Source of the DNA: Candidatus Udaeobacter sp.
Lineage (GTDB): Bacteria > Patescibacteriota > Patescibacteriia > Magasanikbacterales > GWA2-37-8
Length of the DNA: 64,000 nucleotides
Assembly: GCA_035473115.1 (NCBI GenBank)
Contig: DATION010000006.1
Location: 521-64,520, forward strand
Direction of reading: 5' to 3'
Within the stretch, counting starts at the first letter, position 1. The number at the start of each line of letters is the position of its first letter. A program made the position numbers and the translations under genes. Positions 1 to 64,000 of this stretch are shown piece after piece. A model generated the notes under the pieces. The model was not told where the DNA came from and made no database searches. It saw only the letters and a list, made by a program, of their open reading frames with translations.

Positions 1-578
1 GTCAAACACGCTTGCATGATGTCGTCCACAATACTGGTCATGCCGGTTTGCGCGTGGCTCCGGCAACTCCGGATTTGGCCGGAGCAAATGTGGAGTTAGT
101 AAATGTAGAAGGCCGTGAAAGTAAATTAGCCGAAATTTTATCCGAAGTGGCCCATGCTTATGATTATGTTATTATTGATTGCCCACCGTCTTTAGGAATT
201 TTGACCCTCAATGGTTTAATTGCCGCTGACTATATTTTAATTCCCGTACAGGCTGAGTATTATGCCTTAGAAGGTTTGGGTCAGTTATTAAAAACAATTG
301 AACTGGTAAAATCAAATTTAAAACCAAACTTAAAAGTTTTGGGTGCAGTGCTGACAATGTTTGATTCACGCAATAGTTTATCCGAAGAAGTAATGAATGA
401 ATTATATAAATTTTTCCCAGACAATATTTTTCGTTCGGTAATTCCGCGCACTGTTCGTTTGGCCGAAGCACCAAGTTTTGGCCAGAGTATTTTTCATTAT
501 GATCCAAGCGGCAAAGGTTCAAAAGCTTATGAAAGATTGGGGAGAGAATTTTTAGATAGATTTGAAGCAAGTAATTAA
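1..578 (+). CDS. parA: ParA/Soj chromosome-partitioning ATPase, 5'-truncated by the window edge (frame is open back to nt 3)
   Basis: Translation matches the ParA C-terminal two-thirds (…YVIIDCPPSLG…). It lies directly upstream of parB. Confidence 0.85.
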   Translation, partial: QTRLHDVVHNTGHAGLRVAPATPDLAGANVELVNVEGRESKLAEILSEVAHAYDYVIIDCPPSLGILTLNGLIAADYILIPVQAEYYALEGLGQLLKTIELVKSNLKPNLKVLGAVLTMFDSRNSLSEEVMNELYKFFPDNIFRSVIPRTVRLAEAPSFGQSIFHYDPSGKGSKAYERLGREFLDRFEASN

Positions 579-589
579 TTAATTTTTTT

Positions 590-1435
590 ATGGCATTAGG
601 CAGAGGATTAAATGCTTTGATTTCCGGCGGAACAAAGCAGTCGCAAAATACAACTAATCATTCTTCCGGGCAAGATAATGTTTGGTATATTCCGGTTACT
701 TCAATTTCACCAAACACTCATCAGCCGCGGCAAAATTTCAGTGGTCCTGAATTAGAAGATTTGGCTGCTTCCATAAAAGAGCATGGAATTTTACAGCCGC
801 TTTTAGTTACCGAAAAAGCGGATGGCGGTTATGAGTTGATTGCCGGAGAAAGACGCTGGCGAGCTTCGCAAATGGTAGGCTTGGCAACAGTGCCGGTTTT
901 AATCAAAAAATTTGCCGATCAGCAAAAATTAGAGGTAGCTTTAATTGAAAATATTCAAAGAGAGAATTTAAATCCGATTGAAGAAGCTTTTGCTTACCAA
1001 AGATTAATGCAGGAATTTAATTTGACTCAGCAAGATGTGGCAGAAAAAGTCGGCAAAAGCCGTCCGGCTGTGGCCAATACTGTTCGTCTATTAAGTCTGC
1101 CGGAAGAAGTCAAAACCGCTTTGGTGGATAAAAGAATAAATATGAGCCAAGCCAGAGCCTTGCTCAGCCTAGATGACCAGAAGCAGCAATTAGATATGTT
1201 GTCTTCAATGCTTGGCCAGCGGATAACTGTTCGAGAATTAGAACGTGAAGTTGGCAGACAGAATCCGCAAAAAAGTCATCGCGATCCAAATCTGGCTTAT
1301 TTAGAAGATCAGTTACGAACTGCTCTGGGCACAAAAGTGGCTATTACCCAAAAAGGGAAAAGAGGCACAATAATAATTGATTATTACTCTCAGGAGGAGC
1401 TAGCAAAAATTATCAAAAAAATAATCCCGAATTAA
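590..1435 (+). CDS. parB: ParB/Spo0J partition protein
   Basis: N-terminal GLGRGLNAL, the GERRWRAS ParB box motif and an HTH region. It follows parA. Confidence 0.9.
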   Translation: MALGRGLNALISGGTKQSQNTTNHSSGQDNVWYIPVTSISPNTHQPRQNFSGPELEDLAASIKEHGILQPLLVTEKADGGYELIAGERRWRASQMVGLATVPVLIKKFADQQKLEVALIENIQRENLNPIEEAFAYQRLMQEFNLTQQDVAEKVGKSRPAVANTVRLLSLPEEVKTALVDKRINMSQARALLSLDDQKQQLDMLSSMLGQRITVRELEREVGRQNPQKSHRDPNLAYLEDQLRTALGTKVAITQKGKRGTIIIDYYSQEELAKIIKKIIPN

Positions 1436-1447
1436 CGGGATTATTTT

Positions 1448-2968
1448 TTATAAACTAGTTTTTGCCCAAGTTTTTCTCATTTTTAGTCTTTCTTTGATAT
1501 GCGATTTGGCTACATGAGTTTTGACATATTTTAACCAGTCCGGGCTGGGGCTTTTGCGGTTTTTGTCTCTTAAAATTTCTACCACATCACCGCTTTTGAG
1601 TGGCATATCCAAACTTACTAATTGATCGTTAATTTTTGCGCCAATGCATTGATTGCCGAGATCTGTATGAATATTGTAGGCAAAATCAACCGGCGTAGCA
1701 TCTTCTGGAAGATCGATCACATCACCTTGCGGAGTAAAGACAAAAATATGATTTTTAAAAAAATCAATTTTTAGTTCGTTTAGGTCTGATAGTTTTTCTA
1801 AAACATTTTTTTGAATACTGGCCAATTCTTTTGCCCAAATAATATCTTTGGCCGGCAAACGGGAGCCGCGTTCGTCATAGTGCCAATGAGCGGCAATACC
1901 ATACTCAGCTTCATTGTGCATAGTTTTGTCGCGAATTTGAAATTCAACAATCTGTCCATCCACGCAAAAAACAGTGGTATGCAGAGATTTATACCCATTT
2001 GGTTTTGGCTGGGAAATATAATCTTTAATCCCACCTTTGAGTGGCCGCCATAATTTATGGATTATGCCCAGCGCGGCATAGCAATCGGATAGATCTTCAA
2101 CAATAATTCTAATAGCCACCACATCGTGGATTTTATCAGTATTATCCCAGCCGCCTTTGCGAACAATTTTTTGGTATAAGCTGTAGAGAGCTTTTTCTCG
2201 GCCATGGACATTTAATACTTTAATATCAGATTTTTTTAATTCTTTGCTCACCAAACTCATGACGTTTTTCAGATAGGCTTGGCGTTGCGAAACCAAAGTA
2301 TTGCGCAGAGCATTAGTTTTTTCGTATTCTTTGGGGTAAATGTAGGGGAAAGACAAATCTTCCAAAAGACTTTTAAATTCACCGATACCGAGGCGGTTGG
2401 CAATGGGTGCGTAAATTTCCAAACTTTCCAAAGCAATACGGTAGCGTTTTTTTGGTGGTAAAACATCTATGGTCGATAGATTATGCACGCGATCAGCAAA
2501 TTTAATAATCATAACGCGGATGTCTTCAGCCATAGCCACAAACATTTTGCGCAGATTTTCGATATATCTTTCTACACCGCGGTATTTAAGTTTGCCCAGT
2601 TTGGTAATGCCTTTTATTATCGAAGCAATATCGGGACCAAAATTTTTTTCTATTTCTTCGATAGTAATATTTGTATCTTCCGGCACATCGTGCAATAGTG
2701 CGGCCACGATAATATTTGGGTCAATTCGCATATGCGCCAAAATCATCGCCGTGGCAACGGGGTGGATAATATATGGCTCGCCTGATTTGCGGGTTTGACC
2801 AGTGTGAGCTTTGTCAGCAAATTCGTAAGCCAACTGCACCATGTCAATATCTTTCTTACGATAATACTTTCTGATTTCCGCCATCAGGTCATTGATGTTT
2901 GGTTTTTCCGGAATTATATTTTGGTAGGGCATATGTTTGATTTTAACCCATTTGTTTGGTTTAGGCAA
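1448..2968 (-). CDS. rel: Compact RelA/SpoT-homolog (p)ppGpp synthetase/hydrolase, 506 aa (HD + synthetase + TGS; no C-terminal ACT/RRM region)
   Basis: HD motif HDVPEDT, a synthetase region (…YKSLHTTV…) and a TGS-like C-terminus. The true start may be the internal Met at MAEIRKYY. Confidence 0.85.
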   Translation of the reverse strand: MPKPNKWVKIKHMPYQNIIPEKPNINDLMAEIRKYYRKKDIDMVQLAYEFADKAHTGQTRKSGEPYIIHPVATAMILAHMRIDPNIIVAALLHDVPEDTNITIEEIEKNFGPDIASIIKGITKLGKLKYRGVERYIENLRKMFVAMAEDIRVMIIKFADRVHNLSTIDVLPPKKRYRIALESLEIYAPIANRLGIGEFKSLLEDLSFPYIYPKEYEKTNALRNTLVSQRQAYLKNVMSLVSKELKKSDIKVLNVHGREKALYSLYQKIVRKGGWDNTDKIHDVVAIRIIVEDLSDCYAALGIIHKLWRPLKGGIKDYISQPKPNGYKSLHTTVFCVDGQIVEFQIRDKTMHNEAEYGIAAHWHYDERGSRLPAKDIIWAKELASIQKNVLEKLSDLNELKIDFFKNHIFVFTPQGDVIDLPEDATPVDFAYNIHTDLGNQCIGAKINDQLVSLDMPLKSGDVVEILRDKNRKSPSPDWLKYVKTHVAKSHIKERLKMRKTWAKTSL

Positions 2969-2974
2969 ACAAAA

Positions 2975-3011
2975 AAATAAAAACAGACCGGTAAGTCCGG
3001 CCTGTTTTTTA
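2975..3011 (-). terminator. Rho-independent terminator downstream of gyrA (near-symmetric, A-run/T-run on both sides)
   Basis: Stem acagaccgg / ccggcctgt with loop taagt. On the minus strand it is followed by a tttttattttttt run. It lies 10 nt after the gyrA stop. Confidence 0.6.
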
Positions 3012-3020
3012 TCTTATTTT

Positions 3021-5486
3021 TTACATGAGTGTTACGCTGGCCACTTTGTCTCCTTCTTCTTTAAAGCGCATTAGGCGTACTCCTTGAGTGGCTCGGCCAG
3101 AGGAATTTATAGAACCAAATGGCAGGCGGATAACCTGGCCTTTAGCAGACATAATCAGCAGATCTTTTTCTTTGGCTTCAACTGCATCAACTACTTTGGC
3201 AAAAGTTAAGTTGCCGGTTTTAGCGGTAATCTCGGCGGTCTTAATGCCGCTGCCGCCGCGTCCTTGGACTTTATATTCATCCAGTTCGGTGCGTTTGCCG
3301 ACGCCGTTTTCGCCGACTGTTAAAAATGCTAAGCTTTTATTTTTTGGATCCACTATATCCATGCCAATAACTTCGTCGCCGCTCTTTAGGCGCATGCCAC
3401 GGACGCCGCTGGCTGTGCGTCCCATTTCGCGGACGTCTTTTTCTTTGAAGCGAATAGCTTGGCCTTGTTTAGTGGCAATCATAATTTCGTCTGTGCCGGC
3501 GCTAGGCTTTACCCATTCCAAATTATCGTCTGGTTTTAATTTTATGGCGATAAGTCCGCTACGGCGTACATTGGCAAAATCTTCCAAAGCAGTTTTTTTG
3601 ATATTGCCTTTGGTGGTAGTCATTACCAGGTGCTTAATACTAGAAAGATCATTCATTCCCAGTAGCGCAGTAACTTTTTCATTGGGAGCCAGCTGCAAGA
3701 AGTTTACCAAAGCTTGGCCTTTGGCAGTGCGTGAGCCTTGCGGGATATCGTAAGCCATAAGCTGGAAGACACGGCCACGATTGGTAAAGAAGAGGATATT
3801 GTCGTGAGTGTTGGTGGCAACCAAATTTTGCACGCTTTCTTCTTCTTTGGTAGTAACGCCAATTACGCCTTTGCCGCCGCGGGATTGCTGGTGGAAAGTG
3901 TCTGGTGGCAGGCGTTTAATATAGCCATCGGAAGTAACCATAATGATGGTTGCTTCGTTAGGGATAAGATCTTCGGTGGTAAATTCTTTAATGCCGCCAG
4001 CTATAATTTGGGTGCGTCTATCCTGGCCATATTTAGCTTTTATGGCTACGGTTTCGTCGGCGATGATTTTCATTATTTTACTTTTGGAGGCCAAAATAGA
4101 TTCCAGTTCTTTAATTAAAGCTTTTTTCTCTTTTAATTCGTCTTCTATTTTTTGACGTTCCAAGTTGGCCAACTGCTGCAGCTTCATTTCCAAAATAGCT
4201 ACGGCTTGTCTGTCGGTAAATTTAAATTTAGACATCAAGTTAGCTTTGGCTTCATCTTTGTCTTTGGAAGCGCGGATAGTTTTGATGATTAAATCAATTT
4301 TATCAAGCGCCATACTTAAGCCTTCCAAAATATGGGCGCGTTCTTTGGCTTTATTTAAATCAAACTCAGTGCGGCGGCGGATAATTACTTGGCGGTGTTT
4401 AATGAATTCTTCCAAAACGTTTTTTATGGTAAGAACGCGCGGCTGAATGCCATCCACCAAAGCCAGCATGTTAACGTGGAAAGTAGTTTGCAATTCGGTC
4501 ATTTGGAAAAGTTTGTTTAGAACTTTTTTTGGGTAAGCATCTTTTTTGAGGTCAATAACTACGCGTACGCCGTCTTTGTTGGATTCATCGCGTAAATCTT
4601 TGATGCCTTCAATTTTTTTCTCTTGCACCAAGTCAGCAATTTTTTCCAAAAGAGTCGCTTTATTTATGCTGTAAGGAACTTCGGTAATGACAATTTTAAA
4701 TTGATCGGATTTGCCTTCTTGGATTTCGGCTTTTGCGCGCATCACGATTCCGCCTTTACCGGTGGAGTAAGCGGCTAAAATATCTTTTTTATTATAAATA
4801 ATGCCGCCAGTAGGGAAGTCCGGGCCTTTAATTATTTCTGCTAAATCTTCAACACTTGTCTCCGGTTCTTCGATAAGTTTGGTTAAGCCATCGCAAAGTT
4901 CACTAAGATTGTGCGGAGGAATTGAGGTGGCCATACCAACCGCAATACCCACAGTGCCGTTGAGGAGTAAGTTGGGGATTTTGGCCGGCAAAACCGTAGG
5001 CTCTTCATGCGCGCCGTCGTAGTTGGGAACAAAGTTAACTGTATCTTTTTCAATATCAAAAAGCAGCTCCTCGGCCACGGCTGACAGTTTTGCTTCGGTA
5101 TAACGCATAGCCGCCGCATTGTCGCCATCCATCGAACCAAAGTTTCCTTGGCCGTGAACCAAAGGATAGCGCATGGAGAAATCTTGTGCCATACGCACCA
5201 TAGCATCGTATATAGAAGCATCACCGTGCGGATGATATTTGGCCATCACCTCACCGACCACATTGGCGGATTTGCGGAATTTGGCTGTGTGGCGCAGTCC
5301 GATACTCCACATCGCATAAAGCACGCGACGATGTACCGGTTTAAGACCATCCCGGACATCTGGTAAAGCACGAGAGACAATTACGCTCATGGCGTATTCC
5401 AAATATGATTTTTGCATTTCGTCTACCAGTGATGCCGGGGTGATTAACCCGACTTCTTGTTTTGGCATTTCTAGTTTTTCTTGCAT
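3021..5486 (-). CDS. gyrA: DNA gyrase subunit A
   Basis: 821 aa. The active-site region [10 protein letters not shown] and the GyrA N-terminal and beta-pinwheel C-terminal domains are recognisable. Confidence 0.95.
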
Positions 5487-5530
5487 ATGGCTATGAAATA
5501 TCTAAATATTGATTGGTTATTTATTTTTTT

Positions 5531-5605
5531 GTCATCCTGAACGCAGTGAAGGATCTCTGTCTTAATTGCTGAACGAGAGGGATTCTTCGCTTTGCTCAGA
5601 ATGAC
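5531..5605. repeat. MITE-like palindromic repeat, copy 1 (short variant) with gtcatcc…gaatgac termini
   Basis: Imperfect inverted repeat gtcatcctgaacg…gaaggatc / gggattc…ctcagaatgac. It shares termini and internal gagggat/gaaggat blocks with copies at 6839-6937 and 60449-60532. Confidence 0.5.
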
Positions 5606-5607
5606 AA

Positions 5608-5970
5608 TTATTTTGTCGTGGTGTTTGTTGAAAAGCTGGAGGATGTTGGAGTGGTGGTCGTGGAAATAACTATCGTCGAAGTTGTGCTTGATTCGGAATT
5701 AATTTGAGCAATAATTGTGTTCAGCATGTTTTTAATCTGCAGTTTTGTCTGTTCTGTTTTTATTTTTGATTTTTCATCATTAAATAATGTTTCCCAATCA
5801 TTCTGGCTGTTTTTGATAAGTTTGTTCTCTGGAGTTTTTGACCATTTAAATGAGGAAAGGCTGATGCTGGTGGCCCAAGCCCAGAGAACTAGTATGATAC
5901 TGCCGGTAACCCCCACACCAATCCAAAGCCACATTCTTGCTTTTGGATTTTCTTGGTATGCCTTAGGCAT
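5608..5970 (-). CDS. Hypothetical small membrane-anchored protein with a Ser/Thr-rich C-terminus
   Basis: 120-aa ORF with one N-terminal TM helix and a low-complexity S/T tail. It lies 4 nt downstream of the MBL-fold gene, so it is probably co-transcribed. Confidence 0.4.
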   Translation of the reverse strand: MPKAYQENPKARMWLWIGVGVTGSIILVLWAWATSISLSSFKWSKTPENKLIKNSQNDWETLFNDEKSKIKTEQTKLQIKNMLNTIIAQINSESSTTSTIVISTTTTPTSSSFSTNTTTK

Positions 5971-5974
5971 AAAA

Positions 5975-6589
5975 TTATTCTTTTTCTAAAACAATTAGTT
6001 TGGTTTCTTCTTGCGGCAAATCTTTTTTCTTAATGATTACTTTCTTTTCTCCAGTTTCCGGTTTTAAGCCCATCTCTTTGATGAAAGCGGCGATTGGCGC
6101 GGCGTCTGGGTCGGTATCGCACTTATAGGCCATTGGGATTATGACGCGCGGTTCTAGTTCTGTGGCCAAAGCGGCTGCGTCTTTAGCGCTTAAGTAATTT
6201 GGTCCGCCACCAACTGGAATAAAAAGAATATCCGGAGTAAGGATTTTTTCCATTTCCGAATTTTCTAATGGTTTTTTTAGTCTGCCCAAAAAGACTAGGT
6301 TCAAACTTTCGCCGTTTAGTTTGTAAATTACGCTTCCTTCTGAGTTTGGCATAGCGTAAATCATGACATTTTTTACTTCTACTTCGCCCAAAGAGTCCAA
6401 AACAAAAGGATCTTGAGAAAGCGTGGCGGCATTTTCTTGTCCGGCGGAAAACAAGGCTATATCCGGGCTAAAACTACGCGGAAATTCGCCAGTTTTTGGT
6501 TTGTAGCCGTCTAAAATAATGGTAACGTCTTTATCTAAATTTTTGGTTTGCAGTTTGATGCAGGTCTGTCCCAGCCAGCTGATATGCAT
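5975..6589 (-). CDS. MBL-fold metal-dependent hydrolase (UPF0173-like)
   Basis: An MHISWLGQTCIKL…type N-terminus and conserved MBL-fold spacing. The ORF is open to 6619, but the Met at 6589 matches the family start. Confidence 0.65.
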   Translation of the reverse strand: MHISWLGQTCIKLQTKNLDKDVTIILDGYKPKTGEFPRSFSPDIALFSAGQENAATLSQDPFVLDSLGEVEVKNVMIYAMPNSEGSVIYKLNGESLNLVFLGRLKKPLENSEMEKILTPDILFIPVGGGPNYLSAKDAAALATELEPRVIIPMAYKCDTDPDAAPIAAFIKEMGLKPETGEKKVIIKKKDLPQEETKLIVLEKE

Positions 6590-6838
6590 AAAGTTAAAGG
6601 TTATTTTTAATGAAATCACCGCCTAATTTAGGGGTGAAATACTGCTTGAAATATAAGAATATTTTATCAGTTTATTTAGAATAGCGCAAGAGGAAAATTA
6701 GATAAAAAGTTGCTGTCCGATCAGATATAAGTTGAATAAGTTTGCTTAGAGATTAATATTGACAAACCGCCCTAAATCAGTCATTATACTCCCATAAGAA
6801 CCGAGAAATCGGGGATTTTGCGTTTTTACGCAACAATT

Positions 6839-6937
6839 GTCATTCCGAATCCCCGTAGTGGATGAGGAATCTATACCTTAAATGAATAGATCCCTCGTCA
6901 CCCGTCCTTCGCGAAGAGCGGGTTCGCTCGGGATGAC
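6839..6937. repeat. MITE-like palindromic repeat, copy 2 (full-length, reverse orientation relative to copy 3)
   Basis: gtcattccgaatcc … gaggaatctat … atagatccctcgt … ctcgggatgac. Its reverse complement aligns block-for-block with 60449-60532. Confidence 0.55.
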
Positions 6938-6950
6938 AAAATAAAAGTAT

Positions 6951-8843
6951 ATGTCATTATTTAAACTTCACTCAAAATTCAAGCCTGCTGGCGATCAGCC
7001 TCAGGCAATAGAAAAGCTGGTTAATGGCCTCAAAAAAGGTGATCATTATCAGACCTTACTTGGTGTTACCGGTTCAGGTAAGACTTTTTCGGTTGCCAAT
7101 ATTATTACCCAGTTCAATAAGCCGGTTTTGGTAATGGCGCCAAATAAAGCTTTGGCCGCGCAATTATATCGTGAATACAAAAATTTCTTTCCGGAAAATT
7201 CCGTAAATTATTTTGTGTCTTATTATGATTACTACCAGCCCGAAGCTTACATGCCAACCAGTGATACCTATATAGAAAAGGAATCGATGATCAATGAAGA
7301 GATAGATCGTTTGCGTCATCAGGCCACGAGCGCTTTGATGTCACGTAAAGATGTAATTATTGTGGCTTCGGTTTCTTGTATTTATAACTTGGGCGTACCG
7401 GCAAATTATTTTGAATCAGCTCTGCATTTATCTGTCGGCCAGCCAATTGTCCGTGGTGATTTGATGCGCCAACTGGTAAAAATTCAGTTTGCTCGAACTC
7501 CAGGCGCGCTGGAAAGAGGTAAATTCCGTTTGCGCGGAGATATGTTTGAAATTATGCCGGCTTCGGAAAAAATAGCTTACCGGATAGAAATTAAAGATCA
7601 AAAAATTTTTGAAATAAATGTGATTGATGTTTTGACCAGAACCGTAAAAGAAAAATTAAATGAAGCGATTATTTTTCCGGTTAAGCATTTTATTTCTTCC
7701 GAACCGCAAATGAAAGAAGCTTTGAAAGAAATAAAACAAGAATTAAAAGAACGTCTGGCTTATTTTAAGAAAAAAGAATTATATTTGGAAGCCGAAAGAC
7801 TGGAGCGCCGCACCAAATATGATTTGGAAATGTTAAAGACTCTGGGGTTTTGTCATGGCATCGAAAATTACTCTCGGCACTTGGCTGGCAAATTGGCCGG
7901 AGAAGCGCCTGATACTTTGTTGTCTTATTTTCCATGGAAAGATGGCCCCAACGGGACAAGCAAGCCGGATTTTTTGACTATTATGGATGAGTCGCATATT
8001 GGTTTACCGCAAGTGCGCGGTATGTATGCGGGTGATCAAAGCCGCAAACAAATTTTGTCTCAATATGGCTGGCGCTTGCCTTCGGCTCTAGATAATAGGC
8101 CGTTGCGGTTTGATGAATTTGAACAGCGAGTTGGCCAGGTGATTTTTACTTCGGCCACTCCCGGAGATTTTGAGATGACTCATTCGTCTACCATTGCTGA
8201 GCAGGTCATTCGCCCTACTGGACTAATTGATCCGCCGATTGAGGTACGGCCGGTGTTTGATAAAAAAACTAACAAAGGCCAAGTGGATAATCTGATGAAA
8301 GAGATTGATAAAGTGGTGAAAAATAACGAAAGAGCGATTGTGAATGTGTTGACCAAAAAAATGGCTGAAGAATTAAATGAATTTTTATTGCAGAAAAATT
8401 ACCAAGTAAATTATCTGCATTCAGATATTAAAACTTTGCAGCGCACCGAGATTTTAACTGATTTTCGGCGCGGTAAATTTAATGTTTTAATTGGCGTTAA
8501 TTTATTGCGTGAAGGTTTGGATCTGCCGGAAGTTACTTTTGTAGCCATTATGGATGCGGATCGAGAAGGATTTTTGCGCAGTGAAGAATCACTGATGCAG
8601 ACTATGGGTCGCGCGGCGCGTAATGTGCAGGGCAAAGTTGTTTTGTACGCTGATACAATTACCGGTTCCATGAAACGAGCTATGGCTGAAGTTGAGCGCC
8701 GGAGAGCCAAGCAGTTGGCTTATAATAAAGAGCATGGCATAACTCCGCAAACCACGCATAAAGCGATTGAAGAATTTTTGGATATTCCTGAGCCTGAAGA
8801 TAAAAAAGAGGTTAAAAATAAAAGACCAAAAAGAAATAAATAA
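6951..8843 (+). CDS. uvrB: Excinuclease ABC subunit B
   Basis: 630 aa. Walker A GVTGSGKT, helicase motifs and a UvrB C-terminal UVR domain. Confidence 0.95.
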   Translation: MSLFKLHSKFKPAGDQPQAIEKLVNGLKKGDHYQTLLGVTGSGKTFSVANIITQFNKPVLVMAPNKALAAQLYREYKNFFPENSVNYFVSYYDYYQPEAYMPTSDTYIEKESMINEEIDRLRHQATSALMSRKDVIIVASVSCIYNLGVPANYFESALHLSVGQPIVRGDLMRQLVKIQFARTPGALERGKFRLRGDMFEIMPASEKIAYRIEIKDQKIFEINVIDVLTRTVKEKLNEAIIFPVKHFISSEPQMKEALKEIKQELKERLAYFKKKELYLEAERLERRTKYDLEMLKTLGFCHGIENYSRHLAGKLAGEAPDTLLSYFPWKDGPNGTSKPDFLTIMDESHIGLPQVRGMYAGDQSRKQILSQYGWRLPSALDNRPLRFDEFEQRVGQVIFTSATPGDFEMTHSSTIAEQVIRPTGLIDPPIEVRPVFDKKTNKGQVDNLMKEIDKVVKNNERAIVNVLTKKMAEELNEFLLQKNYQVNYLHSDIKTLQRTEILTDFRRGKFNVLIGVNLLREGLDLPEVTFVAIMDADREGFLRSEESLMQTMGRAARNVQGKVVLYADTITGSMKRAMAEVERRRAKQLAYNKEHGITPQTTHKAIEEFLDIPEPEDKKEVKNKRPKRNK

Positions 8844-8858
8844 TAATTAATTTGTTCT

Positions 8859-8892
8859 TTAAAAAAACAATACGCTGTCTGGGTAGACAGCG
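8859..8892 (-). terminator. Hairpin plus T-run (on minus strand) terminating the receiver-domain gene
   Basis: Stem cgctgtct / agacagcg with loop gggt. On the minus strand it is followed by tattgttttttt. A second GC hairpin gcgcctgtgggcgc lies at about 8904-8917. Confidence 0.55.
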
Positions 8893-8958
8893 AGGTCCGT
8901 TTGAGCGCCTGTGGGCGCTGGAGGTGGAACCTTTGCCAAAAGAGCTGTGTTTTGAGAT

Positions 8959-9366
8959 TTAGTATACACCAATGGGCGGTAGACCGAGCAATTCAAGCAA
9001 TATGTCAGGCAGAGTATCCTTTCTGGACTCGTGACTGCATCCCGCTTTTCTCAAGGCCCTGTTTGATTCCGGCAGGATAGATACAGCGATAATTATCCCG
9101 CCGAATCCACTCTGTCGTATCTCTCGCACGAGAGGTGGGGTATTGGCTGGGCCTGAACCCAGCGTGCCGTCCATTACGATTGCTGCCCAGTCGGAATGTG
9201 CTCGGAATGTAGTTCTGGCTTCATCCAAGGTGAATGCGGAGAACAACCTTAGTTTGGCTCCTAACTCTCCGTGCCAGCCGATCTGGATATGCTTATCATC
9301 CTCAACCAAGAGGACTTTAGGAAGGTTCACTTCATCCTCAGTCAGGAGGATTTTAGACAGTGTCAT
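8959..9366 (-). CDS. Orphan single-domain response-regulator receiver (CheY-like)
   Basis: KVLLVEDD acidic pocket, a candidate phospho-Asp in AIVMDG, and conserved S and K positions downstream. There is an AGGAG SD 8 nt before the ATG. The region is visibly GC-enriched versus the flanks. Confidence 0.6.
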   Translation of the reverse strand: MTLSKILLTEDEVNLPKVLLVEDDKHIQIGWHGELGAKLRLFSAFTLDEARTTFRAHSDWAAIVMDGTLGSGPANTPPLVREIRQSGFGGIIIAVSILPESNRALRKAGCSHESRKDTLPDILLELLGLPPIGVY

Positions 9367-9467
9367 GTTTTAACTCCTGAAAAGGTTGGTATTTAAACTA
9401 GCGTATAAAATCTTTAAAGTCAATGCTAAATATAGAAAAAATAATATATAAATTAAGTATTAGGTAT

Positions 9468-12047
9468 ATGGAAGACAAAATAATAATCAAAGGAGCCAGA
9501 GTGCACAATTTAAAAAATGTTTCTTTGGAAATTCCCAAAAATAAAATGACAGTTTTTACCGGCGTATCCGGCAGTGGCAAGTCGTCGCTGGCTTTTGATA
9601 CTATTTTTGCCGAAGGCCAGCGCCGCTACATTGAATCTTTGTCGCCATATGCGCGGCAGTTTTTGGGCCAAATGGAACGGGCCGATGTGGATGAAATTAC
9701 TGGTCTGTCTCCGGCCATTGCCATTGGCCAGAAAGCTCTCAGTCATAATCCGCGCTCGATTGTGGGTACGCTCACCGAAATTTATGATTATCTGCGCGTG
9801 CTGTATGCGCGTTTGGGTGAAGTGTATTGTCCAACTGATGGCACCAAGATCGAAAAACTTTCTCCGGAAGAAATAGTTGATATTATTATTGGCATGGGCG
9901 CGGATTTAAAAGAAAAATTTGTGACAATTTTATCGCCGGTAGTGCGCGGCCGTAAAGGCGAGTATTATCAGATGCTGTATGACTTTTTAAATGAAGGCTA
10001 TGATCAGGCGCGCGTGGACGGAAAATTAATTTCTTTGCATGATCGAATCGAACTGTCTCGGTATAAAGTTCATAACATAGATATTGTAATGGATAGAGTA
10101 ATGATTAGCGATGAAACTCGTTTGTTTGAAGCGGTTGAAAATGCTTTGGCGCATAGCAAAGGGTTGGCCTCGGTAATTTTTCGCGAAGATAAGAAAGATG
10201 AACGCGCCAGATTATTTTCCAGTAATTGGTCTTGTCCGACTGATGGTTTTTCTTTTCCCGAAATTGAACCGCGCCTGTTTTCATTTAATAGTCCGGCCGG
10301 AGCCTGTGTAGCTTGCGGCGGCTTGGGGAAAACCGATATGTTTTCCAAAGTTATCTGTCCGGATTGCCAAGGAAAAAGATTAAAGCCGGAAGCCTTATCG
10401 GTAAGAATAAAAAATAAAAATATCTATGAAGTTTGCGCTTTGACGATAGAAGAAGCCCATGAATTTTTTAAAGATTATGAAAAAAATTTAAATGAACGCC
10501 AGCATTTAATTGCTCATAATGTGGTTAAAGAAATAAATGACCGCCTAAAGTTTTTATTGGAGGTTGGTCTTGATTATATTACTTTGATTCGTGAGGCGGA
10601 AACATTATCCGGTGGGGAAGCGCAGCGCATTCGTTTAGCTTCGCAGATTGGTTCGCATCTTTCTAATACATTATATGTTTTGGATGAGCCAACCATTGGT
10701 TTGCATGAACGTGATACGGAAAGATTGGTAAAAACTTTAAAATCTTTGCGTGATGAAAATAATACGGTGATTATTGTGGAGCATGATGAACGGACAATTA
10801 AAGAATCTGATTATTTGATTGATTTGGGGCCAATGGCAGGTGAGTTGGGCGGGGAAGTTGTTTTTGCTGATGATGCGCGGCCTATAATTGCGGATGCAGA
10901 AAAAAAATTATTAACTTTAAAACGAAAAGAAGCTGTGGTATCTGCTAAAGCCGAAAAAGCAAAACCAGTTTTTGATAATGGCAGATCACTTACCCTTAAA
11001 TATCTGACTGGAGAAAATAAAATTGAAGTGCCACAAAAGCGCCGTTGGAAAGAAACAGAAGAAATTTCTATCGTTGGCGCGCGAGCCAATAATTTAAAAA
11101 ATATTAATGTAAAAATTCCGTTGCGCAAGCTGGTCTGTATTTCCGGTGTGTCGGGCGGTGGCAAATCTTCGCTTTTGTATGATGTGCTTTATGAAAATAT
11201 TGTGCGGATAAAAAGCCGTTATAAAAAATTGGAAGATGTGGCCAAAATTACCGGTACGGAATATGTAGACAAGGCGATTATCGTTGATCAATCGCCAATT
11301 GGCCGTACACCAAGGTCTAATCCGGCAACTTACACCGGTATTTTTACGCCGATTCGTGATTTTTATGCCAGTTTGGAAGAATCCAGAATGCGCGGTTATA
11401 CGCATTCTCGGTTTTCTTTTAATGTGGCTGGCGGCCGCTGCGAAGCTTGTGAAGGCGCAGGCTTTAATGTGATTGAAATGCATTTTATGCCCGAAGTGGA
11501 AGTGCCGTGTGAAGTCTGTCATGGTAAAAGATTCAGTCGTGAAACTCTGCAAGTGAAACATAAAAATAAAAATATTAGCGATGTCTTGGAAATGACGGTC
11601 AATGAAGCCGTGAAGTTTTTTGAAAATATTTATTTGATTACTGATAAATTAAAAGTGTTGCAGGAAGTTGGTCTGGGTTACTTGCGTTTGGGTCAAAGCG
11701 CCACCACGCTTTCTGGCGGCGAGGCGCAGCGTATTAAATTAGCCAGAGAACTTACTGGTCCGCTGGGCAAGAAGACTTTGTATCTTTTGGATGAGCCAAC
11801 AGTTGGTTTGCATTACCATGATATTGAAATGCTATTAAAAGTTTTGAATAAATTGGTAGATAAAGGTAATTCGATTGTGGTAATTGAGCATAATTTGCAT
11901 ATTATAAAATGCGCGGATTATGTGATTGATATGGGGCCCGAAGGTGGAGCTAAAGGCGGAACCGTAGTGGCCAAAGGCACGCCCGAAGAAGTGGCGGATA
12001 ATCCAAATTCTTATACAGGCATGTATTTAAAAGAGTATTTGGATTAA
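9468..12047 (+). CDS. uvrA: Excinuclease ABC subunit A (compact, about 859 aa)
   Basis: N-terminus [17 protein letters not shown], two ABC ATPase modules (GVSGSGKSS twice), zinc-finger cysteines and LSGGE signatures. The ORF is open from 9423, but the homologous start is Met 9468. Confidence 0.93.
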
Positions 12048-12089
12048 AATAAGTGTATAAATATCTGTCCATCACATGTTATCCTTCAT

Positions 12090-12545
12090 ATGAAAAAAAC
12101 TATTATTTCATCTCTAGCCGCGCTATTTTTTGTGGGATTAGTAATTGTAATTTTACAAAATCGTCGGCCATCCGCGCCTTTGAGTTCGCTTGACTTGACC
12201 AGTCCGCAACCCGGATTAGTTGTTGATACGCCAAAAGTAAATGCTTTGGTATCTTCGCCGCTAATTGTATCTGGGTATGTGGAAGGCAAAAACAGTTGGG
12301 GTGGATTTGAAGGCCAAGCGGGAACAGTCAAGTTGGTTGATAGTAATGGAAAATTTTTGGCAATGGATGTTTTAAAAGCGACAACTGATTGGACAAAACG
12401 GCCGACCAGTTTTACTGCCAGTTTAAATTTTGCTGCGCCGCAAACTACCAATGGCGCGCTAGTTTTTAGAAATGAAAATCCAACTGGCAATCCGGAGTTT
12501 GATCGAGAGTTTCGTTTATTAGTTAAATTTAAATGGGATGAATAA
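12090..12545 (+). CDS. Hypothetical secreted/membrane-anchored protein, possible Ig-like (Gmad2-type) domain
   Basis: N-terminal hydrophobic anchor followed by a beta-rich region (LIVSGYVEG…GTVKLVDSNGKFL). It overlaps the uvrC start by 8 nt. Confidence 0.4.
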   Translation: MKKTIISSLAALFFVGLVIVILQNRRPSAPLSSLDLTSPQPGLVVDTPKVNALVSSPLIVSGYVEGKNSWGGFEGQAGTVKLVDSNGKFLAMDVLKATTDWTKRPTSFTASLNFAAPQTTNGALVFRNENPTGNPEFDREFRLLVKFKWDE

Positions 12546-13704
12546 CTTACAAGAATCTGTAAAAGAATTTCCTTTATCTCCGGGAGTCTATATTTGGCGA
12601 GATAAAAATAATAAGCCGCTCTATGTTGGCCGGGCCACTTCTTTGCGTCGGCGAGTTTTACAATATTTCCGCAAAGATATTGATCCGCGCATCGGCGAGA
12701 TGGTGAGTTTGGCTAGTAAAGTTGAGCACCATCAAACGGCTAGTGTTTTGGAAGCGATTATTTTGGAAGCCAATTTAATAAAAAAATATTGGCCAAAGTA
12801 TAATGTTAAAGATAAAGATAATCGTTCATTTATTTATATTGTTTTTGCCAAAACTGATTTTCCTAAGCCGATCATTGTTCGGGGTAGGGAGTTAGAAAGT
12901 TTCCCTAAATCATCAGCACGGATTTTTGGTCCATACCAAAGTTTAACTTTAGTTCGCAATGCTTTAAAAATTATTCGGCGAATTTTTCCATATAGCACTT
13001 GTTTGCCAACTGGGAAGGCTTGTTTTGAACACCAAGTCGGTTTATGTCCGGGAGTTTGTGTGGGCGCGATAAGCAAACAAGATTATCAGAAAAATATTAA
13101 TAATATAATTTTACTTTTAAAAGGCGAAAAAAATCGGTTGTTAAAAAAACTAACTAAAGAAAACCCGGCAGCTGCTTTGGCTCTAAAACATTTTCAAGAT
13201 GTTACTTTAATTTCTCGGGAAGAATTTGAAGCCGGAGAGCAGAAGTTTAATCGCATTGAAGGTTATGATATTTCGCATTTTGCTGGCAAGGAAGTTTATG
13301 GTTCAATGGTCGTATTTACCAATGGCCAGCCGGACAAAAGCCAGTATCGGTTATTTAAAATAAAAACAGTGACCAATAATGATTTAGATGCTTTAAAAGA
13401 AATGATGGAACGCCGGTTAAAACATACAGAATGGCCAACACCAGATCTGATTTTGATTGATGGCGGCAAGCCGCAGATTGATTATTTAAGCAAAACGATG
13501 GTTGATTTTCAGGTTAAGTTTCCTTTCTTGGGACTCTCAAAGTTAAATGGTGATCATTTGGTATATCCTTCAGGAACAAAAAATGTGTTCAAGGACTTGG
13601 CGCTAACAATTAAAAGAACTCTGCAGGCTGTACGCGATGAAGCGCATCGTTTTGCCAATCGCGGCCGCAGCCGACGCTATAACTTGGATAATTTTGGCAG
13701 ATAA
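12538..13704 (+). CDS. uvrC: Excinuclease ABC subunit C, compact form (GIY-YIG + RNase H-like endonuclease domain; no C-terminal HhH pair)
   Basis: GIY-YIG motif (GVYIWRD…LYVGRA) and the UvrC endonuclease region (EGYDISHFAG…YRLFKIK…LILIDGGKPQ…DEAHRF). 388 aa versus about 600 aa typically. Confidence 0.85.
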   Translation: MNNLQESVKEFPLSPGVYIWRDKNNKPLYVGRATSLRRRVLQYFRKDIDPRIGEMVSLASKVEHHQTASVLEAIILEANLIKKYWPKYNVKDKDNRSFIYIVFAKTDFPKPIIVRGRELESFPKSSARIFGPYQSLTLVRNALKIIRRIFPYSTCLPTGKACFEHQVGLCPGVCVGAISKQDYQKNINNIILLLKGEKNRLLKKLTKENPAAALALKHFQDVTLISREEFEAGEQKFNRIEGYDISHFAGKEVYGSMVVFTNGQPDKSQYRLFKIKTVTNNDLDALKEMMERRLKHTEWPTPDLILIDGGKPQIDYLSKTMVDFQVKFPFLGLSKLNGDHLVYPSGTKNVFKDLALTIKRTLQAVRDEAHRFANRGRSRRYNLDNFGR

Positions 13705-13720
13705 AATGACGGCTGTTAGC

Positions 13721-13749
13721 TTGACTTTTGGAGTGGGGAGTGGTATAAG
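13721..13749 (+). promoter_or_regulatory. Sigma70-type promoter TTGACT-N17-(TGg)TATAAG
   Basis: TTGACT at 13721-13726 and TATAAG at 13744-13749 with 17-nt spacing and an upstream TGg. It is followed by an AGGAGG SD at 13757-13762. Confidence 0.5.
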
Positions 13750-13768
13750 TCAAGCAAGGAGGTTCAGG

Positions 13769-13873
13769 ATGAATAGGAAGGAAAAAATAGCTGTTGCTGT
13801 TTTGGTAATCATCGCAGCACCACTCGCTGTTTTTGTAGCTGGTGTTGCTTTGGCGACCTGTGGTGGTCTTTAA
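13769..13873 (+). CDS. 34-aa hydrophobic small membrane peptide (type I toxin-like architecture)
   Basis: ATG 6 nt after a perfect AGGAGG. The peptide is MNRKEKIAVAVLVIIAAPLAVFVAGVALATCGGL, a basic N-terminus followed by one TM helix. The annotated 78-aa ORF 13637-13873 is its upstream extension. Confidence 0.4.
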   Translation: MNRKEKIAVAVLVIIAAPLAVFVAGVALATCGGL

Positions 13874-13915
13874 TAAGCCACAAGTTGCTTTAGTTAGTTG
13901 TTCTTTTCGTCGTCG

Positions 13916-13957
13916 TCTCTGTTGTCGCTTCGGTGGCTTCAGAGATTTTGTTTTTTT
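13916..13957 (+). terminator. Hairpin + T-run after the small peptide gene
   Basis: tctctg … cagaga stem followed by ttttgttttttt. Confidence 0.45.
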
Positions 13958-13966
13958 ATTTAATCA

Positions 13967-13995
13967 TTGACTTTTTACTCGTAAAATAGTATAAG
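13967..13995 (+). promoter_or_regulatory. Second copy of the TTGACT-N17-TATAAG promoter
   Basis: TTGACT at 13967-13972 and TATAAG at 13990-13995. An AGAGGAG SD at 14024-14030 precedes the ATG at 14041. Confidence 0.5.
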
Positions 13996-14040
13996 TGAGC
14001 TACCAAGGTTTTTGATCAAACAAAGAGGAGTTCTTTGAAT

Positions 14041-14370
14041 ATGGAAGATCTGATTTTCCGGCTTATCTTTTGTCTCTGGAGAGCCAGCAGTAAGACACTA
14101 TCGATAGTTACGCTGGAAGGATGGCGTTTTCGTCGATGGGAAAAAAATCATCCTTCGCTTGAAGCTCTGCAAGCCCGGGAGCGTAGGTTGCAGGAGTTGC
14201 ACAGCCTAAATGAAATAGATATAGAGGCTATAAAGGAGCGTTGGCCTCTAGGTACGCCCCCTACAGTGGAGCTTACCAGTAGGCTTGTCAGGAGAGGAAA
14301 CATCAGCAAAGAGTTATTAAAACTCAGACAAGCCATCGAGAGAAAGAGGTCATGGCAAAGATTAGTTTAG
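14041..14370 (+). CDS. Hypothetical Arg/Glu-rich 109-aa protein
   Basis: ORF with a good SD. It is predicted helical and charged (…EALQARERRLQELHSLNEIDIEAIKERW…) with no recognisable family. Its G+C is higher than the flanks. The listed ORF starts at a TTG at 14035, which is too close to the SD. Confidence 0.45.
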   Translation: MEDLIFRLIFCLWRASSKTLSIVTLEGWRFRRWEKNHPSLEALQARERRLQELHSLNEIDIEAIKERWPLGTPPTVELTSRLVRRGNISKELLKLRQAIERKRSWQRLV

Positions 14371-14460
14371 TCGTTCGTTCATTGTTTTGTCGCCGTCACC
14401 GGAGAGGTCTCTGGGGGCGGTTGTTGTTTTTTTATTTAGATTTTCTAAAAACAATTTTTA

Positions 14461-15432
14461 GTGTACAATATATATTGTATGTTAAATATTTATAATCCCA
14501 ATAATCATGACGGTGATAAAACAGTTCCGATTCTAAAAAACGGAGCGGTAAATCATCCGGCTGGTGTGGATTTTACAAAATACGAAGATCCAAATAAAGA
14601 ATTTACTTCCCAGGAATTAAAATGGGGTTTTTGGTATGTAAAAAATAAAGCTTTTTTAAATAAATTTTTATTAATTATTTTAATTGGTATAAATGCGGTT
14701 TTAGTTTTTTTTAGTTTATGGCGATGGGGGAGTTATTTTTTAGATTGGCAGAACTCTCGGCAGACCGAAGCTAACTTGGCGGCCGGAGTCAATTATACCG
14801 GTCTGCAAGCTCATTTTAGCGCTCAGCCAATTCAGGCGGTAAATACGCAAATTTTCCCTAGCCGATCAAATAAGTATGACGCCGTGGCGGAGCTGATAAA
14901 CCCTAATAGCCGGTTTTTGGCAACGTTCAATTATTATTTTATTATTGATGGTGAAAAAACTCCGCTGCAAAAAACTTTTTTATTGCCCGGAGAAAATAGG
15001 TTGGTTACCTATTTGGGCATAAAAAATGGTACTGGCGGTACGCCAACAATTGTTTTAGAGAATATTGAGTATCAGCGCATTTCAGCTCATGAAGTTCCGG
15101 ATGCTGTTAGTTGGCAAGCTTATAGATTAAATTTTAAAGTTAGCGATTTTGTCTTTCTAAAATCTTTGGCTCAAGAAGGAATTAATACCGATGCTATTCA
15201 ATTTAAGCTTACTAATGCCAGTCCGTATAATTACGCGGCGCCGGATTTTTATGTAGCGCTTATGCAAAATGGACAGATGGTTGGTGTTTTGCCTCTTCAT
15301 CTGGATTCAATAAAATCTTTAGAGACAAAAGATATTGATCTGCGCTATTTTTTTGGCAATTTAAACATAAGCGAAATTGCGCTTTATCCGATTATCAATG
15401 TGTATGATAAAGGAGCCTACTTAGCTCCCTAG
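14461..15432 (+). CDS. Hypothetical single-pass membrane protein with a large extracytoplasmic domain
   Basis: 323-aa ORF with a TM segment FLLIILIGINAVLVFFSLW. It sits immediately upstream of the SEDS-family gene. No family recognised. Confidence 0.45.
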   Translation: MYNIYCMLNIYNPNNHDGDKTVPILKNGAVNHPAGVDFTKYEDPNKEFTSQELKWGFWYVKNKAFLNKFLLIILIGINAVLVFFSLWRWGSYFLDWQNSRQTEANLAAGVNYTGLQAHFSAQPIQAVNTQIFPSRSNKYDAVAELINPNSRFLATFNYYFIIDGEKTPLQKTFLLPGENRLVTYLGIKNGTGGTPTIVLENIEYQRISAHEVPDAVSWQAYRLNFKVSDFVFLKSLAQEGINTDAIQFKLTNASPYNYAAPDFYVALMQNGQMVGVLPLHLDSIKSLETKDIDLRYFFGNLNISEIALYPIINVYDKGAYLAP

Positions 15433-15447
15433 AACCACAGTTAATGT

Positions 15448-16542
15448 ATGTTAAGTTTTAATAAACTTTCACCGCGCAGTTTTGATTGGCCTCTTTTTAC
15501 GGCCGTTATTTTATTGGTTATGATGGGGATGGCCGCAGTTTATAGCGTTGACCTGTCTCGCGGCTCAGATCTGTTTTATTTTAAAAAACAGCTTTTGGCT
15601 TTGAGTATTGGCCTATTTTTTTTATTTGCAGCCGGATTAAGCCAGCATACTCTTTGGCGTTACTTGGCGAAGTGGTGGTATCTGTTTTCTTTATTATTAA
15701 TGGTTTCAGTTTTAGTTTTTGGAGCAACTATCCGTGGCACTAAAGGCTGGTTTTCTTTGGCCGGATTTTCTTTCCAGCCGGTAGAGATGGCCAAGATCGG
15801 TCTGATTTTAATGATTGCTTATATAATTTCTCGTTTTGGCCGCAGGTTTGATCATCCTTTATTTTTTTTCGGTTCGGGATTTTTTAGTTTTTTGCTTTTA
15901 ATTTTAACTATGTTGCAGCCGGATTTAGGTTCGGCGGTACTTTTGGGAATCATTTGGCTCGGTATGATTTGGGCGGTAGGGGCGCGGCGATTATATTTAG
16001 TCTTGTTGGCGATCGCAGTAGTAACTTTAGCAATCATCGGTTGGTTTTTTTTCTTAAAAGATTATCAAAAAGACCGTCTGGCTAATTTTATTAATCCGAG
16101 CCGGGATCCTTGGGTTAGCGGTTATAATGTCAATCAGTCAATTATCGCAGTTGGAGCGGGTAAAGTATTAGGCCGTGGTTTAGGTTTTGGTTCGCAGAGT
16201 CAGCTGCGGTTTTTGCCCGAAGCGCAAACCGATTTTATTTTTTCAGTTATTGGCGAAGAATTGGGTTTGGTGGGAGTGATAACTATGTTGGCTTTATTTG
16301 GGATACTGTTTTGGCGATTGCTGCTGATAATTCAAAAGTCAGATGACGATTTTGTGGCAGCCACGGCTACCGGTATTTTAGTTCTGTTTTTTTCTCAGCT
16401 GTTTATAAATGTTGGAGCCAATCTTGGTATTTTACCTGTTACCGGAGTTACCTTGCCATTTGTCAGTTATGGTGGGTCTTCTTTGATTATAAATCTGCTG
16501 CTGGTGGGTATCCTAGAAAGTATGATGATAAGGCGGTATTAG
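15448..16542 (+). CDS. SEDS-family peptidoglycan glycosyltransferase (FtsW/RodA/SpoVE)
   Basis: Multi-TM protein. It carries the conserved GYNVNQSIIAVGAG…GLGFGSQ…FLPEAQTDFIFSVIGEELG block. Confidence 0.9.
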   Translation: MLSFNKLSPRSFDWPLFTAVILLVMMGMAAVYSVDLSRGSDLFYFKKQLLALSIGLFFLFAAGLSQHTLWRYLAKWWYLFSLLLMVSVLVFGATIRGTKGWFSLAGFSFQPVEMAKIGLILMIAYIISRFGRRFDHPLFFFGSGFFSFLLLILTMLQPDLGSAVLLGIIWLGMIWAVGARRLYLVLLAIAVVTLAIIGWFFFLKDYQKDRLANFINPSRDPWVSGYNVNQSIIAVGAGKVLGRGLGFGSQSQLRFLPEAQTDFIFSVIGEELGLVGVITMLALFGILFWRLLLIIQKSDDDFVAATATGILVLFFSQLFINVGANLGILPVTGVTLPFVSYGGSSLIINLLLVGILESMMIRRY

Positions 16543-16592
16543 GTATTGACAAAATCCGCAAAATAATTTAGTATTAGTCCATAGAAAAATAT

Positions 16593-16961
16593 ATGTTGCC
16601 AAATGACAAAAAATCAGATTCTTGGCGAAAAACTCTAAAGTTGATCAGCCACTGTCCGATTTGTGGCCATGATTATAAGTCAAAATCAAGCAAACTATTT
16701 ATAAACGAGAGCGAGGCCAGATTTGTTCATTTTACCTGCGATCACTGTCAAAGCAACTTTATGGCTATGGTCATGATGCTGCCCAAAGGTATGAGTACGG
16801 TAGGAATGGTGACAGATTTAAGTTTAAAAGACGTTGAAAAATTATATAAATTATCGCCAATTACGGTAGATGAAGCGATAGAAGGACACAAAATTTTTAA
16901 TAATCCGGATTTTATCAGCGCTCTCAAGCGCAATCCCGAATCGGCGGGGACAAATTACTAA
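16593..16961 (+). CDS. Hypothetical zinc-ribbon protein
   Basis: CPICGH…CDHCQS. The CxxC…CxxC pair suggests a zinc ribbon. Upstream promoter TTGACA-N17-TAGTAT. Confidence 0.45.
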   Translation: MLPNDKKSDSWRKTLKLISHCPICGHDYKSKSSKLFINESEARFVHFTCDHCQSNFMAMVMMLPKGMSTVGMVTDLSLKDVEKLYKLSPITVDEAIEGHKIFNNPDFISALKRNPESAGTNY

Positions 16962-16973
16962 CATTATTATTGT

Positions 16974-17678
16974 ATGACATTCAAAATTGTAGCGGCTACC
17001 AGAACAGAAAAAGGAGAAAAAATTAGAACCAAGACTGCTCTTCCAGCCGTAGTTTACGGTATGGGCGGACCGGCCGCTTCCGTAACTTTGAATTACGAAG
17101 ATTTTGCCAAGCTTTATGAACAAGCCGGTGAAGCTAGTTTGATCGATTTATTTTTGGGAGACAAAGCTGACGGCAAAGTTTTGATTCAAGACATTGCTTA
17201 TGATCCGGTTTCTGATCGTATGGTGCATGTTGATTTGCGCCGCATTGATATGAACAAAGAAATGACTGCGACTGTAGAGTTAAGATTTACCGGCGAATCA
17301 CCAGTTATTAAAGCTCAAGGTGGTACTTTAATGCGCAATCTTGAATCTGTAGAAGTAAAATGTTTGCCAAAAGATCTTGTTTCTCACATTGATGTTGATT
17401 TAAATGTGTTAAATACCTTTGATGACGTTATTAAAATTAAGAATTTGACTGTTCCAGCTGGAATCACTATTACCAGTCCTCATGCCGAAGACTTGGTAGC
17501 CAAAGCTACCGCCGCTTTGACTGAAGAAGAAATCAAAGCTATGGAAGCAGCTTCTGCTCCAGTTGATTTGAGCAAGATTGAAACAGCTGGCAAGAAGAAA
17601 GAAGAAGCTGAAGAAGGCGCCGAAGAAGGCAAGCCTGCAGCTGCTGAAAAGGAAGAGAAGAAAGAAGAAAAGAAATAA
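16974..17678 (+). CDS. rplY: Ribosomal protein L25/general stress protein Ctc with a long Lys/Glu/Ala-rich C-terminal tail
   Basis: N-terminal KIVAATRTEKGEKIRTKTALPAVVYG… matches the L25/Ctc fold. The C-terminal 40 aa are a low-complexity acidic/basic tail. Confidence 0.85.
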   Translation: MTFKIVAATRTEKGEKIRTKTALPAVVYGMGGPAASVTLNYEDFAKLYEQAGEASLIDLFLGDKADGKVLIQDIAYDPVSDRMVHVDLRRIDMNKEMTATVELRFTGESPVIKAQGGTLMRNLESVEVKCLPKDLVSHIDVDLNVLNTFDDVIKIKNLTVPAGITITSPHAEDLVAKATAALTEEEIKAMEAASAPVDLSKIETAGKKKEEAEEGAEEGKPAAAEKEEKKEEKK

Positions 17679-17691
17679 TTATAAAAAAATA

Positions 17692-17723
17692 AAACACTCC
17701 AATATCGGAGTGTTTTATTTTTT
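17692..17723 (+). terminator. Rho-independent terminator after rplY
   Basis: Stem aaacactcc / ggagtgttt with loop aatatc, followed by ttattttttag. Confidence 0.7.
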
Positions 17724-17750
17724 AGTTAAATTTTGGTATAGTATAAGGGT

Positions 17751-18800
17751 ATGTTACGTAAGTATTGGCCGCCGATTATTATTTTAACTTTAATTTCCCT
17801 GACTGCAATTACGGGGTTATTTTTTTATTTTTATCCATCGCAAGAATTATTGCGCGCCGCGGAAAATAACGAATCAGTTTCAGTTTCTGCGGCCAAATAT
17901 TTAAATCCTTTGGATGGCACGCCAGTTAAAACAAAAGCGGATTCCGTAGTGCAAGTTGTAGGAATAATGATAGATAACCATCCCGACGCGCGTCCCGAAT
18001 CAGGAGTTTCTAAAGCCAAAATAGTTTATGAAGTGCCGGTTGAGGGTGGCATTACTCGCTACTTTGCTATCTTTGATAGTAAGCAGGTTGTGTCAGAAGT
18101 CGGGCCGGTGCGTAGCGCTCGATCTTATTTTTTGGATTGGCTGCAAGAGTACGGCAATGGATTGTATTTGCATTCTGGCGGTTCACCGGAAGCTTTGAAT
18201 TTAATTAAATCTAGGAAAATTTTTGATGCCAATGAATTTTTCTGGGGGGAGTACTACTGGCGAAGCCAAGATAGAGAAGCGCCGCATAATTTGTATACTA
18301 GCAGTGATAATTGGCAGAAAATTATTAATCAATACGGGAGTACCAGTTCATTATTTACCGCGTATAAAGCTTGGAAATACGCTCGTACGGTTGGAGAGAC
18401 AGCCGCAACTTCCAGTTTATTAACAATTCCTTATGATCAGTATTACACAGTGACCTGGAATTATAACTCTAAAGAATTAAATTATAGCCGCAGCCGTAAT
18501 GATAAAAAAGAGATTGATAAAGACGTAACGCCAGTCACCGCTCGAAATATTTTGGTGCAAATAACTAAAGTTGCAGATATTGCTAATGATGACAAAGGCC
18601 GTAAAGCGCTGGTTACAGTCGGCAGCGGTGACGCCATAATTTTAAAAAAAGGCGCGGTTATTTATGGAACTTGGAAAAAAAGTTCTCTTGCCAGCCGCAC
18701 TCGGTTTTACACTAAAGATAACAAAGAAGTAGTTTTGGTGCCGGGTAATACTTGGGTGCAGGTGGTGCCGAGCGATGTGAATGTAGAGGTGTCTCGCTAA
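17751..18800 (+). CDS. Probable DUF3048-family (YerB-like) secreted/membrane-anchored protein
   Basis: N-terminal anchor, then a region (MIDNHPDARPESG…YEVPVEGGITRYFAIF) typical of the DUF3048 family. The promoter TGgTATAGT ends about 8 nt before the ATG, so the mRNA may be leaderless. Confidence 0.5.
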   Translation: MLRKYWPPIIILTLISLTAITGLFFYFYPSQELLRAAENNESVSVSAAKYLNPLDGTPVKTKADSVVQVVGIMIDNHPDARPESGVSKAKIVYEVPVEGGITRYFAIFDSKQVVSEVGPVRSARSYFLDWLQEYGNGLYLHSGGSPEALNLIKSRKIFDANEFFWGEYYWRSQDREAPHNLYTSSDNWQKIINQYGSTSSLFTAYKAWKYARTVGETAATSSLLTIPYDQYYTVTWNYNSKELNYSRSRNDKKEIDKDVTPVTARNILVQITKVADIANDDKGRKALVTVGSGDAIILKKGAVIYGTWKKSSLASRTRFYTKDNKEVVLVPGNTWVQVVPSDVNVEVSR

Positions 18801-18804
18801 TTTT

Positions 18805-19683
18805 TTAGTTTATTATTTTTACCAATCGATCTAGCCCAGCCAGATCTTTTTTAATTTCTATATTAGAATCAGGAAGATATTGTTTTATTATTTTTATAAT
18901 TTCCTCAGATTGCGATGGGTCAATCTCTAAAAATATGCTGGCAGATATTTGAGCAAGTTTAATTTGTTGTAATAATTCTTCATAAAGAGCCAAGCCGTTA
19001 TTTTTTGCCACCAGAGCATTTTTTGGTTCACGCCAGATTGATGGTTCGGTTTGAAATTGTTTTTCGGTAAGATAGGGGAGGTTGGCAGTGATAATAATTT
19101 CTGAATCAGAGGCAGTTGATTTTATAGTTTGAATAATTGGTCGCAATAAATTTCCTTGATAAAAATTTATATCAGTACTATGGTTTTTTGCATTCTTTCT
19201 GGCAATTTTTAAAGCTTCTTTAGAAATATCAATGGCAATTGTGTTTATGTTTTTATTAACTAGTGTTTTTCTGATTGAAATCGGAATACAGCCGCTGCCA
19301 GTGCCAACATCAATTAGTATTATTTTTTTATCAATTTTATTAATTTCCGCAATCGCTTTGTCAACCATAATTTCTGTGTCTGGGCGAGGGATAAGCGTAT
19401 ATTTATTTACAGAAAAATCCAGTCCATAAAATTCTTTATGTTTTATAATGGCGGCCACCGAGTAGCCGTGTTTTCTTTGGCAGGTAAAATAAACTAGCTT
19501 AAAATATTGGAATAAAGACAGTTTGTGTTCAGGACGAGCGAAAATAAAAGATTTATCTTTATGTAAAATTTCAGCTAGAAAAATTTCCAATTCTCTTGGA
19601 TCTAAATCCTTAAATTTAATTAAAATATCTTTAATTCTTTTCATATATGTACAATTTGTACGTTCCGGAAATACGCGCTGCAA
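18805..19683 (-). CDS. prmC: Release-factor glutamine N5-methyltransferase (HemK/PrmC-like)
   Basis: SAM motif IDVGTGSGCI and an NLPY variant of the NPPY motif (IITANLPYL). It lies in the prfA transcription unit. Confidence 0.7.
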   Translation of the reverse strand: MQRVFPERTNCTYMKRIKDILIKFKDLDPRELEIFLAEILHKDKSFIFARPEHKLSLFQYFKLVYFTCQRKHGYSVAAIIKHKEFYGLDFSVNKYTLIPRPDTEIMVDKAIAEINKIDKKIILIDVGTGSGCIPISIRKTLVNKNINTIAIDISKEALKIARKNAKNHSTDINFYQGNLLRPIIQTIKSTASDSEIIITANLPYLTEKQFQTEPSIWREPKNALVAKNNGLALYEELLQQIKLAQISASIFLEIDPSQSEEIIKIIKQYLPDSNIEIKKDLAGLDRLVKIIN

Positions 19684-21094
19684 TCGGAGGCTGTTTTAAT
19701 TTCCAGCCATGTTCGATAAATAAATCACTTAGCTTGGTGGTGTTGGGAATTTCATTTTGCAGCAAAGCAACTATTGAGTAATTGTCCATTTTACTAGCTG
19801 CATACCAATTATCTTTTTCTTCGGCAGAGAGCTGTATAGGCGCTATATAATTTTTTTTGATCAGCATTTCGTCCCAACTCATATCTTTGTAGAAAACCAA
19901 AGTTTTGGCATTTTTGGCTACCGTTGGATTTAGATAATAGTCAATTTGGTTTTTTAAAGTCATTGAATTGTAGACAAAGACAAATTTATCACTGGTTTCA
20001 TATTGTTTAAATACTGCTTCGTTTTTTTGCCAGTCAGTAATAGGCAGAGTGTCTCGTAAAATATATAAACCAGTCAAGCAAGCGCAGGTGATTAAAGCGG
20101 CTGCCAGCCAATTTTTTACACAGCCAGAAAGAGAGTAAGAGATAGCCATAACCATCAAAGGCAAAATAGCTATGATAAATTTTATATTCCAAACTCGCAA
20201 GCCCAAAGAAAGGATAATTGGGACAAAAATTAAGATCATTAAAAATAAAAGGTTAGCAGATTTAGTTTTATATAGTTTATGTAAGATGAGTAAACCAGCA
20301 AAAAAAACCAGAATTAAGCCGTAAAAAATCGGCAATTGTCCAATCAGTAAATTGAGCAAGGGGCTAACAGCCTGGTTAAATGTGTGGCTAAGATTGAGAA
20401 ACCAGGCTTGACCCAGATTATTGTTTCTTTTTATATATAACGAAGCAAGTATCCAGCTTCCGCCCAAAATAAAAGGAATTAAATTGTATTTTATCCAGTT
20501 GAAAACGGCTGATTTTCCTTTAAAGATAGCTAGAGCCAGAAATTGTCCAGTTAAAAATAATAACGAACTGAGATGAGAAAAAATTAACAAGCCATTTATA
20601 ATAGCGCCCAGTGCTTTGGTTTTAGGCGGAGTATCATTTGAGAAAAATTGCTTATAAATAATAAAAGTAGATAAAATCGCCAGGAGCATTAAGAAAGAAT
20701 AAACTCTGGCCGTGGCTGACCAAAAAATATTGTAGGGATGAATAGCTAAATAAAAAGCCGCCAGGAGAGCGGGTTTTTCAGTAAAAATTTCTTTGCCAAG
20801 TTTATAGATAAAATATATCGAAGCGGTTCCGGCCAAAACGCTTGGTAATCGGGCAAATAATTCATTGGCCGGAAAAATAAAAAACCAAATTTTTAAGATT
20901 AACAGATGTAGCGGTGGGTTGGTTTCCCATAGCCAGTAGATTAACCCTTGAGGCCAAGCTTTTTGGCTATAAATAAAATTGAACATTTCATCATCCCAGA
21001 AATTGCCATATTTAAACACTGCGGCCAAACGTAAAATTAAGCCTAATAAAATTATCAAGCCTAACAGAATATATTTTTTGTTGACAAATTTCAT
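19631..21094 (-). CDS. Polytopic membrane glycosyltransferase, GT39/ArnT-like (dolichyl-phosphate-mannose-protein mannosyltransferase fold)
   Basis: About 11 predicted TM helices with a C-terminal soluble domain. Its N-terminal region resembles the PMT/ArnT family. It overlaps prmC by 53 nt. Confidence 0.5.
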   Translation of the reverse strand: MKFVNKKYILLGLIILLGLILRLAAVFKYGNFWDDEMFNFIYSQKAWPQGLIYWLWETNPPLHLLILKIWFFIFPANELFARLPSVLAGTASIYFIYKLGKEIFTEKPALLAAFYLAIHPYNIFWSATARVYSFLMLLAILSTFIIYKQFFSNDTPPKTKALGAIINGLLIFSHLSSLLFLTGQFLALAIFKGKSAVFNWIKYNLIPFILGGSWILASLYIKRNNNLGQAWFLNLSHTFNQAVSPLLNLLIGQLPIFYGLILVFFAGLLILHKLYKTKSANLLFLMILIFVPIILSLGLRVWNIKFIIAILPLMVMAISYSLSGCVKNWLAAALITCACLTGLYILRDTLPITDWQKNEAVFKQYETSDKFVFVYNSMTLKNQIDYYLNPTVAKNAKTLVFYKDMSWDEMLIKKNYIAPIQLSAEEKDNWYAASKMDNYSIVALLQNEIPNTTKLSDLFIEHGWKLKQPPIAARISGTYKLYIYEKN

Positions 21095-21115
21095 GGAAGA
21101 AATTTACAGGCAAGT

Positions 21116-22201
21116 TTATTCGTCGTCTTCGGTTTCAGCACCGCTGTAATCAAGGCCGGCATAATCGGCTGCTCGAACAGCGGTAATAATGGCGTCTAAA
21201 TCGCCGTCAATAATTCTAGGGATACTGTTCCAACTTTGATGAATACGATGATCAGTGATTCGATCTTGAGGAAAATTATAAGTACGAATTTTTTCACTAC
21301 GATCGCCGCTGCCAATTTGGGCGCGTCTTTTTTCGGTAAGAGTGGCCATCTTTTTTTCTCGGTCAGCCGCGTAGATGCGAGAACGTAAAACAGCCATGGC
21401 TTTTTCTTTGTTGGCAGTCTGCGACCGTTCATCTTGGCATTGCACCATTATACCGGTCGGGATATGGATAATTCTGACGGCTGAATAAGTGGTGTTGACA
21501 CTTTGTCCGCCCGCGCCGCCCGAACAAAAAGTATCAATGCGCAGATCTTTTGGTTCGATTTTAATTTCTGTTTCTTCAATTTCCGGCAGAACAGCCACAG
21601 TGATAGTAGAGGTATGAATCCGTCCAGCTTTTTCGGTGTCAGGCACTCTTTGTACACGATGTACGCCCATCTCGTATTTTAAATCCTTGTAAACATTTTT
21701 GCCTTTGATAGAAAAAATAACTTCTTTAAAACCGCCGATGCCAATGCGGTTGGCATCCAAAATACTGGTTTTCCATTTTTTGCTTTCGGCGTAGCGAGTA
21801 TACATGCGGTAGAGTTCAGCGGCAAATAGGGCCGATTCATCGCCGCCCACGCCAGCGCGGATTTCTACGATCACATCTTTTTTATCAAATGGGTCCTGTG
21901 GACGAGTCATTTCGTCCAGTTCTTTTTCCAGGTTTATTTTTTTTGTTTCCAAATCTGGCAGTTCTGCAACAGCCATTTCTTTTAGCTGAGCATCTTCTTC
22001 TTGATTTATCATTGACTGGGTATCAGTAATATTATTTTCTATCGCAGCTAGTTCTTTAATTTTTTCAACTGTTGATTTTAATTCAGTATATTCTTGAGAA
22101 ATTTCTTTTATTTTTTTGGGATCATTAAGTACAGCCGGATTCTGCAGATCGGTTTCTAGATTGGCAAATTTAATTTGTATTTCTTTGTATTTGTTATTCA
22201 T
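21116..22201 (-). CDS. prfA: Peptide chain release factor 1
   Basis: GGQ motif ([12 protein letters not shown]) and a PxT-type tripeptide region ([14 protein letters not shown]), which points to RF1 rather than RF2. Confidence 0.92.
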
Positions 22202-22245
22202 AAGCCTGGCTGTCTTTCATTAATAGAGTGAGGTTGGAAGTTTTA

Positions 22246-22290
22246 ATAAAAAACAGACTCAACACCAATATATTGTAGTCTGTTTTTTAA
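22246..22290 (-). terminator. Symmetric rho-independent terminator after rpmE
   Basis: aacagact … agtctgtt stem with A-run and T-run flanks. It lies 12 nt downstream of the rpmE stop on the minus strand. Confidence 0.6.
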
Positions 22291-22301
22291 ATTTATCAAA
22301 G

Positions 22302-22598
22302 CTAAGCCTTCTTGGCAGCAGCTTTTTTGGCGGTCTTTTTGGCAGCTACAGCCGCTTTCTTGGCTTTTTGGCCTTTGCGGGCTGCGGCAGCGGAAGTTTT
22401 TTTGTCGGAACGTTCTTGGAATTTTTCTACGCGGCGAGCAGTATCAACAAATTTTTGTTTGCCGGTATAAAAAGGATGGCACTTATTGCAAAGTTCCACG
22501 CGGATAGTTTTCATGGTGCTGCCAGTGGTAAAAGTGTTGCCGCAGGCGCAGGTAACTTCCGTGTCATTATGATATTCAGGGTGAATTTTTTTCTGCAT
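22302..22598 (-). CDS. rpmE: Ribosomal protein L31 with a long Lys/Ala-rich C-terminal extension
   Basis: [10 protein letters not shown]…CxC…[11 protein letters not shown]31 zinc-binding core, then a roughly 35-aa AAKKA-type tail. Promoter TTGACA-N17-TATAGT on the minus strand at about 22610-22638. Confidence 0.85.
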
Positions 22599-22786
22599 AA
22601 AATTAAAGAATTTTTATTTAAGTAAGAGAACTATAGCATTATTATTGCCGACTGTCAATATCAAGGATCTATTTTAAGGCATTTTAAAACCCGCTTTTGG
22701 CGGGTTGGTGGGTTCACGTTGGCCATTCTTTAGCCATTACTGAGCTTACTTGCCTCTTAAAAGAGCCTGGTTAACCGTTTCGCACC

Positions 22787-23053
22787 TTATCCGATTAGGT
22801 GGAGCGGTCGGGTAGTGGTCAGGCCGCCTTCATAAGCCAGCCTGTTCATAGCTTGGTGGAAGGCTCTGGCCCACGCTTTGCTTTCGATGGATTGTCCCGG
22901 TGCAGCCCGGTCGGCTGCTATTTCTGCAACCTCGATAAGCGCGTTTCGAGCTTTTATATATTCACAATTGTGAGGCGGTCTTTGCCTAATTATTTCTGGA
23001 ATATCAAATCCAGAGTCATACTTTCCTTCGACGCACGCACATTTTGTGGTCAT
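22787..23053 (-). CDS. Hypothetical 88-aa Cys-containing protein (island gene 1)
   Basis: ATG at 23053 is preceded by AGGAGA 7 nt upstream. The 149-aa annotated ORF is a 5' extension that runs through the promoter region. No family recognised. G+C is about 50%. Confidence 0.45.
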   Translation of the reverse strand: MTTKCACVEGKYDSGFDIPEIIRQRPPHNCEYIKARNALIEVAEIAADRAAPGQSIESKAWARAFHQAMNRLAYEGGLTTTRPLHLIG

Positions 23054-23081
23054 TTTTTTCTCCTGGTTAAAAACCAGATAC

Positions 23082-23110
23082 TTTATACATTGAGTGTTAA
23101 CTATTGTCAA
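23082..23110 (-). promoter_or_regulatory. Minus-strand sigma70 promoter TTGACA-N17-TATAAA for island gene 1
   Basis: -35 is the reverse complement of 23105-23110 and -10 is the reverse complement of 23082-23087, 17 nt apart. A perfect palindrome ctggttaaaaaccag sits at 23063-23077 in the leader. Confidence 0.5.
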
Positions 23111-23117
23111 GGAGAAC

Positions 23118-23146
23118 TTGACAAATCTTGGTTTTTGTGGTATATT
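23118..23146 (+). promoter_or_regulatory. Consensus sigma70 promoter TTGACA-N17-(TGg)TATATT for the hyper-acidic gene
   Basis: TTGACA at 23118-23123 and TATATT at 23141-23146 with a TGg extension. The two divergent -35 boxes form a perfect inverted repeat TTGTCAA-ggagaac-TTGACAA (23104-23124). A roughly 135-nt leader ends in an AGGAGG SD at 23276-23281. Confidence 0.6.
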
Positions 23147-23287
23147 GGTTTGTTGCCTTTTGCAGCCAACAACTGTAGAATAAGCAATACTTCCTAAGGT
23201 TCGGGTGATTTTTACCCGGATTAAAGGATGTGACAATCAACAAAAAACAACGCGGCAGTAAAACGCGATCAACCCAGGAGGAATCAA

Positions 23288-23920
23288 ATGGCAACGAATC
23301 AGGCGCTGAACGTACTGGACCTGGACACCGATGTCCCCGCGGATCCCACGGTTGGGATGAGCGACGCAGAAGTTCTGGAGGGATGGGATGCCCTGCTCGC
23401 CGGTCTGCCCAATGGTGGTGCAGTGGAGCAGTCCGAGGCCGCGGCCACGACGACCAACTCGCTCGATCCCGGCCACGAAGCGGCGCCGAACGATCCCCTC
23501 GAGCTCCAGTTCGAGATCGATGACCAGGTCATGCTCATCGGACCCGTCACGGCCGATGAGCAGCCCAGCGACCACAGCGTCGTCATGGCCAACCCGCCCA
23601 CCGTGGACGAGGAGTGGCCGGCCATCGACAAGCTCGATGTCGTGGCTGCCACTAATCCGGCCGACCCGAACGACGCGGACGAGTTCGGCGGAGACACCAA
23701 GGAGATCGAGCTCCCCCAGTTCCCGGACAGCGCGACCGAGCCGTCGGCTGATGGTGATGGTCAGGCCCCCACCGATCTGGATGCCGACCCCAACTACGCC
23801 GAGTTCGAGGTCGAGGGTCTGGTCCTCGACGAGGACGATCGGCCGCTGATGACCAGCGGTACCATCGTCGACGCCGCGACCCCGTCGTCCCACGACGACC
23901 AGCTGCGCTGCACGGACTGA
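23288..23920 (+). CDS. Hyper-acidic, Pro/Asp/Glu-rich 210-aa protein encoded by a high-GC ORF (island gene 2)
   Basis: ATG 6 nt after AGGAGG. Very high third-position G/C in this frame. Roughly a quarter of residues are Asp/Glu and there are only about 4 Lys/Arg. The overlapping long ORFs on other frames are GC-shadow artefacts. Confidence 0.55.
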   Translation: MATNQALNVLDLDTDVPADPTVGMSDAEVLEGWDALLAGLPNGGAVEQSEAAATTTNSLDPGHEAAPNDPLELQFEIDDQVMLIGPVTADEQPSDHSVVMANPPTVDEEWPAIDKLDVVAATNPADPNDADEFGGDTKEIELPQFPDSATEPSADGDGQAPTDLDADPNYAEFEVEGLVLDEDDRPLMTSGTIVDAATPSSHDDQLRCTD

Positions 23921-23963
23921 CGCAAGTCAATCACGCGCGGCAGCCAGCCGTCACAGCAGTACA

Positions 23964-24013
23964 CCTCGCCCTGACCAGGGAACAGCTCTGGTCACGGCGA
24001 GGCTTTTGTTTTT
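23964..24013 (+). terminator. Strong rho-independent terminator after the acidic gene
   Basis: 15-bp stem cctcgccctgaccag / ctggtcacggcgagg with one mismatch and loop ggaacagct, followed by cttttgttttt. Confidence 0.7.
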
Positions 24014-24103
24014 ATATAAAAAAATTGAACCCCGCTATGCCGTAGCATGCGGGGGCAGATGGTTTCAGACTTACCAGTGGTCATGAAAATGTTGTGCTTT
24101 GTC

Positions 24104-24490
24104 TTATTTTAAGACGGAAACTGGTAGATTTTGGGTAGAGAGGTGCGCCAGCCAGTCTTTGATCCCAACTAGGAAGGATTCAACAGCTTTCAGGCTATCT
24201 GTGCTATTATTATCCTCTTTGAGATTAACAAAGTTGACATGGCCCATATCCAGCTCTCTTGCTGGCATGATGCCAATCCTGACTTTTATTTTTAGCGTTC
24301 TCCACTGGGCATCAGTGTTTTCGATCTCTCCTTTGATTTCCCACTGTGGAGTGAGTGGAATGAAAAATGTGAAGTAGCCATTTTTATTGGCTTCGTAGCG
24401 ACGGGAGCACCGGGGAAAGAGCTTGAGCAGAAGCTCTTTGAGTATTCTGCAGTTTTCTACTACGATTTTTCGTTCATGATCATCCAGCAT
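24104..24490 (-). CDS. Hypothetical 128-aa protein (island gene 3), convergent with the acidic gene
   Basis: ATG at 24490 with an AGGAAG SD 7 nt upstream. Minus-strand promoter TTGACT-N16-TAGTAT at about 24570-24600. No family recognised. Confidence 0.5.
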   Translation of the reverse strand: MLDDHERKIVVENCRILKELLLKLFPRCSRRYEANKNGYFTFFIPLTPQWEIKGEIENTDAQWRTLKIKVRIGIMPARELDMGHVNFVNLKEDNNSTDSLKAVESFLVGIKDWLAHLSTQNLPVSVLK

Positions 24491-24627
24491 GGTTTTACTT
24501 CCTAAGTGTGGTTTGGCCAAACCTGTTGTGCGTGTGTGTTGGTATGGCCAATACTAGCAGTTTTAAGGGAAAAGTCAATGTATTATCTGGTTTAGTAGTA
24601 AAGGTAAGATAAATTAGCATCTAACTC

Positions 24628-24656
24628 TTGACTATTTTCTATTACCCTTGTATACT
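24628..24656 (+). promoter_or_regulatory. rpsB promoter TTGACT-N17-TATACT
   Basis: Hexamers at 24628-24633 and 24651-24656. An AGGAGG SD precedes the rpsB ATG. Confidence 0.5.
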
Positions 24657-24747
24657 TGTTTTATCTTAATTTAATCTCTCGCTAGCCAACTTTTTCCTCC
24701 CTACGGACCATTCCGGGGCAAGGCTAGGAGGCAATAATAAGGAAAAT

Positions 24748-25530
24748 ATGAGTAAAATGCCAACACTGTTGGAAATGTTAAAGGCCGGAGTTCACTTTGG
24801 CCATCAGAAATCACGCTGGCACCCCAAGATGGAACAGTACATCTTCGGTGTCCGTAACGGAGTCCACATTATCGATTTGGAAAAAACTCAGGTTCAGCTT
24901 GAGAAAGCTCTGGATTATGTAAAGAATTTGGCAAGCAAAGGCCAAGTTATTTTGTTTGTGGGAACAAAACGTCAAGCTAGAGAAATTACCAAGGCTGCAG
25001 CTGTTAGCTGTGAAATGCCATATCTGGTAGAACGCTGGATCGGCGGATTACTAACTAATTTTGATGAAGTTAAACGCCGTTTGAAAAAATATCATAATTT
25101 AAAAGAACAATTTGCTACCGGTGAAATTGAAAAATATACCAAGAAAGAACAGGTAACAATGAAGAAGCAATTAGAAAAATTAGATAAATATTTAATCGGT
25201 TTGACAGCTTTGGATAGAATGCCAGATGCTTTATTTATCGCTGATATGCGTACCGAAAAAACCGCTTTAGCTGAAGCAGAAAGAACTGAAATTCCAACTG
25301 TGGCTATCTCTGATACTAATGTTAATCCGGAGAAAGTTAATTATGCTATTCCGGCCAACGACGATGCTGTTAATTCTATAAAATTAGTCACTGATTTGGT
25401 TGCTGAAGCTATTAATGAAGGCCGCAAAGAATTTGAAAAGAAAAAATTAGAACGCGCTAAAGAAGAACCAGTAAAGCGCGACGCTGTAAAAGTAGAAAGA
25501 CGAGCTCTTAAAAAAGATGAATCAGTTTAA
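24748..25530 (+). CDS. rpsB: Ribosomal protein S2
   Basis: MLKAGVHFGHQKSRWHPKM… canonical S2 N-terminus. Confidence 0.95.
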   Translation: MSKMPTLLEMLKAGVHFGHQKSRWHPKMEQYIFGVRNGVHIIDLEKTQVQLEKALDYVKNLASKGQVILFVGTKRQAREITKAAAVSCEMPYLVERWIGGLLTNFDEVKRRLKKYHNLKEQFATGEIEKYTKKEQVTMKKQLEKLDKYLIGLTALDRMPDALFIADMRTEKTALAEAERTEIPTVAISDTNVNPEKVNYAIPANDDAVNSIKLVTDLVAEAINEGRKEFEKKKLERAKEEPVKRDAVKVERRALKKDESV

Positions 25531-25616
25531 GGTTTAGATTGCTTAAACTATTAATCAAATTCGGCCTTGCATGGCACATAGTGTCACTTGGCCTGATTTC
25601 TCTAAAATAAAATCAT

Positions 25617-26489
25617 ATGTCTATAAGCACATCAGACGTAGCCAAACTAAGATCAATGACTGGCGCCGGTATGATGGATTGCAAAAAAGCTTTGGATGAA
25701 GCCGAAGGCGATCTGGAAAAAGCCGGAGAAATACTTCGTAAAAAAGGTATTGTTAAAGCTGCTAAACGTTCGGATAAGGTGGCAGCCGAAGGTACTACCA
25801 GAGTAAAAACAGATGGCAATGACGCCGTAATTTTGGAAGTTAATTCCGAAACTGATTTTGTGGCCGAGAATGCTGACTTCAAAAATCTGGTAACTGAAAT
25901 TGTGGATGCTTGTTTGGAAAAAGAACCAAAAGATATGCCAGCTGCTTTGGCCGAAAATGTCGGTGGGCAAACTTTACAAGAACGCTTAAATAATTTAACT
26001 CTTACCATCGGTGAAAAAATTTCTTTCCGCCGTTTTGTCTTAGTCAAAAAAGAATCAGGCGACGCTTTTGGTGCTTATTCTCATTTGGGCGGCAAAATTT
26101 CTGTCTTAATTTTGCTCAAAAATTCTGCTAACAAAGATTTAGCTCGCGATATTGCGATGCATGCAGCTGCCTCAAATCCAAAATATGTCAGCCGCGACCA
26201 GGTGCCAGCTGAAGTTGTAGAAAAAGAAAAAGAAATTTATACCGAGCAGCTTAAACAACAAGGCAAACCAGAAGCAGCCATAGCCAATATCTTAAAAGGA
26301 AAATTAGATAAATTCTATAGTGAAATTTGTCTGTTGGAACAGCCTTTCATTAAAGATGAAGAAAAAACCATTCAAAAATTATTGGGAGAAAATGTCAGCA
26401 TTGCCAGAATGGAAAGATTTGAATTGGGTGCGGGCTTAACAAAAGAAGCGACGGATTTTGCCGCTGAAGTAGAAGCACAGTTGAAATAA
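25617..26489 (+). CDS. tsf: Elongation factor Ts
   Basis: UBA-like N-terminus (VAKLRSMTGAGMMDCKKAL) and EF-Ts dimerisation domains. rpsB-tsf gene order. Confidence 0.95.
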   Translation: MSISTSDVAKLRSMTGAGMMDCKKALDEAEGDLEKAGEILRKKGIVKAAKRSDKVAAEGTTRVKTDGNDAVILEVNSETDFVAENADFKNLVTEIVDACLEKEPKDMPAALAENVGGQTLQERLNNLTLTIGEKISFRRFVLVKKESGDAFGAYSHLGGKISVLILLKNSANKDLARDIAMHAAASNPKYVSRDQVPAEVVEKEKEIYTEQLKQQGKPEAAIANILKGKLDKFYSEICLLEQPFIKDEEKTIQKLLGENVSIARMERFELGAGLTKEATDFAAEVEAQLK

Positions 26490-26509
26490 ATTCTTAAAAA
26501 ATAAAACAG

Positions 26510-26544
26510 AGAATGACAGTTAAAGCTGTCATTTTTTGTTTTTA
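26510..26544 (+). terminator. Rho-independent terminator after tsf
   Basis: atgacag / ctgtcat stem with loop ttaaag, followed by tttttgttttt. Confidence 0.65.
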
Positions 26545-26603
26545 TTAGAGCTTTACTTATAGGTAAATTTAATGTAAAGTATGTCTGTTCACAGTAATTT
26601 TCT

Positions 26604-27827
26604 ATGATCAAATTAGTTGTTCAAAAACAGAGAATTGGTCCGATTCTTGGCCGTCACCCATGGGTGTTTTCGGGCGCGCTCAAACAGATTCCCGAAGGCT
26701 TGAAAAGCGGTGAAGCTGTAGTCTTGGTTAATGAGCAGCAAGAATTTTTGGCCCAAGGCTATTTTAATTCTTATTCACAAATTGCTGTACGGCTGTGGAG
26801 CTGGGATGAAAAAGAAACAATTGATGATAAATTTTTTGAGAAAAAAATCAGCCAGGCCTATGAAGTTAGGAAAAACTTTATTGCCAGCCCCAAAGGGGCC
26901 CCTTCGGGGCAAACTGATTCATATCGTTTAGTGCACAGCGAAAATGATTTATTGCCCGGACTTATTATTGATAAGTATGCCGATTATTTGGTTTTGCAAT
27001 TTCATACTCCGGGAATAGAATTTTGGAAAGAAAAAATTGTTAAAGCTTTGGTCAAAATAATTAAACCGGAAGGTATTTATGAAAGATCCGATGTGCGTGA
27101 TAGAAATCGCATGCCAAAAGATGTGGAAGCGTCGGTTAAAGAAAATACTTCAGGATTATTATACGGTAAAGTCCCTGAGAGAATAAAAATCTCCGAAAAC
27201 GGCTTTAAATTTTGGGTAGATGTAATTGGCGGCCAGAAAACCGGTTTCTTTCTGGATCAAAGAGATAAGCGTCAAGCTTTAACCAAATATGCCGAAGGAA
27301 AAAATGTTTTAAACTGTTTTTCTTATTCCGGAGGGTTTAGCGTTTATGCTTTGGGCGCTGGGGCCAAACATGTGATAAGCGTCGATTCTTCGCAGAGTGC
27401 CTTAGAATTAGCCGAAGAAAATGTAAAGTTAAATAAATTAGATTTAAAAAAATGCGAGTTTATTTGCGGCGATGTCAAGCAATATTTGTTTGAGGCGCAG
27501 CAAACTAAACCTGATTTGGATATTATTATTCTCGATCCGCCCGCTTTTGTAAAAGATAGACACAAAGTACAAGAAGGTTTGATGGGTTATAAAAAAATAA
27601 ATGAAGCCGCTCTGCGTTTACTGCCATCTGACGGTGTATTGGTCTCGGCGTCTTGTTCGGCACACGTGTCTTTATCCGACTTCTGTTATATGCTGTCCGA
27701 GTCAGCTGGCCGAGCGCGCCAGACTCTGCAGGTTTTGGAAACGTATACCCATGGTATGGACCATCCGGAATTAGTGGCTTTTACCGAGGGGGAATACTTA
27801 AAATGTCTGTTTGCCAGAGTGATTTAA
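26604..27827 (+). CDS. RlmI-like 23S rRNA m5C methyltransferase (PUA + class I SAM MTase)
   Basis: N-terminal PUA-like region. SAM-binding block VLNCFSYSGGFSV and the DIIILDPPAF motif. Confidence 0.8.
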   Translation: MIKLVVQKQRIGPILGRHPWVFSGALKQIPEGLKSGEAVVLVNEQQEFLAQGYFNSYSQIAVRLWSWDEKETIDDKFFEKKISQAYEVRKNFIASPKGAPSGQTDSYRLVHSENDLLPGLIIDKYADYLVLQFHTPGIEFWKEKIVKALVKIIKPEGIYERSDVRDRNRMPKDVEASVKENTSGLLYGKVPERIKISENGFKFWVDVIGGQKTGFFLDQRDKRQALTKYAEGKNVLNCFSYSGGFSVYALGAGAKHVISVDSSQSALELAEENVKLNKLDLKKCEFICGDVKQYLFEAQQTKPDLDIIILDPPAFVKDRHKVQEGLMGYKKINEAALRLLPSDGVLVSASCSAHVSLSDFCYMLSESAGRARQTLQVLETYTHGMDHPELVAFTEGEYLKCLFARVI

Positions 27828-27861
27828 AAAAGCTATAATAAATTATTCTTTTCTATAACAT

Positions 27862-28176
27862 ATGAATAAAAAATTATTGGCTCATTCAGCCGGACATGCG
27901 TTCTTGGCTTTTGCCTACATTGTTGGTATAGCTTCGTTTTTTCATTTTGGAGTAAAAAAAGTATTTGGCAATGTGCCGGAATTTTTTGCTCCTGTCATAA
28001 TGCTGCTCTTGTTGGTTTTATCAGCAGCGATAATGGCAATTTTAATTTTTGGTAGACCGGTTTTGTTGTATTTGGATAATCAAAAGAAAGATGCGTTAAC
28101 AATGTTATTTTATACTGTTGGTTGTTTGGCTGCTATTTTTGTTATTACCATAGCATCTGTTTTAATAATTTATTAA
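27862..28176 (+). CDS. Hypothetical small integral membrane protein (3 TM)
   Basis: 104-aa hydrophobic ORF between rlmI and gap. Confidence 0.4.
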   Translation: MNKKLLAHSAGHAFLAFAYIVGIASFFHFGVKKVFGNVPEFFAPVIMLLLLVLSAAIMAILIFGRPVLLYLDNQKKDALTMLFYTVGCLAAIFVITIASVLIIY

Positions 28177-28198
28177 TTTTTAGATTTATTCAACTCGT

Positions 28199-29197
28199 AT
28201 GAATATTGCTATTAACGGTTTCGGCAGAATTGGCCGCCAAGCTTTCAAAGTCGCTTTTGGCCGCAAGAAAATAAATATCGTTGGTATTAATGATTTAACT
28301 GACACCAAAACTTTGGCGCATTTATTAAAATACGACACAGCTTATGGTAAATACGAAAAAGAAGTCAGTTTTGATGAAAAGAATTTAATTGTTGATGGCC
28401 ATAAGATTCCCGTATTTGCCGAAAAAGATCCAAGCCTGCTGCCTTGGGAAAAGTTAAAAGTAGATATTGTTTTGGAATGTACTGGAAGATTTACCAACAA
28501 AGAAGGTGCCGAATTGCACCTTAAAGCGGGAGCAAAAAAAGTTGTGATTAGCGCTCCAGCCAAAGGCGCAGGCGTGCCAACCTTTGTGCGCGCGGTAAAT
28601 TGTGCTAAATGCCACAAAGAAGAATCTTTGGTAATTAATAACGCCTCTTGCACCACCAACAGCATTGGTCCAGTGATGGCTGTGCTAAACGAAAAGTTTG
28701 GTATAGAAAAAGCAATGATGACCACTGCTCACGGTTATACCGCTGACCAGAATCTGCAGGATGCTCCGCATAAAGATCTGCGCCGCGCTCGCGCCGCTGC
28801 CGAAAACATTGTGCCAACTACCACTGGCGCAGCTATTGCTACCACCGAAGTTATCCCGGAATTAATAGGAGTTTTTGATGGTTTGTCTTTGCGCGTGCCA
28901 GTGCCGACAGTTTCGGTGTCAGACATGACAGTTTTACTAAAGAAAAATGTGACTAAAGAAGAGATAAACCAGGCGATGATTGAGGCGTCAAAGACAGAAA
29001 GATTTATGGGTGTGCTGGCTACGACCGACGAAGAATTAGTATCATCGGATTTTATTGGCAATACTCATTCAGCAATTGTGGATTTGAAGTTAACCAATGT
29101 GGTTGGAGGAAATTTGGTAAAAGTAGTTGCTTGGTATGATAATGAAACTGGTTATGCGAATCGGTTGATAGAAATTGCGGAATTATATACTTCTTAA
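28199..29197 (+). CDS. gap: Glyceraldehyde-3-phosphate dehydrogenase
   Basis: NGFGRIGR Rossmann motif and active-site ASCTTNS. Confidence 0.95.
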   Translation: MNIAINGFGRIGRQAFKVAFGRKKINIVGINDLTDTKTLAHLLKYDTAYGKYEKEVSFDEKNLIVDGHKIPVFAEKDPSLLPWEKLKVDIVLECTGRFTNKEGAELHLKAGAKKVVISAPAKGAGVPTFVRAVNCAKCHKEESLVINNASCTTNSIGPVMAVLNEKFGIEKAMMTTAHGYTADQNLQDAPHKDLRRARAAAENIVPTTTGAAIATTEVIPELIGVFDGLSLRVPVPTVSVSDMTVLLKKNVTKEEINQAMIEASKTERFMGVLATTDEELVSSDFIGNTHSAIVDLKLTNVVGGNLVKVVAWYDNETGYANRLIEIAELYTS

Positions 29198-29210
29198 AAT
29201 ATAAATTATT

Positions 29211-30602
29211 ATGCGTCTGCTAACAACTGAAACAGTAAATAAGGTAGGGGAGGAAGTTTTGCTTAAAGGCTGGGTAAATGCTCGCCGTAATATGGGTAAG
29301 ATAGTTTTTTTGGATTTGCGCGATCGTGAAGGAATAGTGCAGGTCGTGGGTGTGCCAAGTGAGCTCGACGAATCTGCCAACGAAACTTTGAAAGAAGTTC
29401 GTCCGGAATGGGTTTTGCAGATTAAAGGCCTGGTAAAAGAACGCGGTGAAAAACAAAAAAATCCAGATATGCCAACTGGCACAATCGAAATTTTGATGAA
29501 AGAATTAGTTGTCTTGAATAAAGCGGAAACTCCACCGTTTGAAATTGATAAAGATACCAAAGGAATTAATGAAGAGTTGCGCCTTAAGTACCGCTATTTG
29601 GATTTGCGTTCAGAGAGAATGCAAAAAAATATTCGCATGCGTGACAGAATAATTACTTTTTTTAGAGAGTACATGCACAAGAATAGTTTTGTGGAAATTG
29701 AAACGCCAATTTTGATGAAAGGAACTCCGGAAGGATCACGTGAATATATTGTTCCTTCCCGTTTGCATTCAGGAAAATTTTACGTTTTGCCGCAATCACC
29801 GCAGCAATTTAAACAACTTTGTATGGTAGCGGGATTTGAAAGATATTTTCAAATTGCCAGATGTTTCCGCGATGAAGATCAGCGCGGTGATCGTCAGCCA
29901 GAGTTTACTCAGCTGGATTTTGAGATGTCTTTTGTTACCCAAGAAGATGTTTTGCAATATACCGAAGCCATGTTTATTGAATTTGTGACCAAGTTATTTC
30001 CTGAAAAAAAGATTACCTCCACTCCGTTTCCACGTTTGACTTATGCGGAATGTCTGGAGAAGTATAATGGTGATAAACCAGATTTGCGTCAGGATAAAAA
30101 TGATCCAAATGAGCTGGCGTTTGCTTGGGTTTTGGATTTTCCGATGTTTGAAAAAGATGAAGAAGGCAATATCGCAGCCAAGCATCATCCATTTTGTTCT
30201 ATTAAAGAAGAAGATAAAGAAAAATTCATGCGCGGCGAGGATTTGATGTCCATTCGCGCCAATGCCTATGATTTAGTTTTGAATGGTTATGAACTTTCTT
30301 CTGGCAGTATTCGTATCCACGAAAGAGAGCTGCAAAAAAGAATTTTTGATTTATTGAAAATTAGCGAAGAAGAACAGCAAGAAAGATTTGGCCATATGTT
30401 AGAGGCGTTTACTTTCGGCGCTCCGCCGCATGGTGGGTTTGCACCGGGTATAGATAGAATTGCGATGTTAATGGCTGGAGAGCCTAATATTCGTGAGGTA
30501 ATCGCTTATCCTAAGACAGGCGACGCCAGAGATCTGATGATGGGCGCGCCTACGCCAATGCCGGCAAAATCCCTCAAGGATGTACACATAAAAATAGATT
30601 AG
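29211..30602 (+). CDS. aspS: Aspartyl-tRNA synthetase, short archaeal/non-discriminating type (no GAD insertion)
   Basis: Class II motifs FRDEDQRGDRQPEFTQLD and GGFAPGIDRIAMLM. 463 aa. Confidence 0.9.
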   Translation: MRLLTTETVNKVGEEVLLKGWVNARRNMGKIVFLDLRDREGIVQVVGVPSELDESANETLKEVRPEWVLQIKGLVKERGEKQKNPDMPTGTIEILMKELVVLNKAETPPFEIDKDTKGINEELRLKYRYLDLRSERMQKNIRMRDRIITFFREYMHKNSFVEIETPILMKGTPEGSREYIVPSRLHSGKFYVLPQSPQQFKQLCMVAGFERYFQIARCFRDEDQRGDRQPEFTQLDFEMSFVTQEDVLQYTEAMFIEFVTKLFPEKKITSTPFPRLTYAECLEKYNGDKPDLRQDKNDPNELAFAWVLDFPMFEKDEEGNIAAKHHPFCSIKEEDKEKFMRGEDLMSIRANAYDLVLNGYELSSGSIRIHERELQKRIFDLLKISEEEQQERFGHMLEAFTFGAPPHGGFAPGIDRIAMLMAGEPNIREVIAYPKTGDARDLMMGAPTPMPAKSLKDVHIKID

Positions 30603-30606
30603 TTTC

Positions 30607-31311
30607 ATGTCCACAGAATTAAAATTAGAAAAATTTGAAGGCCCTTTGGATTTATTGCTGCAGCTGGTTGATCAGGAAAAGTTAAGCATAACCGAAATTG
30701 CTTTGGCCAAAGTTACTGAGCAGTTTTTTTCTTATCTGGATAAATTGGAAGAGAATCGTTCCGAAGAATTGGCAGATTTTTTGACAGTGGCTGTTCGTTT
30801 GGTATATTTAAAGTCCCATCATTTATTGCAATACGCTTTGCCCAAAGAAGAAGACACTGGACCGGGGTTGGCTGATCAGTTAAAATTATATAAACAGTAC
30901 GTTGACGCTAGCAAAACGGTAAATAATTTGTGGGGAGAAAACAAAGTTGCTTACGGCCGAACTGAACCGCCTGTAAAAAATGAAGAATTTACTTTGCCTA
31001 TCAACGCTGCCGCAGATAATCTGCATAAATCAATGGTTTTTTTGGTTAACCGTTTAAAGCCTTTGGAGCCATTGCCAAAAGTTACCATTGATCATTCTAT
31101 TTCGGTAAAGCAGAAAATAGATTCTATCAGACATTTGCTAAAGAACGGACGGGAATTAAGCTTTAATAATTTGTTGGCAGCGGCGCAAAATAAAACCGAG
31201 ATCATAGTCAGTTTTTTGGCTATTCTAGAACTGGTCAAAGAAAAATCAATCAATTTTAAACAAACAAATTCGTTTGCCGATTTATTAGTAACTAAAAATT
31301 TACATGTCTAA
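30607..31311 (+). CDS. scpA: Segregation and condensation protein A
   Basis: FEGPLDLLLQLV N-terminal motif. Overlaps scpB. Confidence 0.85.
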   Translation: MSTELKLEKFEGPLDLLLQLVDQEKLSITEIALAKVTEQFFSYLDKLEENRSEELADFLTVAVRLVYLKSHHLLQYALPKEEDTGPGLADQLKLYKQYVDASKTVNNLWGENKVAYGRTEPPVKNEEFTLPINAAADNLHKSMVFLVNRLKPLEPLPKVTIDHSISVKQKIDSIRHLLKNGRELSFNNLLAAAQNKTEIIVSFLAILELVKEKSINFKQTNSFADLLVTKNLHV

Positions 31312-31840
31312 TCAATCCAAAATTGAATCCGTTTTATTTGTCGCTTCCAAACCGCTCTTAACCAAAAAAATAGCGGCGGCTTTAAAAATTAGCGATCAAG
31401 AAGTTTTGGCAGATTTAAAAAATTTACAGTTAAAATATAATAACCCGGATTCGGGCATAGCGATTTTGCAAAACGGTGATGAATGGCAGATGGTGGCCAG
31501 CGCCGAAAATACAGATGTTTCGGAAAATTTTTTAAAGTCAGAAGTCTCCGGAGAGTTAACTAAGCCCCAGTTGGAAACTTTGACCGTAGTTTCTTATTGC
31601 GGACCGATAACCAAGCCGGAACTGGATCAAATCAGAGGGGTTAACTGCGGTTTAATTTTGCGCAATTTAATGCTGCGCGGGCTGGTCAAAGAAACCGAAG
31701 ATGATGGGCATATTTTGCCTGTGTACGAAATTACTATGGACTATTTGAGACATTTAGGTTTAAATAGTCTGACTGAATTGCCGAATTATGCAGAGTTGCA
31801 TAATCATCCTTACATTGCCGGTTTGGCTAAAGAAGAGTAG
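31304..31840 (+). CDS. scpB: Segregation and condensation protein B
   Basis: IESVLFVASKPL motif and winged-helix repeats. Confidence 0.85.
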   Translation: MSNQSKIESVLFVASKPLLTKKIAAALKISDQEVLADLKNLQLKYNNPDSGIAILQNGDEWQMVASAENTDVSENFLKSEVSGELTKPQLETLTVVSYCGPITKPELDQIRGVNCGLILRNLMLRGLVKETEDDGHILPVYEITMDYLRHLGLNSLTELPNYAELHNHPYIAGLAKEE

Positions 31841-31854
31841 ATCCTTAAATACTT

Positions 31855-32865
31855 ATGTCAAATAAACTTGCAGATTTTTTATCATCTTTCGGCATAATGT
31901 TGGCCGGAGTTTTTTTATTATTTTTTTCTTCAGTTTATTTTGCTTCCGGCAGCAGTCCGTCTTTTTCTCAATTTCCCAAAAGCGCTAAAAGAAATCCGGT
32001 TGGTGGTGATATTAGCTTAACCAATTTACCGGCCAGCAAGCCGGCAGTTCCTTTGGCTAAAGACAAAGATGATTTTTCCGGTTCCAGCACAGCGGCATCG
32101 GCTATTGTGGTTGATACCAAAACAAAAACTGTTTTATTTAGCAAAAATACCAGTGAAGTGCGTCCGCTGGCCAGCATTACCAAACTTATGACGGCAATGG
32201 TGTTGTTGGACTTGCCTGTCAATTGGGCTTCAACAACTGTCGTTACCGATGAAGACATAGAAGGGGATCATCATATTAATGCCGGAGAAAAGTTTACTCT
32301 GGATGACTTGTGGCATGTGGCTTTAATCGGCTCATCCAATTCGGCAATTAATGCTTTGGTGAGAAATAGCGGTGTGAGCAAAGAGAAATTTGTTGATTTG
32401 ATGAATGAAAAAGCCAAAGAGCTAAGATTGTCTTCAGTTCGTTTTGATGAACCAACTGGTTTATCTGATAAAAACATGGCTAATGTTTTGGACACGTCCA
32501 AGTTGCTGATAGATGCCTTAAAGTTTGATAAAATTTATACTACCGTTCAGACCGGAGAATATTATGCCCATCCGTTAAATAGCGATAAGGCCCGAAGAAT
32601 TTGGACAACAAATTGGCTGTTGACCAATTGGGTGCCTAATAATTTTAAAGTGGAAAATATTGCCGGCAAGACAGGCTATATCGAAGATTCAGGCTATAAT
32701 TTTGCCGTTAGTTTAAGCAATGAAAAAAAACATAATATCTCAGTAGTGGTTTTTGGCGCGGCCACTAACGAAGCTAGATTTAGCGAAGCGCGTGATTTGG
32801 CAGATTGGGTTTTTGGGCATTATTTATGGCCGGATGATGCGGGGTATAATGGATTAACCGAGTAA
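31855..32865 (+). CDS. D-alanyl-D-alanine carboxypeptidase (S11 family, PBP5/6-like)
   Basis: SxxK (ASITK), SxN (GSSNS) and KTG (AGKTGY) motifs. N-terminal membrane anchor. Confidence 0.75.
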   Translation: MSNKLADFLSSFGIMLAGVFLLFFSSVYFASGSSPSFSQFPKSAKRNPVGGDISLTNLPASKPAVPLAKDKDDFSGSSTAASAIVVDTKTKTVLFSKNTSEVRPLASITKLMTAMVLLDLPVNWASTTVVTDEDIEGDHHINAGEKFTLDDLWHVALIGSSNSAINALVRNSGVSKEKFVDLMNEKAKELRLSSVRFDEPTGLSDKNMANVLDTSKLLIDALKFDKIYTTVQTGEYYAHPLNSDKARRIWTTNWLLTNWVPNNFKVENIAGKTGYIEDSGYNFAVSLSNEKKHNISVVVFGAATNEARFSEARDLADWVFGHYLWPDDAGYNGLTE

Positions 32866-32934
32866 TTAGAAATTTCTCTTCTACAAATTTAAAAAAAGTA
32901 GTATAATATAACTTATACTACTTTTTTAATTAAA

Positions 32935-34101
32935 ATGAGTTTAAAATCAATCGAACAAGTCAAAAATTTAGCCAACAAAAACGTGCTGGTACGCGCAGAT
33001 TTTAATGTCCCTGTAAAAGGCGGCAAGGTTTTGGATAATTATAAAATAAAAAAAAGTTTAGCCACTATTAAATTTTTAATGGAAAAACGCGCCAAAGTTA
33101 TTTTGGTCAGTCATTTGGGGCGGCCAAGTGGAATAGATAGAAAATTGAGTTTAAAACCAATTGCTGATGAGTTGGGCAAATTTTTACAAAAAAATATTAA
33201 ACTTTTGAATGTTTTAGATCTAAAAAAAGCAAAAACACAAATTGATAGTTTGCTGCCAAGCTCGGTGGTCCTGCTGGAAAATATTCGCTTTGTCAAAGGA
33301 GAAGAAGCTAATTCAGATAAATTGGCCAAAGATTTAGCTGGCTTGGCTGATATATTTGTTTTGGATGGTTTTGGAGTCGCTCATCGGACTGCCGCTTCGG
33401 TAACCGGCGTGGCCAAACATTTGCCGGCCTATGCGGGATTATTGCTCAAAGAAGAAATAGATGGCTTAAACCGGGCTCTCAAAAAACCTAAAAAACCATT
33501 CACAGTGGTGCTTGGCGGAGCAAAAATGGAAACCAAAATTCCGGTATTAAAAAATTTATTAAAAAAAGCCAATTATATTTTGGTCGGCGGCGGAATATTA
33601 AACACCTACCTTTGGGCCAAAGGCCATAAAATCGGCGGATCATTGGTTGATAAAAAATTAAAAAAAGAAGCCTTGCGTTATTGCGGGAAGCGAAAAGTTA
33701 TTCTGCCAGTGGATGTTATCGTTGGCACCAAAGATGGCAAGCTGGCCAAAGCGGTTGATATTAAAAATATCAATATTAAGAATAAAAATTTGGCGATTTT
33801 TGATATTGGTCCAAAAACAATCAAACTATTTTCTACTTATATCAAAAAATCTCAGACTTTAATTTGGAACGGAGCCATGGGTTATTTTGAACAGCACCCA
33901 TATCAGTACGGCACTTACTCAATAGCGCGGCTAGTAGCTTCTCGTTCTCAAGGCAAAGCCTTTGGCATAACTGGTGGCGGCGAAACAATAGAGGTTTTAA
34001 AAAAGCTGCATTTGATCGCGGATATTGATTTGGCTTCAACTGGAGGCGGATCTATGCTAGAATACTTAAGCGGCAAGAAATTGCCTGGATTAGAAATATA
34101 A
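32935..34101 (+). CDS. pgk: Phosphoglycerate kinase
   Basis: RADFNVP N-terminal motif. Full-length PGK. Confidence 0.95.
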   Translation: MSLKSIEQVKNLANKNVLVRADFNVPVKGGKVLDNYKIKKSLATIKFLMEKRAKVILVSHLGRPSGIDRKLSLKPIADELGKFLQKNIKLLNVLDLKKAKTQIDSLLPSSVVLLENIRFVKGEEANSDKLAKDLAGLADIFVLDGFGVAHRTAASVTGVAKHLPAYAGLLLKEEIDGLNRALKKPKKPFTVVLGGAKMETKIPVLKNLLKKANYILVGGGILNTYLWAKGHKIGGSLVDKKLKKEALRYCGKRKVILPVDVIVGTKDGKLAKAVDIKNINIKNKNLAIFDIGPKTIKLFSTYIKKSQTLIWNGAMGYFEQHPYQYGTYSIARLVASRSQGKAFGITGGGETIEVLKKLHLIADIDLASTGGGSMLEYLSGKKLPGLEI

Positions 34102-34160
34102 AATATTAATTAATAATTGAACTGTTTGGTTTTCTCCAAATAGTTCAGGAGGATTCAAAT

Positions 34161-35012
34161 ATGCCAACACCAATGGGCGGCAACAAACAGGAGCCGATGT
34201 CGGAAAAAATGGGATTAAATTCGTGCTGCAGCACAGGAAGCTGCTGGCACCATCGTCACTTTGGAAAAAAATTAATAATGACCTTTATAGGTATTTTTTT
34301 AGCTTATGGAATAGTTTTCTTGGGAACACTTATCCATAACAACATGAAAAAGTACGCTTTTATCGGCAAAGCGGACCGCGGTGAAAGAACAGTGACAGTG
34401 GCCGGTGTCGGTAGAGTAAATGGCAAAAATGATATTGCTGTGACAACTATGGGTTATTCTAATACTGACAAAGATGTGGCTAAAGCTCAAACCGAGAACA
34501 AGAGAGTGATGGATCAAATTTTTACCGAATTAAAGAAAATGAACGTTGATGCCAAAGATTTACAGAGTAATTACTCTATTTATCCTGATTATAATTATAC
34601 TCAGGATAAGGGCCAGCAATTAAACGGCTATCGAGTTAGCAATAGCTTGACTATTAAAATTAGAGATCTAAGCAAGATTAGCGACGTGTTATCTTTGGCC
34701 GGTAAATATGGCGCCACCGAAGTTAATGGTTTAAATTTTACTATTGATGATCCGGAAAATTTGAAATCCCAAGCGCGCGACAAAGCTTTGTTGGATGCCA
34801 AGACAAAAGCTGAGCATTTAGCTAATGTATTGGGCTTGCGTTTAGGCGGAGTGATTACTTATAATGAATATGAAAACGGCACTCCCGATATCTATCAGCC
34901 GCAAATGATGAAAACTATGGGTGATGGTATGGGTGGTGGCGGACCGGCAGCAGTTTCTGAGGGTAGCAGAGATGTTTATATGAACGTGAATGTTACTTAC
35001 GAATTATTGTAA
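34161..35012 (+). CDS. SIMPL-domain (DUF541) membrane-anchored protein with a Cys/His-rich N-terminal segment
   Basis: The C-terminal two-thirds match the SIMPL fold (…NGYRVSNSLTIKIRDLSKISDVL…GLNFTIDDPE…). N-terminal CCSTGSCWHHRHF followed by a TM helix. Confidence 0.7.
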   Translation: MPTPMGGNKQEPMSEKMGLNSCCSTGSCWHHRHFGKKLIMTFIGIFLAYGIVFLGTLIHNNMKKYAFIGKADRGERTVTVAGVGRVNGKNDIAVTTMGYSNTDKDVAKAQTENKRVMDQIFTELKKMNVDAKDLQSNYSIYPDYNYTQDKGQQLNGYRVSNSLTIKIRDLSKISDVLSLAGKYGATEVNGLNFTIDDPENLKSQARDKALLDAKTKAEHLANVLGLRLGGVITYNEYENGTPDIYQPQMMKTMGDGMGGGGPAAVSEGSRDVYMNVNVTYELL

Positions 35013-35112
35013 TAAACCTTGTTTGTATTTTAGACTAAAAACAAAACAAAAAGGAGCTAAAAAAGCTCTTTTTTGTTAGGAAATGGTATGGTATAATGGC
35101 ATTGTGTTTTAA

Positions 35113-36372
<1,260 letters not shown>

Positions 36373-36394
36373 AATTTATAGTTTTCTATCGTTT

Positions 36395-37948
36395 ATGCAA
36401 AAAAAATTAAAAACTACAGCTTTTATCATAGTAGATGGTTGGGGGGTTGGGAATCCCAAAGATCCGGGCAATCCAATTACGCCCAAAAGCGCGCCAAATT
36501 ATTTTGCGATGATAAAAAAATATCCTAATTCTCAATTAGAAGCCAGCGGAGAAAGTGTGGGGTTATTTAAAGGTGAAGCAGGAAATAGTGAAGCTGGCCA
36601 CTTAAATTTAGGCGCTGGTCGGGTAGTCAAACAAGATGCGCTTTATATTTCCGATGCGATCAAAGATGGCACGTTTTTTAAAAATAATGCCTTTCGTCAA
36701 GCTCTGCACCATGTAAAAAAATATGACACAGCCGTTCATTTAATGGGCCTATTATCAAATCATAACAGCGCTCATTCTTGCCCGGAACATTTATTTGCTT
36801 TGTTGGACTTATTTCATCAGGAAAAAATAAGAAAAGTTTATTTGCATCTTTTTACCGATGGCCGAGATTCAGGGCAATTTCAAGCGCATAAACATTTTCG
36901 TCTGTTGCAAAAGTTTTTTCATGGCAACGAAAGAATAGCTACAGTAATGGGGCGGTTTTATGGAATGGATAGAAATAAAAATTGGGATCGCACAAAAAAA
37001 GCTTATGAAGCAATGGTTCTGGGAAAAGGCTGCGCGGCAACCAGCGTCGAAGATGCTTTAAGAAATTCTTATGATAATGGCGATACTGATGAATTTACTT
37101 GTCCGACTGTGATTGTCGAAAACAATCGTCCCGTAGCTACTATTAAAGACAACGACGCAATTTTCTTTTTTAATTTACGCAGTGATCGCGCCCGACAATT
37201 AACCAAAGCTTTTGTGCAACCGGATTTTGAAAAGCTTAATCCGGGAGCGTTTGCGCGTCCACAGCATCCAAAAAATACTCGTTTTGTGGCTTTAACTGAC
37301 TTTGGTCCGGATTTGCCCGGAGTGCTGACCGCTTTTCCTAGCCGCGATGTTAATAAAAGTTTGGTGCAAGTTTTATGCCCAAGAAAACAATTATACTTAG
37401 CTGAATCGGAAAAATTTGCCCATATTACGTACTTTTTTAATGGCGGCTATGCGCAGCATTTCTGTGATGAAAAATGGGTAAAGATTGATTCACCGTATGT
37501 AAAAAATTATGAAGACAGACCGGAGATGAGTGCTAAATTATTGGCTGATTATGTTATTAAGGCGATTGAGTCCGGTGAATATGATTTTATTGCGATGAAT
37601 TTTGCTAATATGGATATGGTGGGGCATACTGGTAATTTTAAGGCCGGTCAAAAAGCTGTCAGTGTAGTGGATAGCGAAATCGGCCGCATAGTTAAAGCTT
37701 TGGAAAAAAATGGCGGTCAGGGCGTTATTACGGCCGATCACGGCAATATCGAAGAAATGATAGACTTAGAAAACGGCGAACCGGACACCGAACATTCTAT
37801 CAATCCGGTGCCATTTATTATTGTAAATAGCCAAATTAAAACTCCGCGCAAATTACCCAACGGCAAGCTGGCTAATGTGGCGCCGACAGTTCTAAAGATG
37901 ATGGGCATTGCCAAACCAAAAGAGATGACTGCCAAGAGTTTAATTTAG
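36395..37948 (+). CDS. gpmI: 2,3-bisphosphoglycerate-independent phosphoglycerate mutase, copy 1
   Basis: IVDGWG N-terminus, an NSEAGHLNLGAGR metal site and a C-terminal ADHGN motif. Confidence 0.9.
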   Translation: MQKKLKTTAFIIVDGWGVGNPKDPGNPITPKSAPNYFAMIKKYPNSQLEASGESVGLFKGEAGNSEAGHLNLGAGRVVKQDALYISDAIKDGTFFKNNAFRQALHHVKKYDTAVHLMGLLSNHNSAHSCPEHLFALLDLFHQEKIRKVYLHLFTDGRDSGQFQAHKHFRLLQKFFHGNERIATVMGRFYGMDRNKNWDRTKKAYEAMVLGKGCAATSVEDALRNSYDNGDTDEFTCPTVIVENNRPVATIKDNDAIFFFNLRSDRARQLTKAFVQPDFEKLNPGAFARPQHPKNTRFVALTDFGPDLPGVLTAFPSRDVNKSLVQVLCPRKQLYLAESEKFAHITYFFNGGYAQHFCDEKWVKIDSPYVKNYEDRPEMSAKLLADYVIKAIESGEYDFIAMNFANMDMVGHTGNFKAGQKAVSVVDSEIGRIVKALEKNGGQGVITADHGNIEEMIDLENGEPDTEHSINPVPFIIVNSQIKTPRKLPNGKLANVAPTVLKMMGIAKPKEMTAKSLI

Positions 37949-37962
37949 TCTGTAAGTTTTTT

Positions 37963-39540
37963 ATGAAACATAAACCAGTTGTGCTAGCTATATTGGACGG
38001 CTGGGGAATAGCGCCGGCAGCTGATGGGAATGCTATTACTAAAGCGCAAACTCCAAATTTTGCAAAGTTTATTAAAAATTATCCAGTCATGACTGTGCAC
38101 GCTTCGGGAAACGAAGTTGGTTTGTTGTTCGGAGAAATGGGTAATTCCGAAGTCGGCCACTTAAATATCGGCGCGGGCAGAGTTTACTACCAAAGCTGCC
38201 CGAGAATAAATCAAGAAATAACTAGCGGATCTTTTTTTAAGAACCCGGCATTTTTGGCTGCTGTGGCTAAAGTCAAAAAAAATAATTCCAAACTGCATCT
38301 GGTTGGTTTGATCGGCTCCGGAAATGTGCATGCCAGCAGTGCGCATCTTTACGCTTTGCTTGATTTGTGTAAAAAAGAAAAATTAACTAAAAATGTTTTT
38401 GTGCATGCCATATTAGACGGCCGTGATTCTTTGTATAATTCGGGTAAAGAATTTGTTTTGGAACTAGAAAAAAAAATGTCCGAATTAAAGATAGGCAAAA
38501 TCGCCACTTTATCCGGCCGATATTTTGCCATGGATCGTGATAATCGTTGGGATAGATGTGAGAAAGCTTATCGGGCTATAGCCGAAGGCAAAGCCGACAG
38601 ATATGGCGAAGACCCGATTAAAGTAATTGATGAGTCGTATGAACAAAAAAATTATGATGAAGAATTTACCCCGACTGTTTTAACTTCTAAAAACAAACCG
38701 GTGGCTACCGTAGAAAATGGCGATGCAGTTATCTTTTTTAATTTTCGGCCAGACCGAGCCCGTGAACTGACTCAAGCTTTTGTGGTTCCGTCTTTTAATA
38801 AATTTTCTAAAACATATTTGGACGATCTGTTTTTTGTTACCATGGCGGAGTACGAAAAAGAATTGCCGGTTATGGTGGCATTTCCGCCGATAATCGTTCA
38901 TAATTGTTTGGCCGAAGTTATCAGTAAAGCCGGTTTAAAACAGGTTCATATCGCGGAAACGGAAAAATACGCCCATGTTACATTTTTTTTGAATGGCACT
39001 TTAGAGGATCCATTTCCGGGAGAAGACAGAGTACTTATTCCATCGCCAAAAGTTTCCAGTTATGATCAAAAGCCCGAAATGTCAGCTTTGGAAATTCTTA
39101 AAGAAGTGACTAAAGCGATTGAAAGTGACAAGTATGATTTTATAGTTTTAAATTTGGCTAATGCTGATATGGTCGGGCATACCGGAGTTTTACCGGCCGG
39201 AATCAAAGCTTGTGAAGTGGTTGATAAATGTTTAGGCGAAATTTCTGAACGGGCTTTGGCTAGGGGAGGAGCTCTGGTTATTACCGCCGATCATGGCAAT
39301 GCCGAAGAAATGACCAATCTGCAAACCGGAGCGATAGATAAAGAACACTCCACTAATCCGGTGCCGCTAGTTATTATTGCTAAAGAATTTATGGGTCAAG
39401 CCGGACCATCAGGAGATGCGCCGGAAGGAGATTTGAGTCTATTGCATCCGGTGGGAGTATTGGCAGATGTGGCGCCGACAGTTTTAAAATTGCTAGAAGT
39501 GCCGCAGCCGGAAGATATGACTGGCAAGCCGTTAATTTAA
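37963..39540 (+). CDS. gpmI: 2,3-bisphosphoglycerate-independent phosphoglycerate mutase, copy 2 (tandem paralog)
   Basis: ILDGWG, NSEVGHLNIGAGR and ADHGN. Collinear with copy 1, but diverged. Confidence 0.9.
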   Translation: MKHKPVVLAILDGWGIAPAADGNAITKAQTPNFAKFIKNYPVMTVHASGNEVGLLFGEMGNSEVGHLNIGAGRVYYQSCPRINQEITSGSFFKNPAFLAAVAKVKKNNSKLHLVGLIGSGNVHASSAHLYALLDLCKKEKLTKNVFVHAILDGRDSLYNSGKEFVLELEKKMSELKIGKIATLSGRYFAMDRDNRWDRCEKAYRAIAEGKADRYGEDPIKVIDESYEQKNYDEEFTPTVLTSKNKPVATVENGDAVIFFNFRPDRARELTQAFVVPSFNKFSKTYLDDLFFVTMAEYEKELPVMVAFPPIIVHNCLAEVISKAGLKQVHIAETEKYAHVTFFLNGTLEDPFPGEDRVLIPSPKVSSYDQKPEMSALEILKEVTKAIESDKYDFIVLNLANADMVGHTGVLPAGIKACEVVDKCLGEISERALARGGALVITADHGNAEEMTNLQTGAIDKEHSTNPVPLVIIAKEFMGQAGPSGDAPEGDLSLLHPVGVLADVAPTVLKLLEVPQPEDMTGKPLI

Positions 39541-40685
39541 ATTTTCCCGCCTAAGATTTTTTTAATTTTTTCGACTACTTCTAATTCCACTTCTTTAAGA
39601 GTTTTATTGGCAATAACAAATGAGGCTGTTTTTTTATTTCCTTCAGCCTGAAAAGATTGGAGCAGAACTTTGGCATCGCGCTGTTTGTCGGCAGACAAAA
39701 AGCCATGGACTTTATTTTCTCCGGCAGTGTTTTCGTATAACAAAAGAATTACTTTTGCTTCCGGTGAATTGCTGGCTAGTTCGTCTATCAGTTCTTTTAA
39801 TTCTTCTTCGGTAGCTCCGGTTCGAGAGAAATCTTCGCGGGTAATGCTAGTCCATACCAGTCCAACGCTTGGTTCACTTTCCATGTGAGTCAAAGCTTCG
39901 CCCCAGATTTTAAGCGAGGAAATAGATTTAGTTCGATAAAGATGTTTAACTATCTTTTCTCTGTCCGCGCCCAAGTTCATCAGTTCACTGGCAGTATTAA
40001 GAGTGTGGGGAGTAACATTGGTAGTTTTAAAGCTTTGAGTTTGACTAATCATGCCGGCGAGCAGTGCGGTGGCAATTTCGGCATCAATATGAAATGGCGA
40101 AATTTGTTTGACAGTTTTATAAATAATTTCCGAAACTGAAGTGGCGGTAATTTCGACAAAGTTTACTTGGCCAAAATGTTCATTGCCCGGGTGATTATCA
40201 AAGTTAACGATTGGAACTTTATAAAACAGGTCAGTATTGTTAAAAAATATTTTTCCCAAAGATTCCAGGTCTTGAGCATTGATAGTCATTACTAAATCAT
40301 ATTTTAAACTGGATTGAGCAGTGCGCAGTTCATTTTTGGTAATGACGCCTTGTTTGGGAGTTAAATAAATGGAGAGCCAGTTGTCTTTAATGTCGTAGCT
40401 TAGAGTATCAATTTTTACATTGGTAACATCAACTTTTAAAATAAATTTTTGCAGATGAGAGATTTGCGGCTGAATTTCTTCCGGAGACACGATAAATTTT
40501 AAATTTTTCGGTAAAATAAAATTATCGGCAATAATGTCGACTTGCTTGTTTTGTTTTTCCAGCCACTTTTTCCAAGCCACAGCTCCGCAGATGGAGTCTG
40601 TATTTTGGGTTGAGTTTAAAACCAACAAAATATGTCGGCTTTTTTCTAAAAGTTGGCTCAATTGTTGAGTCTCATTTAAAGACAT
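39537..40685 (-). CDS. DHH-family phosphoesterase (NrnA-like paralog without a clear DHHA1 GGGH motif)
   Basis: DHH motif region (…FDNHPGNEHF…) and overall NrnA-like length. Diverged C-terminus. Confidence 0.55.
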   Translation of the reverse strand: MSLNETQQLSQLLEKSRHILLVLNSTQNTDSICGAVAWKKWLEKQNKQVDIIADNFILPKNLKFIVSPEEIQPQISHLQKFILKVDVTNVKIDTLSYDIKDNWLSIYLTPKQGVITKNELRTAQSSLKYDLVMTINAQDLESLGKIFFNNTDLFYKVPIVNFDNHPGNEHFGQVNFVEITATSVSEIIYKTVKQISPFHIDAEIATALLAGMISQTQSFKTTNVTPHTLNTASELMNLGADREKIVKHLYRTKSISSLKIWGEALTHMESEPSVGLVWTSITREDFSRTGATEEELKELIDELASNSPEAKVILLLYENTAGENKVHGFLSADKQRDAKVLLQSFQAEGNKKTASFVIANKTLKEVELEVVEKIKKILGGKI

Positions 40686-40825
40686 AATTTGGCTATATTT
40701 GGGTCAAATCTTAGAACAGGTCATCTTACCAGCAATCTGATTTCTTGTCAACAGGCAAAAATAGGGCTTAAAATTTGATTTTTTTGCCTTATTTCAGTAA
40801 AATATATGAATTATTAGACCTTAAT

Positions 40826-43465
40826 ATGAAAGAGTTGCCAAAGGCCTACGAGCCGAAAAATTACGAAGATAATATCTATAAAAAATGGGAAGAATCAGGG
40901 CTTTTTAACCCTGATGTTTGCGTTAAGAAAGGCTTTACTGAGCCCAAAGCCAATTATTTTTCCATTGTTTTGCCACCCCCAAATGTTACCGGGACTTTGC
41001 ATTTGGGACACGCTGCTAGGTTGGCTACTGAAGACTTAATGGTTCGGTATCATCGGATGAAAGGTGATAAGACTTTATGGTTACCAGGCACTGACCATGC
41101 AGCGGTGGCTACTCAGGCCAAGGTAGAAAAGATTTTGATGGAAAAAGAAGGCAAAACAAAATATAGTTTAGGTCGGGAAGAATTTTTAAGAAGAATAGAA
41201 AAATTTGCCCAAGATAGTCATGATACTATAATTAATCAATGTAAAAAAATGGGCGCTTCGCTGGATTGGTCGCGCGAAGCTTATACTTTTGATTCCGAAA
41301 GAAATTTGGCCGTGCGGACCGTATTTAAACAAATGTATGATGACGGTTTGATTTACCGTGGTTACCGGGTAGTTAATTGGTCAGTCAAAGGCCAGTCAAC
41401 TGCCAGCGATGATGAGTTAGTTTATGTAGAACGCCCAGGAAAATTATATTATTTTAAATATTCCAAAGATTTTCCGATTACTATTGCTACTACTCGTCCA
41501 GAAACAAAGCTGGGTGATACAGCCGTGGCAGTTAATCCAAAAGACAAGAAATATAAAAAATATATTGGCCAGGAATTTACCGTAGATGTTGGTGCTGCTC
41601 AGCCCCTAAAAATAAAAATTATTGCCGATGAAAATGTTGAGTCTGGTTTTGGTACCGGCGCTCTTGGAGTAACTCCGGCTCATAGCGCCATTGACTTTGA
41701 GATGTATCAAAAACAAAAAGTAGCTGGTAATGAAATTGGTTTAGTTCAGGTTATTGGCGAAGATGGCAAAATGACTGCTGTAACTGGCAAAGATTATGTT
41801 GGTCTGACAGTTTTGGAAGCACGAGAAAAGTTTGTTGATTATTTAAGAAAAAATAATTTATTGGAAAAAGAAGAGGACACAGTACAAAACGTGGCTACTT
41901 CAGATCGTTTTGGTGATGTGATTGAGCCGCTACCAAAAACTCAATGGTTTGTTGATGTGAACAAAGAATTTGTCATCAAAGAAAATAAGTTAGGGATTAA
42001 AAAAGGCAGCAAAGTAACTCTTAAGAAATTAATGCAGCATGTTGTCAAAGAAAAAGGTATCCAAATTATCCCAGACAGATTTGAAAAAACCTATTTTCAT
42101 TGGATAGATAATTTGCGCGACTGGTGTATCAGCCGTCAGATTTGGTATGGTCATCAGATTCCGGTTTGGTATAAAAATGATGAAGTATATTGTGGTGTAG
42201 AGGCGCCAAAAGAAGATGGTTGGGTTCAAGACCCGGACACTCTAGACACCTGGTTTTCTTCTGGCCTATGGACTTTTTCTACTCTTGGCTGGCCAAATAA
42301 AGAAGAATGGGCCAAAGAAAATATTTTCCATCCAATTTCGGTTATGGAGACAGCTTATGATATCTTGTTTTTTTGGGTTGCCAGAATGATACTTATGACC
42401 ACATATGTTTTGGGCGAGGTTCCTTTTAAAACTGTTTATCTGTCTGGTTTGGTGCGTGATGAGCAAGGGCGAAAAATGAGTAAGTCCTTAGGAAATATTA
42501 TTGATCCACTAGATATGATTAATAAATACGGTACAGATGCTACTCGTTTGTCTTTGCTGCTAGGCAATACGCCAGGCAATGACGCAAAGCTCTCCGAAGA
42601 GAAAATTGCTGGCTTTAGAAATTTTACCAACAAGTTGTGGAATATTTCTCGGTTTATGCTTTTGAATATTGATGAGCCGAAGATGGATGTTGAGAAGCCG
42701 GAGGCAAAGACTTTAGCGGATGAATGGATTTTGTATAAAATTGAAATAGTGGCAGCTCAAACAGAAGCAAATTTATGTAAGTTTAACTTTTCATTGGCGG
42801 GTGAACAGCTTCGTGATTTTACTTGGGGCGATTTAGCTGACTGGTATTTGGAGATTGCCAAAGTAGAGGGTGGTAAATCAGAAATTTTAAATTATATTTT
42901 AAATATTATTCTAAAATTATGGCATCCGTATATGCCATTTGTTACTGAAGCAATTTGGCAGGAAGTTTATGGGGAAGATAAAACATTGATGGTTCAGGAA
43001 TTTCCGAATGAAAGTATTGGAATTGTGCCAAGCGAAGTAGGTTTATTCGAAGGATTTGTTATTGGGGTTATAACAAGCATTCGTTCTTTGCGTGCAGAAT
43101 ATAAAATTGAACCTGCAAAAAAGATTGGTGCTAAGGTTAATGTGGGTAGTAAAGAAGAATTATTAAAAAATAATGCAGAAATTATCAAAGCTTTAGCTCG
43201 ATTAGATAAATTAGAGTTTGTGCAATCTGGCGCAGAGATTTCTTTAGATTTAGCCGGAGCAGTTGATAGTGAAAAAGAAAAACCAAGATTAGAAAAAGAA
43301 ATCCAAGAAATTAAAAAATACGTCGGTGGTTTAGAAAATAAACTTTCCAATAAAGAGTTTGTACAGAACGCTCCGAAAGAAGTAGTAGAAAAAGAAAAAA
43401 CTAAATTAAACGAAGCCAAAGCTAAATTAGAAAAATTAGAAGAGCAGCTTGCTAATTTAAAATAA
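40826..43465 (+). CDS. valS: Valyl-tRNA synthetase
   Basis: HIGH-type PPNVTGTLHLGH and KMSKS. Coiled-coil C-terminus. The ORF is open from 40775, but the homologous start is MKELPKAY at 40826. Confidence 0.93.
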   Translation: MKELPKAYEPKNYEDNIYKKWEESGLFNPDVCVKKGFTEPKANYFSIVLPPPNVTGTLHLGHAARLATEDLMVRYHRMKGDKTLWLPGTDHAAVATQAKVEKILMEKEGKTKYSLGREEFLRRIEKFAQDSHDTIINQCKKMGASLDWSREAYTFDSERNLAVRTVFKQMYDDGLIYRGYRVVNWSVKGQSTASDDELVYVERPGKLYYFKYSKDFPITIATTRPETKLGDTAVAVNPKDKKYKKYIGQEFTVDVGAAQPLKIKIIADENVESGFGTGALGVTPAHSAIDFEMYQKQKVAGNEIGLVQVIGEDGKMTAVTGKDYVGLTVLEAREKFVDYLRKNNLLEKEEDTVQNVATSDRFGDVIEPLPKTQWFVDVNKEFVIKENKLGIKKGSKVTLKKLMQHVVKEKGIQIIPDRFEKTYFHWIDNLRDWCISRQIWYGHQIPVWYKNDEVYCGVEAPKEDGWVQDPDTLDTWFSSGLWTFSTLGWPNKEEWAKENIFHPISVMETAYDILFFWVARMILMTTYVLGEVPFKTVYLSGLVRDEQGRKMSKSLGNIIDPLDMINKYGTDATRLSLLLGNTPGNDAKLSEEKIAGFRNFTNKLWNISRFMLLNIDEPKMDVEKPEAKTLADEWILYKIEIVAAQTEANLCKFNFSLAGEQLRDFTWGDLADWYLEIAKVEGGKSEILNYILNIILKLWHPYMPFVTEAIWQEVYGEDKTLMVQEFPNESIGIVPSEVGLFEGFVIGVITSIRSLRAEYKIEPAKKIGAKVNVGSKEELLKNNAEIIKALARLDKLEFVQSGAEISLDLAGAVDSEKEKPRLEKEIQEIKKYVGGLENKLSNKEFVQNAPKEVVEKEKTKLNEAKAKLEKLEEQLANLK

Positions 43466-43470
43466 ATTAT

Positions 43471-44655
43471 ATGCCAGTAAATACCGATTTACAAAAAATA
43501 GAAGAGTTATTAAGCCGGGGAGTAGAAAATATTTACCCCAAGGCAGATTTTTTGCGGGCACAGTTAAAATCCGGCAAACAATTAACTCTATATACTGGTT
43601 ATGATCCAACCGCACCGACTTTGCATATTGGCCATGGCATTACCATGCTTAAGCTGCGCCAATTTCAGCAATTAGGACATAAAGTTATTATGCTGATTGG
43701 TGATTTTACCGGCATGATTGGCGACCCGACTGATAAGACTTCAGCCAGACAAAAATTAACCCGCAAACAAGTTTTAGAAAATTGCAAGAATTATAAAAAA
43801 CAAGCGGCTACAATTTTGGATTTTGCAGGAAAAAATCCAGTTGAAGTAAAGTTTAACAGCAAGTGGTTGGCTAAGATGAGTTTTGCGGATGTGGTGGAAC
43901 TAGCTTCACATTTTACGGTACAAAGAATGATGGAGCGGGACATGTTCCAAAATAGAGTTAAAGAAGAAAAACCAATTTATCTCCACGAATTCTTGTACCC
44001 GCTCATGCAAGGCTACGACAGTGTGGCTATGGATGTGGATGGTGAAGTTGGCGGTAATGACCAGACATTTAACATGTTGGCTGGTCGAGATTTAATGAAA
44101 GATTTAAAGAATAAAGAAAAATTTGTTTTGACTACCAAGCTTCTGGTTGATGCTTCTGGCAAAAAAATGGGTAAGACCGAAGGTAATATGGTCGCTTTTT
44201 CTGATACGCCGGAAGATATGTTTGGCAAAGTTATGAGCTGGACTGATGGTATGATAGAAAATGGTTTTGTTTTATGTACAACTTTGCCAGTTGTTGAAAT
44301 AGAAAAATTCTTAAAAGAAACATCAAGTCCTCGTGATCAAAAACTGCGATTGGCTTTTGAGATTGTTAGAACGTTTTTGGGAGAAAAAGAGGCAAAGAAA
44401 GCTCAAGAAAATTTTATCAAAACATTTTCTAAAAAAGAAACTCCGGACGAAATTCCAGAATTAAAACCAAGCGCCACTGATATTATTACAGTTTTGGTAG
44501 AAGCCAATATTTGCAAAAGTAAATCTGAAGTTCGGCAAGTAATTGCCCAAGGCGGAGTGAAAATTAATGATAAAAAAGTAGAATCAATTGAAGAAAAAGT
44601 AAAAACAGGTGATATTGTGCAGAAGGGCAGCCGGTTTTTTGTGAAGATAAAATAA
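43471..44655 (+). CDS. tyrS: Tyrosyl-tRNA synthetase
   Basis: PTLHIGHG (HIGH), KMGKT (KMSKS variant) and a C-terminal S4 domain. Confidence 0.92.
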   Translation: MPVNTDLQKIEELLSRGVENIYPKADFLRAQLKSGKQLTLYTGYDPTAPTLHIGHGITMLKLRQFQQLGHKVIMLIGDFTGMIGDPTDKTSARQKLTRKQVLENCKNYKKQAATILDFAGKNPVEVKFNSKWLAKMSFADVVELASHFTVQRMMERDMFQNRVKEEKPIYLHEFLYPLMQGYDSVAMDVDGEVGGNDQTFNMLAGRDLMKDLKNKEKFVLTTKLLVDASGKKMGKTEGNMVAFSDTPEDMFGKVMSWTDGMIENGFVLCTTLPVVEIEKFLKETSSPRDQKLRLAFEIVRTFLGEKEAKKAQENFIKTFSKKETPDEIPELKPSATDIITVLVEANICKSKSEVRQVIAQGGVKINDKKVESIEEKVKTGDIVQKGSRFFVKIK

Positions 44656-44659
44656 CCTG

Positions 44660-44705
44660 TTGGTACTTTTTGACGCCAAAAAGTACCAAAAAGCGTTGGG
44701 GCGTC
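44660..44705. other. Nested AT-rich 12-bp hairpin plus GC clamp downstream of tyrS
   Basis: ttggtacttttt-gacgcc-aaaaagtaccaa is a perfect 12-bp stem. The loop gacgcc can also pair with ggcgtc 22 nt downstream. There is no canonical T-run. Confidence 0.4.
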
Positions 44706-44797
44706 AAAACTCGCCTTATAAATAAATTTGGTTCTGCAGATGTGTTAGCTCAAACATTGCCGCCCCAAACCCCAGATACAAGTAGTAAGTTTTAAAT

Positions 44798-46498
44798 ATG
44801 ACAAGTAAAACAAAACAGAACATAATTGAATTGCTGCACAAAGCCGGTGTGCAGGGCGAAGTAGAATTAACCGTTCCACCAAATCCGGAAATGGGGGACT
44901 TTGCTTTTGCTTGTTTTAATATCGCTAAGGAATTTAAAGTTAATCCAAAAGAAGCTGCTGAGCAGCTAAAATTAAAATTGCAAGATAAAAAGTTAAATTC
45001 AGTCGAAAAAATAGAAGTAGCCGGGCCGTATCTAAATTTTTATTTAAAAACATCCACATTAGCCAAGTCAGTTTTGAGTGAAATAAAAAAACAAGGAAAA
45101 AAATATGGTAGTAATAAATCTGGCAAAGGCAAAAAGGTTTTGATTGAATATCCGTCGAACAATACTCATAAAGAATTTCATATTGGTCATTTCCGCAATG
45201 TTTGCATTGGTAATACGTTAGTTCAGCTTTATGAGACTAATGGCTTTAAAGTTTTTCCGGTAAATTATCTTAACGATTTTGGCAATCATGTGGCCAAATG
45301 TTTATGGGGTCTGAATAAATTTCACGCTAATGAAAAGCCGCCAGCCAACAAGCAAAAATGGCTGGGAGATATTTATGCCGAAGCAAGCCAGCAGGTAAGA
45401 GACAATCCTGATTTTGGTAAAGAAGTGGCGCAAGTGCAGAAGAAGCTAGAAGAACATGATGCCGAACTCTGGCCTTTGTTTATGCAAACCAGACAATGGA
45501 GCATAGAAAAATTTACAGAAATATTTAAACAGCTGGCAGTAAAACATGTGGCGGTATTTTACGAAAAAGATTTGAAAGGCAAAGGCCAAAAAATTATTGA
45601 TGAACTTTTACAGAAAGGCATTGCTCAAGTGGGGGAAGGCGGAGCGATTATAATTGATTTGAGTAAATATAATCTAGATGTGGCATTGCTGCGCAAATCA
45701 AACGGCGCTGGTTTATATTTAACCAGTGATTTGCCTCTGGCCATGGCTAAATTTAAAAAATTTAAAGTTAATGAAAGTATTGTCGTAACCGGCATAGAGC
45801 AGAATTTTTATTTTAAACAGTTGTATAAAATTTTAGAAATAATCGGCTTCAAAAATAAACTAACTCACATTGGTTATGGTTTGGTGAATCTAAAAGAAGG
45901 CAAGATGTCTTCCCGATTAGGCAATGTAATTTTATATGAAGATCTATACACCGAAGTTTTTGAAAAATTAAAAACTGAATCAAAAGAGAGGCACACGGAT
46001 TGGAGTGAGAAAAAAATAAATGAAACTGCGCAGGTTTTGGCAATGGCTGCTCTAAAATTTGATATGTTAAAACATGAAGCGGCCAAAAATATTACTTTTG
46101 ATACCAAAGAAGCCACAGCCTTTGAAGGTTTTACCGGACCGTATATTTTGTATGTTATTGCCAGAATCAACAGCATGTTGGCCAAAGCCAAAGGTAAAAT
46201 TAAAAAATCAACCAGCCATGACCTGTTAGATAAACCGGAAGAAAAGCAGCTGTTATTATTTTTAGCTCGCTACGAAGAAGTAGTGTCCGAAGCTTTGCAG
46301 GAGTATAATCCGTCAACCATTACTCGCTACTGTTTTGATCTGGCGCAGAAATTTAATATGTTTTATAACAAACATAATGTGTTAAACGCCGAGAATCAAG
46401 ATTTGATTGGCGCCAGACTGCAGTTATGCGGGGCGGTAAAAAATGTTTTAGAAAATTCTTTGCATCTGCTTACCATTGATACGGTAAAAGAGATGTAG
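44798..46498 (+). CDS. argS: Arginyl-tRNA synthetase
   Basis: N-terminal Arg_tRNA_synt_N-like domain, HIGH region FHIGHFRN and a DALR anticodon-binding C-terminus. Confidence 0.92.
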   Translation: MTSKTKQNIIELLHKAGVQGEVELTVPPNPEMGDFAFACFNIAKEFKVNPKEAAEQLKLKLQDKKLNSVEKIEVAGPYLNFYLKTSTLAKSVLSEIKKQGKKYGSNKSGKGKKVLIEYPSNNTHKEFHIGHFRNVCIGNTLVQLYETNGFKVFPVNYLNDFGNHVAKCLWGLNKFHANEKPPANKQKWLGDIYAEASQQVRDNPDFGKEVAQVQKKLEEHDAELWPLFMQTRQWSIEKFTEIFKQLAVKHVAVFYEKDLKGKGQKIIDELLQKGIAQVGEGGAIIIDLSKYNLDVALLRKSNGAGLYLTSDLPLAMAKFKKFKVNESIVVTGIEQNFYFKQLYKILEIIGFKNKLTHIGYGLVNLKEGKMSSRLGNVILYEDLYTEVFEKLKTESKERHTDWSEKKINETAQVLAMAALKFDMLKHEAAKNITFDTKEATAFEGFTGPYILYVIARINSMLAKAKGKIKKSTSHDLLDKPEEKQLLLFLARYEEVVSEALQEYNPSTITRYCFDLAQKFNMFYNKHNVLNAENQDLIGARLQLCGAVKNVLENSLHLLTIDTVKEM

Positions 46499-46554
46499 TA
46501 TAATATTATTACCATTTACAAATTGTATTTTAAATTATCCTAAGCATTACGAAT

Positions 46555-47028
46555 ATGATTTTTCAAAGAAGCGCTCCGAAAGTTATTGAAGAAGAAAATG
46601 ATCAAATTAATAATCAATCGCAGCAGCATTCTCAGGATGAAGTAGAAACAGTAGTTGGTCCTTCTGTTAGTGTGGAAGGGGATTTTGCTTCCGAAGGAAA
46701 TATTATAGTTAAAGGAACTGTCTCGGGCAGTGTTTTTACCAGCAAACATTTGGCCGTTGAAGTCGGTGCCAAGATTGTGGCCAACATTCGAGCTGGCAGT
46801 GCCACTATTGCTGGTGAAGTAAAAGGCAATATAAAATTAAAAGGATCTTTGGAACTTCTGGCTACTGCTAAAGTTTTGGGAGATATCGAAGTTAAAGATT
46901 TAAGAGTTGAATCCGGCGCTCTGTTATATGGTAAGGTTGTAATGCTAGGCATGGATCTGAGTGAAAAACCTATTAAAACAAAAACCTTCAAAAAAACCGA
47001 AGAAGCAGCTCCGCAATTTGTCGGCTAA
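46555..47028 (+). CDS. Bactofilin (polymer-forming cytoskeletal protein)
   Basis: Repeating beta-helical G-x-V/I motif series (VEGDFASEGNIIVKGTVSGSV…) typical of the DUF583/bactofilin family. Confidence 0.75.
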   Translation: MIFQRSAPKVIEEENDQINNQSQQHSQDEVETVVGPSVSVEGDFASEGNIIVKGTVSGSVFTSKHLAVEVGAKIVANIRAGSATIAGEVKGNIKLKGSLELLATAKVLGDIEVKDLRVESGALLYGKVVMLGMDLSEKPIKTKTFKKTEEAAPQFVG

Positions 47029-47056
47029 TTAAAAATCAGTCAGATACATTTTCGGT

Positions 47057-47821
47057 ATGTATGTGTACATCTATGACAATTTTTTACGTCAAAAAAACTT
47101 TCTTCCTATCATTCGTTCAATGGAGGTCGTTCTTACCGATTACGGCATAGCTGGCAAGATTTTACGCTTGCAAAATTATACCGACTCCAAAGCTGTCATT
47201 GAAGATGAGATTAAGCGCGGCGCCAAAACAGTTGTGGTAGTAGGTAATGACGCCACTTTTGGCCAAATACTTTCCCGCAGCGCAAACTGCGACTGTACTT
47301 TTGGTTTTTTACCGGTTGGCCCAAACAATACCATTGCCGAGGTTTTAGGTATTCCAATCGGAGTAGAAGCTTGCACGGTTTTGTCGCGTCGCCGTAAAGA
47401 ATTTTTGGATGTGGGTTGGATGAATAACCGATATTTTGTTTCTCAGCTGCGCGTGATGCCGTCCAAGCTGGAAGTTGTTTATGATGAAAGATTTAAAGTA
47501 ACTACTGCCGATAAAATGGAAGTTATAATCTGTAATTTGCAGCCATTTTTTTGGAAAAGAGATAAAAAAGATAAAGAACAGCGGGTGGTTCATCCGCAAG
47601 ACGGCAAGCTGGAAGGCTTTATTCGTCCATTGACAAAAAGCGGTTGGTGGGGATATAAATACGAAGAGCCAAGCATATTTCCTTTTGAAGAAATGACCAT
47701 TACCGGGAAAGAAGCTTTTGCGGTTGAGGCAGATGGTAAATTAACCAAAGAAATAAAATTAAAAATTAAATTAGCTCATAGCAAATTAGAAATGATTGTG
47801 GGCAGAGATCGTAAGTTTTAG
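47057..47821 (+). CDS. DAGK_cat-family lipid kinase (YegS/BmrU-like)
   Basis: VVVVGNDATFGQIL aligns with the GGDGT motif and FLPVGPNNTIAEVLGIP with the substrate loop. N-terminus resembles the family start. Confidence 0.6.
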   Translation: MYVYIYDNFLRQKNFLPIIRSMEVVLTDYGIAGKILRLQNYTDSKAVIEDEIKRGAKTVVVVGNDATFGQILSRSANCDCTFGFLPVGPNNTIAEVLGIPIGVEACTVLSRRRKEFLDVGWMNNRYFVSQLRVMPSKLEVVYDERFKVTTADKMEVIICNLQPFFWKRDKKDKEQRVVHPQDGKLEGFIRPLTKSGWWGYKYEEPSIFPFEEMTITGKEAFAVEADGKLTKEIKLKIKLAHSKLEMIVGRDRKF

Positions 47822-47827
47822 CAATAA

Positions 47828-47912
47828 GCCCAGGTGGCGGAATTGGTAGACGCACTACCTTGAGGTGGTAGCGCCGCAAGGCGTGGAGGTTCGAGTCCTC
47901 TCTTGGGCACCA
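47828..47912 (+). tRNA. tRNA-Leu (anticodon GAG), class II with long variable arm, CCA encoded
   Basis: GCCCAGG acceptor stem, D-loop AATTGGTAGA, anticodon stem-loop CTACC-TTGAGGT-GGTAG, long variable arm, T-loop GGTTCGAGTCC, 3' CTTGGGC-A-CCA. Confidence 0.85.
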
Positions 47913-47934
47913 ATGGAATCTTAATAATATTTTT

Positions 47935-49017
47935 ATGCCGGAAAGATTTAATGACGGTCCGCCTTCTGAGCGTGGGCCAGTTGAACCTAAAAGAATAATA
48001 AGGTTTGCTGACTTGCTTCCGGCAGAGATAGAATCAGATAAAGCTTCTTCCAAGGTGAATAGAGCACCGCGCTTTATTTTTGAATACGTGCCAACAGAAG
48101 TGCAAACTGAAGGCGCTCTAGTAACTCCGGAAGTAAATGTCCAAGAAAATTTTGAGGTAGAGACAACTCGTTTTAACGGAGGTGCATTTATTAGAATGCC
48201 ATCGGCATTGGATAGCAGCAGCAAGTCATTGCTAAAAAATTGTCAGGACGCTGGGGCTTTACATTTAGGTAAGGACGGAAAAATGATTAATTTTGCTATG
48301 GGTGATGGTGTTAGCCAAAGCATGAACGGAAAAGCTGCTGCCGAGATGGCAACATCGGTTGCTTTAGAAGAGTTAGTAGCCACAGCTGGCATTGCTCATA
48401 ATAATTTGACAATGAGAAGTTTAATCCAAAAAGTGGAGCAAAGAATGCAAGCTGGTGATTTGGATGCTTTAAAAGAGCAATGGGCTCAGGATATTTTGAT
48501 TAATAAGAATATCTCTCCAGGTATTTTACGCAGTGCTTTGTTGGCAGATCTGGGTTATCAAGAAAATAATGGTGTGTTAGAAAAAACTAAAGCTCCAGCT
48601 AAGGATAAAAAATTAGGGTCAACAACTTTAATGGTCGGGCAATTAGAAAATAATCATTTAAAATTAGCTTATTCTAGTGACGGTGGTTTTATCGTTGTTA
48701 ACAGCAAAGGAGTTAAGATGTTTAGCGGTCAACATGCGATTATAAAATCGCCTCCTCAATTAAGGCTGGCAGGTGATAAAATTGATATAAACGCAATTCA
48801 GTATACAGATATAGAACTAGATAAAGGCGATAAGGTTTTGGTGTATAGCGATGGTTTGTATCATACAAAAAAAGGCGGCGAGGTAAGTTCTGAGGCACGA
48901 GCAAAACAAGTTGCTGACTTGGTTAAACAAGGCAATGCCGTAGAACAGATCGCTAAAACTTTAATGCAAGACGCTGCCGGTATGGACGATATCGAAGTTT
49001 TGGCTTTTGAGTATTAA
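47935..49017 (+). CDS. PP2C-family Ser/Thr protein phosphatase-like protein with an approximately 100-aa N-terminal extension
   Basis: PP2C signature blocks: AMGDGVSQ (the metal-binding DG.GG region), GSTTLMV, VYSDGLY and GMDDIEVLAF. Confidence 0.55.
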   Translation: MPERFNDGPPSERGPVEPKRIIRFADLLPAEIESDKASSKVNRAPRFIFEYVPTEVQTEGALVTPEVNVQENFEVETTRFNGGAFIRMPSALDSSSKSLLKNCQDAGALHLGKDGKMINFAMGDGVSQSMNGKAAAEMATSVALEELVATAGIAHNNLTMRSLIQKVEQRMQAGDLDALKEQWAQDILINKNISPGILRSALLADLGYQENNGVLEKTKAPAKDKKLGSTTLMVGQLENNHLKLAYSSDGGFIVVNSKGVKMFSGQHAIIKSPPQLRLAGDKIDINAIQYTDIELDKGDKVLVYSDGLYHTKKGGEVSSEARAKQVADLVKQGNAVEQIAKTLMQDAAGMDDIEVLAFEY

Positions 49018-49047
49018 TTTTTTTAAACAGGTTTTTAAAATAACATT

Positions 49048-49821
49048 ATGCTTTCCAGATCAATCTTAGTTTTTGTAAGCGTTATGGTATTTAGCGTATC
49101 TAGTTTTTTGTTTAAATTTTTTCATATCTCAAATCAGAATTTTATTTCTCCGTATAATGTTTCGACCAGTTCTAACACCAATTCCGCAAATAATGCCGAT
49201 AAATCTGCCAGCACTTCGATAAAATTGGTAGGCACGTTAGCTTGTCTGCCGCACAAAGATTTGAGCGGTCCGCAAACTATGGAATGCGCTATCGGACTTA
49301 AAGATAACAGCGGCAGATATTTTTTTCTAGATTATAGTCAGGCAGAAAAAAATAGCAGCTTTATTTCTACTGGCATGGCCGTTGAAGTTATTGGCACGCT
49401 TAAACCTGTCTCTGATTCCAGATATCAAAACGATGGCATAATTTTTGTCTCCAAAATAGTTAAAATAATGCCAACAGAAAATCCAGCCATCAAAACAATT
49501 ACTACTGGCGCCGGTGGCATAGAGGGTTCAGTTTGGTTGGGTCCAGTCTGTCCGGTAGAAAAAAATCCGCCGGATCCAACTTGTGCCAATCGTCCATATA
49601 GAACTAGTTTGGCTGTCACAACCGTAGAAGGAAAATTAGTTAAAAATTTTAGTTCCGATATGAATGGGCAGTTTAAAGTTAACGTGCCTCCGGGTAAATA
49701 TGCGATTCGTTATGCTGATACTGCTAAAAAATACCCGATTTGCGGCACTAGCGATGTGATTAGCGTGGAGAGTAACAGTTTTGCCGAAGTTAATGTTTTT
49801 TGTGACACTGGGATAAGATAA
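49048..49821 (+). CDS. Hypothetical secreted protein with a C-terminal beta-sandwich-like region
   Basis: N-terminal signal/anchor, a low-complexity S/T/N linker and a Cys-containing C-terminal domain. No family recognised. Confidence 0.45.
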   Translation: MLSRSILVFVSVMVFSVSSFLFKFFHISNQNFISPYNVSTSSNTNSANNADKSASTSIKLVGTLACLPHKDLSGPQTMECAIGLKDNSGRYFFLDYSQAEKNSSFISTGMAVEVIGTLKPVSDSRYQNDGIIFVSKIVKIMPTENPAIKTITTGAGGIEGSVWLGPVCPVEKNPPDPTCANRPYRTSLAVTTVEGKLVKNFSSDMNGQFKVNVPPGKYAIRYADTAKKYPICGTSDVISVESNSFAEVNVFCDTGIR

Positions 49822-49841
49822 ATAATCAAATATAAACGAAG

Positions 49842-49876
49842 GAAAGGCGAGAAAGTTTTCGCCTTTCTTTTTTTTA
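49842..49876 (+). terminator. Rho-independent terminator
   Basis: gaaaggcga / tcgcctttc stem with loop gaaagttt, followed by ttttttttt. Confidence 0.65.
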
Positions 49877-49920
49877 TCTAAAATGGTAAAATTTAAGTGT
49901 AAATTAAGCTAATTTTTAAT

Positions 49921-50163
49921 ATGCGGTATTTTATCGGAATTATCTTGGTGGCAATTGGTATTTTGTTGGTCCTAAAAACCGAATGGTTTATTGAAAATTT
50001 TGGCACTAATGCTTGGGCGGAAGAACACTTTGGTTTCAATGGCGGCACTCGCTTGATGTATAAATTGGTAGGGATCGCTTTTATCTTTTTTGGATTTTTG
50101 GCAATTACCAATCTAATCGGCGGTTTTTTGTCCGGCACCATCGGTAAAATATTTATTCGTTAG
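49921..50163 (+). CDS. Hypothetical small membrane protein (2 TM)
   Basis: 80-aa hydrophobic ORF. Confidence 0.35.
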   Translation: MRYFIGIILVAIGILLVLKTEWFIENFGTNAWAEEHFGFNGGTRLMYKLVGIAFIFFGFLAITNLIGGFLSGTIGKIFIR

Positions 50164-50164
50164 T

Positions 50165-50713
50165 ATGTTTCATTCCGGCACAGCTTTAATTGACCCCTAT
50201 AAAATTTTTGCCAGAATTTCTTTATCCGAAGGAAAAAGAGTTGCTGACTTGGGCTGCGGCCGAACCGGCCATTTTGTTTTTCCGGCGGTAAAAATAGTCG
50301 GCGAAAAAGGCGTAGTCTATGCGGTAGATGTGGTGAAAAATATTTTAGACAGCATTAAAAGCACAGCGCGAACCGGCGGCCATGATAATGTGCAGACTGT
50401 TTGGTCGGACATAGAGGTTTTTGGCAAAACGCCAATACCGGACAATTCTCTTGACGCCTGCTTTTGTATTAATGTACTATTTCAACTAAAGAATAAAGCC
50501 GGCGCTATTAAAGAAGCGGCACGGATGCTAAAACCAGGCGGTTATTTGGTGGTAGTAGATTGGGCTAAAAAATTGGGTGGTTTAGGCCCTTCGCCGGAGT
50601 CGATGCTAAAACCGGAGGATTTATTAAAATTGGCAGCTCAAGAAAATTTAAAATTTGTTGATAAAATTTTACCAGGAGAATATCATTATTCATTAATCTT
50701 TGAAAAGACTTAG
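50165..50713 (+). CDS. Class I SAM-dependent methyltransferase
   Basis: Motif I VADLGCGRTGH and the post-motif LKPGGYLVVVDW. Confidence 0.75.
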   Translation: MFHSGTALIDPYKIFARISLSEGKRVADLGCGRTGHFVFPAVKIVGEKGVVYAVDVVKNILDSIKSTARTGGHDNVQTVWSDIEVFGKTPIPDNSLDACFCINVLFQLKNKAGAIKEAARMLKPGGYLVVVDWAKKLGGLGPSPESMLKPEDLLKLAAQENLKFVDKILPGEYHYSLIFEKT

Positions 50714-51119
50714 TATGTCTATAAGCAATTTGTTTCATCTGGATTATTGGTTGGCTCAGCCTTTTACAGCTCGAGGTTTAACACTTTGGATTTTAGTTGG
50801 CGGGTTTTTAGTTTTGGTAATGGCTGGCTTAGTTTTTAAAATTTTATCTCAGTATCAACAGCAAAAAGCGCAAAAATCACTTTTAAGCAGACTAGGAAGT
50901 TTTGGCATTACTATGGGATTTTTGGGATTAGTATGGATGTTTTTTCGCCAAGAAAGAGCGGTAATTTTGGCTTGGCGTTTCTGGATTCTGTTGTGGTTGA
51001 TTGGCGGTATAGTTTGGCTTTATCGTTTGTTATATTATGCTCTAAAAAGAATTCCGGAAATCAAAGCTGAAGAAATTAAGCGTGCTAATCTGGAAAAGTA
51101 TCTTCCTAAAAAAAATTAA
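50700..51119 (+). CDS. Hypothetical integral membrane protein
   Basis: 139-aa ORF with 3-4 TM segments. Overlaps the upstream methyltransferase by 14 nt. Confidence 0.4.
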   Translation: MKRLSMSISNLFHLDYWLAQPFTARGLTLWILVGGFLVLVMAGLVFKILSQYQQQKAQKSLLSRLGSFGITMGFLGLVWMFFRQERAVILAWRFWILLWLIGGIVWLYRLLYYALKRIPEIKAEEIKRANLEKYLPKKN

Positions 51120-51143
51120 TCTGTGTCTAGAAGGAGTAAAAAC

Positions 51144-51476
51144 TTGGGCGATTGGGGAGAAGAGCAAGCCTGTAAGTTTTTAGCCAGGCATGGATTTAGA
51201 GTTATTGAACGCAACTATCATACCACCATGGGTGAAATTGATATTATCGCTGTTAAGGCCGATGATTATTATTTTATTGAAGTAAAAACCAGGAGAGGCA
51301 GTGAATTTGCCAATGACGACGCCATTACCTATTTTAAGAAATGGCGGATGAACCGAGCCGTTAAAGCTTATTGTTATACTCGAAATATTGGCGATAAATC
51401 TATTATTTTGGCCGGGTTGATTTTGGAAGTGAAGAAACTGGCAGGTAAGGTAAGCTTTCGGTTTTGCGTTATTTAA
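51144..51476 (+). CDS. YraN-family (UPF0102) endonuclease-like protein
   Basis: GDWGEEQACKFLARHGFRVIERNY…EIDIIA…FIEVKTRRG matches UPF0102. Probable TTG start at 51144 with an AGGAG SD 7 nt upstream. The annotated GTG at 51123 would lie inside the SD. Confidence 0.7.
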   Translation: MGDWGEEQACKFLARHGFRVIERNYHTTMGEIDIIAVKADDYYFIEVKTRRGSEFANDDAITYFKKWRMNRAVKAYCYTRNIGDKSIILAGLILEVKKLAGKVSFRFCVI

Positions 51477-51481
51477 CAGGG

Positions 51482-51510
51482 TTGACTTTTTTCGTTTATT
51501 GTATTATAGT
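51482..51510 (+). promoter_or_regulatory. ndk promoter TTGACT-N17-TATAGT
   Basis: Hexamers at 51482-51487 and 51505-51510. Confidence 0.5.
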
Positions 51511-51538
51511 GAAGCCAGTTAATTAAACTATTAAAAAT

Positions 51539-52141
51539 ATGGCCCATCCTTCCAAAGAAACAACTTTTGTGATGATTAAACCGGACGGCGTGCAGCGCGG
51601 CCTGGTTGGTGAGATCTTAAAACGAATTGAACGAGTTGGCTTAAAAATCGTCGCTTTAAAAATGCTTGTCCCTACCGAAGATCAATGCTGGACACATTAC
51701 AATAAAGACGAAGCTTGGTTTTTAAAAAAAGGAGAGCGAACTATCAATGATCGTCAAGCTGCCGGCTTACCGGTAGATAAACCAGCTATAGAATACGGCA
51801 AAGATATTATCCGTGCTCTAGTGAAATTTATGACTTCCGGACCGGTGGTGGCGATGGTTTTGTCTGGTAATCAATCTGTGGGAATTGTAACTAAGTTAGT
51901 TGGCGGCACTGAACCTTTGACTTCCGATGTTGGCACAATTCGCGGCGATTACACCTTGGATTCTTATGAACTTTCCAGTATAGATGAAAGAGCTGTACGC
52001 AACCTGATTCATTGCTCCGACAAGCCCGAAGAAGCGCAGCGGGAAATGAAAATTTGGTTTAAACCGGAAGAAATGATCAGCTACCGACAATTAAACGAAG
52101 AAATTTTGTACGATGTGAACTTAGATGGAATTTTGGAATAA
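51539..52141 (+). CDS. ndk: Nucleoside diphosphate kinase with an approximately 50-aa internal insertion
   Basis: TFVMIKPDGVQRGLVGEI N-terminus and an NxxHxSD-like active-site region (NLIHCSD). 200 aa versus about 140 aa typically. Confidence 0.85.
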   Translation: MAHPSKETTFVMIKPDGVQRGLVGEILKRIERVGLKIVALKMLVPTEDQCWTHYNKDEAWFLKKGERTINDRQAAGLPVDKPAIEYGKDIIRALVKFMTSGPVVAMVLSGNQSVGIVTKLVGGTEPLTSDVGTIRGDYTLDSYELSSIDERAVRNLIHCSDKPEEAQREMKIWFKPEEMISYRQLNEEILYDVNLDGILE

Positions 52142-52151
52142 AAAATACTTT

Positions 52152-52184
52152 AAAAAACAGTCCCAAATCGGGGCTGTTTTTTTG
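52152..52184 (+). terminator. Rho-independent terminator after ndk
   Basis: cagtccc / ggggctg stem (one G-U pair), followed by tttttttg. Confidence 0.6.
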
Positions 52185-52233
52185 TTTGAAAACCAGGTTT
52201 ATTTGATGTACAATAGGTGTGTTATAAATCCTT

Positions 52234-53964
52234 ATGCGATCAAAAAAAGAAGAGAGTAATCAAATCCGGGTTGTTTCGGTTATCGTGTTGTTAATGGCTC
52301 TGGTAATTATTGCCAGACTTTTTGTTTTACAGGTTGTGGAACGAAAGTATTATTCAGCTTTAGCTCTGGATAAACATGAAATATACAGACAGATTTTTCC
52401 GCATCGAGGTAATATCTTTTTTCAAGACACCCGAGATAAAAAACAAGAATATCCGGCAGCGGTAAATCGTGAGTATTATCTTTTGTATGCCGTACCGCGA
52501 GATATTCCATCCGCTCAAGTTGTGTCTACGACTAATTTTTTGGCTGGTATTTTGAATTATACGCCGGAAGAAAAAGATGTTTTGCTGGCTAAACTTTCCA
52601 AGAGCAGCGATCCGTATGAACCAATAGCCAAAAAAATATCTGATGAAATTAAAAGTAAAATTGAGTCAGCTCATTTGGTCGGTATAAGTACTATTGGTCA
52701 GGAGTTTAGATATTATCCCGAAGGCAACTTGGCGGCCAATGTTTTGGGCTTCACAGCTCAAAATGAAACAGGCGCTTTATCCGGCCGTTATGGCATTGAA
52801 GGTTTTTGGGATAAAATTTTAACTGGTAAGAGCGGATTTTTGGCAGGTGAAAAGAGCGCTTTGGGAAGTTTGATACCGTTGGCTGATCGGACTTTAAAAG
52901 ATGCTGAAGATGGTTCTGATTTAGTTTTGACTATAGACAGAAATTTACAATATAAATCTTGCGAGTATCTGCGAGCCGGTTATGAAAAGTATCAAGCCAA
53001 AAGCGCGGCTTTAATTTTGATGGATCCAAAAACGGGCGCAGTTTTATCGATGTGCAGTTTGCCGGATTTTGATCCCAATAATTATTCTAATGCTCCGGAT
53101 GTATCGGTATATAATAATACCGCTGTTTTTAACGCTTATGAACCAGGGTCGGTTTTTAAGTCAATCATTATGGCAGCTGGATTGGATTTAGGACTAGTTA
53201 GTCCGTTTAGCACTTATATTGATACCGGTGAAAGAATTATTAATGGACATAAAATTCATAATGCTTTAAATAAAAAATATGGGCTGTCGACCATGACCAA
53301 TGTCTTGGAGTCATCTATTAATACCGGTATGATCTGGGTCGAGGAAAAAATGAGTCATAGCCGGTTTAAAGATTATGCGGATAAATTTGGTTTTGGCAAA
53401 AAAACCGGAGTTGGCTTGGATACTGAAGTGGCCGGAGATATTTCATCTCTTAGCAAGCCGGCTGATATTTACTATGCCAATGGTTCGTTTGGGCAGGGAT
53501 TTACAGCCACGCCTTTGCAGCTGGTTACGGCCTATGCTGCTTTGGCTAATGGCGGCGAAATGCCAAAGCCATATATTGTCGATGAAATTCGCCACCCTAA
53601 CGGACAGATTGAAAAAACTGAGCCGCAAACAGAGGTTGTAATTTCTCCAAATACTGATAAACTAATTACGGCTATGCTTATTTCCGTAATCGAACACGGC
53701 CATAGCCAGACTGAAAAATTGCCCAATTACTATATAGCCGGCAAGACCGGTACGGCGCAGATTGCTAGCCGAGGAGAATACGCGGCAGACGATACTAACC
53801 ATACGTTTATTGGTTATTTCCCGGCAACCAACCCAAAACTTGTCTTGCTCGTGAAATATGAATCTCCGCAAGCCAATTGGGCGGAATCAACGGCCGCGCC
53901 GGTATTTAAAGAAGTTGCTAAATTTTCTTTGGATTATTACGGAATTCCGGGAGATAAAAATTAG
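52234..53964 (+). CDS. Class B penicillin-binding protein (PBP2/FtsI transpeptidase)
   Basis: N-terminal TM anchor, SxxK (SVFK), SxN and KTG (AGKTGTAQ) motifs. Confidence 0.85.
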   Translation: MRSKKEESNQIRVVSVIVLLMALVIIARLFVLQVVERKYYSALALDKHEIYRQIFPHRGNIFFQDTRDKKQEYPAAVNREYYLLYAVPRDIPSAQVVSTTNFLAGILNYTPEEKDVLLAKLSKSSDPYEPIAKKISDEIKSKIESAHLVGISTIGQEFRYYPEGNLAANVLGFTAQNETGALSGRYGIEGFWDKILTGKSGFLAGEKSALGSLIPLADRTLKDAEDGSDLVLTIDRNLQYKSCEYLRAGYEKYQAKSAALILMDPKTGAVLSMCSLPDFDPNNYSNAPDVSVYNNTAVFNAYEPGSVFKSIIMAAGLDLGLVSPFSTYIDTGERIINGHKIHNALNKKYGLSTMTNVLESSINTGMIWVEEKMSHSRFKDYADKFGFGKKTGVGLDTEVAGDISSLSKPADIYYANGSFGQGFTATPLQLVTAYAALANGGEMPKPYIVDEIRHPNGQIEKTEPQTEVVISPNTDKLITAMLISVIEHGHSQTEKLPNYYIAGKTGTAQIASRGEYAADDTNHTFIGYFPATNPKLVLLVKYESPQANWAESTAAPVFKEVAKFSLDYYGIPGDKN

Positions 53965-53984
53965 TTAATGCTGTTTCAAATCAT

Positions 53985-55283
53985 ATGCTTAAATCATTAT
54001 TACATTATTGGCTCAGATTTTTTTCTAAAAAAATATTAAATAAATACAAGCCGGACGTTGTCGGTATTACCGGTTCAATTGGCAAAACTTCTTCCAAAGA
54101 AGCCATTGCGGCCGTATTAGAAAAAAAATTTACCGTTCGTCGCAGCGTAAAAAATTATAACAATGAGATCGGTTTGCCGCTGACTATTATCGGCATAGAT
54201 AAATCTCCGGGCAGATCTATTTTTGGCTGGCTGGCCGTATTTATGAAGGCTAAGAGATTAATTTTTCAACGAGAGAAAAATTATCCGGAAATTTTAGTTT
54301 TAGAAATGGGCGCTGACAAACCAGGGGATATCGAATATTTAACCGAGTTGGCTCCGTGCAAAGTGGGCGTGCTGACTTTTATTTCCCACGCCCATACCGA
54401 GTTTTTTAAGACAATTAAAAAAATCGCTCAGGAAAAAAGAATTATAATTTCTCATCTTAAACAGGATGGATTTGCCGTTTTGAATTTTGATAATGATTTA
54501 GTAATGCAAAATGCTGGCGCCACCAAAGCGGAAACAATTACGTACGGACTCAAAGAAGGCGCTGACTTGCGAGCGACCGATATTAATATTTTAAAAGACG
54601 AGCAGACCGGCTGGCCGCTGGGGTTAAATTTTAAAGTTTTATACAAAGGCAGTGTGGTGCCGGTTTTTTTGCCGGGAGTAATTGCTAAGCCGGCAATCTC
54701 GGCCGCTTTGGCCGGTTTGGCGGTCGGCGTTATTTTTGGCATCAATTTGGTAGAGGGAGCCCAAGCTTTAAGCAGTTTGGAAGGTTTGCCTGGGCGCATG
54801 CGTTTGCTGCCGGGAATCAAGAAGACTTTGATAATCGATGACAGTTATGCTTCTAGTCCGGAGGCGGCCAAGTCATCTATAGAAACACTTGGTCAGTTTG
54901 TGGTCAAAGAGGGAGCGGAGCGTTATGTAGTTTTGGGCGATATGTTAGAGCTTGGTCCGGAAACAGAAAATGCTCATCGGGAAGTTGGCTTTAAGGTTGC
55001 CGAAATGGGTATAGATTATCTAATTACTGTTGGTGAAGCGGCCAAATATATTGCTCAAGCTGCCCAAGAAGCTGGTTTGGCGGAACATAGAATCGCTTCA
55101 TTTGCCAGCAGTGGCGAAGCCGGTAAATTTTTGCAAGAAAAACTAAAAGAAGGCGACGTGGCTCTTATCAAAGGCTCTCAAGGTTTGCGAATGGAAAGAG
55201 CAGTTAAAGAAGTTATGGCCGAACCGCTGCTGGCCGAAAAATTATTAGCTAGGCAAGATAAGATTTGGTTAAGTAAAGTTTAA
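53985..55283 (+). CDS. murF: UDP-MurNAc-tripeptide--D-Ala-D-Ala ligase (Mur ligase family)
   Basis: ATP-binding GITGSIGKTSSKE and the Mur ligase middle and C-terminal domains. Adjacent to the PBP gene. Confidence 0.8.
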   Translation: MLKSLLHYWLRFFSKKILNKYKPDVVGITGSIGKTSSKEAIAAVLEKKFTVRRSVKNYNNEIGLPLTIIGIDKSPGRSIFGWLAVFMKAKRLIFQREKNYPEILVLEMGADKPGDIEYLTELAPCKVGVLTFISHAHTEFFKTIKKIAQEKRIIISHLKQDGFAVLNFDNDLVMQNAGATKAETITYGLKEGADLRATDINILKDEQTGWPLGLNFKVLYKGSVVPVFLPGVIAKPAISAALAGLAVGVIFGINLVEGAQALSSLEGLPGRMRLLPGIKKTLIIDDSYASSPEAAKSSIETLGQFVVKEGAERYVVLGDMLELGPETENAHREVGFKVAEMGIDYLITVGEAAKYIAQAAQEAGLAEHRIASFASSGEAGKFLQEKLKEGDVALIKGSQGLRMERAVKEVMAEPLLAEKLLARQDKIWLSKV

Positions 55284-55287
55284 TTTT

Positions 55288-56196
55288 ATGCCTGAATTGC
55301 CAGAAGTAGAAACAATCCGTCGCGATTTAGCCAAAGTTTTGATTGGTAAAAAAATTACCGCTATTGAGATTATAAACAAAAGCCCGGTTAAAGACGGTGC
55401 GGAGCGATTTAAAAAAATTTTATTGAATAAAAAAATAAAACAGATTGAACGGATCGGGAAATTAATGATGTTTGATTTGACTGATGGCCAACGCCGCAGC
55501 GAGTCCACGCCTCGCGGCGGGGGAAATTTTTTATTGGTTCATCTTAAAATGACTGGCCAGCTGATTTATCGGCATGGCCATACGGTTATCGAGGGTGGGC
55601 ATAATTTGCCGGTATTTAAAGAAAATGATTTGCCTACCAAGTATACTTGGGTAGCTTGGAAATTTAATGATGGTTCTGATCTGTATTTTAATGACATGCG
55701 CAAGTTTGGTTATTTAAAAATTGTTGATAAAAAAGCCAAAGAAAAAATTGTGGCCAAATATGGTATTGAGCCTTTGACAAAAAATTTTACTTTAACTAAC
55801 TTTAAAAAAGTTTTAGCCAAAAGAAAAACATCAATAAAATCGGTCTTATTAAATCAAGCGCTAGTAGCCGGGATCGGCAATATTTACGCGGATGAAATCT
55901 GTTTCGCAGCGGGACTACGTCCGGACAGTTCGGTAGCCAAGTTGGCAGAAGCGGAAATAAAAAAAGTGTTTATTGCCAGCAGTGCCATTATCAAAAAAGC
56001 CATTGAGCACAAAGGCACCACCTTTAAAGATTATGTGAACGCTCATGGCGGCAAAGGAAATTTTTCGGATTACCTCAAAGTTTATAAGCGAGTCGGTAAA
56101 AAATGTTTGCGCTGTAAAGAAGGCGTTATCACTAGTAAAAAGATTGCCGGTCGAACTTCGCACTATTGTCCTGTTTGTCAAAAAGTGATAAATTAG
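55288..56196 (+). CDS. mutM: Formamidopyrimidine-DNA glycosylase
   Basis: MPELPEVE catalytic N-terminus, an H2TH region and a C-terminal CxxC…CxxC zinc finger. Contains a short insertion (QRRSESTPRGGGN). Confidence 0.9.
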   Translation: MPELPEVETIRRDLAKVLIGKKITAIEIINKSPVKDGAERFKKILLNKKIKQIERIGKLMMFDLTDGQRRSESTPRGGGNFLLVHLKMTGQLIYRHGHTVIEGGHNLPVFKENDLPTKYTWVAWKFNDGSDLYFNDMRKFGYLKIVDKKAKEKIVAKYGIEPLTKNFTLTNFKKVLAKRKTSIKSVLLNQALVAGIGNIYADEICFAAGLRPDSSVAKLAEAEIKKVFIASSAIIKKAIEHKGTTFKDYVNAHGGKGNFSDYLKVYKRVGKKCLRCKEGVITSKKIAGRTSHYCPVCQKVIN

Positions 56197-56207
56197 AGAA
56201 GTGGCCA

Positions 56208-56285
56208 GAATGAATAATGATTTTTTTGTGCCAAAACCCCGCTGTGGCGGGGCGTAATTGTCACTGCAAAAATCATTATTCATTC
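56208..56285. promoter_or_regulatory. Composite inverted repeat upstream of sodA: 18-bp AT-rich arms with Fur/PerR-box-like half-sites flanking a GC hairpin
   Basis: gaatgaataatgattttt (56208-56225) is the perfect reverse complement of aaaaatcattattcattc (56268-56285). The inner stem ccccgc/gcgggg is at 56237-56252. Arms contain ATAATGAT / ATCATTAT. Confidence 0.4.
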
Positions 56286-56336
56286 CATTGATTATTTAGA
56301 GATAATTAAGAACATTTGATTATTTTTTAACTTATT

Positions 56337-56924
56337 TTGCGTATGAAATTTGAATTGCCAAAATTGGAGTATAAGTATGACGCTTTGGAGCCGTATATTG
56401 ATGCCAAAACAATGGAGATACACCATAGCAAACATCATCAGGCCTATTTGGATAAATTTAACGCTGTTTTGGAAAAGAACCCGCAACTTAAACTTGATAG
56501 AGCCGAAGATATTTTGGTTCATTTAAACAATTTAGAAGTTAGCGAAGATGACAGAAAAGTTTTAAGAAATCATGGCGGCGGTTTTGTGAACCACGATTTT
56601 TTTTGGAAGTTAATGGGTCCGGAAAAAGATTTAGACAATAGTTTGATTGCCGATATAATCAAGACCTTTGGTTCGATAGAAGATTTTAAGACTAAATTTA
56701 GCGCGGCAGCGGTTGGCCAATTTGGTAGCGGCTGGGCTTGGCTGGTTCAGGATGAAAATAAAATGTTAAAAATTTACTCTTTGCCTAACCAAGATTCCCC
56801 GCTAACTTTGGGGCACCGCCCAATATTGGGTCTAGATGTTTGGGAGCATGCCTATTATCTTAAATACCAAAATAAACGAGCCGAATATATAGAAAACTGG
56901 TGGAAGGTATTGAAATCAATTTAA
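56337..56924 (+). CDS. sodA: Fe/Mn superoxide dismutase
   Basis: HHSKHHQAY and DVWEHAYY metal-ligand motifs. Confidence 0.93.
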   Translation: MRMKFELPKLEYKYDALEPYIDAKTMEIHHSKHHQAYLDKFNAVLEKNPQLKLDRAEDILVHLNNLEVSEDDRKVLRNHGGGFVNHDFFWKLMGPEKDLDNSLIADIIKTFGSIEDFKTKFSAAAVGQFGSGWAWLVQDENKMLKIYSLPNQDSPLTLGHRPILGLDVWEHAYYLKYQNKRAEYIENWWKVLKSI

Positions 56925-56981
56925 TTAGTCTCTGAAAAATTTTACTTAGTTATTAGCGATTAAATCAGCACTGTTTTATTT

Positions 56982-57416
56982 ATGAGCCAGCAAGGAAAAG
57001 AATTTTTTTTACCTTTAGAAACACCGGATGATGGCTCTGGGTTTTCTTTGTTCTCGTCTTTAAAAAATCAAGCCGGTGAACATGTGCCCGAAGGTCAGCT
57101 GGCTGTGGATGTTTCGCAGACCGAAGACGAACTTGTGGTGGTGGCGGCCATGGCTGGCACACCCGCGGAAAAAATTGAACTGCATCTCCATAATGATCTG
57201 CTTACTATTCGCGGTGAAAGAACCTCACCCGTAGAAGCGGCTGAGCATTTCTATCAGGAATGCTATTGGGGAAAATTTTCTCGAAGCATAATTTTGCCGG
57301 TAGATGTAAAAACCGAGATGGTCCAAGCACAATATAAAAATGGTGTGCTGATAATTAGACTGCCAAAAGCCAGTCAAAATAACAGCAATATCCCAATTAT
57401 GGTAATTGAAGAATAA
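56982..57416 (+). CDS. Hsp20/alpha-crystallin small heat-shock protein
   Basis: Alpha-crystallin domain with the C-terminal I-x-I-like motif (…GVLIIRLPK…). Confidence 0.85.
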   Translation: MSQQGKEFFLPLETPDDGSGFSLFSSLKNQAGEHVPEGQLAVDVSQTEDELVVVAAMAGTPAEKIELHLHNDLLTIRGERTSPVEAAEHFYQECYWGKFSRSIILPVDVKTEMVQAQYKNGVLIIRLPKASQNNSNIPIMVIEE

Positions 57417-59385
57417 TATGTCTTTGGATGAATTAAAAAGTTTAAATTTAGCAGAACCTAAAACGTATCGGAAAAGGAATTTTTTGATTGGTCTGGGAAT
57501 TTTTTTGGCAGCGCTAATTTTGGCCAACGCGGGGGCTTGGGCTTATTATAATTTTTATAAAGATAAGATTATTCCCGGAGTTTATGTTGGCCAGCATTCC
57601 TTAGAAGGCATGACTTTTATTCAAGCGAAAGATTTTATCGAAAATTTTAATAATCGTTTGGCCAAAGAAAGCTTGGGTTTTAATTTTATTGTGCCGGCAA
57701 AATATGATGAATCTGGCGTGCCAAGTTCTACGGATGGTTCTAAAACCGAAAATTTTAAACTCACCACTATATCTGCCGATGATAGTTCGGTTGAGTTGGT
57801 AAAAGTAAACAGCGAAACTTCAGCTGCTAAACTGGTGGCAATTGGCAAATCCGGCGGATTTTGGCAAAAATTATGGCAACCATTATATATCCGCTTAATT
57901 TCTCCACAGCAAGTTTCGGCCGATGTAGTTGTAGAAGATCGATTTATAAGCAATCTGCAAAATTATTTATTGCCGTTTAGCGACCAGCCTCATAATGCCA
58001 ATATTAAAATAACCGGCTTAACACCTTTGGCCTATACCATAGTACCTGAGCACGAAGGAACGATGTTTGATTATGATAGATTAAAAAATGATTTGTTAAA
58101 TAATCTGGCCGGCATGTCTCTGGCGCCAATTAAAGTTTATAATAAAAATTTTAAACCAGATGTTTTTGTTCCCGATCTTGATTCGGTAATTAAAAAATTA
58201 CCTGATATTTTAAATTACGGAGATCTATCTTTAAATTATATTGATCCGCAGACAAAAGTCAGGCGCGATTGGAGTATTGGTTCGGCTATTTATCGCAGCT
58301 GGTTTGAAGTAAGGCGTGAAGATGGCAATCCGGTTTTGGCTCTTAACCGAGAAAAAGTGGCAGCTTATCTTGATGGATTAAGGCCGTTTATTGATATGCC
58401 AACCCAAGACGCAAAATTTGTGATGGAAAATAATCGGGTAAAAGAATTCCAGGCTAGCCAAACGGGCTTAAGACTCGATGCTGATAAAACTTTTGCTGAC
58501 TTAGACACTGTTTTTCGTCAGCGAAATTTTAATCCGGCCGAAGTGTCTAAGACTGTTACCGTATCAGTTGATATTGTGAAGCCAAATGTGGCTATGGCTG
58601 ATGCTAATAATTTGGGCATAATGGATGTTATGGGAGTTGGCTACTCAACATTTAAAGACAGTCATACTAATAGAATAAAAAATATTGCTAACGCGGTAAA
58701 ACGATTAAATGGAATTCTGATTCAGCCCGGAGAAGAATTTTCGGCTAATAAATACGCCGGCCCATATATTGCCGAAGAAGGTTTTTTGCCGGAGATGGTA
58801 ATAAAAGGTGATGAAATAAAACCGGAAGTGGGCGGCGGTATGTGCCAAATTGGTACGACTTTATTTAGGATGGCGATGAATTCTGGCATGCCAATTACTG
58901 AACGCAGGAATCACTCTTTGGTAGTAGGTTATTATGCCGACCCTATAAATGGCAATCCGGGCACAGATGCTACTTTATATGAACCGAGCGTTGATTTTAA
59001 GTTTAAAAATGATACCGGTGGCTATCTGCTTTTGCAAACCAATATAGACTACGCTAAACAGCAATTAACTTTTACTTTGTGGGGAAAGAGTGATGGTCGT
59101 TCCGGTTCGTACACCCATCCGGTAGTAAATAAATGGATACCGGCCGGCGACCAAAAAGATATTGTTGTTCCGCCTAATAATGAATTAAAAGCGGGGGAGA
59201 CAAAATGCCAAGGCGCGTTCCGCGGCGCAGTTACCTCATTTACTTACACCAGATTTACTTCTTCCAGCCAAAAAATTGAACAGGTCTTTGATAGTTATTA
59301 TCGGCCATTATCAAAGATTTGTATGACAGCAGCCACTACAACTTCCGGTTTAGGGATCCCTCTGGATTTAGGTGAAGGTCAGTAA
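57406..59385 (+). CDS. VanW-domain protein with N-terminal TM anchor
   Basis: C-terminal VanW block (…GEEFSANKYAG…GGGMCQIGTTLFRMAMNSG…). The start may be Met 57418. Confidence 0.75.
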   Translation: MKNNMSLDELKSLNLAEPKTYRKRNFLIGLGIFLAALILANAGAWAYYNFYKDKIIPGVYVGQHSLEGMTFIQAKDFIENFNNRLAKESLGFNFIVPAKYDESGVPSSTDGSKTENFKLTTISADDSSVELVKVNSETSAAKLVAIGKSGGFWQKLWQPLYIRLISPQQVSADVVVEDRFISNLQNYLLPFSDQPHNANIKITGLTPLAYTIVPEHEGTMFDYDRLKNDLLNNLAGMSLAPIKVYNKNFKPDVFVPDLDSVIKKLPDILNYGDLSLNYIDPQTKVRRDWSIGSAIYRSWFEVRREDGNPVLALNREKVAAYLDGLRPFIDMPTQDAKFVMENNRVKEFQASQTGLRLDADKTFADLDTVFRQRNFNPAEVSKTVTVSVDIVKPNVAMADANNLGIMDVMGVGYSTFKDSHTNRIKNIANAVKRLNGILIQPGEEFSANKYAGPYIAEEGFLPEMVIKGDEIKPEVGGGMCQIGTTLFRMAMNSGMPITERRNHSLVVGYYADPINGNPGTDATLYEPSVDFKFKNDTGGYLLLQTNIDYAKQQLTFTLWGKSDGRSGSYTHPVVNKWIPAGDQKDIVVPPNNELKAGETKCQGAFRGAVTSFTYTRFTSSSQKIEQVFDSYYRPLSKICMTAATTTSGLGIPLDLGEGQ

Positions 59386-59418
59386 AAACAACACACCCTC
59401 CGACTTGCGTCGGAGGGT
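59383..59418 (-). terminator. Perfect 11-bp hairpin with T-run on the minus strand (terminator of the minus-strand non-coding transcript; also 3' of vanW)
   Basis: caccctccgac-ttgc-gtcggagggtg. On the minus strand it is followed by tgttgtttttac. Confidence 0.5.
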
Positions 59419-59675
59419 GGTTAATTTATGTTGAGGGAAGTAAACTTCCCTCCAAAACCGCACCCAAGAAGATGTGTTAAAGAAGAAAACGAGCCGAAGC
59501 CGGTTGTTCCCTCTAACACACCTCCATGCTTGTCGTGGATACGGGACGCTGATTACCTGTAGATAACCAACGTTCCATATCCATTTCATGCCTGAACTAT
59601 CTTTTCAGAGTTATTCTCTAAGTGTGTTTATTGCCCGATATTTATCTGACTTGATTTATCTGTTACTTTAGGCAA
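59392..59675 (-). ncRNA. Candidate approximately 280-nt non-coding transcript (unknown class) bounded by a consensus promoter and an intrinsic terminator
   Basis: Minus-strand promoter TTGACA-N17-TACAAT (59681-59709) and terminator (59383-59418) bracket 385 bp between convergent vanW and clpP. No credible ORF. Internal hairpin gagggaag-ttta-cttccctc. Confidence 0.35.
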
Positions 59676-59680
59676 CTGCG

Positions 59681-59709
59681 AATTGTATCATATTCCCATA
59701 AGTTTGTCA
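59681..59709 (-). promoter_or_regulatory. Minus-strand sigma70 promoter TTGACA-N17-TACAAT
   Basis: -35 is the reverse complement of 59704-59709 and -10 is the reverse complement of 59681-59686. Confidence 0.45.
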
Positions 59710-59763
59710 AGGGATAAGTGGAGATACCTGGTTATTTTTGGCTAAGATAAGCTAAATTTTTTA

Positions 59764-59803
59764 TATCAAAAAATCCCGCCATAAACGGGATTTTTTGTTT
59801 TTA
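59764..59803 (-). terminator. Bidirectional rho-independent terminator downstream of clpP
   Basis: atcccg-ccataaa-cgggat stem with A-run and T-run on both sides. Confidence 0.7.
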
Positions 59804-59813
59804 TTTATAAATC

Positions 59814-60416
59814 TTATTTCTTTTCAATCACTTTATCAATCAGGCCATACTTTAGCGATTCTTGCGCAGTCATGAAATTATCCCGGTCAGTATCTTTTTC
59901 TATCTGGGCTAAAGGTTTGCCCGTATGCTTGGCCATAATTTGATTAAGCCGTTCTTTGATCTTTAAAATACGTTCAGCACGGATTTTGATATCGCTGGCT
60001 TGGCCTTCCATACCGCCCATTACTTGGTGAATCATAATTTCGGAATTAGGCAAGGCAAAGCGTTTGCCTTTAGCGCCGGCTGATAAAAGAAAGGCGCCCA
60101 TGCTTGCTGCCATGCCGACACAGATAGTGCTGACATCAGGCTTGATGTGTTGCATAGTGTCGTAGATAGCCAAACCGGCTGTTACTGATCCGCCAGGGGA
60201 ATTGATATATAATTTGATATCTTTTTCCGGGTTTTGGTTTTCCAAAAATAACATTTGGGCAATAATGACATTGGCGACATTGTCGTCGACAGCTGTGCCC
60301 AAAAATATGATTCGGTCTTGGAGCAGGCGAGAGTAGATATCATAAGCACGTTCGCCATAGCTGGTTTTTTCGATGACAGTGGGAATAAGGTATTGGGAGG
60401 TGATTTTGTCTGACAT
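59814..60416 (-). CDS. clpP: ATP-dependent Clp protease proteolytic subunit
   Basis: Ser-His-Asp triad context ([10 protein letters not shown]…HQ…D). 200 aa. Confidence 0.95.
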
Positions 60417-60448
60417 ATTGAATTATAGTTTTAATTAATTTTTTAGTT

Positions 60449-60532
60449 GTCATCCCGAGTGAGGCCGTAGCCGACGAGGGATCTATGTTGTTTGAATAGA
60501 TTCCTCACCTCATGCTGAGGATTCGGAATGAC
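60449..60532. repeat. MITE-like palindromic repeat, copy 3
   Basis: gtcatcccgag … acgagggatctat … tagattcctca … ggattcggaatgac. Block-for-block match to the reverse complement of 6839-6937. Confidence 0.55.
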
Positions 60533-60548
60533 AAAACAATCGTAGCAC

Positions 60549-61577
60549 TTATTTTTCGCTTTGTAAATTGATTATTTTTTCGACTACGCTTTCAATTGTG
60601 CCGTCTGTAGTGAACCCGGCTGCTTTTTTATGTCCGCCGCCGCCCATCTTTTTGGCTAAGGCCGAAACATCAATTTCATCGCTGGTTGTTCTAAAGCTGC
60701 CTTTAATTTTACCGTCGGCTGTTTCTTTTATAAATAAAGATATTTTGGCGCCATCAAGCTTGTTTAGGAAATTGGATATTCCTTCTACTTCTTCGTCGCT
60801 TATTCCATATTGAAGCAGATCTTTAATTGTTAGGTAAGTATAAGCCATATCTGAATTTTCTTTTTTATGCAGTCTGCTTAGAATTAGTCCCCATAACTTA
60901 AGAATAGCAATAGATTTGTTCTGTACCAAAGAATGGTGAATAACTGTCCAGTTGGCTCCCAGACGAAGCAGATCGCTGGCGGCGGTGAGCGATGTGTAAG
61001 AAGTGGCCGAGTTAGAAAAATTATCTGTATCAGTGATCAGTCCCGTTAAAAGAGCCGTGGCCATGGTGCGAGTAATATAAATGTTGTTGAATTTAAAAAA
61101 ATTATAGACAACTTCGGTGGTGGAAGAAGCGTTTGGTATTACCATATTTAAGTGTCCATATTTTTCGTTGGTAGCATGATGGTCTATATTTACAAGTGTT
61201 GCCGGATGGTCTTTGATTATTTCCGCTATGCCGGCAAAACGCAGATCACCGCAATCTAGAACGGTAATCACTTCGCTTTCTAAAAATGTAGCTGGGTCAA
61301 AGCTTACTAGATGAATATTATTAAGGAAGCCGAATTTTTCCGGCACAGGGCTTAGGCAAAAATTTTTAACTTCTTTTTTTAGATTTCGTAAATACTCGGC
61401 AAAAGCCATAGCTGCCCCTAAAGTGTCGCCATCCGGATTGGGATGCGAAACCAGCGTTATTTTATTAACGCTTTGCAGGTGGTTATGAATTTGTTGAGCT
61501 GTTCTTTGCATTTTGGTTATTTTAAGGTAACGGACAATTATATATTTATTGTTCAGTTCTGTCAAGGAGTGTGCCAT
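60549..61577 (-). CDS. nrnA: Bifunctional oligoribonuclease/pAp phosphatase NrnA (DHH-DHHA1)
   Basis: DHH motifs HPNPDGD and DHH(A), DHHA1 GGGGH. The probable true start is Met 61511 (MQRTAQQ…). Confidence 0.8.
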   Translation of the reverse strand: MAHSLTELNNKYIIVRYLKITKMQRTAQQIHNHLQSVNKITLVSHPNPDGDTLGAAMAFAEYLRNLKKEVKNFCLSPVPEKFGFLNNIHLVSFDPATFLESEVITVLDCGDLRFAGIAEIIKDHPATLVNIDHHATNEKYGHLNMVIPNASSTTEVVYNFFKFNNIYITRTMATALLTGLITDTDNFSNSATSYTSLTAASDLLRLGANWTVIHHSLVQNKSIAILKLWGLILSRLHKKENSDMAYTYLTIKDLLQYGISDEEVEGISNFLNKLDGAKISLFIKETADGKIKGSFRTTSDEIDVSALAKKMGGGGHKKAAGFTTDGTIESVVEKIINLQSEK

Positions 61578-61666
61578 TGTTCGCTTTTTAGCGAAAAATT
61601 TTGTAAAATTTGGATTTTATGGTATATTGAAATCCATAAAATTAGGCTTCAAAAGTCCGGTTATTT

Positions 61667-64000
61667 ATGTATTTAAAGCGTCTGGAAATTAAAGGATTTA
61701 AGTCTTTTGCCGAAAAAACGGTTTTGGATTTTTTGCCATACAAAAATAACCGCTATAGCATTACGGCTGTGGTTGGTCCAAACGGTTCTGGTAAATCTAA
61801 TATTTCCGATGCCGTGCGCTGGGTAATGGGTGAACAGAGCCTGAAGACTTTACGCGGCAAAAAAAATGAAGATGTAATCTTTAGCGGCTCGGAAGCCAAA
61901 GGCCAATTAAGCGCCGCCGAAGTGACTATGGTTTTGGATAACAGTAATCCGACCATGATGCAGGATTATCCGGAAATTACAGTTGGCCGCCGTTTGTATC
62001 GTTCCGGAGAAGGCGAGTATTTAATAAATAATAATCCGGTGCGATTGCTGGATGTGCATCTGCTGTTGGCCCAAGCCCAGTTTGCTCAGCATTCATACAG
62101 TGTGGTGGGGCAGGGAACAATTGATAAGCTTCTGACCGTTAGTCCGGCTGAGCGCAAAGATTTTTTGGATGAAGCTTCGGGTATTAAAGAATTTCAAATT
62201 AAACAGCATCAGGCCGAGCTTAAGTTTGCCCGTACGGTAGAAAACGTCACTCAAGCCGAAAGATTGGTAGAAGAAGTTGAGCCGCGTTTAAAAATTTTGG
62301 CGCGCCAGGTAAAAAAATTAGAGCAGCGTCAAGAAGTAGAAATTCAGTTGCGAGAAAATCAAGAACAATATTATGCTTCGGTTTATTTAACCAATAAATT
62401 AGAATTAGATAAATTAAATTCGGTTTTGACTGGCGTCGATGCTGATTATCGCAGCGCGTTTAAAGAATTAGAAGAAGTACAAACCGAACTGTCGGCTTTG
62501 GCTCATGATTCGGCTGAAAAAGAAGAAGAAAATAAAATGTCTGATAAAGACAGTCAAGTTATTGCCCAGCATAGAAAAGATCTAGAACAGATTTCCAAAG
62601 AAAAAACCAATGCCCAGTTAAAAATATTTTCTTTAGAGAAACAGATTTTTCAAGATCAATCCGAACAAAACTATCGCCAGATCAGCGGTCTGTTTGCGGC
62701 TCAAGCTGTTTTAGAAAATAAAGATAAGTTTGGTACGGTGCATGGTCTGGTGGCCGAGTTGGGAGAAGTGGAAGAAAAATATCAGTTGGCGCTGGAAGTG
62801 GCAGCCGGGTCTTATCTGTCAGCCATAGTTGTGGCCGATGATAACGTGGCCAAATCGGCGATTGAATTTTTGCGCAATAACCGTTTGGGTTTTGCCACTT
62901 TTTTGCCGGTAAATAAAATTAATCCCAGACCGGCCGAACAGGGAATAGATAAAATTTTAGCAATGCCGGGCGTAGTTGGTTTGGCGGCGGAAATTGTTAA
63001 GCACGAAGCTAAATTTGCTAATATTTTTTCTTTTGTTTTTGGACAAACAATAGTGGTGGAAGATTTGGCAGTAGCACAAAAAATCGGTATCGGCCGAGCG
63101 CGGATGGTAACTTTGGCCGGAGATATGGTAGAAAAAACCGGCGTGATGAAAGGCGGCTATAAACAGATTAAAAAAGACGGCTTGAAATTTTCGGCGCATT
63201 TATCTTGGAGCAAAGATAGACTGGCTGAATATCAAGAACAGATAAATATAGAAAAAGAAAAAATTATCCAATTAGACTCTCGCTACGAAGCTGCCAAAGA
63301 AAAAGTTTTAGAATTAGAATCAAAAAGAGAAGCGGCTAATTCCAAAACAAAACTGCTCAAAGCCTTTTCATTGCAAGAAACAATGCAGAAAAAGCAGAGT
63401 TTGGTAAACGAAGTTTTGGCCAGAAGAAATGATTTAAAAATTCAGACTGCCAGACTGGAAACAAGACGTGATTCTTTAGCCGAAGAAATTACTGCCGAAT
63501 TAAATTCGAACATAGAAGCGATATTGGAACGCAAACCGACTGTTGTCGGAACGGATAAACTGGCAGATATAATGAGTGAAATTCAAAAATTAAAATATCA
63601 ACTTAGTTTGATTGGCGGCATTGATCAAGAAGTGGTGGCTGAGTATGAACAAACTAAAGAAAGATTTGATTTTCTTTCAACGCAAATTGCCGATTTACGC
63701 GCCGCTATGGCAGATTTGGAAAAGATGATTGTGGAGCTTGATGAAATAATGAAGAAGAAACGCGCTGCTGCCTTTAAAAAAATTAGAAAAGAATTTGATC
63801 GTTATGTAAAAATATTATTTGGCGGCGGTAATGGTGATATTCACGAAATTTATGGTGAACAAAAAGAAGAGGACGAAGCGGTAGAAAATGCAGGCAATGT
63901 TGAAGGCGAAGAACCAGTTCAAGAACAACCAAGAAGCAAAGATAAAGTTCTAACCGGCATAGATGTATCTATAAATCCGCCGAATAAAAAAATTAAAAAT
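61667..64000 (+). CDS. smc: Chromosome segregation protein SMC, 3'-truncated by the window edge
   Basis: N-terminal Walker A GPNGSGKSN, a long coiled coil and a hinge (…GTVHGLVAELGEVEEKYQLALEVAAG…). Upstream extended -10 TGgTATATT at about 61619-61627. Confidence 0.9.
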   Translation, partial: MYLKRLEIKGFKSFAEKTVLDFLPYKNNRYSITAVVGPNGSGKSNISDAVRWVMGEQSLKTLRGKKNEDVIFSGSEAKGQLSAAEVTMVLDNSNPTMMQDYPEITVGRRLYRSGEGEYLINNNPVRLLDVHLLLAQAQFAQHSYSVVGQGTIDKLLTVSPAERKDFLDEASGIKEFQIKQHQAELKFARTVENVTQAERLVEEVEPRLKILARQVKKLEQRQEVEIQLRENQEQYYASVYLTNKLELDKLNSVLTGVDADYRSAFKELEEVQTELSALAHDSAEKEEENKMSDKDSQVIAQHRKDLEQISKEKTNAQLKIFSLEKQIFQDQSEQNYRQISGLFAAQAVLENKDKFGTVHGLVAELGEVEEKYQLALEVAAGSYLSAIVVADDNVAKSAIEFLRNNRLGFATFLPVNKINPRPAEQGIDKILAMPGVVGLAAEIVKHEAKFANIFSFVFGQTIVVEDLAVAQKIGIGRARMVTLAGDMVEKTGVMKGGYKQIKKDGLKFSAHLSWSKDRLAEYQEQINIEKEKIIQLDSRYEAAKEKVLELESKREAANSKTKLLKAFSLQETMQKKQSLVNEVLARRNDLKIQTARLETRRDSLAEEITAELNSNIEAILERKPTVVGTDKLADIMSEIQKLKYQLSLIGGIDQEVVAEYEQTKERFDFLSTQIADLRAAMADLEKMIVELDEIMKKKRAAAFKKIRKEFDRYVKILFGGGNGDIHEIYGEQKEEDEAVENAGNVEGEEPVQEQPRSKDKVLTGIDVSINPPNKKIKN

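Follow-up and report, generated by a model that had tools for sequence, protein, structure and literature searches.

In phage lambda (PR/PRM) and at ilvY/ilvC of E. coli, two promoters on opposite strands have adjacent upstream regions, and the lambda start sites lie 82 bp apart. Lambda carries three separate operators, which are bound by CI and Cro, and at ilvY/ilvC a LysR-type regulator is present. In the analysis of such pairs, RNA polymerase has been treated as covering positions -40 to +10, and promoters are regarded as overlapping if the opposite start falls between -80 and +20 (Bendtsen et al., PMC3167631). About 14% of E. coli promoters overlap a promoter of opposite orientation; in lambda, polymerase bound at PR inhibits PRM, and interference varies with the polymerase dwell time at each promoter (PMC3167631). 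Moreover, back-to-back promoters can stimulate each other via transcription-generated negative supercoiling, for example at ilvY/ilvC (PMC4469952). In the bidirectional promoters of Warman et al. 2021, as cited in PMC13644379, the -10 elements overlap, the starts are ~18 bp apart, and a single polymerase fits; symmetry of a core promoter element gives two directions, and the symmetry requires no transcription factor as its explanation. Finally, the TetR/tetA, LysR-type, and phage cI/cro operators place an inverted repeat over the -35 boxes with a small gene beside it. These systems encode a recognisable DNA-binding regulator, and their operators, often present in several copies, hold sequence information that the promoter consensus does not account for.

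The window, i.e., the whole 64-kb stretch of DNA analysed here, contains a comparable layout in a three-gene insert ("island") between rpmE/prfA and rpsB/tsf. A 234-bp intergenic region (...ctaTTGTCAAGgagaaCTTGACAAatcttggtttttgTGgTATATTgg...) separates an 88-aa gene on the minus strand from an acidic gene on the plus strand. As in lambda and at ilvY/ilvC, two predicted opposite-strand promoters have adjacent upstream regions, and as in the TetR/tetA, LysR-type, and cI/cro operators, an inverted repeat covers the -35 boxes and a small gene lies beside it. Unlike in lambda and at ilvY/ilvC, no regulator and no operator separate from the -35 boxes was identified in the window; nor were the recognisable DNA-binding regulator, the information beyond the promoter consensus, or the multiple copies of the TetR/tetA, LysR-type, and cI/cro operators found there. 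The pair resembles the bidirectional promoters of Warman et al. in the symmetry of a core promoter element. However, here the symmetric element is the -35 pair, each promoter has its own -10 hexamer, and the predicted starts are ~77-80 bp apart. With -10 hexamers 53 bp apart (23082-23087 and 23141-23146) and not overlapping, the pair was rejected as a member of that type. The features of the region are as follows.

22787-23053, minus strand: 88-aa gene, from its open reading frame and start (NCBI record VLK22_03555)
23060-23064, minus strand: Shine-Dalgarno site AGGAG, 6 nt upstream of the ATG at 23053, read from the sequence
23063-23077, no strand: 6-bp inverted repeat ctggtt-aaa-aaccag, judged to be chance
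23082-23087, minus strand: -10 hexamer TATAAA of the minus promoter, 5/6, with A instead of the conserved T at the final position
23104-23124, no strand: inverted repeat TTGTCAAG-GAGAA-CTTGACAA, two extended -35 elements on opposite strands
23105-23110, minus strand: -35 hexamer TTGACA of the minus promoter (reverse complement), 17-nt spacer
23118-23123, plus strand: -35 hexamer TTGACA of the plus promoter, from the promoter scan
23138-23146, plus strand: extended -10 TGgTATATT of the plus promoter, 17-nt spacer (TG at 23138-23139, TATATT at 23141-23146)
23153-23287, plus strand: predicted leader of the acidic gene, ~135 nt, from its predicted start site
23276-23281, plus strand: Shine-Dalgarno site AGGAGG, 6 nt upstream of the ATG at 23288, read from the sequence
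23288-23920, plus strand: acidic orphan gene, 210 aa, pI 4.05, net charge ~-46, GC 66%, GC3 82%
23964-24002, plus strand: terminator-like hairpin downstream of the acidic gene; its 15-nt arms contain one mismatch and precede CTTTTGTTTTT

To count as a sigma-70-type promoter, a site had to combine a TTGACA-like -35 hexamer with a TATAAT-like -10 hexamer 16-18 nt away, the latter carrying A in its second and T in its sixth position. The plus promoter, P(+), fits this pattern in its -35, its spacer, and both -10 positions. Reading TTGACA-17-TATATT with TG, it scores 11/12 and is the best site of the 5-kb promoter scan (21000-26000). The minus promoter, P(-), reads TTGACA-17-TATAAA and also reaches 11/12, but was not listed by the scan because A replaces the conserved T at the last -10 position. 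On sequence grounds, P(+) is expected to be the stronger of the two, and P(-), whose -10 hexamer ends in A where T is highly conserved, may be weak or not used at all. Downstream of both lies a co-directional gene with a ribosome-binding site. The sequence-only reading had proposed a divergent promoter pair at this place, and our in silico analysis supports it, with each promoter well placed for a gene that has a Shine-Dalgarno site. Between the two -35 hexamers lie 7 bp, and their centres are separated by 13 bp. Taking 6-9 nt past each -10, the predicted starts fall at ~23152-23155 (plus) and ~23075 (minus) and are thereby separated by ~77-80 bp.

The promoter pair exceeds chance. Sites of at least 11/12 number 10 on both strands of the 64-kb window, compared to 2.1 ± 1.45 in 200 dinucleotide shuffles, and both studied promoters belong to these only ten sites in 128 kb (both strands counted). 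A divergent pair within 40 nt arose in 0/200 dinucleotide-preserving shuffles. Exact TTGACA occurs 28 times in the window, and for 7 of these 28 a -10 hexamer of at least 5/6 follows at 16-18 nt, two of the seven being the studied pair. Further, the rpmE promoter (22658) reads TTGACA-17-TATAGT with TG and lies 32 nt before the start codon, and three more top-scoring sites lie directly upstream of co-directional genes. The host thus appears to use such promoters, the specificity of its RNA polymerase being read solely from the promoter-like sites of the window.

These numbers bear on the reading that the elements have come together by chance in AT-rich intergenic DNA and do not act as promoters, or else that they form the hairpin of a terminator or recombination site. 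Indeed, a scan flags 23104-23124 as terminator-like on the plus strand. Yet no plus-strand gene upstream would need termination, only 3 of the 8 stem pairs are G-C, and the T tract is poor (tail ATCTTGGTTT). Transcription from either predicted start site would lead away from the repeat, which would therefore not be transcribed. No recombinase or transposase is encoded nearby. Together with the shuffling result, this makes the reading highly improbable, and terminator, recombination site, and transposon end were all rejected given that neither a co-directional upstream gene nor a nearby recombinase exists.

The inverted repeat itself was described by the sequence-only reading with correct coordinates and letters (TTGTCAA, 23104-23110; TTGACAA, 23118-23124). 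One more pair on the inner side lengthens the arms to 8 bp and leaves a spacer of 5 nt; on the outer side, A/A at 23103/23125 does not pair. Each arm holds a perfect TTGACA, placed 17 nt from TATATT (plus, with TG) or TATAAA (minus), and TTGACA on each strand already fixes 6 of the 8 positions per arm. Hence, the symmetry beyond the two -35 hexamers amounts to 2 bp, T/A at 23104/23124 and G/C at 23111/23117, an agreement that has p ~0.1 when judged by the bases flanking the window's 28 TTGACA sites. Both additional symmetric bases make each -35 element read cTTGACAa, in agreement with the classical extended -35 consensus tcTTGACat. Moreover, TTG-A-CAA is nearly self-complementary by itself. 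The two extended -35 elements suffice to explain the symmetry that had been taken as the mark of an operator. In the 64-kb window, no further copy of the repeat was found with up to 3 mismatches, and a host regulon motif was rejected on this basis. Taken together, the locus probably comprises two independent, near-consensus sigma-70-type promoters standing back to back, and the palindrome would be incidental.

The same core is present in phage contigs. IMG/VR was scanned for TTGTCAAG-N5-CTTGACAA, which gave 88 non-redundant matches among those listed; the face-to-face arrangement of the arms was scanned as a control, although the match counts of the two scans are not comparable. Among the matches listed, -10-like hexamers (at least 5/6) stand 16-18 nt out on both sides in 12/88, compared to 0-1/88 at the control spacings of 4-6, 10-12, 22-24, 28-30, and 34-36 nt. 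Counted by side, again among the matches listed, a -10-like hexamer occurs at 16-18 nt in 34/176 and at the control spacings in 1-8/176. The uncultured phage contigs L062, L084, L106, L119, L137, and L162 share with the window the exact core and TATAAT-like hexamers 16-17 nt out on both strands, but differ from it in their flanking genes, which are unrelated to those of the window, and in the N5 centre, which varies by family. The 12 both-sided matches represent ~4 sequence families, each with a different N5 centre, and the neighbours of the core are unrelated (terminase small subunit, UvsY-like, glucosyltransferase-like, late sigma factor). As the core recurs beside unrelated genes and with a variable centre, a shared binding protein is not needed. 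Judged by sequence, the same palindromic architecture recurs wherever two putatively strong promoters stand back to back. In named cultured phages, blastn found no double-promoter core.

Members with a terminase-small-subunit-like gene and the core (L054, L062, L084, L118, L119, and L162) additionally carry a C6/G6 run on one side. It is located ~15-20 nt downstream of the -10 and is kept across diverged phage members.

A separate object accounts for 27/88 (~30%) of the listed IMG/VR matches, namely a 25-27 bp palindrome (C)AGTTGTCAAGGATTCCTTGACAACT(G). Its centre is GATTC or, in a variant, GATTG, and its extended arms read AG...CT. Across unrelated phage ORFs of 161-2116 aa with a GC content of 40-63% (for example L052 at 1416, L061 at 7180, L094 at 3061, L095 at 6570, L080 at 626, and L049 at 5116), the DNA sequence of the palindrome does not vary, and it reads VVK[D/E/Q]SLTT in either orientation (VVKDSLTT element). 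In two loci it stands at the first residue of a RhuM Pfam domain, elsewhere just before TSCPD or DUF3310 domains, and also within a polyvalent protein whose LPD39 domain comes later in the sequence. Degenerate copies are sometimes found 27-33 nt away. Two plasmid matches lie in genes annotated as RhuM family, and the literature yielded no mention of the palindrome. The repeat of the window was rejected as a copy of it, since the flanks (TA...AT in the window), the centre (GAGAA), and the intergenic position disagree.

The phage spacings also enter the question of whether P(-) is a promoter at all. Only the plus promoter might be functional, the minus match being a by-product of the near self-complementarity of TTGACAA and a chance AT-rich hexamer; the 88-aa gene would then be silent or transcribed from elsewhere, e.g., from the weak TTGTCA-17-AAAAAT at 23236-23208. 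This possibility draws on the missing final T of TATAAA and its lack of a TG extension, on the 0.6-4.5% of sides that carry a -10-like hexamer at control spacings by chance, and on the 9/12 score of the alternative upstream site. However, sites of at least 9/12 are at chance level (14 found, 8.7 expected), the minus -35 is perfect with a spacer of exactly 17 nt, and the minus site lies 22-30 nt upstream of a real gene of a conserved family with a good Shine-Dalgarno site. In addition, the combination TTGACA-18-TATAAA recurs ~170 nt upstream of tRNA-Leu in the window, and other stand-alone homologues of the 88-aa gene have their own TTGACA promoters. We consider a functional plus promoter without its partner quite improbable and continue with two back-to-back promoters as the preferred reading.

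The 88-aa gene belongs to an uncharacterised family of phage-associated small proteins. A word-indexed search recovered the protein itself only, and exhaustive searching with phmmer brought up 38 distant relatives, ~70-110 aa long, whose N-termini back the ATG at 23053. The family is defined by the motifs CxC...HxC and Y[VI]xARNALIPxAE...WxRxFHxAMxxLA, i.e., a CxC...HxC part plus a helical hairpin, and in some of its members the Cys/His part is missing. Neither the 88-aa protein nor any of its 38 homologues has a match in Pfam, PHROGs, or NCBIfam, and a search of the family profile against the PDB returned nothing convincing. Its AlphaFold model (pLDDT 84) shows three helices at residues 30-75 and has no match below E = 1.7 in the PDB and BFVD by Foldseek.

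For the genomic context, 40 loci encoding relatives were compared; the genome-contig match L001 was left out as a false positive, being an MgtE gene. In phage contigs, the relatives lie inside co-directional operons beside RecT, exonuclease, methyltransferase, RusA, RNA ligase, portal, or Mu-F genes, and in cellular contigs they are stand-alone inserts, for instance between secY and adk (L018) or between carboxypeptidase and clpB (L005). Several are located beside tRNA genes or truncated by them (L007-L011, L021-L024, L037, L043). Overall, the family (L002-L043) is found in phage early/recombination modules and in inserts of bacterial chromosomes that often adjoin tRNA genes, with truncations at tRNA-Phe (L021-L024, L028, L030) or tRNA-Val (L037). 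The truncated copies suggest an integration junction. The upstream regions of six homologues have no repeat in common except the -35 box, and cTTGACAa occurs in 4/6 promoters of stand-alone homologues from other genomes, which points to a preference for the extended -35. No acidic divergent neighbour was found at the loci of relatives. One stand-alone family gene, the secY/adk insert in a 42%-GC genome (L018), has a 36-bp perfect palindrome, TTGTCTCACTATTTACGA|TCGTAAATAGTGAGACAA, at 4826-4861, ~30 nt upstream of its -35.

The acidic protein contains 32 Asp and 18 Glu against 4 basic residues, together with repeated DPN..EFE-like motifs. The remainder of the window has 39.6% GC compared to the 66% of the acidic gene, and the GC-rich stretch reaches to ~24060. 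The jump in GC starts almost exactly at the ribosome-binding site of the acidic gene, with promoter and leader being AT-rich and host-like. The terminator-like hairpin downstream was found by the inverted repeat scan, and its sequence ends in a T tract. In its leader, the acidic gene has a fold (23153-23310) of -39.5 kcal/mol (z = -2.27), better than shuffles, including an 11-bp hairpin at 23198-23222. UUGCC at the 5' end of the leader can pair with GGCAA directly after the AUG, which hints at translational control of the acidic gene. Rfam (E ≤1) gave nothing relevant for the control region and leader, and a riboswitch or small RNA was ruled out on that basis.

The third gene of the island (24104-24520, minus strand) is an orphan of 138 aa with a pI of 9.2. 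Its single-sequence AlphaFold model is an alpha-beta5-alpha arrangement (pLDDT 71) with no helix-turn-helix and no match in the PDB. Upstream, a promoter-like site TTGACT-16-TAGTAT with TG (24578-24551) stands back to back with the promoter-like TTGACT-17-TATACT of rpsB (24628-24656). At the other end of the island, a hairpin aaaaCCCGC-tttt-GCGGGtt at 22686-22705, between the stop codon of the 88-aa gene and the rpmE promoter, looks like a terminator insulating rpmE from island transcription; it was not flagged by the terminator scan, its T tract being short. For the acidic and 138-aa proteins no homologue was found among 5.8 billion proteins, Pfam, PHROGs, PADLOC, the PDB, cultured phages, plasmids, and IMG/VR, and the island DNA has no similarity to cultured phages. 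The arrangement of the island is identical in the NCBI genome, which is metagenome-assembled and carries the label 'Candidatus Udaeobacter sp.', and in a Logan contig; the two are independent assemblies.

With these proteins at hand, a true operator can be weighed against two incidental -35 elements. A dimeric repressor, be it the 88-aa, the 138-aa, or a host protein, would bind 23104-23124, occlude both -35 boxes, and co-repress the two genes, possibly with autoregulation. The perfect 8-bp repeat is centred between the divergent promoters and covers both -35 boxes, exactly where a repressor would silence both genes. Recognition of GTCAAG/CTTGAC as the core would put the centres of the half-sites ~11 bp apart. 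Likewise in line with an operator, 23104-23124 folds as single-stranded DNA with -7.2 kcal/mol (z = -4.9), two symmetric base pairs lie outside the hexamers, and arms of the same sequence form the other, strictly conserved palindrome in phage ORFs, so that selection at the DNA level is possible. Strong promoters on acquired genes are, moreover, often repressed. Against this, two extended -35 elements explain the symmetry, and the site has no second copy in 64 kb. The acidic protein, with its charge of ~-46, cannot bind DNA, the 138-aa model has neither a helix-turn-helix nor a PDB match, and the 88-aa family shows neither a DNA-binding signature nor a matching fold, its homologues residing mostly in co-directional phage operons or behind unrelated upstream regions. 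For the three island proteins, there was no match in Pfam, PHROG, PADLOC, or NCBIfam, and the models match no DNA-binding fold; therefore, none of them looks like a DNA-binding protein, although a new fold is possible. The analysis thus found no symmetry that goes beyond the promoter consensus, no adjacent DNA-binding regulator, and no conserved or repeated site. We regard an operator as unlikely, each test of it having come out negative or neutral.

The proposal of the sequence-only reading that the 88-aa protein regulates both its own gene and the acidic gene is not supported either, as the family has neither a recognisable DNA-binding fold, nor a conserved acidic partner, nor a shared upstream repeat. 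It is very unlikely that the 88-aa protein uses the -35 palindrome as its operator and founds a new family of small phage-derived transcription regulators. Were it so, these regulators would combine a CxC...HxC zinc motif with a helical hairpin, and the island would be a minimal two-gene switch that silences a hyper-acidic, possibly DNA-mimicking, anti-defence-like protein until needed.

A second repeat does not add to the operator layout. ctggttaaaaaccag at 23063-23077 had been called a perfect palindrome in the minus-strand leader, but it really consists of 6-bp arms (ctggtt/aaccag) around aaa, and it is not confined to the leader, overlapping both the predicted minus start site and the minus Shine-Dalgarno site. 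Per kb, the window contains 6.5 inverted repeats with 6-bp arms and a spacer of 0-10 nt. As RNA, the repeat folds with -7.4 kcal/mol (z = -1.2), and 24/200 shuffles are equally good; the minus RNA starting at the predicted start gives z = 0.1. Hence, we judge the repeat to be of chance frequency and not meaningful. A minus-leader hairpin hiding the Shine-Dalgarno site was also rejected, as the folds of -2.9 to -7.4 kcal/mol (z 0.1 to -1.2) are not significant.

Returning to two independent promoters back to back, P(+), cTTGACAa-17-TGgTATATT, would start at ~23152-23155 and express the acidic gene via the structured leader of ~135 nt, while P(-), cTTGACAa-17-TATAAA, would start at ~23075 and express the 88-aa gene via a leader of ~22 nt. 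The 8-bp inverted repeat would merely be the two extended -35 elements on opposite strands, with no dedicated operator required. With -35 boxes 7 bp and starts ~77-80 bp apart, two polymerases are expected to abut. Exclusion of one side by polymerase occupancy on the other, the alternative offered by the sequence-only reading, is plausible in principle but borderline here, as the pair sits at the boundary of the -80 limit for overlapping promoters (PMC3167631). Any coupling would consist of marginal steric competition and of negative supercoiling behind each transcribing polymerase. Given abutting polymerases and a spacing at the boundary, both promoters would be largely constitutive, with a mutual influence that is modest at most.

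We thus infer that the window holds a real but ordinary tail-to-tail divergent sigma-70 pair, a further instance of a known layout. The control region has a textbook layout and brings no conceptual change. It does carry a caution: Where a perfect palindrome contains TTGACA on both strands, an operator should not be concluded from it, since such a palindrome follows automatically from two consensus -35 boxes, which is also why the 21-bp core recurs in unrelated phages. For the uncultured low-GC bacterium, the promoters probably mark two orphan genes as strongly expressed. One encodes a protein of -46 charge with foreign codon usage, the other a member of an unstudied phage-associated small-protein family, and their probable strong expression makes both reasonable candidates for cloning and testing. 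The genes that would be driven here are more curious than the promoters themselves.

Follow-up and report, generated by a model that had tools for sequence, protein, structure and literature searches.

The convergent genes vanW and clpP are separated by a gap of 430 bp in the window, by which we mean the whole 64-kb stretch of DNA that was analysed, and this gap is the site of a candidate RNA gene on the minus strand. The flanking genes, the gene signals and the parts of the predicted RNA are as follows.

57406-59385, plus strand: VanW/PG_binding_4 gene, one flank of the RNA gene.
60416-59814, minus strand: ClpP gene, the other flank.
59797-59767: terminator belonging to clpP itself, from the terminator scan.
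59710..59682, minus strand: sigma-70-type promoter, 11 of 12 consensus positions by scan, with -35 TTGACA (59710-59705), a 17-nt spacer ending in the TG of an extended -10, and -10 TACAAT (59687-59682).
59676..59384, minus strand: predicted primary transcript, about 290 nt, both ends inferred from promoter and terminator.
59676-59630, minus strand: P1, 5'-terminal hairpin GUUGCC...GGGCAAU, within the variable 5' domain.
59629-59545, minus strand: variable 5' domain, including hairpin P3 (about 59576-59545).
59583-59575, minus strand: competitor segment UGGAUAUGG, able to pair with the H1 5' strand in place of H1.
59544-59458, minus strand: core, one long hairpin broken by a 10-nt bulge.
59544-59536, minus strand: H1 5' strand CCGUAUCCA, pairing with 59466-59458.
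59535-59526, minus strand: one-sided 10-nt bulge CGACAAGCAU, facing a single unpaired U at 59467.
59525-59468, minus strand: H2, a long irregular helix of about 30 bp beyond the bulge.
59466-59458, minus strand: H1 3' strand UGGGUGCGG, from the covariation alignments.
59453-59433, minus strand: small variable hairpin GAGGGAAG-UUUA-CUUCCCUC, with an A-rich spacer after it.
59419-59384, minus strand: intrinsic terminator, made of an 11-bp stem (8 of its pairs G-C) capped by a GCAA loop (59419-59394) and of the U-run that comes next.
59393-59384, minus strand: terminator U-run UGUUGUUUUU, abutting the vanW stop codon.

An earlier sequence-only reading of this DNA had proposed the near-consensus promoter, the 11-bp terminator hairpin with its T-run, and a non-coding transcript between them; every feature it named is present, with positions within 1 nt. 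The minus-strand site TTGACA-N17-TACAAT ranks first among the 10 promoter-like sites found in a scan of 58800-60600. TTGACA-17-TAnnnT is kept in six of six sequences of one alignment of homologues, and a consensus promoter lies upstream of most family members. The terminator stem shows compensatory changes among relatives, and an intrinsic terminator was found in 53 of 69 relatives' sequences. On the plus strand, behind vanW, the same stem is also terminator-like. The predicted transcript is homologous end to end in five relatives (L001, L002, L003, L004 and L005). Its stretch of about 290 nt has a minimum free energy (MFE) of -116.8 kcal/mol, with z = -8.36 against shuffles for the minus strand and -5.18 for the plus strand.

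No ORF is conserved, in keeping with the earlier reading, which had seen no plausible one. The sole long minus-strand ORF (59589..59368, 73 aa) reads through the terminator, all six core frames are broken by stops, each in 36-58 of 71 relatives (at least 51%), and indels among relatives are not multiples of three. The idea that the element is not an RNA, and represents instead a small protein gene or a conserved DNA element such as a recombination or binding site, draws on its place between convergent genes and on a partly palindromic 18-mer (TCCA...TGGA). We find it hardly credible: all six frames contain stops in at least half of the sequences, promoter and terminator are conserved, about 34 RNA pairs across about 90 nt are maintained by compensatory changes, and the strand-specific pairs G30.U90, G55.U66 and U13.G98 become A-C mismatches if read on the opposite strand.

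About 80 related loci in Patescibacteria have the element between convergent vanW and clpP; it is read in the direction of clpP in about 40 loci and in that of vanW in about 22. Its occurrence in either orientation between the same neighbours makes it an independent gene. The terminator at its end points towards the 3' end of a convergent gene, and the orientation of the element to both neighbours flips between lineages; it does not lie upstream of, and on the same strand as, a gene to be controlled, the arrangement of a cis-regulatory leader or riboswitch. The gene is predicted to act in trans, not in cis. The neighbours (vanW, clpP, hsp20, a DHH/DHHA1 protein and smc) look like plain conserved synteny and yield no candidate partner protein. 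Conserved signals, compensatory changes, the lack of an ORF and the occurrence in both orientations support the promoter-to-terminator reading, in which the vanW-clpP gap would hold an independently transcribed, structured non-coding RNA gene.

Copy number is one in the 64-kb window and one in each locus examined. In a sample of eight vanW loci chosen without reference to the RNA sequence, the RNA is present at seven. The metagenome sample, with contigs from data sets such as Hainich and Rifle, was retrieved by means of an 18-mer that includes the bulge, which leaves the seven VanW-derived loci as the only ones unbiased for that segment; CGACAAGCAU is identical in six of these seven, and the remaining locus has CUACAAGCAU. 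The exact 18-mer across the bulge is kept where VanW is only 30-40% identical and ClpP 68-80%. The conservation of the bulge is about as tight as that of rRNA. Relatives retain promoter, core and terminator, while total size falls from about 290 nt here to 157-177 nt in the smallest members found. The family is vertically inherited and spans Magasanikbacteria, Uhrbacteria and related Patescibacteria. More distant homologues adjoining vanW were found at none of 75 loci (Microgenomates, Levybacteria, Daviesbacteria and others). A mobile-element origin was considered and rejected, as searches of phage collections, plasmid collections and viral contigs returned zero matches.

The sequence-only reading had also pointed out internal perfect hairpins. 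These are present, GAGGGAAG-UUUA-CUUCCCUC among them, but the functional core proves to be the one long hairpin at 59544-59458 rather than a set of separate ones. The first fold, made from a single sequence ('hairpin A'), paired GGAUAUGG with CCCGUAUCC, and was set aside because more sequences pair the same strand with the downstream GGGUGCGG; hairpin A is kept as a possible alternative state. In a first set of 40 sequences, double changes occur in 20 of 34 pairs and 90% of cells are paired, against 40-47% for slid partners. With 51 sequences, double changes affect 25 of the 34 pairs and pairing holds in 90.9% of cells (slid controls: at most 46%), a level reached by 0 of 500 shuffles. H1, of 9 bp, is paired in 99% of cells and has double changes in six of its nine pairs, including UCCA/UGGR to GGCA/UGCC in Uhrbacteria. 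H2, counted as two helix segments, shows compensatory changes in 19 of 25 pairs. Its base consists of G-C, G.U, A-U and G-C pairs facing the conserved 3' strand CUUC. Its apex reads GGC-UUCG-GCUCG here (59501-59490) and GG(Y)-loop-(R)CUCG across the family, with nearly invariant apex G.U and G-C pairs.

Length varies around this core. In the smallest forms the 5' and 3' ends add to H1, which reaches about 21 bp; elsewhere H2 can be strongly reduced, as in the members whose cores measure 81 nt and 64 nt. The side opposite the bulge is a lone U in all 40 and in all 51 aligned sequences. Beside the bulge both strands are invariant (3' strand CUUCUUG, with a G.U wobble) and the apex is conserved too, whereas the helices between bulge flank and apex covary freely. 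This contrast points to recognition by a protein or through tertiary contacts, and not to simple pairing.

Outside the core, conservation is of form more than of sequence. The distance from -10 to core ranges from 34 to 295 nt across the family, corresponding to a 5' domain of 0 to about 290 nt, and since minimal forms do without it this domain is variable and, as far as sequence comparison tells, dispensable. Relatives that possess it mostly begin with a hairpin, and the closing pairs of P1 show G-C to A-U compensatory changes. The small 3' hairpin differs in sequence among relatives and is retained as a hairpin. Likenesses to boxA, to K-turns and to tetraloop receptors were sought by eye in the alignments, and none appeared to be conserved throughout the family. 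Two further candidates were rejected. A multi-site protein sponge fails on the second CCACGAC module, which occurs in only 5 of 71 members. A Shine-Dalgarno mimic was suggested by GGAGGUG, but the motif is GGAGAU in half of the members and GGGG or GGGA in Uhrbacteria, so anti-SD pairing is not the conserved feature.

The competitor segment raises another possibility, that of a switch whose bulge and helices respond to a ligand or to temperature, and in which an upstream segment of the UGGAUAUGG type and the H1 3' strand compete for one partner, giving two states. About 20 of 68 members carry an upstream segment of 6-12 nt able to pair with the 5' strand of H1, CCA end included, and in 13 of these the pairing beats nearly all shuffles. 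Folded alone, the RNA of the window favours the alternative hairpin in its MFE structure, and the neighbourhood includes stress genes (hsp20, clpP, sodA). A sensor role is nonetheless very unlikely in our estimation: the consensus fold of 16 related sequences selects H1, the smallest members and several others lack the competitor, some lineages have duplicated the H1-bulge module internally, which accounts for part of the signal, and there is no downstream gene to control.

Rfam 15 was searched at the gathering score over the whole window, at E<=10 over 59300-59900 and at E<=5 over 13 homologous loci. It gave no family match at the gathering score or at the relaxed E-values, the weak matches being to unrelated sRNA models driven by terminators. 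ARAGORN reported no tmRNA, finding only a tRNA-Leu in the window, and Rfam likewise returned none. A tRNA-like domain with a tag reading frame, the mark of tmRNA, is absent, and no reading frame is conserved. No small or large bacterial SRP model matched, and a GNRA-capped domain IV motif is lacking; GGC-UUCG-GCUCG, closed by a region with G.U, forms the apex. The RNase P models RF00010 and RF00011 found nothing, either in 59300-59900 (E<=10) or in the 13 loci (E<=5). These searches agree with the earlier inspection by eye, which could not match the region to tmRNA, SRP RNA or RNase P RNA motifs. Searches for other housekeeping RNAs near the locus in 23 related loci gave only rRNA, tRNA and introns, and the literature searched reports no lineage-specific structured RNA for Patescibacteria. 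The RNA founds a previously undescribed family.

Could it nevertheless be a highly diverged RNase P RNA, SRP RNA or tmRNA? It is single copy in the window and loci, highly conserved, and present at seven of eight unbiased vanW loci. ACAACCGGCUU resembles the P4 3' strand, and UCCACGACA resembles J2/4 of E. coli M1 RNA. In RNase P RNA, the P4 pseudoknot comprises the conserved regions GAGGAAAGUCC and ACAGAAnCnGGCUUA. Magasanikbacteria and Uhrbacteria belong to the GTDB class ABY1. Precedent exists, in that the RNase P RNAs of some Patescibacteria escape default Infernal thresholds (PMC8172020). Lui et al. needed RNase P RNA thresholds down to 5 bits, lower than the present searches list. The lead was followed up because of that study; it was ruled out by structure and by the missing conserved regions. 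The P4-like ACAACCGGCUU is the apex of the covarying H2 and varies in the family (for example CAGCAGGCUAC and GUGCCGGUUCC), so that the stretch aacaaccggcttcgg, in which the sequence-only reading had seen a vague likeness to P4, is a hairpin apex and not a P4 strand. It has no conserved 5' partner, and members of 157-177 nt lack a 5' domain altogether. Moreover, RF00010 recovered RNase P RNA in the assembled circular CPR genomes of Lui et al., five of them of class ABY1. An unbranched core without pseudoknot partner, forms of 157 nt with cores of 81 nt and 64 nt elsewhere in the family, the absence of both a GNRA-capped domain IV motif and a tRNA-like domain, the negative ARAGORN result and the lack of any RF00010, RF00011, SRP or tmRNA match even at E<=10 leave this explanation largely refuted already and highly improbable.

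Another candidate is a 6S or Ms1 analogue. The rod would bind RNA polymerase; weak pairs beside the bulge (G.U and A-U) would let it open like the bubble of a promoter, and a short product RNA, possibly templated there, would unwind H1. Like 6S RNA (RF00013) and its actinobacterial counterpart Ms1, this is a stand-alone rod in which two stems supported by covariation, one closing and one apical and irregular, enclose an unpaired centre. The smallest forms (157-177 nt) have the size of a 6S RNA, and the pairs beside the bulge are weak in Uhrbacteria. The promoter is strong and of the housekeeping type, and the RNA is probably abundant, as we infer here, and protein-binding rather than coding or cis-regulating. 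In the examined sequence of these organisms no 6S match was obtained with Rfam, and the literature searched contains no report of a 6S RNA for Patescibacteria; Ms1 shows that a lineage can have its own substitute for 6S (PMC9130861). On the other side, the defining feature of 6S RNAs is a central bubble that is two-sided and has a '-10-like' recognition element on its 3' strand (PMC8876501), whereas the unpaired element here is one-sided, 10 nt against 1 nt: each of the 51 sequences has just one U on the 3' side of the loop. The sequence of 6S is poorly conserved, unlike the invariant bulge, and RF00013 stayed without a match over the window (gathering score), over 59300-59900 (E<=10) and over the 13 loci (E<=5). 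We regard such an analogue as distinctly unlikely.

Alternatively, the RNA may be a base-pairing sRNA that controls translation or decay, with the unpaired bulge CGACAAGCAU as the seed for AUGCUUGUCG-like sites in a single mRNA, in several, or in some other RNA. The gene stands alone from promoter to terminator, its most conserved unpaired segment has a typical seed length of 10 nt and could as well seed RNA-RNA pairing, and the complement of the bulge starts with AUG. Yet in the 64-kb window the complementary sites are the gene itself and one 1-mismatch match inside an ORF, which is below chance (2 found against 3.5 expected), and against the 16S rRNA of three RNA-bearing genomes the bulge does no better than shuffled queries. 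Seed pairing also leaves unexplained the invariant bulge flanks and a distant conserved apex amid covarying helices. We judge this explanation unlikely.

Resemblances to further systems are of architecture. With SRP RNA (4.5S; RF00169, RF01854) the element shares a long irregular hairpin formed of 5' and 3' parts, an asymmetric internal loop, a conserved apex, peripheral parts that differ in size, housekeeping-level conservation and a single copy in the window and loci. It differs in the apex: the loop of GG(Y)-loop-(R)CUCG is of the UUCG type, while SRP RNA has a GNRA tetraloop and, also in domain IV, conserved symmetric and asymmetric loops. It differs too in having its invariant loop about 25 bp from the apex, and in matching no model. 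Bacterial Y RNA, the partner of Rsr/Ro, offers a stem that joins both ends of the RNA, a conserved bulged site (protein-binding in Y RNA) and a variable distal module, but the sequence and geometry of the bulge differ, and there is no tRNA-like module, Rfam match or nearby rsr. The orphan structured RNAs from the surveys of Breaker and Weinberg include the raiA-motif RNA, OLE RNA, and motifs of the Bacteroidales-1 and Chloroflexi-1 type. Like them, this family combines conserved sequence with covarying structure in one lineage, has its own promoter and terminator, and was discovered purely via intergenic conservation; it differs in host, here Patescibacteria, and has no Rfam-level sequence or structure homology to any of them.

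The best explanation, to which we assign a probability of roughly 0.55, is a gene for an abundant, stable, trans-acting RNA of a ribonucleoprotein (RNP) that docks a conserved protein or complex at the invariant bulge. The abundance, the stability and the transcript ends are predicted from the sequence. In the proposed mechanism, the bulge, its invariant flanking pairs and the apex about 25 bp away would together form the docking site for a cellular protein or complex, which the RNA would scaffold or sequester in the manner of 6S, Ms1, SRP or Y RNAs. The terminator, the 3' hairpin and the variable 5' domain would help the RNA to fold and keep it stable. Because the 5' domain of many members carries a segment that can compete with H1, it may in those members gate formation of the docking site. 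A more specific proposal, which we put forward tentatively and hold to be possible rather than probable, is that this is the RNA subunit of an unrecognised RNP universal in Magasanikbacteria and Uhrbacteria, either a polymerase-sequestering 6S substitute of novel structure or a new housekeeping particle, with the bulge CGACAAGCAU as its protein-recognition element and the 5' competitor gating access in many lineages.

Patescibacteria, hardly any of which have been cultured, account for a large part of bacterial diversity, and their genomes are tiny; with genomes so small and a sequence so strictly kept, the RNA is unlikely to be dispensable. By its consensus promoter and a bulge identical at six of the seven loci chosen independently of RNA sequence, in lineages where VanW is less than 40% identical, it is one of the most constrained elements that these genomes have. 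It offers a covariance model for annotation, a bulge for mutation and a bait for the partner. If that partner should be RNA polymerase or the translation or secretion machinery, a core process would be organised differently in these reduced cells.

The stop codons of the convergent genes vanW and clpP lie 428 nt apart, and the gap holds a candidate gene for a structured RNA of about 290 nt on the minus strand (59676..59384). The features of the region are as follows.

57406-59385, plus strand: VanW/PG_binding_4 gene (vanW)
60416-59814, minus strand: clpP
59797-59767: clpP terminator, directly past the clpP stop codon
59710-59682, minus strand: promoter TTGACA-17-TACAAT with a TG extended -10, 11/12 matches
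59525-59468, minus strand: helix H2 of the RNA core, with base pairs G-C, G.U, A-U and G-C at its base
59419-59394, minus strand: G+C-rich terminator hairpin of 11 bp with a GCAA loop, about 290 nt past the promoter

Directly 3' of the terminator hairpin comes UGUUGUUUUU, and the end of this U-run abuts the vanW stop codon. The promoter, terminator and gap described in the sequence-only reading were all present on checking, and its proposal of a non-coding transcript is supported by the conserved promoter and terminator, by a covarying structure, and by the failure of any reading frame to survive, each frame being interrupted by stops in 51% or more of the sequences. The RNA gene is a real feature. 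Folding energy on the minus strand is -116.8 kcal/mol, with z = -8.36 relative to dinucleotide shuffles, and the corresponding z for the plus strand is -5.18. The hairpin behind clpP (59767-59797, AAAAAATCCCG...CGGGATTTTTT) is flanked by an A-run and, at its opposite side, a T-run and could work on both strands; the scan called it on the plus strand. It stands between clpP and the RNA promoter, a separation of a mere 55 nt or so.

Judged by its relatives, the source organism is a Patescibacterium near Candidatus Magasanikbacteria. NCBI names the source of the contig and its VanW protein (P0001) 'Candidatus Udaeobacter sp.' (Verrucomicrobiota), the close relatives all being Patescibacteria, and many related genomes are labelled 'uncultured Gammaproteobacteria bacterium'; such names probably reflect public MAGs that were wrongly binned or labelled. 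The element occurs, antisense to vanW, in all five of the best vanW loci from species-representative genomes, with the promoter kept and about 100 nt nearly invariant. An exact 18-mer from the core, TCCACGACAAGCATGGAG, matched 95 metagenome stretches. The search model built for the family, R1, finds a single copy in the window (59553-59454, 101.5 bits). Among the 100 loci made up of these stretches plus L001-L005 it detects the RNA in 81, once per locus, and these amount to 71 distinct sequences. The 18-mer is retained where VanW is only 30-40% and ClpP 68-80% identical to the window's proteins. Because the metagenome set is biased for the 18-mer, a second sample was drawn through VanW protein homologues alone. 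Here the RNA was present in 4/4 Magasanikbacteria-type loci and in 3/4 loci from a divergent query; the eighth, negative locus has lost clpP synteny. The bulge in the seven positive loci reads CGACAAGCAU in six and CUACAAGCAU in one. Of the three positive loci from the divergent query, L189 belongs to Uhrbacteria by source name, and L190 and L191 have the same variant of helix H1. Magasanikbacteria and Uhrbacteria belong to the GTDB class ABY1. R1 found no match beside vanW in other Patescibacteria (75 loci), and no match to the RNA was found in the viral contigs, phages and plasmids searched. The RNA is vertically inherited.

The added sequences reversed the single-sequence fold. H1 pairs CCGUAUCCA (59544-59536) with UGGGUGCGG (59466-59458), and covaries to CUGUAUCCA/UGGAUACAG and CUGCGUCCA/UGGACGCAG in relatives and to CUGCAGGCA/UGCCUGCAG in Uhrbacteria. 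Within it, the one-sided bulge CGACAAGCAU (59535-59526) faces a single U. The 3' strand of H2, CUUCUUG, is conserved although it lies outside the search pattern; the middle of H2 is poorly paired, and its apex takes the form GG(Y)-loop-(R)CUCG, where the G.U and G-C pairs are close to invariant. This covarying apex is the 'P4-like' string that had earlier been likened to RNase P. In A3, a plain MAFFT alignment of 40 core sequences, both sides change at 20/34 pairs and 90% of cells are paired, against 40-47% with partners slid (shuffles, 0/500). In A6, with 51 sequences including the unbiased loci, the values are 25/34, 90.9% and at most 46% (shuffles, 0/500), this alignment being fitted to the model and so biased towards it. 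RNAalifold, given 16 full-length Magasanikbacteria-type sequences, chose H1 independently, and the G.U pairs fix the strand of the RNA. H2 is much shorter in some members, with cores of 81 nt and 64 nt. Distal H2 is plastic: in L135, L161 and L139 H2 is reduced to a small hairpin without the conserved apex, and in L188:5185-5344 the apex loop carries a 62-nt insertion.

A TTGACA-17-TAnnnT promoter precedes the core by 34-295 nt in most members, so that the 5' domain both varies and can be dispensed with. The smallest members (L122, L152 and L160; 157-177 nt, terminator counted) have 5' and 3' ends that prolong H1 into a 21-bp closing stem. The core is followed by a small variable hairpin, an A-rich spacer and the terminator, which was detected in 53/69 sequences and ends, at the median, 150 nt past the 18-mer start. 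The 5' domain also bears on a possible switch with two mutually exclusive folds: a UGGRUA-type upstream segment able to displace the H1 3' strand occurs in about 20/68 members, and in the window UGGAUAUGG (59583-59575) can pair with CCGUAUCCA in place of 59466-59458, but the competitor is absent from the smallest forms and internal module duplication accounts for part of the signal. L088, L114, L137 and L140 have a second, smaller module copy, ...CUGUAUCC-ACGAC-hairpin-GGAAUACAG, some 100-110 nt upstream of the core, and L139 has one 51 nt downstream. It looks like an internal tandem duplication, and ACGAC, the bulge sequence that the two copies share, may be its key element.

At the loci examined the RNA always lies between convergent vanW and clpP, with hsp20, sodA and fpg farther out in one direction and a DHH/DHHA1 gene plus smc in the other. 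It is oriented with clpP in about 40 loci, the window included, and with vanW in about 22. Its own promoter and terminator, and its ability to flip in place, point to a predicted gene that is independent and trans-acting; on the same grounds a leader, a 3' UTR and an antisense regulator of either neighbour were rejected. In roughly one third of loci (L084, L088, L090, L121, L125, L133, L143, L154, L163, L169 and others) the RNA is inverted relative to window 59384-59710 while vanW and clpP stay convergent. The RNA gene is flanked by terminator hairpins that score on the opposite strand too; the inversion may have come about through them. In the window hsp20 (56982-57416) and vanW share 11 nt (57406-57416) at the TTG start of vanW. 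Most related loci keep this close pairing, and co-transcription of the two genes is therefore suggested. Several relatives have a 16S rRNA gene (L130:8492-10052, L092:8358-9855, L118:8462-10208, L093, L102) about 8 kb away from the RNA gene; that of L118 is split by a group I intron (8943-9234), with a group II intron fragment afterwards (10409-10479).

Rfam 15 at gathering scores returned one tRNA-Leu and nothing else across the 64 kb; this tRNA-Leu(GAG), 47828-47912, is the sole RNA gene recognised by Rfam and ARAGORN there. The Rfam search that the sequence-only reading had proposed thus assigned no known family to the RNA gene. At E<=10, 59300-59900 gave only weak matches, each due to the two terminators, to models of enterobacterial sRNAs and leaders, and at E<=5 no family recurred consistently among 13 homologous loci. 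ARAGORN found no tmRNA. Membership of the 6S, RNase P, SRP and tmRNA families was rejected because defining features that were tested for were absent. Using RF00010, Lui et al. obtained RNase P RNA from the circular CPR genomes of their own assembly, five of class ABY1 included (PMC8172020). Full-text literature searches found neither the RNA nor its sequence described. The RNA family is new; its general kind, the lineage-specific orphan structured RNA, is already familiar.

From sequence comparison, then, this is a structured, vertically inherited RNA with a strong predicted promoter. Its helices vary freely provided that pairing is kept, and the elements fixed in sequence are the 10-nt bulge, its flanking base pairs, G.U wobble included, and the apex some 25 bp off. 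Such a pattern is atypical of simple seed pairing, and neither the window nor the 16S rRNA searched showed a complementary site of the kind a base-pairing sRNA would need. A 6S/Ms1-like binder of RNA polymerase would agree in rod shape and size, but what defines 6S RNA is a two-sided bubble whose 3' strand is -10-like (PMC8876501), and this RNA is without one. Patterns of this kind are typical where an RNA is recognised by a protein or through tertiary contacts, as are SRP RNA, 6S RNA, Y RNA and RNase P RNA, and for this reason a putative abundant ribonucleoprotein or protein-sequestering RNA is favoured, one that would act within a ribonucleoprotein or sequester a protein.
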